A stretch of 64,000 nt of DNA from Promethearchaeota archaeon (GCA_016840165.1 JAEOSU010000025.1:1-64000), one strand, 5' to 3'; positions 1 to 64,000 are shown, counted from the stretch's first letter. Program-made: numbers and translations. The notes: generated by a model from the letters alone, not told the origin.

Positions 1-137
1 AAATGACTAAATCTGTGAAAAATCCTATTCCAAATATACTCCAAGCTGGTCAATGGGTATATAGTCCTTCTGGAATACCCATTGCGATCCTTACAGGATT
101 GGCAGCTGCCAAGAATTTAATGAAAAACAAAAAATGA
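1..137 (+). CDS. C-terminal fragment of a phytoene desaturase-like NAD(P)/FAD-dependent oxidoreductase (gene starts before the window)
   Basis: Frame 3 reads ...IPNILQAGQWVYSPSGIPIAILTGLAAAK...*, matching the C-terminal AGQW-x-P-GG-P-A-G-AA motif of this family; stop at 135-137. Confidence 0.65.
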   Translation, partial: MTKSVKNPIPNILQAGQWVYSPSGIPIAILTGLAAAKNLMKNKK

Positions 138-152
138 CTTTTTTACCCAAAC

Positions 153-1166
153 TTATAGGAAGAGTAGTATTAGTAAAAATACTATTGTACTGATAAGTCC
201 TAGGTAAGAAATTAAGATCATTCTATAAATAGGTTTTTTGATATCATCGCCTGACATGCCTTTAAATCCAGTTCTAGTAAGAAAAGTCTTTATTTCAGAA
301 TCTAAATCTTGTTGATTTTTAACCCCATATTTTTGCAAATCCTGCCTAATAATGAAGTGCTGGCTATGAGGAAAGATAAGAGCGTTTACTGGCTTAAAAG
401 GATCAATGATATTAGCCAGATAGGAGTTTGCCTTGATTGAAACTTGTTCTAAAGGTATGTTTGCCGCTTCTTTCACCATATCTGAGTCAAAAATTAGGGT
501 AAAAGGCTCTGAAAACTCACTTTTTATCTCTCCACCATAATCAACAATAAAATTTCCTTCAATCCAGAGAGATTCGTCTAATTGCCTTGAATCTTGTTTT
601 GTTAAGTCAACCGATAAAATGAATTCTTTATTTTTGGTGGGATTTCTAATATCAACCATTAATTCCCCGTAGTATGTAATGGCAAACAAGGCAGGATCAC
701 AGGTGTATCCACAAAATCCGTTCTTTGGGTCATAACTATTGGTATTCGTTTCATAATCACAAATAACCCAAGATAACATCCCAGTTTCTTTATTACGAGC
801 AATAATATAAAACTCGACTCGCGTGCCTATAAATCCGGATGTTCGAGCGGTAAATACGCTTGCAATTGCCATTGGGTACTTTTCATCACTTTTAAAAATT
901 GAAGCTTCTGCCAGTTCATATCCTTCAGGAAGCATATCTTGCGCTGTTGAAGTATCAGTTATCTTAAAAGATAGAAAGAAACTATAGGGGTCTACTATGA
1001 ATCCCATATACGGGACTTTTTTCTTGCCGCTCTCTGTAAATTTATGTTGCGTTTTTTTAGGAAGAGATGCACTGAAGCTACTCAAAAAACTAATGGCAGT
1101 TACATCTTGAGGCTTTACAAGAGATTCAGTCTTTTTTATAAAATTCCTTTTTTCTTCTTTGTCCAT
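153..1166 (-). CDS. Hypothetical protein, possible acetoacetate-decarboxylase-like fold, C-terminal TM anchor
   Basis: 337-aa ORF; paralogous to the neighbour (PYMGFI/V-PY, ARTSGF-G-R-E-Y-IA, FP-QH); hydrophobic C-terminus. Confidence 0.55.
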   Translation of the reverse strand: MDKEEKRNFIKKTESLVKPQDVTAISFLSSFSASLPKKTQHKFTESGKKKVPYMGFIVDPYSFFLSFKITDTSTAQDMLPEGYELAEASIFKSDEKYPMAIASVFTARTSGFIGTRVEFYIIARNKETGMLSWVICDYETNTNSYDPKNGFCGYTCDPALFAITYYGELMVDIRNPTKNKEFILSVDLTKQDSRQLDESLWIEGNFIVDYGGEIKSEFSEPFTLIFDSDMVKEAANIPLEQVSIKANSYLANIIDPFKPVNALIFPHSQHFIIRQDLQKYGVKNQQDLDSEIKTFLTRTGFKGMSGDDIKKPIYRMILISYLGLISTIVFLLILLFL

Positions 1167-1200
1167 TTATATCACAGTGCAACATTTTTCAAATCCATCT

Positions 1201-2217
1201 TCATAGATTAATTATCAATAAAATAAAAATGAATATAAATAATAACATAAATAAAGATAAGCCTATTAATAACATTTTTTTTATACCTCGTGTTGAAAAG
1301 GTTTTCATTTCTTTCATTTCTGCAATTTTGTTATAAGTTTCGATCATATCATCGACATTTTTGATATAGGTACGACAACCTGGACTATCAGCCATATAAT
1401 GTTGAGCAAAGGGAAAACATAACACCTTGCATAGTTCTGGTTTTGCAAAATCTGGATTAAGATTATTAAACTTTAAGTGAATATCTTCAATTGGAATATC
1501 TAAAGCCTTTTCAACTTCAGCAGGATCAAATATTACAGCAAGTGTATCATCTTTATTATCTGATTTCTTATCTGAAAATTTTATACTATGACCAATCGAT
1601 GTATTTCCTAGCACCCAAAGGGGTTTATCAAGGTTGCGCATTTTTCCATTGTTAATATTACCCGTTAAGATTATCTGTCGATCAGTCTTGTCTTCTTTAA
1701 AATCAAGTAGTATGTCTCCCTTTGAAGTAGTCGTATATATCGCATTTGTACTGTTTCTATCTGCGACCCCTACTGAAGGATCAGCAATAATTGTGTTGCT
1801 CAGAATATCGATAAAAATCCAAGAGATAAGACCAGTTTGTTTATCTTCTGCGATGAGATACGTTTCTAATCTAGAGCCCCAGAAAGTACTTGCTCGTGTA
1901 TTAAAAACCCCCATTCCAAAATAATACTCTGGTTCTTCATCTGCAAAAATTCTGGACTTTTTCAACTCATAGCGTTGCGGTAATAACGATTTTGCCTTCT
2001 CGATATTTTTAAGCTTAAAGAATAAAAACAGACAATAAGGTTCAATTACAAAACCCATGTAGGGAGTCTTTTTTGAAGTCTTAATTAAAAGTTTTTTAAA
2101 AAGGGAGCGAGGTAAAAGCCGTTTGAATGATTGGAAGAAATACAAATGGCTAACTTCCTTTGGATCAATTAAGTTTTCCACATTTCTGATAAATTTTTTA
2201 TCATCTAAAATTTTCAT
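1201..2217 (-). CDS. Hypothetical protein, paralog of 153..1166, C-terminal TM anchor
   Basis: Shared motifs with the downstream gene; ATG at 2217 preferred over TTG at 2223. Confidence 0.55.
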   Translation of the reverse strand: MKILDDKKFIRNVENLIDPKEVSHLYFFQSFKRLLPRSLFKKLLIKTSKKTPYMGFVIEPYCLFLFFKLKNIEKAKSLLPQRYELKKSRIFADEEPEYYFGMGVFNTRASTFWGSRLETYLIAEDKQTGLISWIFIDILSNTIIADPSVGVADRNSTNAIYTTTSKGDILLDFKEDKTDRQIILTGNINNGKMRNLDKPLWVLGNTSIGHSIKFSDKKSDNKDDTLAVIFDPAEVEKALDIPIEDIHLKFNNLNPDFAKPELCKVLCFPFAQHYMADSPGCRTYIKNVDDMIETYNKIAEMKEMKTFSTRGIKKMLLIGLSLFMLLFIFIFILLIINL

Positions 2218-2362
2218 ATTCAAAAATAGAAATAATTCCCCATATTAAAGTGCGTTACTAATAGATCATTAATAGTAATCAAAAACCAATTATAATTAAT
2301 CTTTTTGCTCTGCAAAAGGATAAATTGGCCCCAACAAATTTATCGGGATTTTTGAGTGTGAT

Positions 2363-3514
2363 TTATTTGTCTAAAATAGTATTAGTTTGTATGGCTTTTG
2401 GAAGCTGGTCGAAAATGGTTTTTGTTCCTTTTGTCTTATAAAGATCAATTAATTCATCCATATTAGTTATTTTTCCTTTAATGGCGGATAAATAAGCTAA
2501 AAGTGCTGTAGCAACCGCTTCTTTTGCATCCTCCGGCTTAAAATCGGGTTTTTTGTCCTCAAGGATACACTCTGTAAAGTAAGCATCTTCAATACCCATG
2601 GAAATGAAATAATATTTTGGAAATGCTCCATGATTAATTTTTGGAAGATACCACCCATCAGATTTTTCAGCATCTAATTCTTTAGAAGAATATAATCTTA
2701 TAGGATCCTTCCAAGAATGATTTTCTATCAATGTTCCTTTTGTTCCATAAACTTCTAAATGATTTGATGGAGTGGCGTTAACTGTAAAACTTAAGGTACA
2801 TTCAACAACAATCCCTGAACGATATTTTAAAAGGATGAAGGCATTATCTTCTGCTTTTCCCGGTAAATTAGTAATTTGTTTTGTAATCCAACAATAAGCT
2901 GATTCCACTTTATCATTTAAAATCCAATTCAGAGTAGCAAATTTATGAACTCCCATGTCCATTAATGCACCACCCCCCGCTTTTTCAATACTGGCTTTCC
3001 AAGATTTAGGATTATTAACATTATGAGTCTCATAGACACCTTCAAAGGTCCGGACCATGAAAGGATTTCCAATAAAACCTTGTTTAATAAAATCATAGAT
3101 AGATTGATGTGCTGGTAGGAATCGATGATTCTCTGCAATCATGAACTTCACACCCGCTTTATTTGTTGCTTCTATCATGTGATCACATCCTTCAAGGGAG
3201 GTTGCCATAGGTTTTTCACATAATATATGCTTTCCGGCTTTTGCTGCTTTAACTACAACCTCCTCATGGGCATGATGTGGAACTAAAATAAGCACAGCAT
3301 CAATATCACTTTCCAACATTGCTTCATACGTATCATAACACTTAAGATTAAAGATTTTAGCTAACTTTTTTCCTTTTTTGATATCGATATCAAATACTGA
3401 TGTGAAATTTATATTCGGATTATCTTTACTTCCCGCATAATGATAAGGCCAAGCAGAATTAACTGTATTTCCAATACCAACTAAACCATAATTAACACTA
3501 TCCATAGGTATCAA
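2363..3514 (-). CDS. Gfo/Idh/MocA family oxidoreductase
   Basis: GLVGIG Rossmann motif, AGKHILCEKP, GGGALMDMGVH. Confidence 0.92.
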   Translation of the reverse strand: MIPMDSVNYGLVGIGNTVNSAWPYHYAGSKDNPNINFTSVFDIDIKKGKKLAKIFNLKCYDTYEAMLESDIDAVLILVPHHAHEEVVVKAAKAGKHILCEKPMATSLEGCDHMIEATNKAGVKFMIAENHRFLPAHQSIYDFIKQGFIGNPFMVRTFEGVYETHNVNNPKSWKASIEKAGGGALMDMGVHKFATLNWILNDKVESAYCWITKQITNLPGKAEDNAFILLKYRSGIVVECTLSFTVNATPSNHLEVYGTKGTLIENHSWKDPIRLYSSKELDAEKSDGWYLPKINHGAFPKYYFISMGIEDAYFTECILEDKKPDFKPEDAKEAVATALLAYLSAIKGKITNMDELIDLYKTKGTKTIFDQLPKAIQTNTILDK

Positions 3515-3666
3515 AAATCATTCCATTTTAATTAGACTTTTCATTTTATATAGACTCTTGGACATAGAGGTAAAATTATAATTAATGCTACTAGATTTAG
3601 AATATTAAACATTTTTAACGGAATACATATTTTTATCAGTAATTAAGAGTAATTAGGTATGTTGAA

Positions 3667-4800
3667 ATGGCAGAACCAATTGGTTATAATAAAAAAAGAG
3701 TTAAAGAAATACTTAGCAAGAAAAATATTGACCTATTGATAGCCTCTACACCAGTAAATGTATTTTATACAACAGGGCTCCCAGTTACTCATGTTGCACC
3801 GAATCCTATTCTCTATGTATTATCAAATCAATATCCTAACCTTTCTATGGTCCGTAGAGATGGTGAGGAAAGTGCTATTGTATGGTCATTGTATGATAGT
3901 GTGGAAGAGTTTTCATGGGTACCCCCTAGCGATGTTTTTCGTGTGGGATCCTTAGAAGGCGCTGTAAAGAAGTTATTAGAAAAAATTGAAGAATGGGATT
4001 TAGGGAACAAAACTATTGGCCTTGAATCGTATATGCCACGATATCAATCTGAGGCTTTAGGAGGTAAATTTCCTGATGCAAATTTCGTAAATGGAGATCA
4101 AGCATTTATTGAAATGCGATTGATTAAAACTGAGGAAGAAATTCGAAGAATAAAGAAATCCACTGAAGTTGCAGAAAAAGCTATAGAAAGATGCATTGAA
4201 TCGGTTGAGTTAGGTGTAAAGGATACTGAGTTATTGAAAATTGCAAGAAGAACTATAGTAGATGAAGGAGCGTGGGGTTGGGATCATTTAACTATGAATA
4301 TCGGACCGTCGGATCCAGAAGCACCCGGTTTAGGAATTCCTGTGACTCCAAATGACATTGTAAGGTTCGATTTTGGTGCTGTTTGGGAAGGATATATTTC
4401 TGATGTGAGTCGAGGAGTAGTAATTGGTGAAGTTCCTAAGAAAGCTCAAGAAGCAATGGATTATATGATTCAAGTTCAAGAATATTGTGCAGAAAATATT
4501 AAGCCTGGGGTGAATGCAAAGGAATTAAAAGAAGAAGCAACTAATTATTTGAAATCAATTACAAAAAGAGGTTTTTACCTCATTACTGCCCACAGCATAG
4601 GATTGGAATGTGAGGAAACGCATTTATTTGGACCTAGTGGCGCAATGGATATTCCTTTTGAAGAGAATATGGTTCTTGATCTTGAAGTATGGCTTAATGT
4701 TCGGAGTCAGGGTTTGGTAGGAATAGAGGATTGCTATCGAGTTAGTGGTACTGGTTGTGAGCGGTTATCTAAACTTGATAAACAAATCATAGTAAAATAG
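3667..4800 (+). CDS. M24 (Xaa-Pro peptidase/creatinase-like) family protein
   Basis: MRLIKTEEEI, DFGAVWEGYISDVSR, AHSIGLE, IED motifs. Confidence 0.88.
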   Translation: MAEPIGYNKKRVKEILSKKNIDLLIASTPVNVFYTTGLPVTHVAPNPILYVLSNQYPNLSMVRRDGEESAIVWSLYDSVEEFSWVPPSDVFRVGSLEGAVKKLLEKIEEWDLGNKTIGLESYMPRYQSEALGGKFPDANFVNGDQAFIEMRLIKTEEEIRRIKKSTEVAEKAIERCIESVELGVKDTELLKIARRTIVDEGAWGWDHLTMNIGPSDPEAPGLGIPVTPNDIVRFDFGAVWEGYISDVSRGVVIGEVPKKAQEAMDYMIQVQEYCAENIKPGVNAKELKEEATNYLKSITKRGFYLITAHSIGLECEETHLFGPSGAMDIPFEENMVLDLEVWLNVRSQGLVGIEDCYRVSGTGCERLSKLDKQIIVK

Positions 4801-4812
4801 AGATGATTTTAT

Positions 4813-5592
4813 ATGCGAATGGAAGATAAAGTAGTTGTCATAACAGGAGCGGCATCAGGTATAGGTCAAGCCACCGCTAAGTTATTTGCCCAAGAAGGAG
4901 CAATTCAAATTCTCTCCGATATTGATGAAGAAGGATTAAGAGAGACATTTGATATGTTAAAGGAAGAAGAACAGAATAGAACTACAATCATGAAGATTGA
5001 TGTGACTCAACCAGAAGAAGTAAAAGAAATGATGCAACATATTATTGAAGTATTTAATAAGATAGATGTATTAATTGTGAATGCGGGAGTAGTACGAGTA
5101 GGTCCAGTTGAAACCTTTCCAGATGCGGATTATGACCTATTAATCAATGTAAATTTAAAGGGAACTCATTATACATGCAAGTTTGCGATACCCTATTTTA
5201 AAAAGCAAAAATTTGGATCAATTATAACTCTAGCTTCTGTTGCGGCTCATATCGGCCAAACTGCTCATGCTAATTATTGTTCAACGAAAGCAGGTGTCCT
5301 TGGGTATACCAGAGCGTTAGCATTGGATTTAGCTCCATATAATGTTAGAGTTAATAGTGTTTCACCTGGAGCAACAGATACACCGATGTTGCAAAGTGAT
5401 GTTGCAAAACAAGCTCGTGATAGAGGTATGTCATATGAAGAAGTAAAGAAAGAATTTGAAGAAGAAGGAGTACTGGGGCGATGGGCTACACCCGAAGAAA
5501 TTGCTAATGGAATCCTCTTTTTAGCCTCTGAAGAATCCTCCTATATCACTGGAGCTGACTTGAGAATAGATGGTGGATGGACTACGAGATAA
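4813..5592 (+). CDS. SDR family oxidoreductase
   Basis: TGAASGIG, NAG, YCSTK, IDGG. Confidence 0.93.
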   Translation: MRMEDKVVVITGAASGIGQATAKLFAQEGAIQILSDIDEEGLRETFDMLKEEEQNRTTIMKIDVTQPEEVKEMMQHIIEVFNKIDVLIVNAGVVRVGPVETFPDADYDLLINVNLKGTHYTCKFAIPYFKKQKFGSIITLASVAAHIGQTAHANYCSTKAGVLGYTRALALDLAPYNVRVNSVSPGATDTPMLQSDVAKQARDRGMSYEEVKKEFEEEGVLGRWATPEEIANGILFLASEESSYITGADLRIDGGWTTR

Positions 5593-5612
5593 TAGCCGAG
5601 AAAGAAAAGATA

Positions 5613-6362
5613 TTACATAGTCATTCCGCCATCAATCAAAAGGCTTACACCAGTGCAAAATTCATTTGTAGCTAAAAATAATACCCCTTCAGCGATTTCC
5701 TCAGGTTTTCCAAGACGTTTTAGTGGTTGTCTATCAATATAGCTTTGCCTAGTTTTATTATAATCGCCCCCACGACTTTTAATTCTCTCAGTTAGAGAAG
5801 GAGTGTCAGTGGTACCTGGACATATTCCGTTTACCCTAATACCATCTTGAAGATAATCCGAAGCCATCGCTCTCGTCATTGAAAGGACTGCTCCTTTGGA
5901 TGCAGTATAAGCCGCACGATTAGGAACTCCTTTGAAAGCTACAGAAGAGGCATTATTTATGATACATCCTTTAGTTTTTTTTAAATAAGGAATTGCGTAT
6001 TTTGATACTAAATACACGCCTCGAACATTTACAGCCATTGTTCGATCCCAATCTTCAGTTGAAATAGAGTCAATAGCTCCACCCAAAACTATGCCAGCAT
6101 TGTTAAATAAAATATCTATCTTTTCATACTCATTAATTGTCTGCTCTATTATATATCTTGCCTCTTGCTCATTTGATACATCTCCTTGAATAAAAATTGC
6201 ATCTCCACCTTTTTCAAGTATATCATCAGCAACATTTAATGCTGATTGAGAAAGAGAGTTGCAACAGACTATAGCACCCTCCCTAGCAAATAATTTAGCA
6301 GTAGCTTCTCCTATACCTGCTCCTGCTCCCGTAATAATTGCCACTTTATTTTTCAGTTTCAT
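5613..6362 (-). CDS. SDR family oxidoreductase
   Basis: TGAGAGIG, NNAG, YTASK, IDGG. Confidence 0.93.
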   Translation of the reverse strand: MKLKNKVAIITGAGAGIGEATAKLFAREGAIVCCNSLSQSALNVADDILEKGGDAIFIQGDVSNEQEARYIIEQTINEYEKIDILFNNAGIVLGGAIDSISTEDWDRTMAVNVRGVYLVSKYAIPYLKKTKGCIINNASSVAFKGVPNRAAYTASKGAVLSMTRAMASDYLQDGIRVNGICPGTTDTPSLTERIKSRGGDYNKTRQSYIDRQPLKRLGKPEEIAEGVLFLATNEFCTGVSLLIDGGMTM

Positions 6363-6391
6363 ATTTATACCCTTAAATTTTTTATTTAAAA

Positions 6392-7189
6392 TTATAAATC
6401 AATAATTTTACGTGCTTCAGAAGGATCTGCTATTTCACGATTCATTTCTCTACTAATTTTAACCATTCTTGACACTAATTCGGCATTATTTTTTGCTGGA
6501 TGTCCCTCTTTGATAAAAGGGAAATCTTCTGTCCCAACCCGCACATTACCTCCATTGGCAATAGATAAAGTCGCGATTTTAGTTTGTTCTGGTCCCATTA
6601 TGCTTACGGAATGAAGACAATTTTCGGGCATATACTTCACTCTATGAAGATACTCATCTGCTGTGGCAGGAGACCAGGTCCCACCTGGCCAATTAAAAAA
6701 TAAAGTTAAAACATGGGGAGCTTCTACTAATCCTTTCTTGATTAAAAAATTCAGATTCCAATATGATCCAGTATGCCAAACTTCCCATTCAGGCTTGATT
6801 TTGAACTTTTTACACGTCAGACAATATTGCTCTAATTCATCTAGATCGTGTATTTGATTGACACTTAATCCAGTGAAATGCTCATCATGATGGTTGAGTA
6901 TAATTGAGAGCATATCTGGTTTTGCATAAAAATCTGGAGTACGTTCTTCTATAGGATAGCTAGACATCCCTCCTTGAATAATAATATCGCATTTTTCTCT
7001 AATTCTTTTTACAATTTCTTCTTCTTCTCCTCTTGGAAGATGGACATGAGCAATAGCAGCTCCCGCTTCATAGCATTGCACTACGTCGTTAATTAAGTCA
7101 TTGGTATTTTCCGCCCAATTTTTTACATTAGGATATATCCAGGAATTTGCAGTTGTTGCGGTAATTATCATCTTTTCATATTTTTCCAT
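6392..7189 (-). CDS. BKACE / 3-keto-5-aminohexanoate cleavage (DUF849) family protein
   Basis: AGAAIAHVH, GGNVRVGTED, NAELV and REIA-P-EAR motifs; ATG at 7189 follows a GTGA SD. Confidence 0.88.
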   Translation of the reverse strand: MEKYEKMIITATTANSWIYPNVKNWAENTNDLINDVVQCYEAGAAIAHVHLPRGEEEEIVKRIREKCDIIIQGGMSSYPIEERTPDFYAKPDMLSIILNHHDEHFTGLSVNQIHDLDELEQYCLTCKKFKIKPEWEVWHTGSYWNLNFLIKKGLVEAPHVLTLFFNWPGGTWSPATADEYLHRVKYMPENCLHSVSIMGPEQTKIATLSIANGGNVRVGTEDFPFIKEGHPAKNNAELVSRMVKISREMNREIADPSEARKIIDL

Positions 7190-7279
7190 CAAAATTATCA
7201 CGTAAATATTGAATTTTATATTAATGTTAGAAATTATTACTGAGATATAAATTGTATTTTCATTAGAAGAAAACTAGCA

Positions 7280-8317
7280 TTATCGAGAGACTCTCCCTGA
7301 AAGGTCTCCTTTCATAATTTTTAATACTTCATCAACAGATACTAAATTAAAATCTCCAAAAATCGTGTGCTTAAGACAAGATGACGCAACAGCAAAGTTT
7401 AAAGCTTTCTGAGGGGTATTTTCAAAATTTTGAAGTCCATATATCAATCCTGCCGCAAAAGAATCCCCTCCTCCAACTCTATCAATAATATAAGCAATGT
7501 CATAGTGAGGAGCAAAATATGTTCTCTTTTTATCATAAAGAATACCAGACCATGTATTATGGCTAGCAGAGAGAGAACCTCGTAAAGTAATAGCGATATA
7601 CTTCAAATTGGGGTACTTTTGTGAAATTTCCTTAACAACTGTTTCGTATTTACTTGAATCAATTTTTCCAGAAGTAACATCAATAGCGGGTGCTTTGATG
7701 CCGAGTACTTTTTCCGCATCCTCTTCGTTACCAATAGCAATATCACAAAAACTTACTAATTTGGGCATAATATCAATTGGTTTCTTACCATACTTCCAGA
7801 GTTTACTCCGATAATTAAGATCACATGAAATAGTTATGTTTTTCGATTTAGCTACTTGAAGAGCATCGAGACATATATCTGCTAAATTTTGAGATATCGC
7901 AGGAGTAATTCCCGTCCAATGAAACCATGATACACCCTCGAAGTTTTGTTCCCAATCAAACATATCAGGAGTAGCTGTAGCAATTGCTGAATTATCACGA
8001 TCGTATATTACTTTACTTGCACGGGCAGAAGCACCTACCTCAAGAAAATAGATTCCTATTCGCTCTCCCCCCATTATGATTTTCTCTGTATTAACTCCAT
8101 ATTGCCGTAAATATTGAATACAAGCCAAACCTAGATCATTATTTGGTAATCGGGTAATAAATTCGACGGGAAGCCCAAAATTTGCTAGTGATACCGCTAC
8201 ATTTGCTTCTCCTCCTCCATAAATTACATCAAATGATCGAGCTTGAGTAAATCTTTTAAAATTTGGAGGAGAAAGCCTTAACATGATTTCTCCAAAAGTA
8301 AGAATGGAGTTTTTCAA
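7280..8317 (-). CDS. kdgK: 2-keto-3-deoxygluconate kinase (PfkB family)
   Basis: FGEIMLRLSP, GGGEANVA, DLNYRSKLW, DRVGGGDSFAAG. Confidence 0.88.
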   Translation of the reverse strand: MKNSILTFGEIMLRLSPPNFKRFTQARSFDVIYGGGEANVAVSLANFGLPVEFITRLPNNDLGLACIQYLRQYGVNTEKIIMGGERIGIYFLEVGASARASKVIYDRDNSAIATATPDMFDWEQNFEGVSWFHWTGITPAISQNLADICLDALQVAKSKNITISCDLNYRSKLWKYGKKPIDIMPKLVSFCDIAIGNEEDAEKVLGIKAPAIDVTSGKIDSSKYETVVKEISQKYPNLKYIAITLRGSLSASHNTWSGILYDKKRTYFAPHYDIAYIIDRVGGGDSFAAGLIYGLQNFENTPQKALNFAVASSCLKHTIFGDFNLVSVDEVLKIMKGDLSGRVSR

Positions 8318-8429
8318 TTTAATTCACTTTTATCAATAATAAATCTGACTATTTTTATCTAGTAATAGATCTTATATTAAGGATAAACGTTTTATTAGTA
8401 AAATAAATAAAAAAAATTTTAAAGAAAAA

Positions 8430-8996
8430 TTATAATTTTGAGCCACAAAAGGCACAATATTGAGAGCCTTCTCTAATTTTATTGCCACAATATACACAGT
8501 AACTTTTTCCTTCTGAAGGAAGTGCTGAATCAAGTTTTTTAGGAGCTTGAAAGTTTTCTACCGGAGTATAACTTACGTCTTCTCCTAAAATAACCTCACC
8601 TGTATCTGAATTAAAGCGATAGGTTATAGCTCCAATTGCTCGCAAATCTACTAGTACTCGGAGTACATCTTTAGGTTTTATTCCAACCTCAAGTGCTAAA
8701 TCTTCTAAATTAAATGTTGATTGTTTTCCCCGATCTAAGATGGCATTCTTAACAGCTTTTTTAAATTTACTATTGGTATATAGTTGTGAAAATCCACCAA
8801 TGAAAATAAAGAATGCTGGAATAAATAACCAATATCCCCAGTAGGAAAGTCCGATGAAATCGAAATCGGGAAAATATCTTAACACCAAGGAGATTATCGC
8901 TACAAATAAGAAAACAATACCTGTAGCAAAAGTTCCTATTGCTGCTTCATATTTTTGTTTTGAATAATATCTCTGTTTGTCTCTATCATAAGACAT
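8430..8996 (-). CDS. Membrane protein with two TM helices, winged-helix-like middle and C-terminal zinc ribbon
   Basis: Two hydrophobic segments, LEDLALEVGI..VL..L pattern, CVYCG...CAFCG. Confidence 0.7.
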   Translation of the reverse strand: MSYDRDKQRYYSKQKYEAAIGTFATGIVFLFVAIISLVLRYFPDFDFIGLSYWGYWLFIPAFFIFIGGFSQLYTNSKFKKAVKNAILDRGKQSTFNLEDLALEVGIKPKDVLRVLVDLRAIGAITYRFNSDTGEVILGEDVSYTPVENFQAPKKLDSALPSEGKSYCVYCGNKIREGSQYCAFCGSKL

Positions 8997-9140
8997 TTCT
9001 TAATCACTTCTTAGTATTGAATTATATTTTCAATATAATTTAAGATTCAAAATAATGTAATATATATTAGGATTATAGAGTCCAATATTTAATGAATTGG
9101 TTGTTATTTAAATTACTTAATTTTTAGACTTATATTATAA

Positions 9141-10751
9141 TTAAAAAATATTGAAAACTTTGCCCATCCAGTAAACCACTAAATAAGAATTAGGGATGAC
9201 TTGTTTCAATCCATCTCCAGTTGGGTTTCCTCCTTCGCCAAAAAACTTACTGTGTTCCCACTCGAAATGATGTACTCCCATTTCTGATACTGTCAGGGGT
9301 AATGAATATTGAATATCATCAAAATCGATCAGATCACCAAGCCATGCAAATAAGCTGCCATAAATATTATTCTCGAAGAAATTTTGCCATTTTGCCCTGT
9401 CTGGATTTACTTCCATAATAGCAATCTCAGGATTAAGGCTTGTGGCTCGAGTAGAATTCGGTCGTTGAGTTAAGTTATAATTGCGAATACCTTCACCCCA
9501 ACCGGAGGTATTGAACCGCCATAATTGATCTAGTACATCCCATCTAATCATCTCATCGGTGTATTCTGATTTTTCAAAAAGTGATGAATCTGGTACTAAT
9601 GTCATAAACGCTAAATGAATAATATTAAAGTAAGCATTTCTATGATAGCGTAAATAATCATAAAATCCCTTTTCGAAATTTTTAATATAATGTAATTGTA
9701 ATTGAGGATCATCTTCTAACATGATAAGAGAAAACATGACATCCATGGAAAACGCTAATGCATAGGTATCATAAGCAGTATTTGCTCTGTCTGATTTACC
9801 TAAACCATTCATCGAAAGCATCTTAGTCGCTGCGTAATGATATAATGAATCATATTTTTCGGGAAGCGCAGTTGCTCCAATTCTTAATAAAGTAATTTGC
9901 CAGGGACTACCCTCGAAAATTGGATTGAGATCAGAGCCAGTTGGTTCTCCGTTCCCACCTAACACAAGCCAATTAGTTTTTCTAAATCCTTCAATCATTT
10001 GCTCAGTTAAGAGTTTAATTCGTTCGACACACCATCTACTATCTTCATTAAGCGTAGGATCGATAAATTTTAAAACTGAGGCAAACCCTAAATAATATCC
10101 AGCAAGTTCATCCCTACTGGTGTGGAGTCGCACTCTCCAGTTACTATATTTACCCGTACCATTAAAATGGCGAGGATGAGGCTGGAATAACCATTCATGA
10201 TATTTTCTATTTTCTGGAGCACATACAAATCTAGCGGGTGTACCGGGATACTCAGGTCCTATCCCTCCATTTGGGGCTGCGAGCATATTACTAAATCCTG
10301 ATACACATTTCTTTACCATTCTCGTTGCATTTTCAATTTCAGCAGGATCTCCACTATCTACTGCTGCTTTATAGCGAAAGCATTGAGAAGCTAAAGTATA
10401 ACCCAAATGAAGAGCACCATTGTCTGTTCCATACCATTCTTGAACATCTGTATAGCTATCATTAGAAAAAGTCACATCTATACTAATATTAGTTGGTATA
10501 TGATATTTTTCTAGTTGATAATCATATCTATGGGCCATTTGTTCAAGATAGGATTGATTTCCTAGTAGTTGTTCAAGTGGAGTGAAATAGTTAGTATTTG
10601 GGGGATCCAATTCGAGAGTAAATGATGCAATATCATCAATAATATATAAAGCAAATCCTGCATAGCTACCAAACCCAATAAGTGGAATTAGAAACAGGAT
10701 CGTAATTAGAATGTTTTTCTTCGGTAAATTCTTTCGTGTTCTTATTCTCAT
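9141..10751 (-). CDS. Hypothetical membrane-anchored/secreted protein
   Basis: 536-aa ORF with basic N-terminus and a TM helix; no family recognised. Confidence 0.6.
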   Translation of the reverse strand: MRIRTRKNLPKKNILITILFLIPLIGFGSYAGFALYIIDDIASFTLELDPPNTNYFTPLEQLLGNQSYLEQMAHRYDYQLEKYHIPTNISIDVTFSNDSYTDVQEWYGTDNGALHLGYTLASQCFRYKAAVDSGDPAEIENATRMVKKCVSGFSNMLAAPNGGIGPEYPGTPARFVCAPENRKYHEWLFQPHPRHFNGTGKYSNWRVRLHTSRDELAGYYLGFASVLKFIDPTLNEDSRWCVERIKLLTEQMIEGFRKTNWLVLGGNGEPTGSDLNPIFEGSPWQITLLRIGATALPEKYDSLYHYAATKMLSMNGLGKSDRANTAYDTYALAFSMDVMFSLIMLEDDPQLQLHYIKNFEKGFYDYLRYHRNAYFNIIHLAFMTLVPDSSLFEKSEYTDEMIRWDVLDQLWRFNTSGWGEGIRNYNLTQRPNSTRATSLNPEIAIMEVNPDRAKWQNFFENNIYGSLFAWLGDLIDFDDIQYSLPLTVSEMGVHHFEWEHSKFFGEGGNPTGDGLKQVIPNSYLVVYWMGKVFNIF

Positions 10752-10859
10752 TTGAAAGAGATGATTTTTTTCTTGATAATTTTTTGATGATATTAATTTA
10801 GAGTTAAAAATATTTAAGCTTTAAAACAAAGCTAGCTATTGAAAAAAGAAGAAGATATC

Positions 10860-11603
10860 CTAAGGAACTAATCTTTTAATCCAATTATTATTCTTTTTAA
10901 GTTTTTCGTAAATCTCCAGATTTCCCATATCTCCCCTAAATTGATTATTTCTCATCTTTAAAACACGAATTTTCCAATTCATCTTATGTAATCCAAGTGA
11001 GAGTGCTTGGGGTAGCTCAATCTCACCTCTACTAGAAGCTTTTAGACTTTTAAGAACTTTAAAAATCTCTGTTGAAAGGATAAAGATACCACAATTATTT
11101 AGTTTTGAATCGATGGTGCCATGTGGCGGTTTTTCAATAATATCAAGACAATAATCGTCCTGACATACCACTGCAGCTCCCTGAGAAGTATCTTCACTGT
11201 AATTTGCGACAAGGATAAAGTCCTGTTTTTCATTTTTATGAATAGTATATACTTTTTTATAGATCTCATAAGGCACAATTATATCACCCCAAGTTAGATA
11301 AAAATGATCATTCTTAAGTAAACTTTCACAGAGTAATAGCGCAGCACCTGTCCCATTCAACTTCTTTTGCTCAACATATTCGATATTTACTCCCCATTCT
11401 GTTCCCTTATTAAAATAATTAATAATTTGTTCTTTTTTATAGCCAACTACCATGATAATCTTGTCTAAACCAGCATAAATTAATCCATTTAAAATATATT
11501 CTAAAACTGGTTTATCATATAATGGTAGCATCGTTTTTTGGTATTGATTCGTATAGGTTCCTAAACGTTTTCCTAAACCAGCACACAATATCACTGCTTT
11601 CAA
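10860..11603 (-). CDS. Sugar-phosphate nucleotidyltransferase
   Basis: AVILCAGLGKRL, EQ-LNGTG, GD, EKP, RGEIEL. Confidence 0.9.
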   Translation of the reverse strand: MKAVILCAGLGKRLGTYTNQYQKTMLPLYDKPVLEYILNGLIYAGLDKIIMVVGYKKEQIINYFNKGTEWGVNIEYVEQKKLNGTGAALLLCESLLKNDHFYLTWGDIIVPYEIYKKVYTIHKNEKQDFILVANYSEDTSQGAAVVCQDDYCLDIIEKPPHGTIDSKLNNCGIFILSTEIFKVLKSLKASSRGEIELPQALSLGLHKMNWKIRVLKMRNNQFRGDMGNLEIYEKLKKNNNWIKRLVP

Positions 11604-11819
11604 GATACTTCAATTTGGGGCTATTTTGTGTTTTTCCTTTTAATTCAATATCTATAGACCATAATGATTGATTTCTAAAAAAGATATTATTAGGATATTA
11701 CATTTTTTTTTCTTTTTTTCCACTTAGAGTTTATTGCAAGACTCATACAGATTTTCTTTAGGTTTTTTAATTTATCTAGATAATAAATGTAAGTACTGAA
11801 TTGGAATTAGATTCATCCT

Positions 11820-12587
11820 ATGATTAAGGATATAATAATTATTAAAGACGGTTTACCATTACTTAACAAACACTTTAGTGAGCGTGGGGACTCAACAGGA
11901 CCAAATAAATCCTTCACACAAGGAGATTCTCTAATTATGGTCTCTGGTTTCTTTACAGCACTTAATTCCTTTTCAGATTCATTTGACGACCTTGGAACAA
12001 TTAGTGAACTAAAACTATCCAACAATGATTTAAAACTCTCATTCTTAAAAGATCCAAGTATTCCAAATCTCATTTATCTCGCTACTTATAACGATACTTC
12101 TAAATCTGTCAATGTTTTAAGGACGCTAAGAAAGATTGCGCAGACTTTCATGAGGAAATATGATATCAACAAGATCTTGAATTGGAATGGAAAACGAGAT
12201 TACTTTGACTCTTTTGGAGATATATTAGCGTTCTTTGTCGAGGAGGAGCGTAAAGAGCGTGAAGGTCAATTTAAAGAAAGAGTAATTGATTTATTTAAAA
12301 CCGTCGAAGATAAAATAAACGAAGAGTCGAATTTTAAGATATTAAAACATAATATTTCTGAGGATCCCAATTTACCAGAATATTGCCGAAAAATACCCAA
12401 ATTTAGTAGCCCAAAGAAAATTAATCCTAAATATTATTTAACGGGTGATACCTCGATTAATGTTTTTCATAGAATTAATGGGCGAAGATCAATTGGACAA
12501 ATCACTCAAGAATTAGAATTGCAACATGAGCAGGTTTACAATATCTGCAAAAATTTAGTTAAACTCGGGTTTATTAATTTGCATTAA
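11820..12587 (+). CDS. Longin-like N-terminal domain plus C-terminal winged helix (Asgard-type)
   Basis: IIII-DGLPL, MVSGFFTALNSF and F..Y...W.G....F..F patterns; C-terminal INGRRSI.QI..EL...V..I...L...G. Confidence 0.6.
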   Translation: MIKDIIIIKDGLPLLNKHFSERGDSTGPNKSFTQGDSLIMVSGFFTALNSFSDSFDDLGTISELKLSNNDLKLSFLKDPSIPNLIYLATYNDTSKSVNVLRTLRKIAQTFMRKYDINKILNWNGKRDYFDSFGDILAFFVEEERKEREGQFKERVIDLFKTVEDKINEESNFKILKHNISEDPNLPEYCRKIPKFSSPKKINPKYYLTGDTSINVFHRINGRRSIGQITQELELQHEQVYNICKNLVKLGFINLH

Positions 12588-12609
12588 ATAGTGACTTGAT
12601 AATTACGAG

Positions 12610-12915
12610 TTATTTCTGAACTCTTTTTTGATGTTGTTTTTTTCTTTTCCGTTCATCATCTTGTACTTCCTTATTTAATTCACTTAATGCCAGACTGTCT
12701 TTTCCTGTAAATTTGAAATTACCTACAATTTTACTTTCTTCTTTTGCGCCAGATTTACCGATTTTTTCAAAAGAAAGAGTAACTGGTATGTCTTGATTTA
12801 GGGCAAGATTAATAAAATTAATAAAGCCTAAATGTTTGCTTGGGGCGATATTGAACTTAATAACGTGCTCTTTATTCTTTTTTGAAAGGGTTTTGAGAAT
12901 CAATCGAAGTTTCAA
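12610..12915 (-). CDS. Small basic hypothetical protein
   Basis: 101-aa ORF, TTG start after GTGA SD. Confidence 0.6.
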   Translation of the reverse strand: MKLRLILKTLSKKNKEHVIKFNIAPSKHLGFINFINLALNQDIPVTLSFEKIGKSGAKEESKIVGNFKFTGKDSLALSELNKEVQDDERKRKKQHQKRVQK

Positions 12916-13046
12916 TTTCAGTCACATCCTTTATAATAATTTTTGTAATTATGATGGTTATGATTTAAACTTATTAAATTAAAAAAGTTATATTATTGAT
13001 ATAATTAAATATAATATAAAAATAAAAAGAATTTCAAGATTGCTCC

Positions 13047-13850
13047 ATGTCTACTAATTTATTTCCCTTTATTTTTAAAAATGAACGTTGGTATAATGCT
13101 GAAGGTGTTAATGAGAGCGATATAGGAGTTATTGTGGATACTGACCGTGCTATAATATGGTTTTTTGAAGGTTCGAAGAGTTCTGCTAGGAATCGAAGCA
13201 GTGCTAAAGAATTATTAGCTGAATTAAGACAAAAGTACGAGCTATATGCCTTTAAACATATTTCTAAGGACGCCCCAAAGGATATTCTAGATTATTTAGA
13301 AGAACTCAAGAGGCATGATTATATTACCCGAATTAGGCATTTCCAATATGATTTAGGGAAGATTTCAAAGTATTATTTTTATTTATGCAATATCGGATGT
13401 TTACTATTGATTATTGCTATAACTTTTTTGATTGGCTTTCTTTTAAACTCCAATACATCCTATATAAACCCTTATGATTATTTTTCCGAAAATTTTAACA
13501 GGTTTTTGGTTAATGTAAATTTCTTCTCAATATTATTAATATTTTCTTTTACAGTTTTCGTTATTACCTCTTTCTTCGGAGTAATTTTAAATAAAAGAGC
13601 CTTATTGATTTATAATTTAAGTACTAGTATATTTGTATTTATGGCATTCTTCATGTTGAGGATCTGGGATATTATTTTATATTACGATATAATTGGGAAC
13701 ACAATTTACATACGAAAAGATGTGATTTTCCTTTTCATATTCAATTTATTTATCTTTCAGATATTAGGATTATTAGTTGGCTATACTGCTGTCTTTACGA
13801 GTTTTTTTGAAAGTAAAAGAATTATAAGATTAGAATTTAAAAGTAGTTAA
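13047..13850 (+). CDS. Membrane protein with N-terminal gelsolin-like domain
   Basis: D.GVIVDT...IWFFEGSKSS.R.R..A..L pattern, then ~4 TM helices. Confidence 0.5.
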   Translation: MSTNLFPFIFKNERWYNAEGVNESDIGVIVDTDRAIIWFFEGSKSSARNRSSAKELLAELRQKYELYAFKHISKDAPKDILDYLEELKRHDYITRIRHFQYDLGKISKYYFYLCNIGCLLLIIAITFLIGFLLNSNTSYINPYDYFSENFNRFLVNVNFFSILLIFSFTVFVITSFFGVILNKRALLIYNLSTSIFVFMAFFMLRIWDIILYYDIIGNTIYIRKDVIFLFIFNLFIFQILGLLVGYTAVFTSFFESKRIIRLEFKSS

Positions 13851-13858
13851 CTTCCAAA

Positions 13859-14485
13859 ATGGCTTCCAAATTTAGGCTAAGGATTATATTTCGTCCTATG
13901 ATTACAATTCTTGCTAAATTATCAATTAAAATGGGGATTTCTCCTAACTTAGCTACTTGTATTATGTTTAGTCTTTCAATCTTTAGCCTTATATGTTTAG
14001 TGGTTTTTTCGAATCTTATATTATTTGCTTTAGGCGTATTTTTAGTGGGCATTTTCGATGGATTAGACGGGGCGATTGCGAGATTATCTGGAAGATCAAC
14101 ATCCTTTGGAGCATTTTTTGATTCAATTATGGATAGATTAAGCGAATTTGTTATATTTTTTTCCCTATTAATTCATTATCGAGATCAATTATTATGGAAC
14201 ATAATAAATCTTAATCTTGTAATTATAATATCATTTATTGCTTCGATTATGATTAGCTATATCAGAGCAAAGGCAGAAAATGTATATGAAGGTGATTTCG
14301 ACGTAGGATTAATGGCAAGATCAGAAAGACTATTCTACATTGTTGTTTCTATGATTTTTGTATACCTTTATGGATACATTGGAGAAATTTTATTTCTATT
14401 TATGGTATTAGTTATTCTTACTGCCTTATTTAGATTTTATAAAATAAACAAACTTATCAAACAGTTTGAGGAGCAAAATAATTAA
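13859..14485 (+). CDS. CDP-alcohol phosphatidyltransferase (archaetidylinositol phosphate synthase-like)
   Basis: DGLDGAIAR...GAFFDSIMDR signature, SYIRAKAE. Confidence 0.92.
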   Translation: MASKFRLRIIFRPMITILAKLSIKMGISPNLATCIMFSLSIFSLICLVVFSNLILFALGVFLVGIFDGLDGAIARLSGRSTSFGAFFDSIMDRLSEFVIFFSLLIHYRDQLLWNIINLNLVIIISFIASIMISYIRAKAENVYEGDFDVGLMARSERLFYIVVSMIFVYLYGYIGEILFLFMVLVILTALFRFYKINKLIKQFEEQNN

Positions 14486-14490
14486 AGAGA

Positions 14491-15216
14491 TTAGAGAGAA
14501 TGGGAACTTAATTTATCTTTAGAAATATCAATGATAAGTTTATCTCCATCGTTAAGATGAAAATAATCTCTAAGATAAGGTTTTGCTAATATCTCTATAA
14601 TGTTTTCTTTATGGTGAGTACGCTGAATATCTAAAATTGCTGCTTTTCGCTTATTATTTTTATCATCCATTCGGGAGATATAGACATCATAGCATTTTAC
14701 AGGTCCATACTCTCTATTTAAATCTTTAAATCCGTCAATGATAATAGGAGTAATATTTTTTAGCTTTTCTCGTAAAAGTTCAATATCTGTATCACTTAAT
14801 CTTAAATTTAATGTCCCTTTATATGGTTCAAAACCTAATTTTTCTTTAAATTGTTGATAATATCCTTTTATAGAAACATAGTAGCCTCCTTCATGAATAC
14901 CTTCCGTTACCTCCCCAATAATCAAGATAGATTCTAATAATTTCTTTAGTTCCTTATATATCATTAACATGATATTCGCCCCTTCTTTGGTAATAGAAAT
15001 TTTTTGAGTTTTGCCAGTTATCTTCCGTTTTATCCAACCTAATTGTTCTAAATCATTAATTCTTCTACTTCCAGTTTGTTGACTTAATCCTAAGATCTCT
15101 CCAAATTTAACAGTACTTATTTCAATATATCTACGTTCTTTTGCCAAATGGCATAACTGATATAAAGCAAACCAATTTGCATAATTATCCGGCGATATAT
15201 CTCCACTATTATTCAT
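14491..15216 (-). CDS. ribK: CTP-dependent riboflavin kinase with N-terminal winged HTH (RbkR-like)
   Basis: SQQTGSR HTH, G.HEGGYY, LGFEPYKGTLN, RTHH, LR..F.L.DGD. Confidence 0.9.
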   Translation of the reverse strand: MNNSGDISPDNYANWFALYQLCHLAKERRYIEISTVKFGEILGLSQQTGSRRINDLEQLGWIKRKITGKTQKISITKEGANIMLMIYKELKKLLESILIIGEVTEGIHEGGYYVSIKGYYQQFKEKLGFEPYKGTLNLRLSDTDIELLREKLKNITPIIIDGFKDLNREYGPVKCYDVYISRMDDKNNKRKAAILDIQRTHHKENIIEILAKPYLRDYFHLNDGDKLIIDISKDKLSSHSL

Positions 15217-15228
15217 TAACTTACCAAC

Positions 15229-15669
15229 TTATTTGGTATAGGTATCAATGATTTTTTTTTTAATTAAACTTGATGAGTTTAATTCAAATTTATCATAAAA
15301 CGAATTTAATCTTCTAACCTCAATACGGTTAAGTCCTATCTTATTTAAACCTTCTTTTAAAACATTTAAATCATATTTTTGATTTGGACCCAGTAAAATT
15401 ATATCAGGATTAATTTCCTCTACAGTTTTAAGAGTATTATTATCACTTCGTCCTAAAACTGCTTTCTTTACATATTTTAAATTACTAATAACTTCTAATC
15501 TCTGTTCTTGTGGAACAATTGGAGGTTCTCCGGAGTATCGCTCTCTATTTTTATCAGTAGAAACTACTACATAGACATCCCCTAATTTAGCAGCTTCCTT
15601 TATTAAAAAAATATGGCCTGGATGGACAATATCAAAGGTCCCTGCTATCATGACTTTTTTTTTCGACAT
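15229..15669 (-). CDS. ribL: Archaeal FAD synthase (cytidylyltransferase family)
   Basis: GTFDIVHPGH, PDIILLGPNQ, SSS; adjacent to ribK. Confidence 0.85.
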   Translation of the reverse strand: MSKKKVMIAGTFDIVHPGHIFLIKEAAKLGDVYVVVSTDKNRERYSGEPPIVPQEQRLEVISNLKYVKKAVLGRSDNNTLKTVEEINPDIILLGPNQKYDLNVLKEGLNKIGLNRIEVRRLNSFYDKFELNSSSLIKKKIIDTYTK

Positions 15670-15726
15670 GTTTCTTCATAATTTTACCATTATACTTCAG
15701 TTATAATTCTAAACGAAAATCTAACT

Positions 15727-16344
15727 TCAATCTTTTTTATTTTTTTCTATACATTTTTTCAAATCGTTCATTTGCAAAGAAATGGATATATCGCCCCTAG
15801 TCTTTTCAATTAAAGAACGAGCACGATCTGTTTTGGGTCTTAAATCTTGAGTTATTCCTGCAGGGTAATCAAGAGAGAATAAATTAGTATAAATTTCATC
15901 CATATCTTCTAATATTTGATTTAATTCTGATAATTGAGAATTTCTTATATTATCTAATGCATATCTTCTTAATTCCCCAATAACATCCGCTAATCCGAAA
16001 GCATAATTAAGTGGATCAATATTTAATTGACTAGGTGTAGGTAATTCTTGTTTGTTTACAATCGCATAAAAAGAAACAGCTTCTGCATATTCTTGCTCTG
16101 GAGTTTTTAAAAACTTTACGAAAGCGCCTGGTTCTAGATTAACCATTTCTTTTAATTCTGTGTGAGTTTGTTTAATCAAGCTTATTTTCTCATTATACAG
16201 GTCAAATTCCTTTCTATGAATATGCTTTATTGCATTGCTACAATCACGTATTATCGAACGAGTCTTGGGTAAGATTGTTTCTCGACCTTTATCTAATTTA
16301 TCTAAATTAGTTGTTAATTCCGAAAAAATTTTTATAAGATTCAT
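15727..16344 (-). CDS. Translin/Trax (C3PO) family protein
   Basis: QEYAEA and GLADVIGELRR motifs, LR.K.D..R. Confidence 0.85.
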   Translation of the reverse strand: MNLIKIFSELTTNLDKLDKGRETILPKTRSIIRDCSNAIKHIHRKEFDLYNEKISLIKQTHTELKEMVNLEPGAFVKFLKTPEQEYAEAVSFYAIVNKQELPTPSQLNIDPLNYAFGLADVIGELRRYALDNIRNSQLSELNQILEDMDEIYTNLFSLDYPAGITQDLRPKTDRARSLIEKTRGDISISLQMNDLKKCIEKNKKD

Positions 16345-16470
16345 ATTTGATGGGAAATTTTTTAGTAAAAATTAATTTAAATTTTAGATTTATTTAATCT
16401 ACGAAAGTATGTAAAATATTTAGAATTTTTTATTAAAATTAGCTTTTAAAAAATAAGGTAATGAGTTGTT

Positions 16471-18531
16471 ATGAAGATTTTATTAATCCATTCTGAAGGT
16501 GTTGAAGTTCATAAACACAAACCAGCCACCAGTGCTCCACAGGAGTTTTCAGAAGATGTTATTAGAATGGAAGGTTTAGTACTTGTAGCGTATGTATCTG
16601 TTGAGGATCAAGATACATATGATATAAATCTTATTGCAAAACAAGGAGCAGAGGTTATCGAAGAGGCTATTTTACAAATTAATTCTTTTCCTGATAAAGT
16701 GAGAGAGAAAAATGAGGAAATACGTGAATATAATAAAAAAATTGAATCGGGGAAAATAAAAGGAAAACCAAAGAAACTTGTAGATTTAATTAAAGAGCGA
16801 TCCCTTTATCGTGTTGACAAGGTTTTGGTATATCCTTGGGCACACTTAAGTAAATTTCTTAGTAATGAGCAAATTGCTATGGAAGTATGTCCAAAAATAG
16901 CGAAAAATTTAGAAGAAAGAGGTATTGAGGCAAAATTTTCTCCATTTGGTTGGTATAAATCATTTGAAATCAATTGTTTAGGTCATGAATTAGCAGAGAT
17001 GTATAGAGATGTTAGACTAGCTATTAAACCTGAAGAGCAAGTCAAAAATTCAGTATTTAAAATAATAACACCATCAGGAAAGGAACTTGATCTAAATTTT
17101 GATAAAGACCAGAAGATTATTGTACCAGAAGAGATTAAAGATAAAGATTATCACGTATTCCTTAATTCAGAATTAGGTTCCAGAGTAATGAAGAGAGCAA
17201 TTGAACCAGCCCATATAAAAGTTATGAAAGATTTTGAATTAATAGATTTTGATCCCAATACTGATGCTGGACACTTCAGATGGTATACAAAAGGGATTAT
17301 TATGAAAAATCTGATGAAGAATTACATTGAAGAGAGACTAATAGATTATGGGGCGATTCTTATTGATACTCCTGTTATGTATACTGTAAAGAATAAGAAA
17401 TTAACAGCACAAACGGCTCGATTTCCAGCAAGAAGTTATTGGGTTGAATCTGGAAGTGATAGATATCTTTTAAGATATGCCTGCGATTTCCTCTTATTTG
17501 ACTTGTTTTCTCAAATGAATTTGAAGCCACATTATTTTCCGCTGAGAGCTTATGAATATGAACAATATGCGTTTCGGCGAGAATTAGAAGGTGAAGTAAG
17601 CGGTTTAAGAAGATTACGGGCTTTTATAATGCCAGATATGCATACGCTATGTAAAGATCTTGAGTCTTCTATTGATGAATTTAAAAAACAGTATGATTTA
17701 ATCAAGAGCCTTGAAAATGATTTAGGGATTAAAACTTACGTCATATTCAGAACAACTCAAGAATTTTATAAGGAAAATAAAAACTGGATTATTGATTTAA
17801 TCAAATCGGAGCAACATCCAGCATTAATAGAACTATGGGAGGAAAGATATTATTATTACATTTTAAAATTTGAAAGAAATGTTCTTTCAGCTCAAGGTAA
17901 GAGTGCAACATTAGCAACTAATCAAATAGATGTAGAAAGTTCCTTAGAATATATGTTTGATAATGATGGTGTTAAAAGACAGAAATACAATATCTCTTTT
18001 ATAGATACTGATGGTCAAGTAAAACATCCAATAATTCTCCATAACTCTCCAACTGGCGCTATAGAAAGGATTTTTTGGGGATTAATTGAATCAGCAATAA
18101 GAAATAAAGATCAACTTGTACCTGGATTTAAAACATGGTTATCACCGATTCAAGTGAGAATATTGACTATAAGTAATGAACAAAACGATTATGCAGAAAA
18201 GATATTAGATATCTTAAACCGGGAGCCCTATAGAGCAGATTTCGACGATAGAGATGAAACAATCGGAAAAAAAATCCGTCAAGCAGAAATCGAATGGATA
18301 CCCTACACGATTATCATAGGAAACAAAGAATTGACCAATCAAACAGTTTCTATCAGAAAGCGACTTATTGGCAAACCATTTGGACCAAAAAAATCTACAA
18401 CAGAACAAATTAATGATGTGAAATTAAGCCGATTATTGGAACTATTAGAAGAGGACACGAAGCAATTCCCATCTTATAAATTACCTATCCCATTTCGAAG
18501 GATGTCTACTAAAGTATATTTTAGACACTAA
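16471..18531 (+). CDS. thrS: Threonine--tRNA ligase, archaeal type with N-terminal editing domain
   Basis: MKILLIH, YPWAHLS, PFGWYK, GLRRLR.F.MPDMH, ILH.SP.G..ER, anticodon domain. Confidence 0.97.
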   Translation: MKILLIHSEGVEVHKHKPATSAPQEFSEDVIRMEGLVLVAYVSVEDQDTYDINLIAKQGAEVIEEAILQINSFPDKVREKNEEIREYNKKIESGKIKGKPKKLVDLIKERSLYRVDKVLVYPWAHLSKFLSNEQIAMEVCPKIAKNLEERGIEAKFSPFGWYKSFEINCLGHELAEMYRDVRLAIKPEEQVKNSVFKIITPSGKELDLNFDKDQKIIVPEEIKDKDYHVFLNSELGSRVMKRAIEPAHIKVMKDFELIDFDPNTDAGHFRWYTKGIIMKNLMKNYIEERLIDYGAILIDTPVMYTVKNKKLTAQTARFPARSYWVESGSDRYLLRYACDFLLFDLFSQMNLKPHYFPLRAYEYEQYAFRRELEGEVSGLRRLRAFIMPDMHTLCKDLESSIDEFKKQYDLIKSLENDLGIKTYVIFRTTQEFYKENKNWIIDLIKSEQHPALIELWEERYYYYILKFERNVLSAQGKSATLATNQIDVESSLEYMFDNDGVKRQKYNISFIDTDGQVKHPIILHNSPTGAIERIFWGLIESAIRNKDQLVPGFKTWLSPIQVRILTISNEQNDYAEKILDILNREPYRADFDDRDETIGKKIRQAEIEWIPYTIIIGNKELTNQTVSIRKRLIGKPFGPKKSTTEQINDVKLSRLLELLEEDTKQFPSYKLPIPFRRMSTKVYFRH

Positions 18532-18565
18532 ATTAGATAATCAAGATTGAGGTTTATAGATAAGG

Positions 18566-19195
18566 ATGAAAATAAAATGCGTCATTTTTGACTTAGGAGA
18601 TGTTATTGTGGATTTGGATTTCAGTCGATTCTTTAATGAAGTAATTACACCCTCCCCTCTTAATAAACCTCATTCATCTATTTATTTAGAATTTTTTAGG
18701 CAATCGGATATATATCACCAAGGGAAGATATCTGATGAGGAGTTCTTTAAACAATCGTCTGAATTGCTCGAATTAGAAGAAAAATTGACTCAAAAACAGT
18801 TCTTTGAAGCATTTAATAGTATAATTTCAAATCTTAAATACGACGTAGTAGATATCGTAAAAAAAATCAGGCAAAACAACCATGTTAAAATTATGAGCAT
18901 GTCAAATATTAATGCCAGTCATTGGAAGTATTTAAAAAAACAAAATTGGGATATTTGGCAATTAATTGATGAATTTATCCTTTCCCATGAAATTCAAATG
19001 ACTAAACCCGATCCAGAAATCTTTAAGTATGCGATAAGGAAAGCACGATGTAAACCAAGAGAAATAGTTTTTATCGATGACGGTTTAAATAATATAAGAG
19101 CCGCTCTTGAACTTGGATTTAATTGTATCCGTTTTACAAATTCCGAGAATCTTATAGTGGAGTTAAAAAAGCTAGGAATCAAATTAGGGATTTAA
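18566..19195 (+). CDS. HAD family phosphatase
   Basis: IFDLGDV, SN, KPDPEIF, FIDD..N. Confidence 0.9.
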   Translation: MKIKCVIFDLGDVIVDLDFSRFFNEVITPSPLNKPHSSIYLEFFRQSDIYHQGKISDEEFFKQSSELLELEEKLTQKQFFEAFNSIISNLKYDVVDIVKKIRQNNHVKIMSMSNINASHWKYLKKQNWDIWQLIDEFILSHEIQMTKPDPEIFKYAIRKARCKPREIVFIDDGLNNIRAALELGFNCIRFTNSENLIVELKKLGIKLGI

Positions 19196-19203
19196 AAACA
19201 GAT

Positions 19204-19719
19204 TTATTCAATAATACTGTCTAAACAGGCCCTAGCAATCTTTTTAAAGGCGACCTCAACATTTTCTCCTGTCTTAGCAGAGGTTTCTAAATATTCACAG
19301 TTTAAACGTTTTGAAAGATCTTCAGCTTCGCTTTTTTCCACTTTTCGCTCTAAATCTATCTTGTTACCAAGTAATAACATAGGTATTGATTTTTTAACGG
19401 TTTTTTTTATGCTACTTACCCACCCAGGTAATTTCAGTAATGATTGTGGACTTGTCACATCATACACACCTAATGCAGCATTGCTTCCCTTAAAGTATAT
19501 AGTTCTTAACTTGCTAAATTGCTCTTGTCCTCCAATATCCCATAATAACAACCGAACATTCTTATCCTCAAGTTCTACATCCTTAATTAAGAAGTTAGAG
19601 CCAATAGTTTGCTTTAAATCGGGATTAAAGTAATCTTTGATGTACCTGATTAATAAGGAGGTTTTTCCAACTCCACCAGGACCAAAGAGCGTAATTTTGA
19701 ACTTATAAGTCTCAGAAAT
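19204..19719 (-). CDS. Rab/Ras-like small GTPase; full length ~171 aa with a probable ATT start
   Basis: Frame extends upstream of the ORF-track start to YKFKITLFGPGGVGKT (G1), TIG (G2), WDIGGQ (G3), GNKID (G4), TSAK (G5). Confidence 0.9.
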   Translation of the reverse strand: MSETYKFKITLFGPGGVGKTSLLIRYIKDYFNPDLKQTIGSNFLIKDVELEDKNVRLLLWDIGGQEQFSKLRTIYFKGSNAALGVYDVTSPQSLLKLPGWVSSIKKTVKKSIPMLLLGNKIDLERKVEKSEAEDLSKRLNCEYLETSAKTGENVEVAFKKIARACLDSIIE

Positions 19720-19912
19720 AATAATAACCTCTAATATAATTGAATTGAACGAGTAATTAATTATGGTTTTTTATATTTGTTATATTATCTTACGGATATT
19801 TATATGTTTAGAATTATGAGTTCTTGACTAATATAATATCATATGAGAAAACATATAAAAAAATAAAGGAAGAAACACTAAAGTAATCTCGAATCTTCTC
19901 ATGGAAACAAAA

Positions 19913-21271
19913 TCAATCGTGCTTTTTTATCTTTTTCACACTTTCTTTTAATTCTTCCTTAATTACGTGCGTTTCTTTTTTGATACTTTTACCCGTTTTT
20001 TGCCCAATCCTTCCTATTTGTACCATTATCCATTCGGGAGTTCCCACACCACCAGCAAATTCAATCCAGACGTATAATAGAAATCCCATGAATCCAACGA
20101 AAGCAAAATAGAGGAAGGGAAAAAATACGATATTAAAAAATCCTACAAACAAGGTAATAAAAGCATAATGCACCAAAAACATACTTAAAGAAACTTTTCC
20201 ATAATATTTCAACATACTAATGAAGTTATTATTCTTCTTTTTTATATCAATATAATAAAAGCTGACTGCTATGATAACAAGAGCACATCCTAAGTTATAC
20301 CACATATTTGGCCCTCTTCCTCTTATTAAAAATTCTGGCATCCCTGGAATTCGAAAACTTGGTATTATCATCTGAGAATTGGCTATCCTTAGCAATTGAA
20401 TATGAGGAAATTCATTTTCTGAAAGAACAGGAAGACCATAAGCGGGGTCATAGTGATATAAGGTAAAGCCCGTACCTATTCCATATAAAATTAAAAATAT
20501 GCCCCAATAAAAGAAAATTCGAAACAACATTGTATATGCTTGTTTACTTCCATCGATCATTGCATCATATAAATATTCCCCAAAAATGGTAGAGATAAAA
20601 CATATTGATATCCAAGGGATTAAAGGAGTCATCGGTGATGGAGAGATTATAATATAATGAAGTACCGTCAATATAGGATTACCCGCTTCTTTTCCAGCAA
20701 ATAAGAAGTTATGAATAGTGTCCGAAGAAAAAATAATAAAAATTCCAATGATTACGCGAGCCAATTTATTTAATTTTAAAGCATAGAATGAAAAGATCTG
20801 AGAAAATCCGATAAACATTAAAATATTCCAACCCCATAGATTTAAAGGGAACGGATATCCCTCGATATTGAACTCAATAGAAATTAAATTAAAAAAAATG
20901 CCAATAATGGCAATAACTATACCCCGATTTAGGATTTTCATCCTTATCACCTTATCAGGTAAGACACCTTGCTTTCTTTTGATGCTAAATATTACACTTA
21001 ACGCAGAAAGAAACACGAATAGGGAGGGGCCAAGTATATCTAATAAAGCATAAAGCATCCCATACAAATAAATCCACTCTGAATCAAACCAAGCGCTAGC
21101 TGTATGTGCGAGTATTATGAATACGATTGCGAAGCCTTTGACAAAGTCTATAGAATAGATTCGCTTTGGGCTGGAGAAATCTCTGATATCTTCAACTGGG
21201 ATTTCTTGCTTTAAGTAATCAAAGAGCGGAACGGAATCCATATCAATTTCTTCTTTTTCATCCGATGACAT
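19913..21271 (-). CDS. Heparan-alpha-glucosaminide N-acetyltransferase-like (DUF1624) membrane protein
   Basis: RIYSIDFVKGFAI..IILAH, PLIPW, GKVSL..F.VH; multiple TM helices. Confidence 0.75.
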   Translation of the reverse strand: MSSDEKEEIDMDSVPLFDYLKQEIPVEDIRDFSSPKRIYSIDFVKGFAIVFIILAHTASAWFDSEWIYLYGMLYALLDILGPSLFVFLSALSVIFSIKRKQGVLPDKVIRMKILNRGIVIAIIGIFFNLISIEFNIEGYPFPLNLWGWNILMFIGFSQIFSFYALKLNKLARVIIGIFIIFSSDTIHNFLFAGKEAGNPILTVLHYIIISPSPMTPLIPWISICFISTIFGEYLYDAMIDGSKQAYTMLFRIFFYWGIFLILYGIGTGFTLYHYDPAYGLPVLSENEFPHIQLLRIANSQMIIPSFRIPGMPEFLIRGRGPNMWYNLGCALVIIAVSFYYIDIKKKNNNFISMLKYYGKVSLSMFLVHYAFITLFVGFFNIVFFPFLYFAFVGFMGFLLYVWIEFAGGVGTPEWIMVQIGRIGQKTGKSIKKETHVIKEELKESVKKIKKHD

Positions 21272-21366
21272 TTTTAATCATGTGAATTGGTGATAATTGT
21301 TATATTAAATTAATAATAATTTAGTATTTGAATATTTATAATTATTTTACATGAATAAGATGTTGG

Positions 21367-21927
21367 ATGTCGATTCTTTTAACTGGCTTTGAAAAATTTA
21401 GTAAATATAATAATAATCTGAGTGAGCTTCTTGTTGATAAATTTCCAGACAATTTCTACCATCATTCGATTGAAAAATTAATCATCCCTGTAAAATGGAA
21501 GCAAAGCTGGCATTTAATTCAGCAGAAGATTGAAAACATAGATTTTTTACCTTCTATATTTGTTTTAACTGGAATTCAAGAAGCAAACTATATTTCACTT
21601 GAAGATCGAGCATATAATTTCAATTTTGGTATGGATGAGGAAAAGCATTTTAAATGTAGTCTAATAACCATAAGGAACAGTCTTTGTCTAAAATCAAATG
21701 TGAATGTAGAACAATTATTAAAGAGAATAAAAGTTCATGAAAGAATTAGAATTTCCGTTTACCCTGGAATATATTTATGCAATTACATTTATTACCTTAC
21801 ATTAAAATATTATAAAAGATATTCTTATGTTGTATTTGTACACTTTCCTAAAGCTGGATCATTTTCTAGCTGTTTTAGAGCACTTAATTCAATAATTACG
21901 AATCTTATTAGTATGTATAAATCCTAG
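21367..21927 (+). CDS. pcp: Pyroglutamyl-peptidase I (peptidase C15) family
   Basis: ILLTGFEKF, LEDRAYN, G.YLCN..YY, FVHFP. Confidence 0.8.
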   Translation: MSILLTGFEKFSKYNNNLSELLVDKFPDNFYHHSIEKLIIPVKWKQSWHLIQQKIENIDFLPSIFVLTGIQEANYISLEDRAYNFNFGMDEEKHFKCSLITIRNSLCLKSNVNVEQLLKRIKVHERIRISVYPGIYLCNYIYYLTLKYYKRYSYVVFVHFPKAGSFSSCFRALNSIITNLISMYKS

Positions 21928-22024
21928 GGCATAGGTAATGAAACTATTAACTCTTCACAATTAAATTAAATTAATATTAGTAGTTTTTCTTATAGTATTT
22001 GAATATTTAGATGTAATAAAGTGT

Positions 22025-22450
22025 TTGATTGATGATGAGATGCAATTAAAAAAATACTTGGATTTTAGGTTATTGGGGATAATTGGAGCGATCTTTTTAA
22101 TTTTATCTGAATTTCTCCCTTGGTTTTCTGGAAATTCTTTAATCGATTTGTATATACTTTACCTTAGCTTAGAAATAGAGTTTTCGTTTTTGTATATATT
22201 CCCTATTATCAGTGGAATAATCTGTTTAATTGGCACTATTCTTATTTTATACAAGGAGGATTATAGGATAAATACCGTTGTCATTAATTTTATTGGTTTA
22301 GGGTTTTTCCTGATTTTTCTTTTTGAATTAATTCCTAGAGAATTTCCTTATGTGAATAATGCAGAAATTGGTTTTTATTTCGCAATTGCTGGGGGAATAT
22401 TGATTCTCTTTGATATTTTAAATATACTATTACTACAAGATAAAGAATAG
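22025..22450 (+). CDS. Hypothetical 4-TM membrane protein
   Basis: FLPWF and IGFY motifs, hydrophobic profile. Confidence 0.65.
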   Translation: MIDDEMQLKKYLDFRLLGIIGAIFLILSEFLPWFSGNSLIDLYILYLSLEIEFSFLYIFPIISGIICLIGTILILYKEDYRINTVVINFIGLGFFLIFLFELIPREFPYVNNAEIGFYFAIAGGILILFDILNILLLQDKE

Positions 22451-22464
22451 GAAGGGGTATTGCC

Positions 22465-23364
22465 ATTAAGAACAATAAACAAATAAAATTTGAGAGGACC
22501 GAGGAGGATAACGACCTCGAGGCGGATTTTTATTATGCCCTTGGACATGAATTGCGACGAAAAATTATTAAAATCATAGGGGATAATGATTGTTCTTCCT
22601 TTACAATTTTAAAAAACGAGCTTAAGGTTAGCACTGGCACCATCTATCACCATTTAGAATCTTTATCCCAATTAATAGAGCAAAAAGAGGATAAAAAATA
22701 TTATTTAAATGATCTTGGAATTCATGCATATAATTCATTACAGGATAATATCGAGACTTATGTTACTAGAGAGTTTTCAAAGAAGGAATTTAATTCTCCA
22801 ATTCTAAAAGCCTTAATATATATCACCCCAAAAAGGTTCATAACAGCAAATAATTTCAACTATCTCCAGATTATTATTTTTAGTCTTATTATTTTAATTT
22901 TTGGAGCAATCCTTTCGAGGTTAAGTGCCTTATTTCCTTTATTTTTATACTTTGGAGATTTTTATCAAAATATCGAAGGGTTTTCTGATATAATACTTCA
23001 ATTACTTCCTTTATTTTTTGTTTTGAACTATATGATTTATTATATAATCATAGAAGGTTTATGTCGCTTATTTTACAAGAAAAGAGAGAATTCATTAAAA
23101 CTTTTCTTAAGTTTTTCTTTTATTCTTTTCCCTATGCTTATATATCTGTTTTTACATTACCTTTTTATATTAATAGGTTCTTTAAATTTACAGATTATCA
23201 GTATTATCGATTATATCATACTTATTATTCTCCAAGTATGGTCTTTATGGATTCAAACCTATAATCTAAGCGTCTATAAATATTTAAAAATTGAAAATTC
23301 ATTCATCATTTCTTTATTGGTCCATTATGGTGCGTTTTCCTTACTCTTAATATTATCTATTTGA
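22465..23364 (+). CDS. ArsR-type winged-HTH membrane protein; probable ATT start
   Basis: In-frame FYYALGHELRRKII upstream of the TTG at 22552, STGTIYHHL..L, Y.L..LG, then multiple TM helices. Confidence 0.75.
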   Translation: MKNNKQIKFERTEEDNDLEADFYYALGHELRRKIIKIIGDNDCSSFTILKNELKVSTGTIYHHLESLSQLIEQKEDKKYYLNDLGIHAYNSLQDNIETYVTREFSKKEFNSPILKALIYITPKRFITANNFNYLQIIIFSLIILIFGAILSRLSALFPLFLYFGDFYQNIEGFSDIILQLLPLFFVLNYMIYYIIIEGLCRLFYKKRENSLKLFLSFSFILFPMLIYLFLHYLFILIGSLNLQIISIIDYIILIILQVWSLWIQTYNLSVYKYLKIENSFIISLLVHYGAFSLLLILSI

Positions 23365-24657
23365 TTGAACAAAATCATGTTTTTTTAAAGATTCTATGAT
23401 TTGGCTCTTTCTTTGCTTAGAAGAAAGAAGATCTCTTGTTTTGGTAGCGATAAAACAAGAATACCTATTAAAATCTGATTCATCTAATAAGATAGGAGGA
23501 GTAATTAGTTCAGGAATTTTTTTTAGGATTAATGGGGTAAGCTTAGTTCGAATTGAAGCCGCGGACTCCTTCCCGACATATTTTAAATCTAATCGAAAAT
23601 ATTCAGAAAAATGTTTTAGGTGAGATGATAAATTTTCGGTCTCCGCCTTTATTGGATTAACTATTACTTTAAGAGGATTGGCATCATAAATATTTCTGAT
23701 ACCTAAATAGGAAGTTGTGAGTCGCGGATTAATTTCAATAAATTGGAATGAATTCTCACGAGTAAAAATAAAATCTATACCAAAATATCCTTTGAAATGA
23801 AAAAGATCTAGCTTTTGTAGAAATTCATTTAAAGATTCTTGAATTAGATTAAAATTTACCGAGGGAGTCATACCTCCATTATATTGTGAGCCAAAACATC
23901 CTTTAGGAAGAAATACATTTTGGTCATTTATACCTAAGATAAAGGGTGTAATTTGATTATCTTCTGTTATTCCAATTAATGAAATGCTCATATCATAGCC
24001 TTCAATAAATCTCTGAAGAATGTAAGTTCTTGAACTATCAAATGAGATATTTTGTGACTCATAAAATTTACTTATTTGTGTTTCATTGTTTATATGAATG
24101 ACAGATTCAGCCCCAACACCATCTTCGGGTTTAATTATTATTGAGTGATTTAATTCATCAAATTTTTTGTAAACAAAATCTAAATCCAACCCATTCTCAA
24201 CTGTTGGGATCATATATGTTTCAGGAGTAGGTACTTCGGACTGTTTAAAAAATCTATAGGTGTTCATCTTTGAAGAACCAAGTTTAATACCTTCCAATCC
24301 TATACTGTAGATTTCTTTATTATAATTTACCGCAATTTTTGTGAGTTTATAGAGGATATTTGAAAATTCAGGAGCAATGATGAAACAGCATTCTGATTTT
24401 AGTATCATTTGTTTATATTTATCTAAATAATTATCGCTAGTATCAACTAAGGAAATGTAGTTTGTTTTCAAGTAGGGAGTCAGGAATGTGATACGTTTAT
24501 CCAAAAGGGTGGTGATTTCGAAGCCTAACCGATGAAAATCCTCAATCAAGGATTTAAGCATACTATATCCTTCGCAAAATAGTGATGAGGGGATATTCAC
24601 CCCATTAAATCCCCCACCTGAGACAAATTCAAAAATAAATATCTTCTTTTTTTTCAT
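23353..24657 (-). CDS. ATP-grasp protein (tyramine--L-glutamate ligase MfnD-like)
   Basis: IFEFVSGG, EG..ML, IIAPE, KPEDGVG, GYFGID, IEINPRLTTSY. Confidence 0.8.
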   Translation of the reverse strand: MKKKKIFIFEFVSGGGFNGVNIPSSLFCEGYSMLKSLIEDFHRLGFEITTLLDKRITFLTPYLKTNYISLVDTSDNYLDKYKQMILKSECCFIIAPEFSNILYKLTKIAVNYNKEIYSIGLEGIKLGSSKMNTYRFFKQSEVPTPETYMIPTVENGLDLDFVYKKFDELNHSIIIKPEDGVGAESVIHINNETQISKFYESQNISFDSSRTYILQRFIEGYDMSISLIGITEDNQITPFILGINDQNVFLPKGCFGSQYNGGMTPSVNFNLIQESLNEFLQKLDLFHFKGYFGIDFIFTRENSFQFIEINPRLTTSYLGIRNIYDANPLKVIVNPIKAETENLSSHLKHFSEYFRLDLKYVGKESAASIRTKLTPLILKKIPELITPPILLDESDFNRYSCFIATKTRDLLSSKQRKSQIIESLKKHDFVQSNR

Positions 24658-24792
24658 TATTTAGAGGAAAACTCACTAATCAAATAGAATCAAGGATCTT
24701 TTTCATAAAAACATTTAGATATAGATTAGTTTTAAAACAATGCTTAAATTATCTTTATTAACTGGAATTTAATTATAAATTAGGATGGAATA

Positions 24793-26034
24793 ATGATAAC
24801 TCCTTTTGAAGACGAAGATATTAAACGTCGAATTAGATATCTTCATTTTAAAATAAAACATTTAGAGGAAGCTTTAGAAAAAGTAGATGAGAGTTTTAGC
24901 CTTGATGATTTGAACCTGATATTAGAATACACACGTATCTTGAATATAAACTATCAGAATCTTGACCATTCAAAAATTTTAACAGATTTAGATATCACAC
25001 CCACATTTCAAGATCCCTTAGAAAATAATAAGGAGTTTAAAATTAATGATATTATGTTTGAATGCAGTCGAGTTTTGTGGGTGATGGCGAGAGCGTATGC
25101 ATATCTCTCAGAAAAATTTGAGGATGAGGAAGAATGGGAAGATGCAGTCATCGCGATGGTTGAATGTAGTAAAATGTATAAATGTGCTGCCTACTTCAGT
25201 TCCTCTACAGTCTATCAGAATTATATAGGCATAACTCTTTCATCAGAAAACTTAGAGTTAAATTCGGAAGAGGCACGAATTTTTGCTCAGAGTTTAGCAG
25301 CACTAAGAGAAGAAAATAAAGGTAATATCTATTTTGCTTCAAAATTATATGCGGGATTAAGCGCTTTATCAAAACGGTTATTTTATCTGAAGAAGCATGT
25401 TGAGAAAAAGAAACAACAACTACGAGGTCAATTTCATTTTGATATGGGAAAGTCATGTCAATTAAAAGCTCGAGCAACCACTGAATCATCGTTAACTTCG
25501 ATCAATCAGAACAAAGTCTTAAAATTAAAGCAAAAGGCTTTTTTCTATTATGAAAAAGCCCAAAAAATCTGGGAAGGAATCTTAGAAAATTTAAGTGAAC
25601 TATCCAAGGATGAACGCGAAATCTTTGAAAATAATATAGCGATTGTAAAGGATCTAATAAATGAAATGGAAATTGAACCATTAGATTATGAGGAAATTAA
25701 AAAAATCCAAGATCCTGAACCAATTATTATTATACCAGAGAATCTAGCTCCATTCGTTCCAAAAAATATCGTATTTTTGACCAAATTTGTACCAAAAGAT
25801 CTCAATATTAAGCGATTTAAATCATTCCAAAAAAAGAAGTTAGAACAGAAAATTCCGTATAGCAAAAAAGAGAAGCTAATTGATAAGAAGGTAGGAATTA
25901 TAAGAACAATAAATGAGTTAAAGCAACTAAAGGAAAGTAATGAATTAGATGCTGATAAATTCGCAGAATTATTGGAAAAATATTCTACCAAACTTAAGAT
26001 GATTGAGACAGCGATTGAAAAAATCTCAAAATAA
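24793..26034 (+). CDS. Helical protein, candidate Bro1-domain homolog with SHOCT-like C-terminus
   Basis: F.D.L...IMFE..RVL..MA, Y..AA.F, LS...L, AQ and ASKL resemble Bro1/Alix motifs in order. Confidence 0.45.
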   Translation: MITPFEDEDIKRRIRYLHFKIKHLEEALEKVDESFSLDDLNLILEYTRILNINYQNLDHSKILTDLDITPTFQDPLENNKEFKINDIMFECSRVLWVMARAYAYLSEKFEDEEEWEDAVIAMVECSKMYKCAAYFSSSTVYQNYIGITLSSENLELNSEEARIFAQSLAALREENKGNIYFASKLYAGLSALSKRLFYLKKHVEKKKQQLRGQFHFDMGKSCQLKARATTESSLTSINQNKVLKLKQKAFFYYEKAQKIWEGILENLSELSKDEREIFENNIAIVKDLINEMEIEPLDYEEIKKIQDPEPIIIIPENLAPFVPKNIVFLTKFVPKDLNIKRFKSFQKKKLEQKIPYSKKEKLIDKKVGIIRTINELKQLKESNELDADKFAELLEKYSTKLKMIETAIEKISK

Positions 26035-26090
26035 TGAAAACATTCTAAAGGATTGATATCTCAGACTTTTTTATAATTATGTACTTCAAT

Positions 26091-26561
26091 TTAGTCAAAA
26101 TACAACTTACGATTTTGTTCCAAATCAAACTTTCTGTTTGTGGGGTTTTTAAAAACAAGATCGTACACTTCTTTAAAAATTATGCCTAAAAGAAGTAGTT
26201 TAATTGCTAGTAATAAAAATAACATCATTTTTAGAAGACTATGTAATTCTTTAATAAATAAAGAACAAAATACTATAACGTTTGGGAAATAAAGCATAGA
26301 AATAATTCCTATTCTTTTTCCAAACTTTCTGATGTTTTTTTCCTCTAATTTAAAGATATTTTTCATATAGAGTCCTTCAATTAGACAATAGACAGAAAAA
26401 AGAATATTAATTCCACTGATAATAACAATTAAATCCCTATCGGCGGGTTCTAAGGCAATAAAAGGTTTTAATGCAATACTACTGATCAAAAGAGTTGTTG
26501 AAAACAACGCTAGAATAGATGACAATGATAAAAGTCCGTTGCGAAAATCTTTATAATCCAT
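26091..26561 (-). CDS. Hypothetical 4-TM membrane protein
   Basis: 156-aa hydrophobic ORF. Confidence 0.6.
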   Translation of the reverse strand: MDYKDFRNGLLSLSSILALFSTTLLISSIALKPFIALEPADRDLIVIISGINILFSVYCLIEGLYMKNIFKLEEKNIRKFGKRIGIISMLYFPNVIVFCSLFIKELHSLLKMMLFLLLAIKLLLLGIIFKEVYDLVFKNPTNRKFDLEQNRKLYFD

Positions 26562-26662
26562 TTCAGTTTTTAATTAAATTGTGCTTTTTCAATCAAACTA
26601 GTTGAACTTTTATAAAAGAAAAAAATAAAAGATATATTAATATATTCAAAATTTTAGGGGAT

Positions 26663-28396
26663 ATGGCTATTTTAAACGAAGCGGAGATAGAAAGATTAAA
26701 GCAGACACATTCTAAAAAGAAGGTTCTTAGGATGTTGTTTTTAATTAGCGGAACAATAATTTCAATATTAGGGTTATTACTCTTTACATTTGGGGCTGAT
26801 TTTGGATTTAGCGTAGAAGGTGTAAACCTTTCAATATTAATTGATATCTTAATCAGCATAATCGGTCTTATTCTCGCTTCTAAATATTTTATCGCTCCAT
26901 ATTATCTACGAGAAAATTCTATTACTATAAAAAATGCTCATAATTTAAGAGAAGCTCCAATTAATGGGGTCAGATTCACTTCTTGCGCACTTTCTCGGTT
27001 AATAGCAGGTATCATTTTGATATTAATAGGGATAGCCTCTTATTTGACCTTTGGAATAGATGTTGGTCATGAAATTGAATTTGGAAGTGCTGTTGTTCTT
27101 GGAGGACCCTCATTTTTTTATTTAACGGGTCTACCTATGTTTATAGTTGGTCTTAGCTTAGTATTATATTTTATTTTAAGCCTATTCAGAGGGAAATTTT
27201 CAGAATCTGAGAATTTTTATTTTTTTTATGAAATTCGACCCGGTTTTCCATGGTTGACAGAGATCCCAAAAAAAGATATCGAAGCAATAAGATATCAAAA
27301 CGATCATCTTGGATCTAAACTAGCCTGGGTCGTGTTCTTCACTCCATTTATCGTATTGCAGTTGATGACTGCGATTCCATTATTTTTCGTTGAAAAGGCA
27401 GGCCCAGAATATGTATTGTCTTGGTCATTTTTATTATATACCTTGTTAGAAATTATAGTGCTAATAATTCTAGTTTTATTTCAGCAGCACTATTTTGAAA
27501 TTGCAACAAAAGATATACTTTATGAAATGTGGTTTTCCCCGATTAGATTCAGAAATCAGAAAAAGGTGAACGGAGAGTTTAAAGAATTTTTTGATGCCGC
27601 CCTATCAAACTCAGATCAAAACCTAAAAGAAAGTTCGAGAAATAAGTCGCATAGTAAAAGATCTTTTAATGAAGAAATTTCCGAATTAAATATAAACCAA
27701 ACCCATTTTCTATTATTTCAGTTATTATTTGGGTGTTTCTTGGTAATAATCTCGATTATTATGATGGCACAAATGGTTCTTTTTGGACCATTTACTTGGT
27801 GGATCGGATTAAGTTATGGAATTATCCTCCTTATTAGAACAATTAATCAAGATTTTAGTGATTATAATAGAAACGTCATCTCATATGATTTGAAACAAAA
27901 GAGATTTATTTTAAACCAAAAATTTAAGTATAAATTTCGATATTTTGTAATGAAAAACGTTCAATCATTAGAAATAACTAAATGGTACAGAAAGTTAGAT
28001 TTTTTTGATATTGTGGCAATAGTGGGATTACTCATATTTCTACCAATTCAACAATTTCAAGCTTGGCTCTTTACTGACACCTTAGGATTAATCCTTGATA
28101 ATATCTTTAGTACTATGATTATGTTAGTCATCCTAATCTTTGTATTTCTATTTCTTTGTTGGCCTATTAATGTAATTTACTTAAAAACACCCTCAATTAC
28201 TTATAGGATGAATATAACCTTAAAAAAAGTGAAAAAATCCTTCATCAAAAGATTAAAGTCAACCTTTATGGAGAATTTTAAGATAATTTCGGGAAGAGAA
28301 ATGAAAAGAGTCTTTTTGATAAGATTTATTGGGATGCTTTCAATAATTCTAGGTGTAGCTGTTTATATGATTATGTATTTTATCTTTTTCTTTTAA
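26663..28396 (+). CDS. Hypothetical multi-pass membrane protein
   Basis: 577-aa ORF with ~11 hydrophobic segments. Confidence 0.65.
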   Translation: MAILNEAEIERLKQTHSKKKVLRMLFLISGTIISILGLLLFTFGADFGFSVEGVNLSILIDILISIIGLILASKYFIAPYYLRENSITIKNAHNLREAPINGVRFTSCALSRLIAGIILILIGIASYLTFGIDVGHEIEFGSAVVLGGPSFFYLTGLPMFIVGLSLVLYFILSLFRGKFSESENFYFFYEIRPGFPWLTEIPKKDIEAIRYQNDHLGSKLAWVVFFTPFIVLQLMTAIPLFFVEKAGPEYVLSWSFLLYTLLEIIVLIILVLFQQHYFEIATKDILYEMWFSPIRFRNQKKVNGEFKEFFDAALSNSDQNLKESSRNKSHSKRSFNEEISELNINQTHFLLFQLLFGCFLVIISIIMMAQMVLFGPFTWWIGLSYGIILLIRTINQDFSDYNRNVISYDLKQKRFILNQKFKYKFRYFVMKNVQSLEITKWYRKLDFFDIVAIVGLLIFLPIQQFQAWLFTDTLGLILDNIFSTMIMLVILIFVFLFLCWPINVIYLKTPSITYRMNITLKKVKKSFIKRLKSTFMENFKIISGREMKRVFLIRFIGMLSIILGVAVYMIMYFIFFF

Positions 28397-28411
28397 AAGA
28401 TAAAAAGGATT

Positions 28412-28576
28412 TTATTTAGCTAATTCTCTGCTCTTTAATCGCAGATCTTTTCCATGACACCTTCGACACTTTCTTGCTTTAATTGGGTTTAAAGCCCCAC
28501 ATCTTCTGCAAACACTTTTTTCTAATAAATGATATCGAGCAATTCTGCGCTTTTCTGGATCATCAATAGGTGCCAC
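28412..28576 (-). CDS. rpl40e: 50S ribosomal protein L40e (not in ORF track)
   Basis: Own translation: MAPIDDPEKRRIARYHLLEKSVCRRCGALNPIKARKCRRCHGKDLRLKSRELAK; CxxC-A-NP..A.KCRRC...LR.K signature, GTG start. Confidence 0.95.
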   Translation of the reverse strand: MAPIDDPEKRRIARYHLLEKSVCRRCGALNPIKARKCRRCHGKDLRLKSRELAK

Positions 28577-28745
28577 TATTTATTTCATCTCACAGCTATT
28601 CTTGTAGGTAATAAAAATTAATCCCAATTAATAGGGATTGTAGTGTAAAATTGTTTTAAAAATTAAAATTTTTGTATCTAATGAAAAAATTAAAATTTTA
28701 TAAATAATAGAATTTAATATATTAAATTTTAAGATCACCAATTAA

Positions 28746-28952
28746 GTGTCGATTAAATTGCCAAAAGAGATATTAAGTGAGGAAAAATTCCTAGAATTAG
28801 CGGATTTTGCTATTCATTGTAGGGTTAAGCGTGTAAAAGATGTAGTTAAGCTCAAATTGAGAACTCGGAAATATCTTTATACTTATAAAACTGATCCCAA
28901 TTCTGCTGATAGACTATTAAGCAGTATTAGTTGCGACGTAATTGAGCTTTAA
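28746..28952 (+). CDS. rpl38e: Ribosomal protein L38e (start possibly TTG at 28758)
   Basis: PKEI....FL, K.K.RT.KYLYT signature. Confidence 0.9.
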   Translation: MSIKLPKEILSEEKFLELADFAIHCRVKRVKDVVKLKLRTRKYLYTYKTDPNSADRLLSSISCDVIEL

Positions 28953-28994
28953 AAGATCAAATTAATTTAAATAAAATTTATTGATTTTTATATA

Positions 28995-29501
28995 ATGAGA
29001 AAGCTTCCAGCGTGTAACACATGTGTTCGAACAGGTTTTTTGTGTACAAATTGCCAAGAAAACCTCGAATCTGGTAAAATAACTCAATTCGAATTAGATT
29101 TAGCTAAAGATTTACTTGATTTGGAAGAAGAAAAGTTTAGTTACTTGAAAGAAGTTACTTTCTATAAGGCGATTGATTTTGAAGATGTCGTAATTCTAGT
29201 GGTTGGTAAAAAAGATAAATTACGAATCACTGATGAGTTAAAAAGCTGGATTAAACAGACTTATGAAATTGATGAGCTGATTATTATCGAAAACACTAAA
29301 AAACCACGACCTGTTATTGAAGCTTTAATTGCTCCTTATAAAATACTTTCATTAAATGAAATTTTCTTAGCTACTGGAGACATTCAATTTAAAGCCATTC
29401 TTTTCAAAAAAGATGTAGATAATATATTGTTTACAAAAGAAGAGCTTGAGGATTTAATCTTAGAACTAACTGGAAATATCACCAGAATAGAATTTGAATA
29501 A
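28995..29501 (+). CDS. Archaeal NusA-like protein with N-terminal Cys4 zinc site
   Basis: P.C..C...G.LC..CQ..LE.G.I pattern, IE.LIAP. Confidence 0.7.
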   Translation: MRKLPACNTCVRTGFLCTNCQENLESGKITQFELDLAKDLLDLEEEKFSYLKEVTFYKAIDFEDVVILVVGKKDKLRITDELKSWIKQTYEIDELIIIENTKKPRPVIEALIAPYKILSLNEIFLATGDIQFKAILFKKDVDNILFTKEELEDLILELTGNITRIEFE

Positions 29502-29547
29502 CTCTCTTAATTAAGTCCCACTTAGTTTTTAATTTGGATGATTTATT

Positions 29548-29904
29548 ATGGATGAGTACAAACAAGTTATACTAATAAGAACTGATTTAAAGATGGGAGT
29601 TGGTAAAAAATGTGCTCAATCTTGTCATGCTTCAGTATCGGCTTCCGATTTAGTTAGAAGGAAAAACAAGGTTAGTTGGAAGCAATGGAAAAACAGTGGC
29701 CAAAAGAAAGTAGTGCTTAAAATAGATAATGTTGATATTATAAAAGATATCATTATCCAGTTAGAAAAAGAAAAAATCGATTACTTTTTAGTGAAGGATG
29801 CTGGATTGACTCAGCTAACACCTGGAACAATAACAGCCTTAGGAATAGGTCCCGCACGTTCTTCCCAGATCGATGAAATAACTGGAGATTTAAAGCTATT
29901 ATAA
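29548..29904 (+). CDS. pth2: Peptidyl-tRNA hydrolase Pth2
   Basis: KQVI..R.DLKM..GK..AQ..HA, DAG.TQL.PGT.T.LGIGP, LKLL. Confidence 0.96.
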
Positions 29905-29927
29905 CCCATATATGAAAGGTCTCGCAT

Positions 29928-31310
29928 TTGGTAGATATTTCTCAGCCTCACCGTGAATTTCAAAGGAATAGTGAAAGGGAATTAGAAAAGTATGTAGGCA
30001 TTAGTGTCTATTCTTCCTCCCATTTGAAAGGAGTAGGGGGTATATATAAATATAGCTACAAGGATTTCATCGTAAAAGAAATAAACGGAGAAGGAAAGAT
30101 ATTCGAAATTAAAGAAGATGTTCCAATTTCTATTTATGATGAATCAAGTCATAACTATACGACTTTTAATCTAATAAAGATTAATAGGGACACTTTTGAA
30201 ACTGTAAGGATCTTAAGCCGATTGTTAGATGTACCAGTCGATAGTATTCACTACTGTGGATTAAAAGATAAACTTTCATTGAGTGTTCAACAGTTTTCCA
30301 TTCGAGGTAATTATGTTAATAAATTGAAAAAATTTAGGTATAAAGATGTTTTTGTTAGGAATATCACTCCAACAAAAAAACCAGTGAAAATTGGAAGCAA
30401 TTGGGGCAATAACTTTAATATCACTATAAGGGATATCGATCCTGGACAGAAAAAGTTAGAGACAATTCAAGAGATCTTAAAAATTTTACATAAATACGGT
30501 TTTCCTAATTACTATGGACTGCAGAGATTCGGTACTTTTAGACCAAATTCGCATTTAGTGGGCAGGTACATTCTTGAAGAAAAGTATAAGGATGCTTTTG
30601 AGGAGATGGTATTAACAACCTATTCCACTGAGGACTTAAAGAGTCAAAAAATTCGGGAAAAGCTTAGGAAGACAAGGGATTATGGAAATTTACTGAAGAA
30701 AATTCCCAATAGCTTAAATTATGAAAAAATGTTATTAAAATCCATCATTGATCACCCTCATAATTATGAAAGAGCTATTAAAAAGTTGCCTTCTTATCTA
30801 TTAAGGCTTCTAATTAGCTCTTTTCAATCCTATCTTTTTAACAAATTAATAACCTTACGGGTGAAAAATGGTTTTTCCTTATTTCAACCAGTAAGTGGAG
30901 ATGTAATTGGTATATTAGATGAAGAGAATGGCCATCTAACGAAAGTTAAATATTTATATGGAAGAACATATGATAAATATTTGGATGAAGCAATCTCTCT
31001 TGATAGAGCACGAATTGTAATTCCACTCATAGGTTACGACACAATAACTGACGAATTCCCATTGTTTAATCAGTTGTTAAGAGATTTATTGATTGAAGAA
31101 GATATTAAACCATCGATATTTGAGAATTCATTATTAAGAGAATTTGATTTCAAAGGCGCTTATCGATCTATGATGGTTAAACCAGTTGGATTAGAGCTAC
31201 TAGATTTCGGAAAAGATGATGTGTTTAAAAATAAAAATAAACTAAAATTAGAGTATTCACTTAAAAAAGGATCGTATGCAACCATGCTCTTACGGGAGTT
31301 AATAAAATAA
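29928..31310 (+). CDS. truD: tRNA pseudouridine(13) synthase TruD
   Basis: DFIVKE, GLKDK, GNNF.I.IR, FPNYYG.QRFG, G.YR, L.KGSYAT.LLRE. Confidence 0.95.
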   Translation: MVDISQPHREFQRNSERELEKYVGISVYSSSHLKGVGGIYKYSYKDFIVKEINGEGKIFEIKEDVPISIYDESSHNYTTFNLIKINRDTFETVRILSRLLDVPVDSIHYCGLKDKLSLSVQQFSIRGNYVNKLKKFRYKDVFVRNITPTKKPVKIGSNWGNNFNITIRDIDPGQKKLETIQEILKILHKYGFPNYYGLQRFGTFRPNSHLVGRYILEEKYKDAFEEMVLTTYSTEDLKSQKIREKLRKTRDYGNLLKKIPNSLNYEKMLLKSIIDHPHNYERAIKKLPSYLLRLLISSFQSYLFNKLITLRVKNGFSLFQPVSGDVIGILDEENGHLTKVKYLYGRTYDKYLDEAISLDRARIVIPLIGYDTITDEFPLFNQLLRDLLIEEDIKPSIFENSLLREFDFKGAYRSMMVKPVGLELLDFGKDDVFKNKNKLKLEYSLKKGSYATMLLRELIK

Positions 31311-31313
31311 TCT

Positions 31314-32825
31314 CTAAATTTCGATGATATAATCTTTTTCCGATTCATGACCTATAATATTTACCACCTTAATTCGAACTTTATATGTTCCAGTCTCCTT
31401 AAAATTAAAAATTTTAGAGCATAAACGCAATTGTCTATTTTTTGGATTTCTATAGGCGGTCCAATCACAATTGATATGGTCTACTTGAAAATTGAAGTCA
31501 ATACACCAATAATCTATCCAATCAGAAAAGTGTGAAATTTTTTGAATAATTTTAGGGTTAAGATATTGAGTATATGGAATCTTATAATTAGATAGAGTAA
31601 TTTGGATAGAATCTTCTTTAGTTTCAATTGAAACATCGAAATCTGGTTTTTTATAAGTTATTAATTCAGGGATAGATGATGCATTAGGATTAAGGTATTC
31701 TCCCGGAATATGAAAATCATTTTCATTATTATGGATTTTTGATAATTTAAAAGGCTTAAACTCTTTTTTGTATTTCTTTGACCAATTAAACAAATCATTA
31801 CTATTTTTGACATCAAGCATCCTCTTTCGACAAATATGTATTGATTGAGGTGTGATATCACAGCCAATCCATCGTCTTCCTAACTTTTCCGCTGCCAATA
31901 ACGCAGTACCCGTTCCACAAAAAAAATCAGCAACTAAATCATTTTCATTACTTGATGCTAATATTATCCTTTTTAATAATCGTTCCGGCTTCTGAGTGGA
32001 AAAACCTTGATATTCTGAAGTGTTTGCTCGAATATAAGGAATATCAGTCCATACATCTCTGGGAAATATTCCGTCACTTTCAACATATACTTTCCTTGAT
32101 AACTTCTTTCCATTATGACTTCCACCACGATAGTAAAACAAACCATTTTCGTCCTCTTTTAGAGCTGTTTTTACTCGATCAGAGTATTCCATATAAATAT
32201 GAGGATCATCTCTAAAAATGTACTTATCAGATTTAGTATAAAAAAAAATTGTATCATATGAGCGGATATAAAATTTTCTTGTTTTAACTGATGCGGCCGG
32301 ATACGCCCATATTATTTCATTTCTAAAATTGTCCTCACCAAAAACTTGGTCAAGGAGAATTTTAATATAATGACTGACATGCCAATCTAAATGAAGATAA
32401 ATACTACCAGTTTTAGATAAGAGTTCCTTTATTAGAATTAACCGTTCATAAATAAAGTTTATATATGACTCTAATCCTCCATCCCATGAATCGGAATAGG
32501 CTTTTGAGACGTAGGTATTTTTTTCTCCAATAAATGTTTTAAAATGGAAATCTCCTCCTGTAAAAAATGGTGGGTCAATATAAATTAAATCAATTTTTTC
32601 TTTGAAACTTTCCAGAAGTGATTGCATAACGTATTTATTATCCCCTTGAATTAATAGATTCATCCAATCAGGAGAAACTACTTGACTTTCTATATCTTTT
32701 GACAAAATCACCCTATTCTCTGAAGCACAATGGATTTCAACGATTTGAAGAGACTTGAATAGATTTGAGTCAAATAATTTTTCACGATTAAATTCAAGAT
32801 TTATATTTGAATTTAAAAATGGCAT
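31314..32825 (-). CDS. Site-specific N6-A/N4-C DNA methyltransferase (beta class, Mod-like), orphan
   Basis: IYIDPPF, TQKPERLL.RII, DFFCGTGT; ATG at 32825 avoids overlap with aspS. Confidence 0.9.
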   Translation of the reverse strand: MPFLNSNINLEFNREKLFDSNLFKSLQIVEIHCASENRVILSKDIESQVVSPDWMNLLIQGDNKYVMQSLLESFKEKIDLIYIDPPFFTGGDFHFKTFIGEKNTYVSKAYSDSWDGGLESYINFIYERLILIKELLSKTGSIYLHLDWHVSHYIKILLDQVFGEDNFRNEIIWAYPAASVKTRKFYIRSYDTIFFYTKSDKYIFRDDPHIYMEYSDRVKTALKEDENGLFYYRGGSHNGKKLSRKVYVESDGIFPRDVWTDIPYIRANTSEYQGFSTQKPERLLKRIILASSNENDLVADFFCGTGTALLAAEKLGRRWIGCDITPQSIHICRKRMLDVKNSNDLFNWSKKYKKEFKPFKLSKIHNNENDFHIPGEYLNPNASSIPELITYKKPDFDVSIETKEDSIQITLSNYKIPYTQYLNPKIIQKISHFSDWIDYWCIDFNFQVDHINCDWTAYRNPKNRQLRLCSKIFNFKETGTYKVRIKVVNIIGHESEKDYIIEI

Positions 32826-32912
32826 GATTAATCGATAATAAGATAGCAAAAAATTTATTGTTATTTTCCTTCTCAAATTTAATTTAAGCAACAACTTAGT
32901 TTGAATCGAAAC

Positions 32913-34235
32913 ATGACATTTGAAGAAATTGGCGAGTGGAGAAAAACACATTATACTAATGAAATAACTCCAAAATTAGTGGATCGAGAAGTAATTCTTG
33001 GAGGGTGGGTTAGAAATTTCCGAGATCTTGGTGGGATGAGATTTATCATCTTACAGGATAAAATGGGAGAACGTCAAATAACTCTAAAGAAAGGGGAGGT
33101 ATCTGACAATTTATTTGAGAAAAGTAGGACGGGATACCAATATTGTATCATGGTCAAAGGTAGAGTCAAAGCATTTAAGGCAGCACCGGGGGGAGTGGAA
33201 ATTATACCCTCAGAAATTAAAATTCTAAATCAAACGCCTGAAAAGCTCCCAATCGATATGTCGGGAGAAACAATATCAGAATTGGACCTAAGGTTAAACC
33301 ATCGGGCATTGGACTTGCGATCGAAGCGAAATGAAGCTATATTCAAAATTAGAGCTCAACTATTAAAAGGAATACGAAATTTTCTTTTCGAACGTGACTT
33401 TACTGAAATTACTACCCCTAAAATTATCGGTTCGGCTACAGAAGGTGGTACTGAATTATTTCCAATAATGTATTTTGATAAGGAAGCTTTTTTGACTCAA
33501 TCTGCACAACTTTATAAAGAACAACTTAGTGGTGTTTATGAGAGAGTCTTTGAAATTAGTCCATGTTTTCGGGCAGAAAAGAGTCGAACTAAGCGACATA
33601 TTTGTGAAATTTTTGTTTTGGATGTCGAAATCGCTTTTAGTGATATGCATGATGTTCTTAAACTGCTTGAAGAGTTAGTATATTATATTATTAATGATAT
33701 AAGAGAAAAGCAAATGCCCGCGTTGAAATTTTTAAATATGGAGAAAAAAACTATATTACCAGAAATACCTCTCGAGAGATATAAATATGATGAAATTATA
33801 GAATTATTGAAATCTAAATTTAATATTGATATGGAGTGGGGGGAAGATATTTCGACAGAAGCTTACAGAAAGTTAGGTGAAGAACTGCCATATTATTATT
33901 ATATCACTCATTGGCCTATGAGTATCAAACCATTTTATATAATGCCCTCTAAAGATGGAAGATATAGTGAGTCTTTTGATTTACAAATGGGAATGCTAGA
34001 ATTGACTTCAGGGGGAACTCGAGTACACGATAAACAAATGTTAATTGATGCAATTGAATCAAAAGGATTAAATCCAAAATCATTTGAATCGCACTTAAAC
34101 GCATTTGATTATGGTATGCCGCCTCATGCTGGTTTTGGATTAGGTGTCGCAAGATGGATAACCTTCTTATGCGGATTAGATGACATAAGAGAAGCGGTAA
34201 TGTACCCTAGAACTCCAGATCGCTTAATTCCATAA
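32913..34235 (+). CDS. aspS: Aspartate--tRNA(Asp/Asn) ligase, archaeal type
   Basis: GWV...[39 protein letters not shown]. Confidence 0.96.
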
Positions 34236-34246
34236 AATACTAAGAA

Positions 34247-35173
34247 ATGATAAAGATGAATGAATTTAATGTAGAATCATATATTAAAGCAGGAAAAGCT
34301 GTTATCGCAGCGAAAAAGCTTGCACGAGAATTAGTAGAACCAGGTGCTCTTTTTCTCGAAATCGCGGAAAAATGCGAAGATGAGATAATTAAACATAATT
34401 GTGAATTATCATTTCCAATAAATATGTCGTTAAATGAAGTTGCTGCCCACTATAGTCCACCAATAAAGGATAATACCATTGTACCGGAAAAAGGTCTTTT
34501 AAAAATTGATCTCGGGTCACACTATAATGGATTCATCGCTGATAGTGCATTCACTATTAATTTAGATGGAGATAGTGAACTTCAAAAAATAATTGATGCT
34601 GCCGATGAAGGTTTAAAAGCAGCTATCGAGATTTTTCAACCTGGAACTAAACTTTATGAACTTGGAGAAGCTATTCAAAAAAAGATAAATAGTTTTGGAC
34701 TCAATCCAGTTAGAAATCTCGGTGGCCATGAGTTAAAAAGGTTCAATCTACATGCTGGGCCTTTTATTCCTAATGTAAAGGATATGCAACATAATCAAGA
34801 GTTAAAACCGGGAGTGGCATACGCGTGCGAACCTTTTGCTACTCCAGGAGATGGTTGGGTGAATAATGGTTCGTCATCATATATTTTTCGTTTAATTAAG
34901 AAACTTAAGAAAAATATTCCATATCAAGAACTTAATTATATTAATAAAATTGAAAAAATAACGCATAAACTTCCTTTTTCACCTCGCATCCTAGCCAAGA
35001 ATAAAGTTATGCCCACAAATCAAATAGAGCGATATGTAAACACATTTCTGCGTAAGAATGTCATAATGGAATATCCTATATTAATTGAGCAGAGTCGAAA
35101 ATTTGTATCACAACAAGAACATACTATAATTATTGATATGGATGGAAATCCAATTGTTACCACGCAAGAATAA
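34247..35173 (+). CDS. map: Type II methionine aminopeptidase
   Basis: FPIN.S.NE.AAHYSP, KIDLG.H..G.IADSA, NLGGH, LHAG, EPFAT, Q.EHT. Confidence 0.95.
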   Translation: MIKMNEFNVESYIKAGKAVIAAKKLARELVEPGALFLEIAEKCEDEIIKHNCELSFPINMSLNEVAAHYSPPIKDNTIVPEKGLLKIDLGSHYNGFIADSAFTINLDGDSELQKIIDAADEGLKAAIEIFQPGTKLYELGEAIQKKINSFGLNPVRNLGGHELKRFNLHAGPFIPNVKDMQHNQELKPGVAYACEPFATPGDGWVNNGSSSYIFRLIKKLKKNIPYQELNYINKIEKITHKLPFSPRILAKNKVMPTNQIERYVNTFLRKNVIMEYPILIEQSRKFVSQQEHTIIIDMDGNPIVTTQE

Positions 35174-35993
35174 AGATCCCGAGCGAATAATAGCTGTTAT
35201 TTTATGTGCAGGAAAAGGAACCAGAATTAAAGATACATTCCCATCGACTCCGAAATCATTAATCAAGATTAAAGCGTTTAATAACGAGCCAATTTTAGGT
35301 AATTTAATTTCTAATCTATTAGATTTAAAGATAAATTTAATAGATATTGTAATAGGATATCTAGGTTTTCAGATTGAAGAATATATTAATTTTCTTAAAG
35401 AAACGGGAGAAAAGAAATATAGGATTATATCTATAATTGACTCTGAAAAGGAATACCAAAAAGGCCCTCTTTATTCATTTCTAAGTATATATAAAAATTT
35501 TGACAAATATTCATTAAATGATGTATTCCTTGTTCTTCCAGGAGATACTATCTTTAGTAATAGTTTACTAAAAGATGTTCTTTGGGTTATATCAAATCAA
35601 CATGATAGATTTCAGGTAGTTCCAGCAATCTTTTATCAAAATATAAAGAAAGATGACCTTATACAGCTTAAACAAGTTTCATATTCGATATTAGAATCTC
35701 TTCCTGAAAAGGAAGGGCTTTATTTTATTAAATCTATTGAAAGGGAAAAAATTAATCAGAGTATAGATTACATTAAAAAAGTGGTTCCAATTGTATGCTT
35801 TCCTTATCAAATAATTAAAAATTTCCTTAATAAAGCATTTAAAATGAATTTTACATCGATTAGAGAGCTGATAAACTTCTTAATAAAAGAAAAAGGTCAA
35901 AAATTTGAGTTTTATGAGCTTAGTTCAAAATATAAATTCTTCGATATTGATTCTGAAAGAGATTTTACGAATTTCAAAAAAAGTGGACAATAG
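35133..35993 (+). CDS. NTP-transferase domain protein (start uncertain, overlaps map)
   Basis: ILCAGKGTR, PKSL, PGD, FDID. Confidence 0.8.
   Translation: MIWMEIQLLPRKNKDPERIIAVILCAGKGTRIKDTFPSTPKSLIKIKAFNNEPILGNLISNLLDLKINLIDIVIGYLGFQIEEYINFLKETGEKKYRIISIIDSEKEYQKGPLYSFLSIYKNFDKYSLNDVFLVLPGDTIFSNSLLKDVLWVISNQHDRFQVVPAIFYQNIKKDDLIQLKQVSYSILESLPEKEGLYFIKSIEREKINQSIDYIKKVVPIVCFPYQIIKNFLNKAFKMNFTSIRELINFLIKEKGQKFEFYELSSKYKFFDIDSERDFTNFKKSGQ
35976..35982 (-). terminator. Oligo-T (T7) terminator of the putative ncRNA
   Basis: Seven A on + strand, 1 nt beyond the 3' strand of the terminal helix. Confidence 0.5.
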
Positions 35994-36474
35994 TTGCTCC
36001 GATTATCTCAGAATTATTGATTCAATGGATTCATTGCAACTTTACTCCAATGAAGCTAATCCTGAATCAAAGCTCCTATATTTACCTTTTTAATACATCG
36101 TATTCATCGACTAGATGTCTTGTGTATTAAAAAAACTACTCATTCCTCAACAAGATGTTAAGTATTCGAGCTTCTAGTAAACGCGTTAATTCTATTATTT
36201 TCTTTCTCGATCACTTTGGTGTAAAAAAGTCTCCAAAGTACAATACTAATTAATTGCTTTTTTGTATTTAGAATCTTTATATCTTGATATTACAGCTAGA
36301 AGCGCTTTTTTAAAAAAATTCAAACATGATTTTTAGGTTTTGTCGGTATGAAAAGAAATATACTGGGTTTCAAAAAAAGACCAGATATTAAAACGATTTA
36401 AATTATCAGATAACAACTAGTACGCTGTTTAATATGCTGTACAGTAATCTAAACCAATGCTATACTATTGTCCA
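35984..36474 (-). ncRNA. Putative ~490-nt structured non-coding RNA of unknown family
   Basis: 11-bp terminal inverted repeat (35984-35994/36464-36474), at least 7 internal stems, G-U pairs on the minus strand, upstream TATA, downstream T7, no credible ORF. Confidence 0.7.
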
Positions 36475-36495
36475 ATAGTAAAATGGTAATTCGAC

Positions 36496-36503
36496 TATAT
36501 AAA
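36496..36503 (-). promoter_or_regulatory. Archaeal TATA box (TTTATATA) for the putative ncRNA
   Basis: ~23 nt upstream of the 5' GG of the terminal helix, with an A-rich BRE-like flank. Confidence 0.55.
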
Positions 36504-36622
36504 TGTTATTATTAAATATATTTTAAGAAGATAGTGCAGCAAAAATTGATTCTATATTTATTTTATAAGGTAACTGGCATTTATAAGAGTATAAATAGAG
36601 CTATAAACTATATTTATAAAAT

Positions 36623-37018
36623 ATGTCAAGTAGTCAAGAATACCTAATCAAAATTGATCTCTTTGGAATTGGTAGATTACATGGTCAAATTATACGACAT
36701 TTAGCACCCTTATCTGCTGATGCTGTGCTAGATAAATTACCATTTGTTTTAAGAGGAAGATTCAGTTTTGGTTCAAAATCCTATTGGACACTTCCAGGTA
36801 TGGAATTATATAAAGGACCAAATCCTAAATCGAGTAACATTGCTAAAAAAGGAGATTTGATATATAATCCAAAAACAGATGAATTAATTATCGTGCTAGA
36901 AGATATTAAAATGGAAAACAAGATTAATAAGATTGGTGAAATAACTGATAATCTTGAACTAATAATACACGCAAGAAATGGATTAAATACAAAAATATCA
37001 AGAAGAACTTTAGAATAA
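36623..37018 (+). CDS. Cyclophilin-like fold protein
   Basis: RHLAP.S...L..LP, GD..Y.P, N.IG pattern. Confidence 0.7.
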   Translation: MSSSQEYLIKIDLFGIGRLHGQIIRHLAPLSADAVLDKLPFVLRGRFSFGSKSYWTLPGMELYKGPNPKSSNIAKKGDLIYNPKTDELIIVLEDIKMENKINKIGEITDNLELIIHARNGLNTKISRRTLE

Positions 37019-37036
37019 AAGAACTAGCCCAGAATT

Positions 37037-37867
37037 ATGACCGTTCCAAGAAAATTAATAATTGTATTTAGCTTTTTTTATGTGGCAGTATTCATTTACT
37101 TATTTTTATTTCTAACTATCCCTGAAATCCAAAATGCTATTATAGAAGCAAGGAGAGATATTGGCCAGGTAACTGAAGGAGGCAATTATATTTTTGCACT
37201 TTTTATATCTTTATTTATATGTTTTATTGGAAATGCAAGTATAGGTTTTCCCGTTCCCTACCCTTTTGTATTATTTTCATTTTCCAATTCAATTTATTTG
37301 AGATTTAGTTCTTTAGGATTGTTAATCGATCAGATATTACTTAGTCCTTCATTTTGGCTCGAATTAGTTGGGCTTGTTATAGCAGGAGGATTAGGAAGTG
37401 TATTAGGGGAGTTGATGGGTTTTTTAGTAGGGATTGGGGCAAAAAAAATTGCTGAGAAAAAATCCTCACCAACATTTGAAAATGTTCAAGGTTTTGGGAA
37501 ATTTGTGTTAGAACATCCTAAAAGCACGTATTTTTACATATTCTTAGCTGCTGCTCTACCTATTCCAGACGATCCACTTTGGATTGCTTTAGGAATGTCA
37601 AAAAGGAGAATTCATATTGGGAAATGTGTATTTTGGGGGTGGTTAGGTAAAAATATAACAACATTATTCTATATTTCTCTCCCTATATTAATTGTTTTAG
37701 GTTTAAATGCTACGGGAATTGAAATAGGGGATATTTCGAGCGTTATCACTGAATCCGTGATGCTTCTTATTACAATTAGCATTATGTTCTTCATACTCAG
37801 CTTTAACTGGGACAAATACCTAGAGAAGAGACGTGAACAGAAATTAAATAAGCAATCAAATTTCTGA
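37037..37867 (+). CDS. VTT/DedA (SNARE-associated-like) membrane protein
   Basis: GNASIGFPVPY, GLGS.LGE..G..G.G, A.LPIPDD...I.LG, GK. Confidence 0.8.
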   Translation: MTVPRKLIIVFSFFYVAVFIYLFLFLTIPEIQNAIIEARRDIGQVTEGGNYIFALFISLFICFIGNASIGFPVPYPFVLFSFSNSIYLRFSSLGLLIDQILLSPSFWLELVGLVIAGGLGSVLGELMGFLVGIGAKKIAEKKSSPTFENVQGFGKFVLEHPKSTYFYIFLAAALPIPDDPLWIALGMSKRRIHIGKCVFWGWLGKNITTLFYISLPILIVLGLNATGIEIGDISSVITESVMLLITISIMFFILSFNWDKYLEKRREQKLNKQSNF

Positions 37868-37887
37868 TCAACTATTCTTGTTTTTGC

Positions 37888-38052
37888 TTATTTATTATTT
37901 TTTAAACAATTTTTACATACAAATACTACTTTCTGCTTATTTTCTGATTGCTCCGAGAAGTAGATTCGTTTGTATATAAAATCTCCGCAAACGGCGCATG
38001 GAGTTGCTGTTCTGGTCTCAGCTAAAACTGGGCCTAATTTTTCAAAAGACAT
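37888..38052 (-). CDS. Small Cys4 zinc-finger protein, 54 aa (not in ORF track)
   Basis: Own translation: MSFEKLGPVLAETRTATPCAVCGDFIYKRIYFSEQSENKQKVVFVCKNCLKNNK; fills the gap downstream of alba. Confidence 0.7.
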   Translation of the reverse strand: MSFEKLGPVLAETRTATPCAVCGDFIYKRIYFSEQSENKQKVVFVCKNCLKNNK

Positions 38053-38057
38053 ATTTA

Positions 38058-38129
38058 ATACTTATATCGCTTTTTCTAATGTAATTTCAATATATACTTA
38101 TATCGCTTTTTCCAATGTAATTTCAATAT
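38058..38129. repeat. 36-bp direct tandem duplication (2 copies, 1 mismatch) of the alba 3' end
   Basis: atacttatatcgctttttc(t/c)aatgtaatttcaatat at 38058-38093 and 38094-38129. Confidence 0.9.
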
Positions 38130-38412
38130 TTGAAATTAGATCTTTATTATTTTTGCTTTTTTTTTTGTTATAATTCCTATATTGCCTCCTATTAAAAAAA
38201 GGTCGACTCCCAAGCGAAATATTAGATATTTCTACTCCAGGATACATTCTGCTCTTCAATATTTCCGCGACTTCCACTGCAGTAGATATTTCATCGCCTT
38301 CACCCTTAATCAATAAGGATTTTGTCCCACCTGAAAACGCAAATATTGCATCTTTAATTGTTTTATCTTTTTCTGACCGATTTTTTATAATGAGCGTTGT
38401 TTCATTAGTCAT
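38098..38412 (-). CDS. Alba-family nucleic-acid-binding protein (divergent)
   Basis: IKG.G..IS.AV.VAE, I..I.LGS, IS.IEI.L. Confidence 0.8.
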   Translation of the reverse strand: MTNETTLIIKNRSEKDKTIKDAIFAFSGGTKSLLIKGEGDEISTAVEVAEILKSRMYPGVEISNISLGSRPFFNRRQYRNYNKKKSKNNKDLISNIEITLEKAI

Positions 38413-38513
38413 AGGAGATCCTCATAAGAAAAGACTATTCATGTTCTTTCAAAAGAAGTCTAATTTATATTTATATAGCAATAAATAAAAAACTTATTCA
38501 TATTTCTCAGATT

Positions 38514-39740
38514 CTAATTTTTACTTTTAAGCTCAAATTTTGCGCGAGTATTCAATGAGTCCAAGATCTTATAATATTCTGAGCTGCGCGTTTCAAAATG
38601 CTCGATGATTTTTCGCTCATCGGTATCTAAATAATCATAAAGTGAAGAAATTCGCTCAATCCGTTCAGTAAATTCACTCATCATCTTATTATACCACTCA
38701 TTAGGTTTGTTTAAAAGACTTTGAATCTTTTTTTGGAATTTTCCTTTTCTAATTTCATATTTATCTCCCTCACTTTCAAGGGATTGTAGGTTTTTTTCAT
38801 ATTTCGCGATTTCATTTTCTATTTTTTCACGAAATTTTGGAATTCTAAAGCTTTTTTTAAAGAAGTCAGGATCCCACACATATAAATAGTTATCATCTTC
38901 TTCTGCTTCAATCTCATCTTTAGTAACTCTGACATCGCTTTTTGGGACTAAAATTAATCCAAAATTTCTCTGCAACTGGGCTAGAGCTTTCTTCCTAAGA
39001 ATATCATCAATATATTTAACGTCATCTAAAACTTTTTCTATTCTTTTATTGAGATCTTTTACGGTTTTTTTGACTTTCTTAGTCATTTCTTGATGTTCCA
39101 ATTCATATTCTAATTTAATAAGATCATAAGTAGAAAACATACCTTGTTCGGGATTTATTAATCGCAAACCAGCTACACCTAAATAAAAATCATCAGATAA
39201 GAACTTAGTGTGATCAAAAATTATTCCTAGAGCGAATGGATTAGGAATTTGATATCCCAGTTGAGTCATACAGTCAACAGGAGAATAAAAAAAGCCAAAT
39301 CCAGGATGCGTATGCCACCAACCAATTATAAAATCATGCTTTTTATCTTGAACGGATCTTTCATATACTGATTCATCAATTTGAGCCATATCTACGTATT
39401 GCTTATTTTCATATTTTACTCCGGCTCTATCACCCACTACCATTGGAATCGCATCTTTTATTAATACTTTTTTATTTTCTTCCACAGATCCTATTAGAAT
39501 GCCATATACTTCACGCCAATCTTTTGAAGACATCTCTTCATTCGCATATCTTAATCCATATCCTATAATTTTTCGATATGCATTAAAACTCAAGAATCCG
39601 GGTGTCTTAACTGGATCCACTCCATATTGTTTGATTAATTTAGAGCTGGCTGATAACTCCGATGATTTAATTGATTTTAATTCTACATCATTATTCTGAT
39701 TTTCTGTCTCATCCTGAGTTTTCTCTTTTTTTTTGGTCAT
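38514..39740 (-). CDS. JAB/MPN+ (JAMM) metalloprotease with long helical C-terminus
   Basis: EVYGILIG and IGWWHTHPGFGFFYSPVD give an intact JAMM motif. Confidence 0.85.
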   Translation of the reverse strand: MTKKKEKTQDETENQNNDVELKSIKSSELSASSKLIKQYGVDPVKTPGFLSFNAYRKIIGYGLRYANEEMSSKDWREVYGILIGSVEENKKVLIKDAIPMVVGDRAGVKYENKQYVDMAQIDESVYERSVQDKKHDFIIGWWHTHPGFGFFYSPVDCMTQLGYQIPNPFALGIIFDHTKFLSDDFYLGVAGLRLINPEQGMFSTYDLIKLEYELEHQEMTKKVKKTVKDLNKRIEKVLDDVKYIDDILRKKALAQLQRNFGLILVPKSDVRVTKDEIEAEEDDNYLYVWDPDFFKKSFRIPKFREKIENEIAKYEKNLQSLESEGDKYEIRKGKFQKKIQSLLNKPNEWYNKMMSEFTERIERISSLYDYLDTDERKIIEHFETRSSEYYKILDSLNTRAKFELKSKN

Positions 39741-39845
39741 CCTATAATCAGTTGATAAAGTTACTTAACAAATTAATTATAGTGTAAAGCTTTTTATTCT
39801 TTTATAATTGTTTTATTTTAAATGAAACTCTAATTGAGGTATATT

Positions 39846-40397
39846 TTGAAGGTTATCGGTTTTTGTGGATTACCGGGTTCTGGAAAGTCTACAGCTTTAG
39901 AATCGGTTAAAACTTTAGGTGTAGTGGTAAATATGGGAGACGTAGTAAGAAATGAAGCTATGAAGAAAAAAATTGAGATAACAGATGAAAATCTTGGTCA
40001 GCTCGCGAGAAGTCTTAGAAAAGAAGGTGGTGAAGATATTATTGCTGAAAAATGTGTTCAATTAATAAAAAATACTCAATCTGAAGTAGTATTTGTAGAT
40101 GGTATAAGAAGTGTTTATGAATTAACAGTTTTTAGAAAATATTGGAAATTTCCTTTAATATTAATTGAAGCAGATGAGATTATTAGGCACCAGAGAATTA
40201 TCGAGAGAGCTCGGGAGGATGATTCGAAATCAATCGTCGATATTCAAAAAAGAGAGGAAAGAGAAATAGGTTTTGGGCTACTGGATTTAATTGAAAAAGC
40301 AGATTATATTATTAATAACAATTCAGCCATAAAAGAATTAAAAAAAAAGACAAGAAAACAAATAGAATACTTGATTAAGAATTACAGCTCTCTTTAA
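39846..40397 (+). CDS. Archaeal dephospho-CoA kinase-like P-loop kinase (UPF0200)
   Basis: GLPGSGKS, MGDVVR, DGIRS, R.DD, E..FG....I..AD; TTG start after GAGGT. Confidence 0.8.
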   Translation: MKVIGFCGLPGSGKSTALESVKTLGVVVNMGDVVRNEAMKKKIEITDENLGQLARSLRKEGGEDIIAEKCVQLIKNTQSEVVFVDGIRSVYELTVFRKYWKFPLILIEADEIIRHQRIIERAREDDSKSIVDIQKREEREIGFGLLDLIEKADYIINNNSAIKELKKKTRKQIEYLIKNYSSL

Positions 40398-41302
40398 TCA
40401 AATTTTAGATAATCCGCGATGGTTTTTGCCAAAGATACTTTTGCAACTTCATTATCAATCGAATCTGTTCCGATTATCTCATCCGCTCCGGCATTAAGTA
40501 TTCGAAATTTAGCTTGTTGGAGTAATAACGCGTGCGTTGCTGCCGCATATACTTTTTTTGCGCCATTTTGTTTTGCAATTTTAATTGCAGAAGCCATTGT
40601 ACCTCCTGTCGAAATTATATCATCCGCAATAACCACATCTTTTTCTTTGAGACTTAATTTTCCTGACATCAGAATTTTTCCTGTTTTAACATCTCTTTCC
40701 TTATCGAAATATTCAACGGGGATATTTTCCCCAAAATGTTTGGCGAATGCTTTTGATCTTTCGACGGCTCCTTTATCAGGTGAAATAACGACGATATCTT
40801 TAGCTCCTCGGGACTTTATATAATCAGCTAAAAGTTTCATGGAATCGATATTTACAGCTTTACAAAGGCATTCATTCACAAGCAATGGGGCATGTACGTC
40901 TACCACATATAGCTCATCAATACCAAATGAGTTTAATATTCCTATTACAACCTTGGCAAATTGAGATTCACCAGGTCGAAATATTTTATCTTGTCTTGCA
41001 TATGCTAAATAAGGTATAACGACTATAATTTTGGCGGGCGCCATCCGCTTCACCGAATCGATCATCATAAAGAGTTCAAAAAGGCGTGAATTTTGATCTC
41101 CTGTCGCATTTGGAGCGGTTGATTGGACTATTATTACCTTTTTGTCTGCGAAGATTGTTTCATCTTCAATATTTAACCGTATGTAATTTTCTCCATCGGG
41201 AAATTTCTTGAATTCGGTATTTATGCATTCAATTTCCAATTCTTTCGCGATCCGAACACCTAGTATTTGTGATGCGGGCCCGACTATAAGTATTTTTTCC
41301 AT
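40394..41302 (-). CDS. prs: Ribose-phosphate pyrophosphokinase
   Basis: FPDGE, PYLAYARQDK.F..GE, SPDKGA, DDIISTGGT, ATH. Confidence 0.95.
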   Translation of the reverse strand: MEKILIVGPASQILGVRIAKELEIECINTEFKKFPDGENYIRLNIEDETIFADKKVIIVQSTAPNATGDQNSRLFELFMMIDSVKRMAPAKIIVVIPYLAYARQDKIFRPGESQFAKVVIGILNSFGIDELYVVDVHAPLLVNECLCKAVNIDSMKLLADYIKSRGAKDIVVISPDKGAVERSKAFAKHFGENIPVEYFDKERDVKTGKILMSGKLSLKEKDVVIADDIISTGGTMASAIKIAKQNGAKKVYAAATHALLLQQAKFRILNAGADEIIGTDSIDNEVAKVSLAKTIADYLKFD

Positions 41303-41349
41303 TTTTTTCACTTCTAATTAATTCACATTTTACTATATTATTACTTTTC

Positions 41350-42069
41350 TTATATTTCTTTTAAAAAACTAATAGCATGTTTAAAAATATCTTCTCGATG
41401 CCCTTTAAATGAATGTCCGCCATCCTCGTATTGCAAAACATTTTCGTTATCCAAGTCTAAAGCATCCCTAATTTGAACCAAATTTTCATATGGTATCCTG
41501 GGATCATCCTTACAATGTGCAATTAAAATCCTTTCGTTATTTTGTGGTTTTTTTTTAAGAAAATATTTTGGACTTATTTTCTCTATAATTTCCTCTGGAA
41601 ATTCAATTTTTGTGGTATGATAATCATAACGAGTGCATAATGCGATGAGTTTGTGGATTCTATTATCATTAAATCCATTTGTTAATATAATCGCACCCCC
41701 CATACTACGGCCAAATAAAAATATTTGATTATCCAGTAATCTACTTGATTGATTTGTCAATAACCAATCGATGACTATATGAATATCCGAAAAGATATTA
41801 ACAACCATTTTATCCCAACGGGAGCCAGTTTGCTTTTTTGTCTCGCCGTGGGCTCTATAATCATAAGAGAGCACGTAATAGCCTTCCTGAACAAACTTCT
41901 TCGAAAAAAACTGGACAAAATAACTTTCCCTATGATCCAAGAGTCCCGCAAGATTGATGATGAATGGTGCTTGTTGTTCTGTATCGTGTGAATAGTATAT
42001 AGACGCCTTCAGTGTGATATTATCCGCTTCTATAGGGATATCCAAATTTTCTACTATAATGTCATCCAT
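41350..42069 (-). CDS. Alpha/beta hydrolase
   Basis: DYRAHGE, GRSMGG nucleophile elbow, D and GGH catalytic motifs. Confidence 0.88.
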   Translation of the reverse strand: MDDIIVENLDIPIEADNITLKASIYYSHDTEQQAPFIINLAGLLDHRESYFVQFFSKKFVQEGYYVLSYDYRAHGETKKQTGSRWDKMVVNIFSDIHIVIDWLLTNQSSRLLDNQIFLFGRSMGGAIILTNGFNDNRIHKLIALCTRYDYHTTKIEFPEEIIEKISPKYFLKKKPQNNERILIAHCKDDPRIPYENLVQIRDALDLDNENVLQYEDGGHSFKGHREDIFKHAISFLKEI

Positions 42070-42135
42070 TTAAATCAATGAGATATTTATTATGCTTTTT
42101 TTGTATTTAATTAAAAATGCTATAATCGATATTTT

Positions 42136-42408
42136 TTATAAATGTTTCAGTATATGTTTTTCTAACGCTTCTTTTCTTTCAATCTCCTCTGAAGTTTTAT
42201 TATATTTACCTACGATTTCCATTACTTGTTCATTTAGAATTCTGTGTTCCGGTAAGCAAGAGCTTGATTTAAGGAATTCTTCCCCGTGTCTAAGGGCAGC
42301 AAGATTCTCAGTGATCTTCATCAGTTCTGTCGCGATAATACTATTAAGAAAAATCATATCGGAAATCATATTTTTAATATACAAAACAACCTTAATTTGG
42401 TCTGACAT
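42136..42408 (-). CDS. Small hypothetical protein
   Basis: 90-aa helical ORF with ATG start. Confidence 0.6.
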   Translation of the reverse strand: MSDQIKVVLYIKNMISDMIFLNSIIATELMKITENLAALRHGEEFLKSSSCLPEHRILNEQVMEIVGKYNKTSEEIERKEALEKHILKHL

Positions 42409-42560
42409 ACTCTTTACAATTCTTCTTAGAATTTATGTTTTTTAGGAGGCACACTAAAAATGGGTTTAAATATTATAAATTTTCAACTAAACAAAGTTTT
42501 AACTTAGATTTTTTTAACGAAATTTCCATTGAAATAATTCTCATTTTTCGTTGAAATAAG

Positions 42561-42950
42561 CTACTTTTTTGATAATTCGCCTAGAACATAAAAAATAATC
42601 AGGCAACTTCCATATGTGATAGCTATGATCAATAAATCCCTAATTGGATCGAATCCGATGATGTTTAAGAGGTACAATACCTGGAAGTAGATATAAAAAA
42701 AAATTAAAACCCCAACAGAAACAATCCAAATTAAAAGTGCTATTATCTTCGCTTTACCTTCTAAGTTATCTGGATTTTTGCTCATATAAAACACTGAAGC
42801 TACGATCGCAACGATAGCACATAAAGTAGCAAATAAAAACGGTAGAAACCAAACACCAATTCCTAAAATAACCGTTAACAATAGAATTTTTACCCAAAAA
42901 GGAGATTTAGTTATTAATTTCTCTCTCTTTGCTATATTTTCCTCTCCCAA
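42561..42950 (-). CDS. Hypothetical membrane protein
   Basis: 129-aa hydrophobic ORF, TTG after GTGAG. Confidence 0.55.
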   Translation of the reverse strand: MGEENIAKREKLITKSPFWVKILLLTVILGIGVWFLPFLFATLCAIVAIVASVFYMSKNPDNLEGKAKIIALLIWIVSVGVLIFFYIYFQVLYLLNIIGFDPIRDLLIIAITYGSCLIIFYVLGELSKK

Positions 42951-43277
42951 CTCTTCTCACTTTAACCTTTTAAATTGGATGTGAATATTTCATATATTAA
43001 TTTTGAATATCTATAAAACTTTTTGGATACGTTAAGATCACCATTTCTGCTTTAAATTATTTCTCTAATGATTATTAATTGAGAGTAGAACCTGAATGCT
43101 AATAGTATAACCAGATCTTTTCTTATAAAAATAAATTTATATTTTAAAAAATTAGCTCGATTTTAGTATGAAATTAATTTTCGTAAACTTTTTTAATTTT
43201 ATGACTTAGAGATCATTATATAAGTAAAAATTATTTTAAACTGAAAATCAAAAAATAACAAACATAAGTGATAAAAC

Positions 43278-44966
43278 ATGGCACAATTAGGTGGACAACC
43301 TATATTTATAATGAAAGAAGGCACTGAAAGGACGCGTGGTAAAGATGCGATGACTAATAATATCGCTGCCGCTAAAGTTATCGCTGAGGCTGTACGCACA
43401 TCACTAGGTCCCATGGGTATGGATAAAATGCTCGTTGACCAATTTGGTGATGTAGTCATTACGAACGATGGCGCAACTATTCTAAAAGAAATCGATGTAC
43501 AACATCCTGCCGCTAAAATGATGGTGGAAGTCGCAAAGACTCAAGACTCAGAGGTGGGCGACGGAACCACTACCAGTGTTATCCTTGCTGGAGAATTACT
43601 CAAGCGCGCAGAAAAACTCTTACAACAAAAGATTCATCCTACCGTTATAACCGAGGGATTTCGCAAGGCTGCAGAAAAAGCAGTAGAGATTCTAGAAGGA
43701 ATGTCGATTAAAAGCGGTATTGACGACTATGATGGGTTAAAGAATGCAGCTATGACTTGTATGTCAAGTAAGATTGTTTCTGAATCGAAAGATATGTTAG
43801 CTGATATCTGCATTAACGCGATTAAGTCCGTCGCAGAAAAAGATGAAAATGGTAAATGGATTGCGGATATAGAAAAAGTCCAAATCCAGAAAAAAGAAGG
43901 AAATAGTATGGATGATACCCATCTTATCAAAGGGATTATCTTAGATAAAGAAGTAGTCACCCCCGGAATGCCAAAAAGTATAACCGACGCAAAAATTCTT
44001 CTCTTACAGAGCGCTCTCGAAATCGAAAAAACCGAATTTGATAGCAAACTTCAAATTACCAGCCCCGAACAAATCCAACAGTTCTTAGACGAAGAGGAAA
44101 ATATGCTTCGAACCATGGTTCAAAAGATTGAAAAATCTGGAGCGAATGTAGTCATTTGTCAGAAAGGTATTGATGATATGGCTCAGCACTTTCTCACAAA
44201 AGCAAGCATTATGGCCATTCGACGCGTTAAAAAGTCTGATCTTGAAAAACTCTCAAAAGCAACTGGCGGAATGATTTTTAACAGTCTTGATGATGTCACA
44301 GAAGAAAAGTTAGGTTATGCCGGATTAGTAGAAGAAAGAAAGATTATGAATGATAGTTGGATTTTCATTGAAGAATGCAAAGATCCTAAATCAGTCGTAA
44401 TCTTGATTCGAGGCGGAACCGAACTTATAATTGATGAAGTTGAAAGAGCAATTCATGATGCCCTCTGTGTAGTTAGAGATGTTGTCGAAGATCAAAAAAT
44501 CGTTGGTGGCGGAGGAGCTCCCGAGTTAGAAACAGCAATTCAATTGCGAAAGTTTGCGTCAACCTTAGGTGGGCGTGAGCAATTAGCCGTCGAAGTTTTC
44601 GCTGATAGTCTAGATATTATTCCAAAAACCCTGGCTGAAAATGCTGGATTAGACCAAATCGATGTATTAATGAAGCTTAGAGCCTCACATCAAAAGGGTA
44701 ACAAGTTTGCTGGTACTAACCTCGCCACTGGAGAGGTTGTCGATAATATGATGAGTGTTGGCGTAGTCGAACCTACTGTCGTAAAGATTCAGGCCATCAA
44801 GAGCTCGACCGAGGCTACCTCTATGATCCTCAGGATAGACGATGTAATTGCAGGTGCAAAATCGGCGATGCCTCCTGGTGGACCAGGAATGGGCGGCATG
44901 GGTGGCATGGGTGGCATGGGTGGTATGCCTCCTCCGGGTATGGGCGGTTATCCCGGTATGATGTAG
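43278..44966 (+). CDS. ths: Thermosome (group II chaperonin) subunit
   Basis: [33 protein letters not shown]; Gly/Met-rich tail. Confidence 0.98.
44889..44927 (+). repeat. 9-bp coding repeat (GGM)n in the chaperonin tail
   Basis: atgggcggc/atgggtggc repeated about 4 times. Confidence 0.85.
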
Positions 44967-44968
44967 AA

Positions 44969-45013
44969 TTTTCTTAATTTTTTTTATTTATTTTTTCTTT
45001 CTCTTTTTCTTTT
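44969..45013 (+). terminator. T-rich archaeal terminator after thermosome
   Basis: Multiple T5-T8 runs immediately after the stop codon. Confidence 0.55.
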
Positions 45014-45109
45014 AGCTTTATAGCAATATAACGCGTAAAAATATAGTTTTTTATTTCATATCAACTTAGTATTATCTATTCCAATGAATTGTTTGGTAAT
45101 ATAATTCCA

Positions 45110-48100
45110 ATGCTTAATATTTTTTTAAGTTCTACCTATAGAGATTTATCTGACCCGCGTTTAAAGATTATTAACAGATTAGATACTGTATTTGAAGGGG
45201 TGGGTATGGAAAAATTCATTCCTGATGGATCTAATTCTCAAGAAGTATGCATTTCGAATTTGAAAGAGAGTGATATAGTGATTTTTATCATATCATCTTA
45301 TTATGGCTCTTTAATCGAAAACTGTTCACTGAAAGAAGAGTGTAAAGCAGAATGTCCTATGAAAACGGGAGAAGGGAAAGTATCATTTACTCATTGTGAA
45401 TATAAAAATGCGATAGCTGAAAGAAAATTACATCAAACTTATTTAGTATTGGAAGATTGGAATGCCACAGATATTCCAAAAGAAGCTTTATCATTTAAAG
45501 AAGAGATTGGAAATGAAATGTGGAAAGGTATTGGGAAAGTTGAGGATCCTAATACAGTAAATTTAATAACATCGCACTTAGCAGAGAATATAATTAAATG
45601 GCATTATCAAGATAAACTAGAATTTAAGAATTTTTGTGATAGGGAAGCAGTTCTTCATAAGTTAATTGAAAATATCGATAAGAAACTTGAGATATGGGGT
45701 ATTGGGGGAGTGGGAAAGACAGCTTTAATTGAAGTGGCTCTTCTTATTCAAAAATTAAGAGGAAAAAAAATAATAAAGATAGGAATTCCAAAAGCGTATG
45801 CAAGTGGTTCTGGATTTCTAGATTTTAGAGTAAAATGTAAAGAGGATCAATATATAACAGAATTTCGAGATATGATCACTATCTATGATGTAATTAATGC
45901 TTTCGCACATAAAGGTTTACTGTTTAATGGTGAGGAGATACGTAAGATGAACACCGAAAAACAGATAATCGAATTATCTAATTATATCCGAGAAACACAA
46001 GATCTTGTATTATTTATTGACGATTTTCACTTAGCGAGTGAAGAAGTGGTGAAGATGACAAAAGCATTAGATCATATTATTCTTTCCTCTAAAAAGAATA
46101 CGGGTATTGCGAACATAGAATTATATTTAAGTGGTATTGATGAGGAGGATCGGGATCAATTAATCGAACTCTTTTCAACCCAAATTCCTAAGGATGTACG
46201 GAAATTGATATGTAAGATAGCAGAAGGACACCCAGTATCAACTGAAATATTGGTAAAAAATTACCAAAACATAAATTTTGATAAATTAAAAGATTTTGAT
46301 CTCGCAGATGCAAATGATACACAAGTGAATGATTTTTATAAGAGGGTAATTGAGGAAATTTATACTGATAATCCCGAAGCATTGAATTTACTCAAAAATA
46401 TTGCTGTTTTGAACCTAGATCTACCTACAAATATTCATAAGGAGAGTGTATTAGCAGCATTTAATTTTGAAGATAGTAGAAAGACATTTAGAGCTCTTAT
46501 TGATACAGGAATGTTAAGGAAAAGAAAAGGAAAGGAAGACACTTATGAATTTTATTTTAAGCATATCCAAGATTATTTAGAAGATGAAGCTAAACATAAT
46601 AATCACGAGAAAGCGATTAATTATTATAAAAAAAAAAGATATTTCCTAAAGCAGGCTTATAACGTTGATGATGATATAGAATTATTATATCATAAAATTA
46701 AATCTAATCCTTCAGAACGATTAGTGAATGAATTCCTTGAGCTTAAAGAGAAAATATATCCAGTTAATTATGGTTTTAAGCGTTTAATTACTATAGGAGA
46801 ACAGTTGAAAACTTTAGTCAAAGAGAATGATAAAGCAAAAATGTTTTTAGAGCTTGGAGATTTATATTATGATTTAAACAAATTTACAGAAGCAGAAGTA
46901 TTATTACTTGATGCACTTAAGGGCTATGAGACACTTGTAAAACAAGATCCTGATAATTTATCTGCTCAAATTAAAACTCAGAATCTCCTTGGATTATTAT
47001 ATAATAATATTAAAAGATTTGAGGAAGCAGAGTTGATATATAACAATGCTTTGGATATTTTAGAATCATTAACAGATAAAAGAAAGGAAAATTGTCTTGC
47101 TGATATTGCTATGACTCAACAAAATATGGGAGTTTTGTACGATGATTTAAAAAGGCATGAGGAAGCAGAATCATTTTTACTTGATTCACTAAATGGATTT
47201 AAATTACTAACTGAGAAGAATCCAATAACATATTTATCAGATGTTGCTGATACCCAACACATCCTTGGATTAATATATAATAATTTAAAGAGATTTGAGG
47301 ACGCAGAAAAAATGTATCAAGAAGCATTAAATATAAGAAAATCTTTAGCAGAAAAGGAACCAGACGCGTTTCTTTCCGAATTAGCTGATACTAAGAATAA
47401 TCTTGGTGTTCTTTATAATGATTTGAATAGGTTTGAGGACGCGGAAGAAATGTATTGTGAAGCATTAAAAATAAGGAATATATTAGTGAAAAAAAATCCC
47501 GATTCGTATCTATCAGATCTAGCTATGTCTAAACAAAACCTTGGACTACTATATGATGATTTAAAAAGGTTTGATGAAGCAGAGACTCTATTAATAGGGG
47601 CATTAGAAAGCTATGAAAATTTAGCAGAACAGAATCCAGCAGTCCATTTATCTGATATTGCGGATATCCAAAATAACCTTGGTGCATTATATTGGAATAT
47701 TGGAAAGTATGAAGAAGCAGAAAGAATGTATCTTAATGCATTAAATACTTATGAAAAGTTAGTGAAACAAAACCCCGGTATATATTTATCCGATCTCGCA
47801 ATGATACAGTATAATCTTGGTGAATTATATACTGATTTAAAGAGGTTTGACAAGGCAGAATTCATGCTCCTTAAGGCATTAGATATTCATAAGAAGTTAG
47901 CAGTATCAAATCCTGATATCTTCTTATCTGATGTTGCCATGAATCAGCATAACCTTGGAGAACTTTACATGAACTTAAAGAGATATAAGCAAGCAGAGGA
48001 TGCTCTACTTGAATCATTAAGTATTAGAAGATTGTTAGCAGAGGAATCTCCTGAAGCATACTTAAAAGATGTCTCTGTAACCAAAAACAAGCTTGGATTG

Positions 48101-48505
48101 CTATATATTCATTTGAAGAGATTTAAGGAAGCGGAGATTATGTTGCATGATGCATTCAATATAAGAAAATTTTTAGCAAAAAAGTGCCCAGACGTATATT
48201 TAAATGATGTTTCTAATTCATTGAGCAATCTTGGATTAGTATACGAGAAATTAGGAAAATTACAAGAAATAGAACAGCTATATAATGAAGAATTAAATCT
48301 AAATCCATATAATAGTATTATATGGTATAATAAAGCTTGTCTTGAGTCGCTAAAAAATAATATTGATAAAGTAATAGAATATTTGAAAAAAGCAATTGAG
48401 ATTGATGAAAAGCATATTAACTCCGCAAAATGGGATAAGCATTTCGAAAAGGTAAGAACTTTAAAAAAATTTAAAGATTTAATAGAGAATGATATTAAAT
48501 CATAG
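45110..48505 (+). CDS. DUF4062-STAND NTPase-TPR protein (NLR/Avs-like architecture)
   Basis: IFLSSTY.DL...R and S.T..EY..A (DUF4062), GIGGVGKT, LFIDD, AEGHP (GxP), ~11 42-aa TPR units, WYNKAC tail. Confidence 0.8.
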   Translation: MLNIFLSSTYRDLSDPRLKIINRLDTVFEGVGMEKFIPDGSNSQEVCISNLKESDIVIFIISSYYGSLIENCSLKEECKAECPMKTGEGKVSFTHCEYKNAIAERKLHQTYLVLEDWNATDIPKEALSFKEEIGNEMWKGIGKVEDPNTVNLITSHLAENIIKWHYQDKLEFKNFCDREAVLHKLIENIDKKLEIWGIGGVGKTALIEVALLIQKLRGKKIIKIGIPKAYASGSGFLDFRVKCKEDQYITEFRDMITIYDVINAFAHKGLLFNGEEIRKMNTEKQIIELSNYIRETQDLVLFIDDFHLASEEVVKMTKALDHIILSSKKNTGIANIELYLSGIDEEDRDQLIELFSTQIPKDVRKLICKIAEGHPVSTEILVKNYQNINFDKLKDFDLADANDTQVNDFYKRVIEEIYTDNPEALNLLKNIAVLNLDLPTNIHKESVLAAFNFEDSRKTFRALIDTGMLRKRKGKEDTYEFYFKHIQDYLEDEAKHNNHEKAINYYKKKRYFLKQAYNVDDDIELLYHKIKSNPSERLVNEFLELKEKIYPVNYGFKRLITIGEQLKTLVKENDKAKMFLELGDLYYDLNKFTEAEVLLLDALKGYETLVKQDPDNLSAQIKTQNLLGLLYNNIKRFEEAELIYNNALDILESLTDKRKENCLADIAMTQQNMGVLYDDLKRHEEAESFLLDSLNGFKLLTEKNPITYLSDVADTQHILGLIYNNLKRFEDAEKMYQEALNIRKSLAEKEPDAFLSELADTKNNLGVLYNDLNRFEDAEEMYCEALKIRNILVKKNPDSYLSDLAMSKQNLGLLYDDLKRFDEAETLLIGALESYENLAEQNPAVHLSDIADIQNNLGALYWNIGKYEEAERMYLNALNTYEKLVKQNPGIYLSDLAMIQYNLGELYTDLKRFDKAEFMLLKALDIHKKLAVSNPDIFLSDVAMNQHNLGELYMNLKRYKQAEDALLESLSIRRLLAEESPEAYLKDVSVTKNKLGLLYIHLKRFKEAEIMLHDAFNIRKFLAKKCPDVYLNDVSNSLSNLGLVYEKLGKLQEIEQLYNEELNLNPYNSIIWYNKACLESLKNNIDKVIEYLKKAIEIDEKHINSAKWDKHFEKVRTLKKFKDLIENDIKS

Positions 48506-48606
48506 AATATGTTCATGTAATTTATAAAAAATATTAATCCAAGAGGAAAGAAACCTTTGCGATAATAATATCATGTATTTTGATTATAATTTTTTAGGAG
48601 GAATAG

Positions 48607-48897
48607 TTCAAAAATTTAATAGATCTGACTGGTTTATATTTAAGTAAGAATAACATATCAGAAATTAGAGGACTTGATACATTGACCAAGTTAAAATTTT
48701 TGGATTTAAGTAATAACAATATTTCTGAGATTAAGGGTTTAAATAATCTTGTAAATTTAGAAGAACTCAATCTTTCAGGGAATAAGATAATGGAACTTAA
48801 AGGTCTTGAGTCTCATAATAATTTAAGAAAACTAAAATGTAAAAATTGTGGTGAAAGGATTTTAAAAGATGAAATTGTGAAATCAAATTTAACTTAA
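48607..48897 (+). pseudogene. SDS22-like leucine-rich repeat remnant
   Basis: Three L..L.L..N.I.EI.GL repeats, preceded by an in-frame TAG at 48604 with no start before the first repeat. Confidence 0.6.
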
Positions 48898-49095
48898 ACT
48901 ATTATAAAGAACAGTTATTTGCTAAACAATTTGATTTTGAAACATAATGCTTTAGATTTTCCATATTTCCTATAGATTCTTATTTTCTGTGAAAAAAACC
49001 TTTTGCACTATTTATTTTTTTTAAGCAAAAGCTATTTTTATTTACGTTTTATCTACTTTTTTAAGAATTATGAAAGCATAAATTGTGAAATAATT

Positions 49096-49869
49096 ATGAG
49101 TAAATTAAAATTTGAAGTGGATGAAAAATTAGGTATAATTACATTTGCCGATACGCCTTTAAATCTGATAGATTTTGAATTTGTTGAAGAATTAGAAGCA
49201 TTACTAAATGGAAGTCAAATCAAGGAAATTAGAGCCCTGCTTTTTAAAGTAGATAAAGGAAATTTTTCTGCAGGTGCGAATGTCGCGGTATTTAAGGGCG
49301 CGGATAAGAATTCCTCAAGAGAGACTATAAAAAGATTTTTAGATATAATCAACAGAATTGAAGAATTACCTTTTCCTACAATGGCTGCTGTGAAGGGTAT
49401 GTGTGTTGGGGGAGGTTTTGAATTAGCCTTAGCTTGTGATTTTATCTGGGTTAGTGAAAAATCACAGTTTGCGGCTGCGGAAGTATTAATAGGAATAGTT
49501 CCCTTAGGGGGAGGTGCTCAGAGACTAGCTCAGAGGTGTGGTATAACAAGAGCAAAGGAAATTACACTGGGAGGTCGTTTTAATAAACCAGATAAATTAG
49601 AGCGATGGAATGTGATTAATCGAGTACTACCTGAACAGGATCTTATCGAGAAAGCAATTAAGTTTATGAGATTCCAAACAAATGGGCCAACAATCGCGTT
49701 TGATACCATTAAAAAACTTTTGAGAGAATATTATAATAAAGGATTGAATGAATCAGATCGATTACTTTTAGAAATTGTACCTGAACTTTTTGAAACTGAA
49801 GATATAAAGATTGGAATTGAATCTTTTAAAAAGAATGGACCAGGAAAGGCTATTTTCAAAGGTAAATGA
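49096..49869 (+). CDS. Enoyl-CoA hydratase/isomerase family protein
   Basis: FSAGA, GGGFELALACD, E..IG..P..GG.QRL; ATG at 49096 after GTGA. Confidence 0.92.
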   Translation: MSKLKFEVDEKLGIITFADTPLNLIDFEFVEELEALLNGSQIKEIRALLFKVDKGNFSAGANVAVFKGADKNSSRETIKRFLDIINRIEELPFPTMAAVKGMCVGGGFELALACDFIWVSEKSQFAAAEVLIGIVPLGGGAQRLAQRCGITRAKEITLGGRFNKPDKLERWNVINRVLPEQDLIEKAIKFMRFQTNGPTIAFDTIKKLLREYYNKGLNESDRLLLEIVPELFETEDIKIGIESFKKNGPGKAIFKGK

Positions 49870-50028
49870 ATAAGATTTTATTTTCCTATTTTATTTTTCT
49901 ATTTTTCATTTACTGTTTTTTCTTGCTATTTAAATATATATTTCTGTAAGGATACATGTATCTGCAAATATGCGTGATATCAATTTCTATTAATGGTGTT
50001 ATTAAAGTGAAATTGAAAATTTACCACG

Positions 50029-50155
50029 TACTTTTGTTTGCTTTAATTGGCTTTATCTCCAGTTTACCACTCATGAGCATGGCTTTGTGCGGTCAGGGGG
50101 GTACTGGAGGACCATAAAGAACCAATTTTTATGGTATGGCAACTAGCAAACAGTA
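50029..50155 (+). ncRNA. Putative ~125-nt structured RNA or cis-regulatory element
   Basis: Nested stems 50035-42/50145-52, 50045-50/50122-27, 50051-56/50114-19, 50057-63/50103-09; GC-richer than flanks; T-run follows; strand uncertain. Confidence 0.5.
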
Positions 50156-50309
50156 TTTTCTTTTTTTATATTTAATTGTTGAATTTTATATTCTTTCTTT
50201 TTATTTTAGATTCAAATTCAATATTTCTTTTTTCTTAATATTTCAATATGATTATACTTCAAAATTTTTATTGATATCTTTTATATATTAGGGTGTTTTA
50301 TCTAAGGTA

Positions 50310-51467
50310 ATGAACCTATTAAACGCGTTTATAGGAATCCATTTAAAATTAAAGCAATATAAACTACAATTTATCTTTTTCTTCCTATTTTGGTTAATTG
50401 GGTTTATATATTTTCTTATCACGGAACTAGGCTATAATATTTGGAGAATCTTTCTATTTTCAATAACTGTAGGTATTCCCTCGGATATTGGAGATTTTGG
50501 TCAATTTTATGTACTAGTCTGGCCGATCTTATTAGAGGTGATTTTTTTTGGATTCATAATGGGAGAGTTATTTGAAAAATACAATCCAGTCATCACTAGT
50601 AGGATTCTCGCATCTCATAAACGTAATCATGCAATCATAATTGGATATCACCATTTATCAGAAAGAATAATAGAATATTGTATTGAGAATAAAAAGCAGT
50701 TCTGTTTAATTGAAGATAGTGAAGAATTAGTTGAAGATTTACTGAATGCTAAACATCCAGTAGTAATCGGGGATGCAACAGAGACTACAAGCCTTGAATT
50801 GGCAAGTGCAAGATATGCAAAAGAAGTATTCATTAATATGGATGATGCAAGAACCGCAATTATTTGTACTGAGAAGATTCGTAAAATGAATCCCGATTGT
50901 CAAATTTATGTTCGAGCTTTTGCCGATCATGTTCAAGAATATTTGAGAGGATCGCCTTTAAATGCTTTTTCATTCTCTACTTCAAAATGGGCAATGGAAC
51001 ATATTCATGAATGGACTAAAAACAAAACTGGTGGTGCAATTGTGATTGGGAGAGATAATTTAACCCATCGCATCGCATATCATATTTCTCAACAACCTGG
51101 TCGAGAAGTGTTTCTATTTGATGATGTAAATGATGGAATTGAATTTGAAGTTAATGAACAATTACACATATTTCAAGAATTTGCTTGTTATTTAAGTGAT
51201 TTGTGTTGTCACTTACAGCTTGAAGATATAACCCAAGTTTTTATTTGTTGGAAAAAAGAAACCGAATTTGATGAGGCTATTTATCTTACCTCTAAATTAC
51301 GTCTACGGCATCCCCATATTAATGTTTTTGTTAGAATTTTTGATGAAGAACTCAAGGAAATTATTAAAAAATTTAATGCCAAAACTTTCTCTACCTCAAA
51401 GAAAGCATTTAAGGAGTTGCAAAAAGTTGTTTCAAAAAATTCAAGTATAGCGCCAGTAATTAGATAA
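50310..51467 (+). CDS. Potassium-channel-like protein with two TM helices and two RCK/TrkA-N domains
   Basis: NHAIIIGY, VVIGDAT...L..A, IYVRA; second IVIG..L RCK; pore motif degenerate. Confidence 0.75.
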   Translation: MNLLNAFIGIHLKLKQYKLQFIFFFLFWLIGFIYFLITELGYNIWRIFLFSITVGIPSDIGDFGQFYVLVWPILLEVIFFGFIMGELFEKYNPVITSRILASHKRNHAIIIGYHHLSERIIEYCIENKKQFCLIEDSEELVEDLLNAKHPVVIGDATETTSLELASARYAKEVFINMDDARTAIICTEKIRKMNPDCQIYVRAFADHVQEYLRGSPLNAFSFSTSKWAMEHIHEWTKNKTGGAIVIGRDNLTHRIAYHISQQPGREVFLFDDVNDGIEFEVNEQLHIFQEFACYLSDLCCHLQLEDITQVFICWKKETEFDEAIYLTSKLRLRHPHINVFVRIFDEELKEIIKKFNAKTFSTSKKAFKELQKVVSKNSSIAPVIR

Positions 51468-51512
51468 TCAAATAAGAAATAATATAAGCTTTAAAGATTA
51501 AGGGTTATCGAT

Positions 51513-52373
51513 TTGAGAATAGACTTTCATTGCCATATGTTTCAAAAGGGCTATAAAATTGAATATATGGAAAAGGGTTTTAAAATTTTTCAAGGCTATG
51601 GCTTTTATGAACGAATTTCCCAAATGCTGAGAAAAGTCAATTCAATTGAGGAGCGCAATATTATAGACAAAACCTTGTATCATGTCAGAAAAGCAAATTT
51701 AGATAAAGTGGTTCTCTTACCGGTCAGTGCACAGGAAAATCGATTGTTGAGAGAATGGATTGATTATTCCCCAAATATATTCATTCCTTTTTATAATCCT
51801 CCAGAAAAAGTTCAAAAAAATTCAGATGTCACAGAACAAATGGAACAAGAGCTACAGGAATTAGAGTATAAGGGTTTGAAGTTAATGATTTCGTTTAGAA
51901 ATAGACATTTTTATGATAAAATATTACAACCAATACTAGAGGTTGCTCAAAGCCATAATTTAATTGTTCTTATGCATACAGGTTGGCCTCCACCGGGAAC
52001 AAAAAAGCCGGTTCTTAGTTATTCTAATCCAGTTGATATGGATGTTTACTTTAATTCCTTTCCGAAGGTCAAATTTGTGATTGCTCATATGGGCTTTCCC
52101 TTTTCAGATGTCGCGATTGCTTTAGCCACTCAATATCCAAACATCTACTTGGATATAAGTAATTTACCATATATGGCTCCCATTAAGCTAAAAGAGATCT
52201 TACTCGTGGCGAAAGACATTATAGGCACCCATAAGATTTTATTTGGTACGGATGGATTTGTACCAGAAATGATTGAAATTGCGGTTGATTACTTCAACAA
52301 AGTTGATTATTTAACCAAAGTAGAAATAGAACAAATTATGGGATTAAATGCGATGAAGTTATTAGGGCTTTGA
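51513..52373 (+). CDS. Amidohydrolase_2 family metal-dependent hydrolase
   Basis: IDFHCH, HTG, AHMG.P, PNIYLDIS, ILFGTD. Confidence 0.9.
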   Translation: MRIDFHCHMFQKGYKIEYMEKGFKIFQGYGFYERISQMLRKVNSIEERNIIDKTLYHVRKANLDKVVLLPVSAQENRLLREWIDYSPNIFIPFYNPPEKVQKNSDVTEQMEQELQELEYKGLKLMISFRNRHFYDKILQPILEVAQSHNLIVLMHTGWPPPGTKKPVLSYSNPVDMDVYFNSFPKVKFVIAHMGFPFSDVAIALATQYPNIYLDISNLPYMAPIKLKEILLVAKDIIGTHKILFGTDGFVPEMIEIAVDYFNKVDYLTKVEIEQIMGLNAMKLLGL

Positions 52374-52581
52374 ATTAAACCAACAGATTTTGGGTTAAAT
52401 CAATGGATTACTACATAACATATAGACCTACAAAGAAATTATCCGCTATAGCTTAATTACAAAAATTATATTTAGAAATCTGATTAAAATGGTTATAATA
52501 GGTTTAATCAGTCTAATCATAATAAAAATATCTTTATAGGATATTAATTTATTATTTCTAAATTTTAAAAAATACTCTAAA

Positions 52582-53391
52582 ATGATGAAGATGAAATTTA
52601 TTGATTTATCAATTCCAATAATCAATCCAGAAGAAGCGATTTTTGATCCACCAATATCGGGGCCCCATATAGAATATAGGGATCATAACATAGGAGCTGA
52701 GGAGATGGGCTATTATTTTGCTAGATTGAAAATGTTCATCTGTCCAGAAGAACATTTACCCGATGGAAAAGGCTGGGCAACAGAAACCGTAACCATAGGA
52801 ACCCATGGTGGAACTCATATGGATGCTCCTTGGCATTTCGCTCCAATTCAAGATAAAGAAAAAGCCGAGAAAAAAGCAATGACAATTGACGATTTTCCCT
52901 TAGAATGGGGAATTGGTCCTTTAATTGTGATAGATTGCACGGATTATGAAGAAGGTTATGTAATGACCCCTCATGATATAGACAAGAAATTGAAAGATAT
53001 AGATCATAAGTTAAAAGAAGGAGATATTTTATGCGTTCATACAAATGCCCCCAAATATGCTGGCTCTATTGAATACTTACAACATGGAGTAGGCGTAGGC
53101 AAAGAAGCAACATTACATATCATAAGGCAAGGAGTCCATGTTGTAGGGATTGATGCGTGGTCGTGGGACGCACCTTTTTTTTTAACCGCTAAGAAATGGA
53201 AAAAGGAACCAGATCCATCAATTATATGGGAAGGACATTATGCAGGACGAGAATTAGGATATTTCCAAATTGAAAAAATGATTAACTTAGATAAGGTCCC
53301 TCCAGTTGGAGCAACCATCTATTGTTTTCCAATAAAAATTGCGAGGGCCAGTGCTGGTTGGGTACGAGCTGTAGCATCAATTCCAGAATAA
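52582..53391 (+). CDS. Cyclase (kynurenine formamidase-like) family protein
   Basis: IDLS, HGGTHMDAPWH, GIDAWSWD, QIEK, RAVA. Confidence 0.92.
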   Translation: MMKMKFIDLSIPIINPEEAIFDPPISGPHIEYRDHNIGAEEMGYYFARLKMFICPEEHLPDGKGWATETVTIGTHGGTHMDAPWHFAPIQDKEKAEKKAMTIDDFPLEWGIGPLIVIDCTDYEEGYVMTPHDIDKKLKDIDHKLKEGDILCVHTNAPKYAGSIEYLQHGVGVGKEATLHIIRQGVHVVGIDAWSWDAPFFLTAKKWKKEPDPSIIWEGHYAGRELGYFQIEKMINLDKVPPVGATIYCFPIKIARASAGWVRAVASIPE

Positions 53392-53599
53392 GTTAAAAAA
53401 AAAAGAATTTGATTAAGTAAATCTTGTTATTATAAGAGGAGAATAATCTTAAGATCTATTTTATCCATACTATTGAATATATTATTAAATTTATGATATA
53501 AAAGAATTTTTGCTAGAATTCGATTCTTTTATCTCATTCTAGAATTGAGTAAATCTATAATCTAAATTCTTGAAGATAAGAAAAAAATATAATAAAATT

Positions 53600-55843
53600 T
53601 TAGATTTCCTTAAAAATGTCTTCGACAAGCAGATGATCCTCTTTAAAGTGGACTAAAGCACCACTCCAATCTTCTAATACAGATTGGTATTTTTCTTCGA
53701 ATCGTTCTACAAATGTTTTTAACTTTGCTCTAACTTCTGCGGTTTGATTTCCTTTAATAAATAATGCTCCGAAAATTCTTTTTCCGTATTCTAGAATTAT
53801 AGTGATATCTCCATGGTCTATAGATTTTAAGAGATCTTGGGATCTTGTAGCTTCTTTGATAAATGAGGTTATAGCTGAAACCATACCCGCTACTAAGCCA
53901 GGATCCTGAATTACTTCTTGAACGAAACTATAATCGAATACCCCTCGGCCATCATCATAAATAATATATAACCCTTGTTTTTCTACTCTATTAAAGATAT
54001 AACTAAATTCTGTTGCTAAGATATCAATCATATTGTTATTATACAAGTATTTAAGCGTAAAATAAAAGCGTTCTTTTTCTTTCTCATCCAAGGGAATTAG
54101 ATCCTTTAAAAATTTACTTTCTTCTAAAATGGTTAGAATTTGTTTAATTTCATCTCTTTCTTCTGTAATTATAGATGGATCTAAGTTTTGATTCCTTGCA
54201 ACCAGATATTGATCATTTTTAATTAAATATTCTTCGAATGTTAAGAATTCTTGAATAGAGGAGAATATGCTTTTACGTATATGTCTCTCATCCACTTCTA
54301 TGTTTTTTGCTTGAAAATCCTTTTTGTAGTAGTAAATAATTAGGCTCCAAATGATGATGTTGAATATATATTGGGTAGATACATATGGCAAGGCCAAAAT
54401 ATAAAGTGCACCCTCAAGATTAGCATTAAAACTAGCTGTTCGTAGAGTAAAGAAATTAAAACCAAAGATTGAAGTATAACTCGATTGCCCTGTAATCCAA
54501 TAGGTTTCTGGAGCAAAATTAATTAGTGGATTCATAAAGTTGAGGAGTAGTATTGAGAGGATGATTATTGTTGGGATAAAGGTAGCAAAGCCTAAAAATA
54601 GATTTTTTATGTATTTTAAGCAATATCTCAATGAAAACGCAGAAATAAATAAAGAGATTGCCGTTAGAGTTATGAAATTAAAAAATATCATTATATCAAA
54701 TCCAAGACTCTGAGTTAATGTAACTCCTGAAGGAGGGACAAAATTCGACGATTGAATAATTGAATCTGGATTCTGGAAAATTAGACTATATAAAGGATTG
54801 AATCCTACATAATTAATTGCAAACCAGAGAAAGAATACTAGACAACCAAATACAATTCCATAGTAAAATTTTGCTGTAGGAATAGATTTCTTTTTGAAAG
54901 CTCGATTTTTCCACCAATCAATTATTTTTATGAAAATTAATAATGAAATTGGCTCGAAAATCTTTAGAAAAAGTACGAAGATGATTGAAGCCATTATAAA
55001 ATATGCAAAGAAGTAAATAAATAGGGGGAGAGATGATGTCCCCTCTATAATATCTTCTGCAACAAATAATACCACGGATAACAAGGAGATAGGGATTCCA
55101 ACAGTATACAAGCTTTTATAAGCTTGACTTCGTATGCTTTCTCCGAATGGTCTTCCTTTCAATGCGATTTGTGAACTAAATAACAATTCTAAGCTGAAAA
55201 TAAAGATAGCAAGATAGACAAATAAAATTTCTATGAACCATCCTAAAGCAGTTTCTCCGGTAGTAATAGATACTGATTCTAAACCTGAAATCTTAAGAAC
55301 TACTTGTAATAAATAAAGAGAAATTGGAAAAAGTACAATCAAGAGCTTTAATATTTCTTTTTCTCTTGACCAATCTCCTTTTGTCAATGCATCACGTACT
55401 TTCTGATATGGTCCATTAGTCATTTCATATGTCAAACTTGATAAAATAGATTCTTTTGAATCTTTCTCTTTTCTTAATCGACGCCATACAAATAATAATG
55501 AGATTAACGGAGCAACGAAAAAGATAAACGGCAAGGTCACTAAAGGATAGGAAGCAAAAAGAGCAATTAGTGAACCTATATGAGCAATTATGTACGCGAT
55601 TCCTAAACCTAAATTTCCTTGTTCGCTTGGTTGTACTTGTAACTCTAATGGAGTTGAATTTAGTTGGAATATGATTGGTAATACCCAATAGATCAAATAA
55701 AAAACCATAATTCCAAGCATAATTCGTAAGTATAATTTACCTATTAGTTTTTTTCTCAAGAAAAAATAAGGAATTGCTAATAGGATTACAGGAATGATAT
55801 TCAGTAATATTGTTGAGATTATTTCAAATGTGCTCATGCTCAT
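53600..55843 (-). CDS. Multi-pass membrane protein with C-terminal longin-like domain
   Basis: ~12 TM helices, then LYII.DDGR, DP.LVAGM.SAI.SFIKE, IDHGD..IILE.G, FE..Y...L..W.G. Confidence 0.7.
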   Translation of the reverse strand: MSMSTFEIISTILLNIIPVILLAIPYFFLRKKLIGKLYLRIMLGIMVFYLIYWVLPIIFQLNSTPLELQVQPSEQGNLGLGIAYIIAHIGSLIALFASYPLVTLPFIFFVAPLISLLFVWRRLRKEKDSKESILSSLTYEMTNGPYQKVRDALTKGDWSREKEILKLLIVLFPISLYLLQVVLKISGLESVSITTGETALGWFIEILFVYLAIFIFSLELLFSSQIALKGRPFGESIRSQAYKSLYTVGIPISLLSVVLFVAEDIIEGTSSLPLFIYFFAYFIMASIIFVLFLKIFEPISLLIFIKIIDWWKNRAFKKKSIPTAKFYYGIVFGCLVFFLWFAINYVGFNPLYSLIFQNPDSIIQSSNFVPPSGVTLTQSLGFDIMIFFNFITLTAISLFISAFSLRYCLKYIKNLFLGFATFIPTIIILSILLLNFMNPLINFAPETYWITGQSSYTSIFGFNFFTLRTASFNANLEGALYILALPYVSTQYIFNIIIWSLIIYYYKKDFQAKNIEVDERHIRKSIFSSIQEFLTFEEYLIKNDQYLVARNQNLDPSIITEERDEIKQILTILEESKFLKDLIPLDEKEKERFYFTLKYLYNNNMIDILATEFSYIFNRVEKQGLYIIYDDGRGVFDYSFVQEVIQDPGLVAGMVSAITSFIKEATRSQDLLKSIDHGDITIILEYGKRIFGALFIKGNQTAEVRAKLKTFVERFEEKYQSVLEDWSGALVHFKEDHLLVEDIFKEI

Positions 55844-55944
55844 GTCTCTATTTTTTATTGTTTAAATTCTATAAATGTTTAATTAAAGTATACTAATATA
55901 AATATAAGAGTTTAGTGATCTATAGCACATCATATTTTAGTATT

Positions 55945-57033
55945 ATGACAGATAATAAAATTGGTATAATATTTCACGAGGATTTTGCTTTAAAGCACAT
56001 ACCTCCTTATCCAAAACCGACATTTATTGCATTTGAACATCCCAACAGAGTGAAAGTAATGATTGAAGCACTAAATAGAGATCTAATTTTTGATAATAAG
56101 CGTATCCTCAAAATTGTACCTCCTACGATTGAAGATGATATTATTGGGTTAGCACATTCAAAATTTCATATTGATATGATTAGGAAAATATCTAAAGGAG
56201 GTGGGGGAATAATCGATGATGAAGTCTTTGTAACTCAGGACACATTTGAACTTGCGAAAAAAGCGGTTAGCGGTGCTATTACCGCAGTTGAACAAGTGAT
56301 AAAAAAGGAGATAGGCCAATCAATTGCCCTTATTCGCCCTCCAGGCCACCATGCATATAGAGATAAAGCATCAGGACTTTGTATATTTAATAATATTGCG
56401 CTTTCGGTATTATATTTACGAGAAAAGCTAAATTTTTCCGGTAAAATTGCAATTATCGATATAGACAATCATTTTGGAGATGGTTTAGCTCATTATTTTT
56501 ACGAGGATCCCTCAGTTTTGTATATTTCAATTCATGAATATGATTTTTCTCAAATGGACTTAGGTTTTATCGATGAATTAGGCGCAGGTGATGGACTAGG
56601 AACAAATATCAATATTCCTGTACCAGAAGGGCTGAGTTCAAATGAATTTTTAGAGTTAATCAGTTTTATCGAACCATTCCTAAGAGAGTTCGCTCCAAGT
56701 ATATTAATTGTTGCTACTGGATTTGATACATATTTTGCTGATCCAATTGGAAATGGTCAACTCACCAGTGAAACCTTTTATCATTTTTCTAGGAAATTAA
56801 TGCAAATCGCAAAGGAATTATGTGAAGAGAGAATTGCGTTCATTCTCGAAGGAGGATATAGTATTATTGGTTTACAATACTGTTTATTAGCCTTAATTAA
56901 GGGTCTATTAAATGAAAGTTATTCTGCTCCTATTTTTGAACCTAAACGAGTTGAATATTCCAACCATCAAAATTTGGATAAAATAAAAAAATCAATAGTT
57001 AAAATAATCAAGCCATATTGGAATTGCTATTAA
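55945..57033 (+). CDS. Histone deacetylase family (class II-like) protein
   Basis: E.P.R, RPPGHHA, GLCIFNN, DIDNHFGDG, SIH, GFD...DP.G, LEGGY. Confidence 0.93.
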   Translation: MTDNKIGIIFHEDFALKHIPPYPKPTFIAFEHPNRVKVMIEALNRDLIFDNKRILKIVPPTIEDDIIGLAHSKFHIDMIRKISKGGGGIIDDEVFVTQDTFELAKKAVSGAITAVEQVIKKEIGQSIALIRPPGHHAYRDKASGLCIFNNIALSVLYLREKLNFSGKIAIIDIDNHFGDGLAHYFYEDPSVLYISIHEYDFSQMDLGFIDELGAGDGLGTNINIPVPEGLSSNEFLELISFIEPFLREFAPSILIVATGFDTYFADPIGNGQLTSETFYHFSRKLMQIAKELCEERIAFILEGGYSIIGLQYCLLALIKGLLNESYSAPIFEPKRVEYSNHQNLDKIKKSIVKIIKPYWNCY

Positions 57034-57406
57034 TCCTTCTTTTGGATTTATGAGTACGGTATATAAAGTACACTGATAAGAATAAAAATATGAGACTAAT
57101 TATATTTAAAGCCCAGAATAATATATTTATATTCATCAAAATGAATGCTATCGTGATTAAGGGCGTTCCAAGCACCTGTAAAGTATAGGAAAAATAGGGA
57201 TAATTAATAGAACAAAAGATGGTATAGTACACTAACTTAAATATCGATGAAAGTATTAGGAATAGCCCATATTTATATTGATTTTTCTTATAAATGAATA
57301 TAGCAAAAACTAGTATGGCAATAAAAAGACCGATTTCAACGATTGTGGGTATATAATTTATAATTAAGACGAAAATATCTTCTAATTGAAACATCATTAG
57401 AAACAA
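57008..57406 (-). CDS. Hypothetical membrane protein
   Basis: 132-aa ORF with 3 TM helices. Confidence 0.5.
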   Translation of the reverse strand: MFLMMFQLEDIFVLIINYIPTIVEIGLFIAILVFAIFIYKKNQYKYGLFLILSSIFKLVYYTIFCSINYPYFSYTLQVLGTPLITIAFILMNINILFWALNIISLIFLFLSVYFIYRTHKSKRRINSNSNMA

Positions 57407-57508
57407 TCCTCTATTAACTTAAGAATTTTAAGTTATTATAGATAAAATATCTTCAATTGTATAAATTTATAATCCAATTCTCGAAAAATAAAAGTAAAGC
57501 GAAAAAAG

Positions 57509-57913
57509 TTAGATTAAATCTTGCAATTTCAGAGCATAGTTTTGAACAGCAAATAGAGCATCCCGCGGAGTAATTTGGGGATTAATATAACACATTAATG
57601 CTCCCGTTCCACCTATGGGGATTGGAGCAATTATAATATGTCCCTTACCTGTAATATTGGTTCCTATCTTCCTCTCTTCTGTATTTTCAACGATCATGTA
57701 CTTAATACCTTGAATTGATAAGCTGGTCATACCTTTTTGACCTAATCCTAATTTAGTGTTTAAAAGTGTGTTAATCGTCTCGAGATCTCCTGATATGTCC
57801 CAATTTTCAGTCTGTGTTATTATTGACCCAGATTTGCTTATTATTGCAATCCCAAAAACATTTGGTTCTTCATTCAACAATTCATTTATGATAGTTTCGA
57901 TATTCGATGACAT
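57509..57913 (-). CDS. Lokiarchaeal-type profilin
   Basis: GIAII..G.IITQTENW.IS.DL, TSLSIQGIKYMIVENTEERKIGTNITGKGH, PIPIGGTGAL; matches the Loki profilin sequence as I recall it. Confidence 0.88.
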   Translation of the reverse strand: MSSNIETIINELLNEEPNVFGIAIISKSGSIITQTENWDISGDLETINTLLNTKLGLGQKGMTSLSIQGIKYMIVENTEERKIGTNITGKGHIIIAPIPIGGTGALMCYINPQITPRDALFAVQNYALKLQDLI

Positions 57914-57999
57914 TTTTTGCCAAAATTTTTATTATGAATTTATTATATAACTAATACTAACAATTTATATAAAAAATTATTTTAAAAACAGTGAATTAT

Positions 58000-58545
58000 A
58001 TGGCGTTTAGATTATGGAGAAAGGCAGTTTTAATGACACTTAGAGAACGAAAAACATTTATAGTGTTCACTCTAATTTATACTTCTTTAATATTTTTAAC
58101 AAGCCTTTTTATTGAATTAGTAATCACTGGAGCTATTGGTCCTATTGCAAACTATTTCTTACTAATCTTTTTTGGCGTGAGTCTCTTTCTTTCGCTCTTA
58201 TATTCATGGATTATAGTATCCCGAAATAGGCGAACGTGGGCAACGTTAAAATGTATTGGCTACACTAATAAAGATATAAATTCTCTCGTAACCGGAAAAA
58301 TCTTTTTTACTACTGTAGTGGGTTTTATTATTGTTATCGAGATTTTATTCCATTACACAGCAAGTATTGGATATCTTCAATCTGCAGCCATAAATTTAGG
58401 ATTGCCATTAGTGTTAATTGGTTTGGGTCCAGTGATCATCACTTTTGTTATATTTATAGTTGTCCAATTAATAGCAATAATAGTGGCTAATAGACGAATT
58501 TACAAAGTAAGACCAATTATAGCTTTAAAAAAGGTGGGGGAATAG
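58000..58545 (+). CDS. Small FtsX-like ABC permease
   Basis: RR..ATLK.IG...I motif, C-terminal P..ALK; 4 TM helices. Confidence 0.8.
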   Translation: MAFRLWRKAVLMTLRERKTFIVFTLIYTSLIFLTSLFIELVITGAIGPIANYFLLIFFGVSLFLSLLYSWIIVSRNRRTWATLKCIGYTNKDINSLVTGKIFFTTVVGFIIVIEILFHYTASIGYLQSAAINLGLPLVLIGLGPVIITFVIFIVVQLIAIIVANRRIYKVRPIIALKKVGE

Positions 58546-58559
58546 GGAGGAGATAAAAT

Positions 58560-59252
58560 ATGCCAGTAGATAAAGATACTATGATAGAAGCCGTAGATGT
58601 AAATAAGGAATATAGAAGAGCAGGTGCTATTATTAGAGCATTGGCAAACGTAAATGTTTCGATTAAGTCTGGAGAGTTTGTTATTGTTCAAGGTCCAACC
58701 GGTTGTGGAAAGAGTACACTACTTAATGTGTTATCAGGATTAGATTTACCCGATTCTGGTAGAATTATTTTTGATGGTGAAAATATTGCCCGTGCCACAG
58801 AAGATAGATTGAGTCGAATTCGCAGACAAAAAATAGGATTTGTATTTCAAGATTTTAATCTTGTACCAACTTTAACATGTATAGAAAATGTCGAAGCTCT
58901 ACTTTGGCCAACCGTATTAAGAGAAAAGGAGATTGAGAATAGAGCGATTGCCGCATTAAGAGACGTTAACTTACTCGAAAGAAAAGATCATTATCCCGTT
59001 CAAATGTCTGGTGGAGAGAAGCAGAGATGTGGACTCGCTAGAGCTATAATACATCGTCCAAGAGTAATACTAGCGGATGAACCAACAGGAAACCTCGATC
59101 CTGCCAGTGAGAAAGATGTAATGGATCTATTAAAACAAATTAATAAGGATATGGAAACCACAGTCATTGTAGTCACCCATCGTGCCTCTCTGGCTTCGTA
59201 TGCAGATAAAGTTGTGCGTATGGAGAAGGGCGCTATCGTAAATATAAAATAA
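58560..59252 (+). CDS. ABC transporter ATP-binding protein (LolD/MacB-type)
   Basis: GPTGCGKST, IGFVFQ.FNL, MSGGE.QR, LADEPTGNLD, VTH. Confidence 0.95.
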   Translation: MPVDKDTMIEAVDVNKEYRRAGAIIRALANVNVSIKSGEFVIVQGPTGCGKSTLLNVLSGLDLPDSGRIIFDGENIARATEDRLSRIRRQKIGFVFQDFNLVPTLTCIENVEALLWPTVLREKEIENRAIAALRDVNLLERKDHYPVQMSGGEKQRCGLARAIIHRPRVILADEPTGNLDPASEKDVMDLLKQINKDMETTVIVVTHRASLASYADKVVRMEKGAIVNIK

Positions 59253-59463
59253 TGATATGATTTTTTTCCATCAATATTTTTTTACCTATTTTTAACATTT
59301 ATGTGTTTTAAGCTTAAGAATAATCCTTTTCATAAGTTATTTTAAAAACAAAATTATAAATAGTAAAATCATGTATGATTTAGTAATAAACTATGATGAT
59401 TTTATTGTTTACCACAAAATAATAAGATCAATAGAAAAAGTTTAATTTTTTAGGTGATTAACC

Positions 59464-60234
59464 ATAGGAATTGGTCGAGTAATATGTTCAGGCTGTCTGG
59501 GAATGCTTTGTTTGATACCAATGGCTTGGATTTCTTTCTCTTTCCTTAGTTTATCTTCTGGTGTTACAGGAGGATTGATTGAGGATTTAGAAATAGCATT
59601 AGCGGATTTAGGATCTTTTATTCCCGGAATAGGGACGTTTCTTGCTATTATTGGGGGTGCGTTCATTGGATTAATACTTATTTTCATTTTCCCGATTCAT
59701 TGGTGCTTATTTTATAGACCTGATGACGTGCTCTTAATCGTTGCTGTTATAGTACCTTGGATTTTATGTTGCAGCATTACAAGTGCATTATTTGCTCACT
59801 CTCCTCGGGGAGGTATTCATACTAGCTTGGCAATAGGAATAGGATATATGATCCCTGCCTTATTAATCTATTTTATAATCCCTGCATTTTTAAATAGTAT
59901 CATTCCTGGAGGCGGTGCTCTCGCAACCGGCATATTAGATGGATTAGCTGAAGGTCTGACAGACCTCCCTTATGCTTTAGCCGTATTCACCGCAATTTTA
60001 GAGGGGTGTTTGGTGGGTGCTGTTTTTGGCGGCTTTATTGGAAGCCTAAAGTATAAACCCGAGGGCGGAGTTACTAAAGTGAAAAAGAAAAAGGTGAAAA
60101 CTACCTCTATAGATGATGGAGAGCCTAAATTAGACACTGATGTTGATACGGATTTTTGTACAAATTGTGGAGCAAAATTACCTCCTGGAGATGATTTCTG
60201 TACAAATTGCGGACAAAAAATAAGTAAATTATAG
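59464..60234 (+). CDS. Membrane protein with C-terminal zinc ribbon; probable ATA start
   Basis: Multiple TM helices, FCTNCG...FCTNCG; AGGTGA SD 6 nt before the in-frame ATA at 59464. Confidence 0.75.
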   Translation: MGIGRVICSGCLGMLCLIPMAWISFSFLSLSSGVTGGLIEDLEIALADLGSFIPGIGTFLAIIGGAFIGLILIFIFPIHWCLFYRPDDVLLIVAVIVPWILCCSITSALFAHSPRGGIHTSLAIGIGYMIPALLIYFIIPAFLNSIIPGGGALATGILDGLAEGLTDLPYALAVFTAILEGCLVGAVFGGFIGSLKYKPEGGVTKVKKKKVKTTSIDDGEPKLDTDVDTDFCTNCGAKLPPGDDFCTNCGQKISKL

Positions 60235-60358
60235 TAGTTATTCTTTCATTTTTTTTAAGTATTTTTATATTTTTTTTATAATCTCCTAAAAAAGAGATTT
60301 TAAAATAGTTTAACACTATATAGATCATAATTAGAAATAAGTAAGAGAATCAAGAAAA

Positions 60359-61366
60359 ATGGCACGGGAAGTCAAAGGAATCATAATTACCCGCTTAATA
60401 GTATTAATCGCAATCATCTTAGTACCTTTAAGTATTTTTTTGATATATTCGTTAGTTGATTTTAGATTATGGTACTCCAACGATCCAATTCTTAATTTTT
60501 GGATTATCAAAATAATATCACCTATTGTTTATGGAGCTTCTTGGCTTTTTTTTCTCATTTTATTCGCAAATCGATTTTCAAATACTATGGAGTCCTTTGA
60601 TGATAAGATTAGTGTAGTACCTTCGCGATTAAAATTCTTTTATGGGATCAATGCCCTCTATATTCTTTTTATATTTATTTTTCCAATTATCACCCCATTT
60701 ATCTCAGTTTTAAGTTTTGCGTCTTTTGCATGGAGATTAACTACATTTAAAAAAGAGAGTTGGGAAGATGATTCAAAGGTGTCTTTATTCACTAAAATTT
60801 TTATTGTCATTGCCGCGTTAGTACCAATTTTTTGTACAATAAGTATACTCCCCGAATTTTTCGATTTACCCATCTTTTTATGGGCGGAGGTGTGGTTTCC
60901 GAATGTGGATTTACTTTTTACAATATCATATTCGCTCTTTACCGCATTATCAATTGGTTCACTCATTATTTTGTTTTCGAATGATTATATAAGTGAATAT
61001 GAACAACTCTTTACTGACCCTTCGCAAAAAAAGAAGTTTTGGAATGTAAAAATCCTTGAAGTCTTTCTCTTTGGATTTTTTATGTTTTTAGATCTATATG
61101 ATTATGATATTATACAATTATTTTATTGGGCGGGGTTTGGGATTATTATTTTTACTTCTATAGTTAATTATATTCGGGGAAAATCGAAGTATGGGAGTTT
61201 TAAAAGTCATTTTTTCGGATATTTCATTGCCGCCGTTTTTATTGGTTCCAATGTAGTTTTTTCAAGTGAGGAAATTTCCGTGTTCCTTAGAGTATGGAGC
61301 CTTGTAATATCTGCAGTATTGTATATCATCGTATTATTTTATACTTTCGCCACTATAGAAGAATAA
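60359..61366 (+). CDS. Hypothetical multi-pass membrane protein
   Basis: 335-aa ORF with ~9 hydrophobic segments. Confidence 0.7.
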   Translation: MAREVKGIIITRLIVLIAIILVPLSIFLIYSLVDFRLWYSNDPILNFWIIKIISPIVYGASWLFFLILFANRFSNTMESFDDKISVVPSRLKFFYGINALYILFIFIFPIITPFISVLSFASFAWRLTTFKKESWEDDSKVSLFTKIFIVIAALVPIFCTISILPEFFDLPIFLWAEVWFPNVDLLFTISYSLFTALSIGSLIILFSNDYISEYEQLFTDPSQKKKFWNVKILEVFLFGFFMFLDLYDYDIIQLFYWAGFGIIIFTSIVNYIRGKSKYGSFKSHFFGYFIAAVFIGSNVVFSSEEISVFLRVWSLVISAVLYIIVLFYTFATIEE

Positions 61367-61621
61367 TTAAGAAAATATCATTATTAAGATAAATAGCTTA
61401 TAGTAAAAAGATTTTTTAGCGTTAATATATAGTACTTTTTTATATTATCTCCATTATTCGAGCTCATTTTGTGATATGACAGAACTAATAAGAGATTTTG
61501 AACAATTGGCTCTTAATTAAAGATTTTCTAGTGAATTAGAATATAAATCATTAAAAACCTTGATTTTATCTATTAGTGTAAGATCAAAATTTATTTAAAA
61601 AGTTTTGACGTGATTTTCATT

Positions 61622-63679
61622 ATGAAAAATATAAATACAAAAGCCTTAATGGTTGCTGTACTGTTAGCTGCTTCTTTTCTCGCGACACCAATGATGGTTT
61701 CTGGATATGATTATGAAAATGACAATTTTTACGAACAATCAATTATAGATCCTTCCATGCTTATTACTTCTTTTCAAGGATTTGGGAGTATATTTAATAG
61801 TTTTGGATACGGGGGTAGATTAATTGGAAGAGTTTTTGAAATGCTATTAATGCAGGGTTTAACTAATTTTGAACAGAAGGAATTATTACCGGGAGTCTGG
61901 GTGTTAAGTGCATCAGTAGAAGAAACAGAAAATTTTACTCGTACTTATTATGGAGAACATGAAATTTATACTATTCCTTATGAATATGATCAATCTGCAA
62001 TCGAGCCACACAACAATGGTTTTCTTTATTGTGACGTTGTTAAGACTGGTTCTGTTAAGGTCAATATTACTATCGGTGCTGCGGTAACCTTAGTTATTTG
62101 GGATAGTGATGGATCATTCATAAGAGCGGTTGAACAACTTGTCTCATTCTTTAACCGTTTACGAATTTATATGGAAAGCAGTGGTCCAGGTGAGATTCCT
62201 GCAGACTTGATAAGAGAGGGAGTACAAACAATTGTCTGGTTTATAATTCATATAAATGATATTTTTACAGGGGACGAATTATTCACCCTTAATCCAATTA
62301 CATGGCAGAACGTAGAACTTACTCCGATTTCTTTTGCTATAACTAAAACTTGGCGTGTAAGTGGTAATGATTGGCAAATTGATCCTGATGATGATGATGA
62401 CTTAGTCACAGCAGTAGGTGGTGCAGTTAGCGATAACTTCCTTATGAATCTGAATGATACTGCAAAAGCAGTAGATGATAGCTATATGCAATGGTTGTTA
62501 ACTCCAACTAATATCATAGCGGACGTTACTACTGTCTGGACTTCTTTTACTTTTGATTTGATTCAATTATGGATGAAAAATTTTGAAATTCATATTAATA
62601 TTGCAGAAATACTTAGTTTATTCAGTGGAGGCATGGGAGGAGGACCATTGGATGTCGCTGGGATTTTTCAAGGTGTAGATATCGACTTTTACTTGTTCAC
62701 CCATCATCTTGCTGGTGCGTTTTTATACAATGATACGAATGGAGATGGTAAGATTTCATCTGCTTATCGGACACTTAATATTACAACAACTGATGGAAGA
62801 CCAGTAGAAGTTCCAGATCGTTCAGAGATTACACATCGAATCGTACTCAATTCCGTTGGTGATTTTGAATGGCAAGCGCCTCACATTACGGGAGCAAATA
62901 AATTTTCATGGGGATTGGATTTAAACTCAGCTATTATCACGCCCGTTCCAATAGGTGTTGATCTTGAGTCATATGTAGGTGCTAAAGCTTATGCTTTAGA
63001 CTACATCAAATTCGGATTTACTTTTGAACCCGATACAAGTAGTCTCCCCGTCTTGAAGGCTCCAACCAAGCTAGATCAATTCTTTGCACCTTTGAACGCT
63101 TCTTTACCTTCAGCAGATTTCGATTTAGGAATTATTTATCTCTCAACTGTACTTCATTTCCGTCTTAATGTTGATGTAATAGGAGAAGATCCAGCCGATC
63201 CTACAACATTACTCGATCCTTCTCAGGATTATAATAATTCTACTCATCGATTGGCAATAGGTAACTACATTGGAGGCACTATCGCACCTAAGCTTGAATT
63301 TGTTGATATTGCTGGGCCAGATTATTCCTGGGGTTCGTTTGAAGGAGAAAATTATGATCCTGCAAGCAGTAGTATTATCCCATTAGCCTTATATGAAACA
63401 GAAATTGAACGACATGATACATTCGAAGATGAAAGTGGAGTAGAATTTCAAACATTTGCTACTGACATTTCATTGAACATAAGTTTTAATGTTTTTGCAT
63501 ATGCTGTATGCTTTCCAGAATTTAATGGCGGGAACGGAATATGGCATGATCCTACATTCAACGTGTACATGGTGTTTGAAGCACAAGGTTTCTGGGCAAT
63601 TATTTTACTAGTTGCTGGAGTCGGATTAGTTGGTGTAGCAACCATTTTAATCAAAAGGCGAAAGGACGGAAGATTGTAG
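61622..63679 (+). CDS. Large acidic secreted protein with C-terminal TM anchor (surface/S-layer-like)
   Basis: Signal peptide, several NxS/T sequons, D.NGDG motif, WHDP, terminal TM helix followed by KRRK. Confidence 0.75.
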   Translation: MKNINTKALMVAVLLAASFLATPMMVSGYDYENDNFYEQSIIDPSMLITSFQGFGSIFNSFGYGGRLIGRVFEMLLMQGLTNFEQKELLPGVWVLSASVEETENFTRTYYGEHEIYTIPYEYDQSAIEPHNNGFLYCDVVKTGSVKVNITIGAAVTLVIWDSDGSFIRAVEQLVSFFNRLRIYMESSGPGEIPADLIREGVQTIVWFIIHINDIFTGDELFTLNPITWQNVELTPISFAITKTWRVSGNDWQIDPDDDDDLVTAVGGAVSDNFLMNLNDTAKAVDDSYMQWLLTPTNIIADVTTVWTSFTFDLIQLWMKNFEIHINIAEILSLFSGGMGGGPLDVAGIFQGVDIDFYLFTHHLAGAFLYNDTNGDGKISSAYRTLNITTTDGRPVEVPDRSEITHRIVLNSVGDFEWQAPHITGANKFSWGLDLNSAIITPVPIGVDLESYVGAKAYALDYIKFGFTFEPDTSSLPVLKAPTKLDQFFAPLNASLPSADFDLGIIYLSTVLHFRLNVDVIGEDPADPTTLLDPSQDYNNSTHRLAIGNYIGGTIAPKLEFVDIAGPDYSWGSFEGENYDPASSSIIPLALYETEIERHDTFEDESGVEFQTFATDISLNISFNVFAYAVCFPEFNGGNGIWHDPTFNVYMVFEAQGFWAIILLVAGVGLVGVATILIKRRKDGRL

Positions 63680-63691
63680 ATATTTTTAAAT

Positions 63692-63723
63692 CTTTTTATT
63701 TTTTTCTTTTTTATTTTTTATTT
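63692..63723 (+). terminator. T-rich terminator
   Basis: Consecutive T5-T7 runs after the stop codon. Confidence 0.5.
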
Positions 63724-64000
63724 AAATCCCATAAAATCACAAAATAAGGAATTTTAGCATAATTATAAAGAATTCTTAATCTTATCTCTAACAATTTTAG
63801 ATTGGCATAAATTAAATTATCTTAAAGGCCATAAACTATTTAATTTGGTACATATCCTATAATTTGGAGGATCTAAAAGAGGGATTAAGCGTTATATTAA
63901 TAAGTAACCAATGTTCTATTTAACTAGAATATAAATTATTAAAAAGGTACATTTTTTTTAATAATCTAATACAAGAATTTCAAATTTCAAAAGAAAAAAG

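Follow-up and report, generated by a model that had tools for sequence, protein, structure and literature searches.

To our knowledge, very few large noncoding RNAs (ncRNAs) have been described in archaea apart from rRNA, RNase P RNA, and SRP RNA. The archaeal SRP (7S) RNA (RF01857) and RNase P RNA (RF00373) resemble the RNA gene described here in having their own TATA promoter, a helix that joins the two ends, an oligo-T terminator, a single gene copy, and a length of several hundred nucleotides. Unlike them, the new RNA, which matches neither in sequence or structure, has a GC content of 0.295 as opposed to 0.42 to 0.48, leaves its interior unconserved, and occurs in one family only. OLE (RF01071), GOLLD (RF01998), and ROOL (RF03087) are likewise large, lineage-restricted ncRNAs that were found by comparative genomics and whose functions are unknown or partly known; they are bacterial or phage RNAs, ornate, conserved over their full length, and abundant in cells, whereas the new RNA is archaeal, AT-rich, and conserved at its ends and in a few elements, and has no Rfam match. 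A further comparison is offered by Y RNA, vault RNA, yeast telomerase RNA, and the Sm-class snRNAs, which are “flexible scaffold” RNAs of ribonucleoproteins (RNPs), with paired ends and U-rich protein sites. The new RNA shares with them a closing stem, a 3′ oligo-U tail, conserved elements near the stem, a fast-evolving interior of variable size, and U-tracts like Sm sites (RAU4-6GR), but this is a likeness of layout alone, with no Rfam match up to an E value of 10 and with U-tracts that are longer and lie in hairpin loops. Full-text searches of the literature returned no description of such an RNA and no large ncRNA described for Asgard archaea. The RNA represents a new family, with no match among those described.

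The gene lies in the window, the whole 64,000-nucleotide stretch of Promethearchaeota DNA that was analyzed, where it occupies positions 35984 to 36474 on the minus strand; the predicted transcript runs from the first to the last base of the terminal helix. Our analysis has shown that this is an independently transcribed, single-copy ncRNA gene of ~490 nt, present once in its own genome (a 3.6-Mb, 99.7%-complete assembly). Between the plus-strand open reading frames (ORFs) at 35133 to 35993 and 36623 to 37018, the minus strand contains no ORF of 30 or more amino acids, a coding role having been rejected on this ground, and the plus strand holds merely short chance ORFs. A first interpretation made from the DNA alone (here, the sequence-only reading) had proposed a multidomain, independently transcribed minus-strand RNA of an unrecognized class, and this was borne out by the promoter and terminator, by covarying helices, by single-copy synteny throughout the family, and by metatranscriptome coverage restricted to the RNA. 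The inverted repeat that it had described, tggacaatagt at 35984 to 35994 and actattgtcca at 36464 to 36474, does consist of exact reverse complements, and dinucleotide shuffling of the region produced a perfect inverted repeat of 11 bp in 12 of 100 cases. The reading had further held that a nonsignificant folding z-score against dinucleotide shuffles would count against an RNA; the region scored −1.70 on the minus strand and −1.98 on the plus strand, significant on neither, a result that we set aside because the comparative and expression evidence is stronger and the RNA is only 29.5% GC (genome mean, 0.316; SRP RNA of the lineage, 0.48; RNase P RNA, 0.42 to 0.46). By themselves, then, the single-sequence signals of repeat and folding energy are not beyond chance, and since they are weak, the significance of the RNA gene comes from comparison with relatives and from expression.

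The promoter, at 36496 to 36523 on the minus strand, comprises a consensus archaeal TATA box, TTTATATA (plus positions 36496 to 36503), with an A-rich BRE-like stretch and a conserved TTAATAA just upstream. As had been claimed, this TATA box precedes the 5′ end, lying 21 nt ahead of the U of UGGACAAUAG on the minus strand, and the spacing is fixed among homologues: TTTA[AT]A[TA]A stands ahead of the first G of the helix in all 41 unique homologues, at a distance of 22 to 24 nt in 36, 26 nt in one, and 28 nt in four, the last four being those in which the helix is extended outward by 5 bp. The block TTAATAAnAAnATTTAWATAG (minus strand) is kept across the genus alignment. The predicted transcription start, ~22 to 24 nt downstream of the TATA box, coincides with the base that opens the terminal helix. 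At the opposite end, the T7 reported to follow the 3′ helix strand was found in place as an oligo-T terminator (35976 to 35982, minus strand; an A-run on the plus strand) directly after the helix, where transcription is predicted to stop, and the homologues displayed carry a T-rich tract of T5 to T13 at this point, interrupted in a few by a single C. An organization like that of an archaeal stable-RNA gene is thereby supported.

A BLAST comparison with 40 relatives showed that the two ends of the interval (in plus coordinates, ~100 nt at the start and ~80 nt at the end) share ~80% identity throughout the genus, whereas the middle could be aligned only with G007, the closest relative. The neighboring upstream protein is just 35% to 40% identical in amino acids (49% in G007), so the noncoding ends must be under much stronger constraint than that gene. 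On the minus strand of the genus alignment, UUGGACAAUAGU is invariant, CAUUGG is conserved, and at the other end AUCGGAGCUACUAUUGUCCA is invariant and is followed by T7 to T11. Predicted RNA lengths in the genus are ~450 to 515 nt, save one of 414 nt and one of 794 nt, and the syntenic homologues compared across genera measure 358 to 632 nt.

R1, a covariance model built from ~200 nt at the 3′ end of the RNA, matched 92 of the 131 further family genomes (genera g1, g12, g16, g19, and g23), with one copy per matching genome except in G014 and G148, and matched none of 19 genomes from three other families of the order. The core pattern GGAYAAUAG-N4-24-GCAWUGG was found in 73 of 134 other family genomes, nearly always once in each; its reversed control matched 4 of 161 genomes. 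Core-motif matches in the families f2 and f5, of which f5 lies outside the order, had neither the promoter nor the 3′ partner and fell in GC-richer, coding-like sequence, and we regard them as chance. The syntenic interval of genera g13, g14, and g15 is without an R1-type 3′ domain, and the gene there keeps the promoter, the terminal helix, and the oligo-T end, with GCAUUGG 8 to 9 nt after the helix. A homologue found by synteny in G056 has the terminal helix GGAYAAUAG/CUAUURUCC, GCAUUGG, the same promoter and oligo-T end, and the same neighbors, and the version in genus g17 is 362 nt long. The gene is thus present in at least nine genera of its own Lokiarchaeia family, four of them (g13 to g15 and g17) recognized through the core motif and synteny, and among the families searched it is limited to this one.

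The syntenic conservation that the sequence-only reading had proposed to look for was found, the gene being kept at one syntenic site across genera. In the five genera with an R1-type domain, the order is Asp/Asn-tRNA synthetase, methionine aminopeptidase, sugar-nucleotidyltransferase, the RNA on the opposite strand, cyclophilin-like, VTT/DedA, and Alba. In g17, the cyclophilin-like gene lies 9.5 kb off, yet the RNA remains convergent with the transferase, as it always is in the genera examined. The suggestion that some flanking genes might be partners of the RNA was unsupported: synteny simply extends over the whole neighborhood, and the transferase next to the RNA belongs to the sugar-1-phosphate nucleotidylyltransferase type, so this neighbor provides no link to RNA.

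The terminal helix, P1, is 10 to 12 bp long and joins the 5′ and 3′ ends, with its 5′ strand, UGGACAAUAGU (36464 to 36474, minus strand), pairing with its 3′ strand, ACUAUUGUCCA (35984 to 35994, minus strand), which takes in the stop codon of the transferase gene that converges on it (ORF 35133 to 35993). Across 42 sequences, position 1 of P1 is GC in 40 and AU in 1; position 3 is CG in 34, UA in 5, and UG in 3; and position 9 is UA in 23, GC in 11, and AU in 6. In a subgroup of g12, the inner three pairs are lost and five outer pairs are gained (GAAAA/UUUUC), and in this same subgroup the TATA box is 5 nt further from the GGA, which preserves the spacing between the promoter and the helix start. 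Compensatory changes at three P1 positions and in the 3′ domain show selection on RNA pairing.

The 3′ domain (35996 to 36073, minus strand) is predicted by RNAalifold consensus as a long irregular hairpin stacked on P1 and composed, all on the minus strand, of P2 (36066 to 36073 with 35996 to 36003), P3 (36057 to 36062 with 36010 to 36016), and P4 (36046 to 36054 with 36021 to 36029). Among 36 sequences fitted to R1, 8 of 25 pairs were changed on both sides, compared with 4.4 in shuffles (a value reached by 2 of 500), and the covariation score was 0.137, compared with 0.092 when shuffled (reached by 0 of 500) and 0.013 to 0.047 with slid partners. Fitting the alignment to the model tilts it somewhat toward the structure; both the slid controls and the P1 table, which is independent, speak for a real signal. 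The covariation check came out in favor of pairing for P1 and the 3′ domain; for the 5′ domain, RNAalifold gave no consensus on the diverse alignment. P1, P2, and P4 are almost invariant in sequence even where pairing permits change. Two invariant U-G pairs in P2, which on the plus strand would turn into A-C mismatches, a U-G variant of P1 in genus g16, and the orientation of promoter and terminator together fix the strand as minus.

These helices also bear on the inner stems that had been drawn from the single sequence. The stem at 36030 to 36036 with 36048 to 36054 belongs to the conserved P4, and the stems at 36395 to 36405 with 36445 to 36455 and at ~36357 to 36389 (the U-loop hairpin) recur topologically in other clades, while the stem at 36017 to 36024 with 36063 to 36070 and the “3′ hairpin” at 35997 to 36013 conflict with the covariation-supported P2, P3, and P4 and are probably not native.

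Beyond P1, the near-invariant junction motif GCAUUGG (36454 to 36460, minus strand) lies 4 to 24 nt after the helix and is also kept in genera with a different interior. The 5′ hairpin domain (36395 to 36455, minus strand) is predicted to have an outer helix that begins at the GG of this motif and a small hairpin within, and the minimum free energy (MFE) fold of the region places a GGUUUAGAUUA/UAAUUUAAAUC helix here. The inner hairpin occupies one position and has a clade-specific sequence (ACAGC/GUUGU, CGGU/ACCG, CAGU/ACUG). RNAalifold returned no pairs for the 5′ domain on a 29-sequence multigenus alignment, single-sequence MFE folds of this domain were inconsistent among one another, and the diverse alignment gave no consensus fold for the 5′ and central domains. 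Next comes the U-loop hairpin, CUGG … U7 … CCAG (36357 to 36389, minus strand; U-tract at plus 36372 to 36378). A U-run of at least 6 was found at RNA positions 88 to 104 in 32 of 41 homologues, the tract shown in the hairpin being U6 to U12, and the flanking stems vary by clade (CUGG/CCAG, CCGA/UCGG, GUGA/UCAC, CCAA/UUGG); an automated search for stems around U-runs was too noisy in such AT-rich sequence. The central region (36156 to 36356, minus strand) aligns poorly between clades and is the source of most of the length difference. Between it and the 3′ domain, the element UCUUGUYGA … U-rich loop … UGAUACNYGAGACAU (36115 to 36155, minus strand) is conserved in 35 sequences from five genera; its inner stem covaries (GAGUA/UACUC, UAGCA/UGCUA, GGUAU/AUACC), and its putative outer pairing of 5 bp, UCUUG/CRAGA, shows several mismatches alongside a single compensatory change.

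Environmental RNA furnished evidence of expression. Six public metatranscriptome runs from wetland and salt marsh contain part of a 1.2-kb query centered on the gene, and four of these, from four studies, were compared with positions 35700 to 36900 at an 85% identity threshold. All contigs from the four runs fell inside 36041 to 36460, and no contig fell on the flanking coding sequence at 35700 to 35986 or 36479 to 36900. The longest were 417 nt (36056 to 36460, at a depth of 47.7) and 392 nt (36062 to 36453). Since some contigs match the window at 97% to 99% identity, the threshold would have let through any same-strain flanking mRNA or DNA contamination, the absence of which is a usable control. 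U-runs should act as termination signals in archaea, and the contigs read through all four internal U6 to U7 runs. They end 14 to 20 nt before the predicted 5′ end and ~57 nt before the 3′ end; since they break where the sequence becomes common to co-occurring relatives and adapter-adjacent ends differ by run, these stopping points are no evidence on the true ends. Of the discrete minus-strand transcript of ~490 nt that had been anticipated, the contigs establish the presence of RNA on the gene alone, its strand, true ends, and abundance not being readable from them.

Rfam 15 at gathering score gave no match in the whole window, and a relaxed scan (E values up to 10) of the region and 15 homologous loci gave no consistent family. 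The relaxed-scan match was SNORD34 alone, at 15.4 bits and an E value of 8.8, straddling the 3′ end and the terminator and absent from the homologues; we rejected a box C/D sRNA, this match being at chance level and the junction sequences not fitting a k-turn by inspection. Nor, on inspection, did a k-turn fit the P2/P3 internal loop or the UCUUGU/GAGACA element. ARAGORN found no tRNA or tmRNA, intron-containing forms included, in 35800 to 36700. The short words AGCUUUG, GCAUUGG, and GAGAC are shared with U4 and U6 in a different order, which we take to be chance, and a likeness to U4/U6 snRNA was dropped, as no covariance-model match lay behind the shared words. As for complementarity to rRNA, genome-wide complements of the motifs were scattered chance matches, with rRNA genes almost entirely unassembled here and in two relatives.

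The sequence-only reading had kept in reserve a very divergent RNase P or SRP RNA and, alternatively, a MITE bounded by terminal inverted repeats. The own assembly has no RF00373 match, which left room for the former, and the 11-bp terminal inverted repeat is what the latter would predict. Neither fallback held up. Canonical RNase P RNA occurs at another locus in 17 of 24 same-genus genomes (115 to 142 bits), G007 has both it and the new RNA, and RF00373 matches neither the window, nor the region, nor the 15 homologous loci; its lack in the own assembly is most likely an assembly gap. The region has no RF01857 match, and the SRP RNA of the genome lies on another contig (G000:C30:95130-95369; E value, 1.6e-15). 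The search for these two RNAs elsewhere in the genome thus succeeded directly for SRP RNA and, for RNase P RNA, through the relatives. The MITE is contradicted by one copy in the genome, one syntenic site across genera, and repeat changes that are compensatory, G-U included. We consider the chance that any of these explanations is correct to be negligible.

Other functions deserve more weight. The RNA could be a sponge or decoy that regulates, like bacterial 6S or CsrB, by titrating one nucleic-acid-binding protein through repeated short motifs. It contains CAUUGG/CAUUGA three times and CAAUAG twice. Sequence conservation holds for GCAUUGG close to the 5′ end, for UUCAUUGGA and UCCAUUGAA within P4, and for the second CAAUAG just 5′ of P2, and the RNA appears from the contigs to be abundant relative to its neighbors. 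Against this, there are two or three motif copies alone, two of which are paired together in P4, and genera g13 to g15 retain only the 5′ copy, so that a sponge seems to us improbable, if worth keeping in mind. Still less probable is cis-antisense regulation of the convergent sugar-nucleotidyltransferase gene, with which the 3′ transcript ends overlap by ~10 to 18 nt. The transferase stop codon does lie inside the 3′ strand of P1, and every genus examined retains the convergence, even g17, whose synteny is broken on the other side. However, an overlap of less than 20 nt does not account for an RNA of 490 nt that has a closing helix and whose distal domains are conserved. The ends of the RNA are invariant, whereas the transferase changes rapidly in evolution, and no transferase mRNA was found among the contigs of the RNA runs. 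That the RNA is a ribozyme, or otherwise has a protein-independent function of its own, we judge very unlikely: the invariant, apparently unpaired GCAUUGG and UGAUACNYGAGACAU could form a tertiary core, but the RNA is very rich in AT and folds weakly, its middle and 3′ conserved elements are missing in g13 to g15, and it bears no likeness to any Rfam ribozyme family.

We lean toward a gene whose product would act as a stable, protein-bound scaffold RNA, that is, an RNP. This idea was suggested by the pattern of conservation, with invariant helices, an interior free to range over 358 to 632 nt, and the low GC content. Such a combination of AT-richness, invariant helices, and a free interior favors a platform for proteins over a compact self-folding machine. 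In this scenario, the closed ends would protect the RNA, the sequence-invariant helices and the junction would provide protein-binding platforms while the interior tolerates change, and the U-tracts, conserved in position, in hairpin loops and in the 3′ tail would be candidate sites for Sm-like archaeal proteins. Three genes for LSM-domain proteins are present in the own genome (C104:23490-23684, C88:5831-6046, and C4:37805-37993). Strings of the RAU5-12G type occur in many g1 sequences and in neither the window's own copy nor g14; U-runs are common in a genome of 31.6% GC and are absent in genus g14. Counted against a scaffold were the weak folding (z of −1.7), the lack of a consensus fold for the 5′ and central parts, and the commonness of U-runs.

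Asgard archaea are the closest known relatives of eukaryotes. By analogy, the RNA might be the core of an unknown, abundant RNP in one Asgard lineage, an archaeal counterpart of the eukaryotic small stable RNPs with stem-closed ends, a 3′ oligo-U tail, and Sm-type rings on the U-tracts, a thought that we offer as a long shot. If the RNP reading is true, the partners and function of the RNA would bear on the origin of eukaryotic Sm-class or Pol III-type RNPs. A single-copy, strongly promoted RNA of ~0.5 kb that is found in environmental RNA and has been kept through the whole history of a multigenus family in any case implies an undescribed cellular function. The hosts are mostly uncultured, and the invariant ends may serve as a specific handle (a probe, a pull-down bait, or a covariance model) for finding the partner proteins and the process. 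Loose ends of the metatranscriptome contigs revealed that the RNA samples additionally contain variants from a different clade of the genus.

The 3' strand of P1, the helix that joins the two ends of the RNA, has two possible partners. A second copy of AAUAG lies directly 5' of P2 (window positions 36074-36081; P2, 36066-36073 with 35996-36003), and both this internal segment and the 5' end of the RNA (36464-36474) are able to pair with 35984-35994. With the internal AAUAG replacing the 5' end as the partner of the 3'-strand CUAUU, the pairing would close only the 3' domain (35996-36073). In this pairing, A-U, U-A, and A-U are invariant in all 36 sequences, and the extra covarying P1 pair found in g12 and g16, two genera of the family, is compatible with the internal copy as well. 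The internal pairing could represent an alternative fold or a cotranscriptional intermediate.

The same end of the RNA gene, which lies on the minus strand, also overlaps protein-coding sequence. The convergent sugar-nucleotidyltransferase open reading frame (35133-35993, plus strand) ends inside the gene, overlapping it at 35976-35993, such that the complement of the terminator U-tract and the P1 3' strand encodes the final codons of the transferase, Lys-Lys-Ser-Gly-Gln-stop. This 3' overlap is conserved in relatives.

With respect to known RNAs, searching the whole assembly of the window's own genome (99.7% complete) with RF00373, the archaeal RNase P RNA model, returned no match, most likely reflecting an assembly gap; 17 of 24 genomes of the same genus carry an RNase P RNA at 115 to 142 bits. 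The signal recognition particle RNA of the window's genome (G000:C30:95130-95369, locus L001) scored 70.2 bits, under the Rfam gathering score of 96.5, and its alignment to the model is confined to positions 67-307. In Lokiarchaeia, the 5' portion of the signal recognition particle RNA, which corresponds to the Alu domain, appears either to have diverged or to be absent.

At locus L022 (G003:C5), in the same genus, the homologue of the RNA is approximately 794 nt long, with about 300 additional nucleotides within its 3' half and an end without the usual T-run; an insertion, or decay of this copy, might explain these features. Two relatives, G014 (contigs C117 and C57) and G148 (contig C118), each gave two matches to the 3'-domain covariance model, R1. 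Because both G014 copies are full and lie on separate contigs of an assembly with 9% contamination, their presence suggests mixed strains instead of a true duplication.
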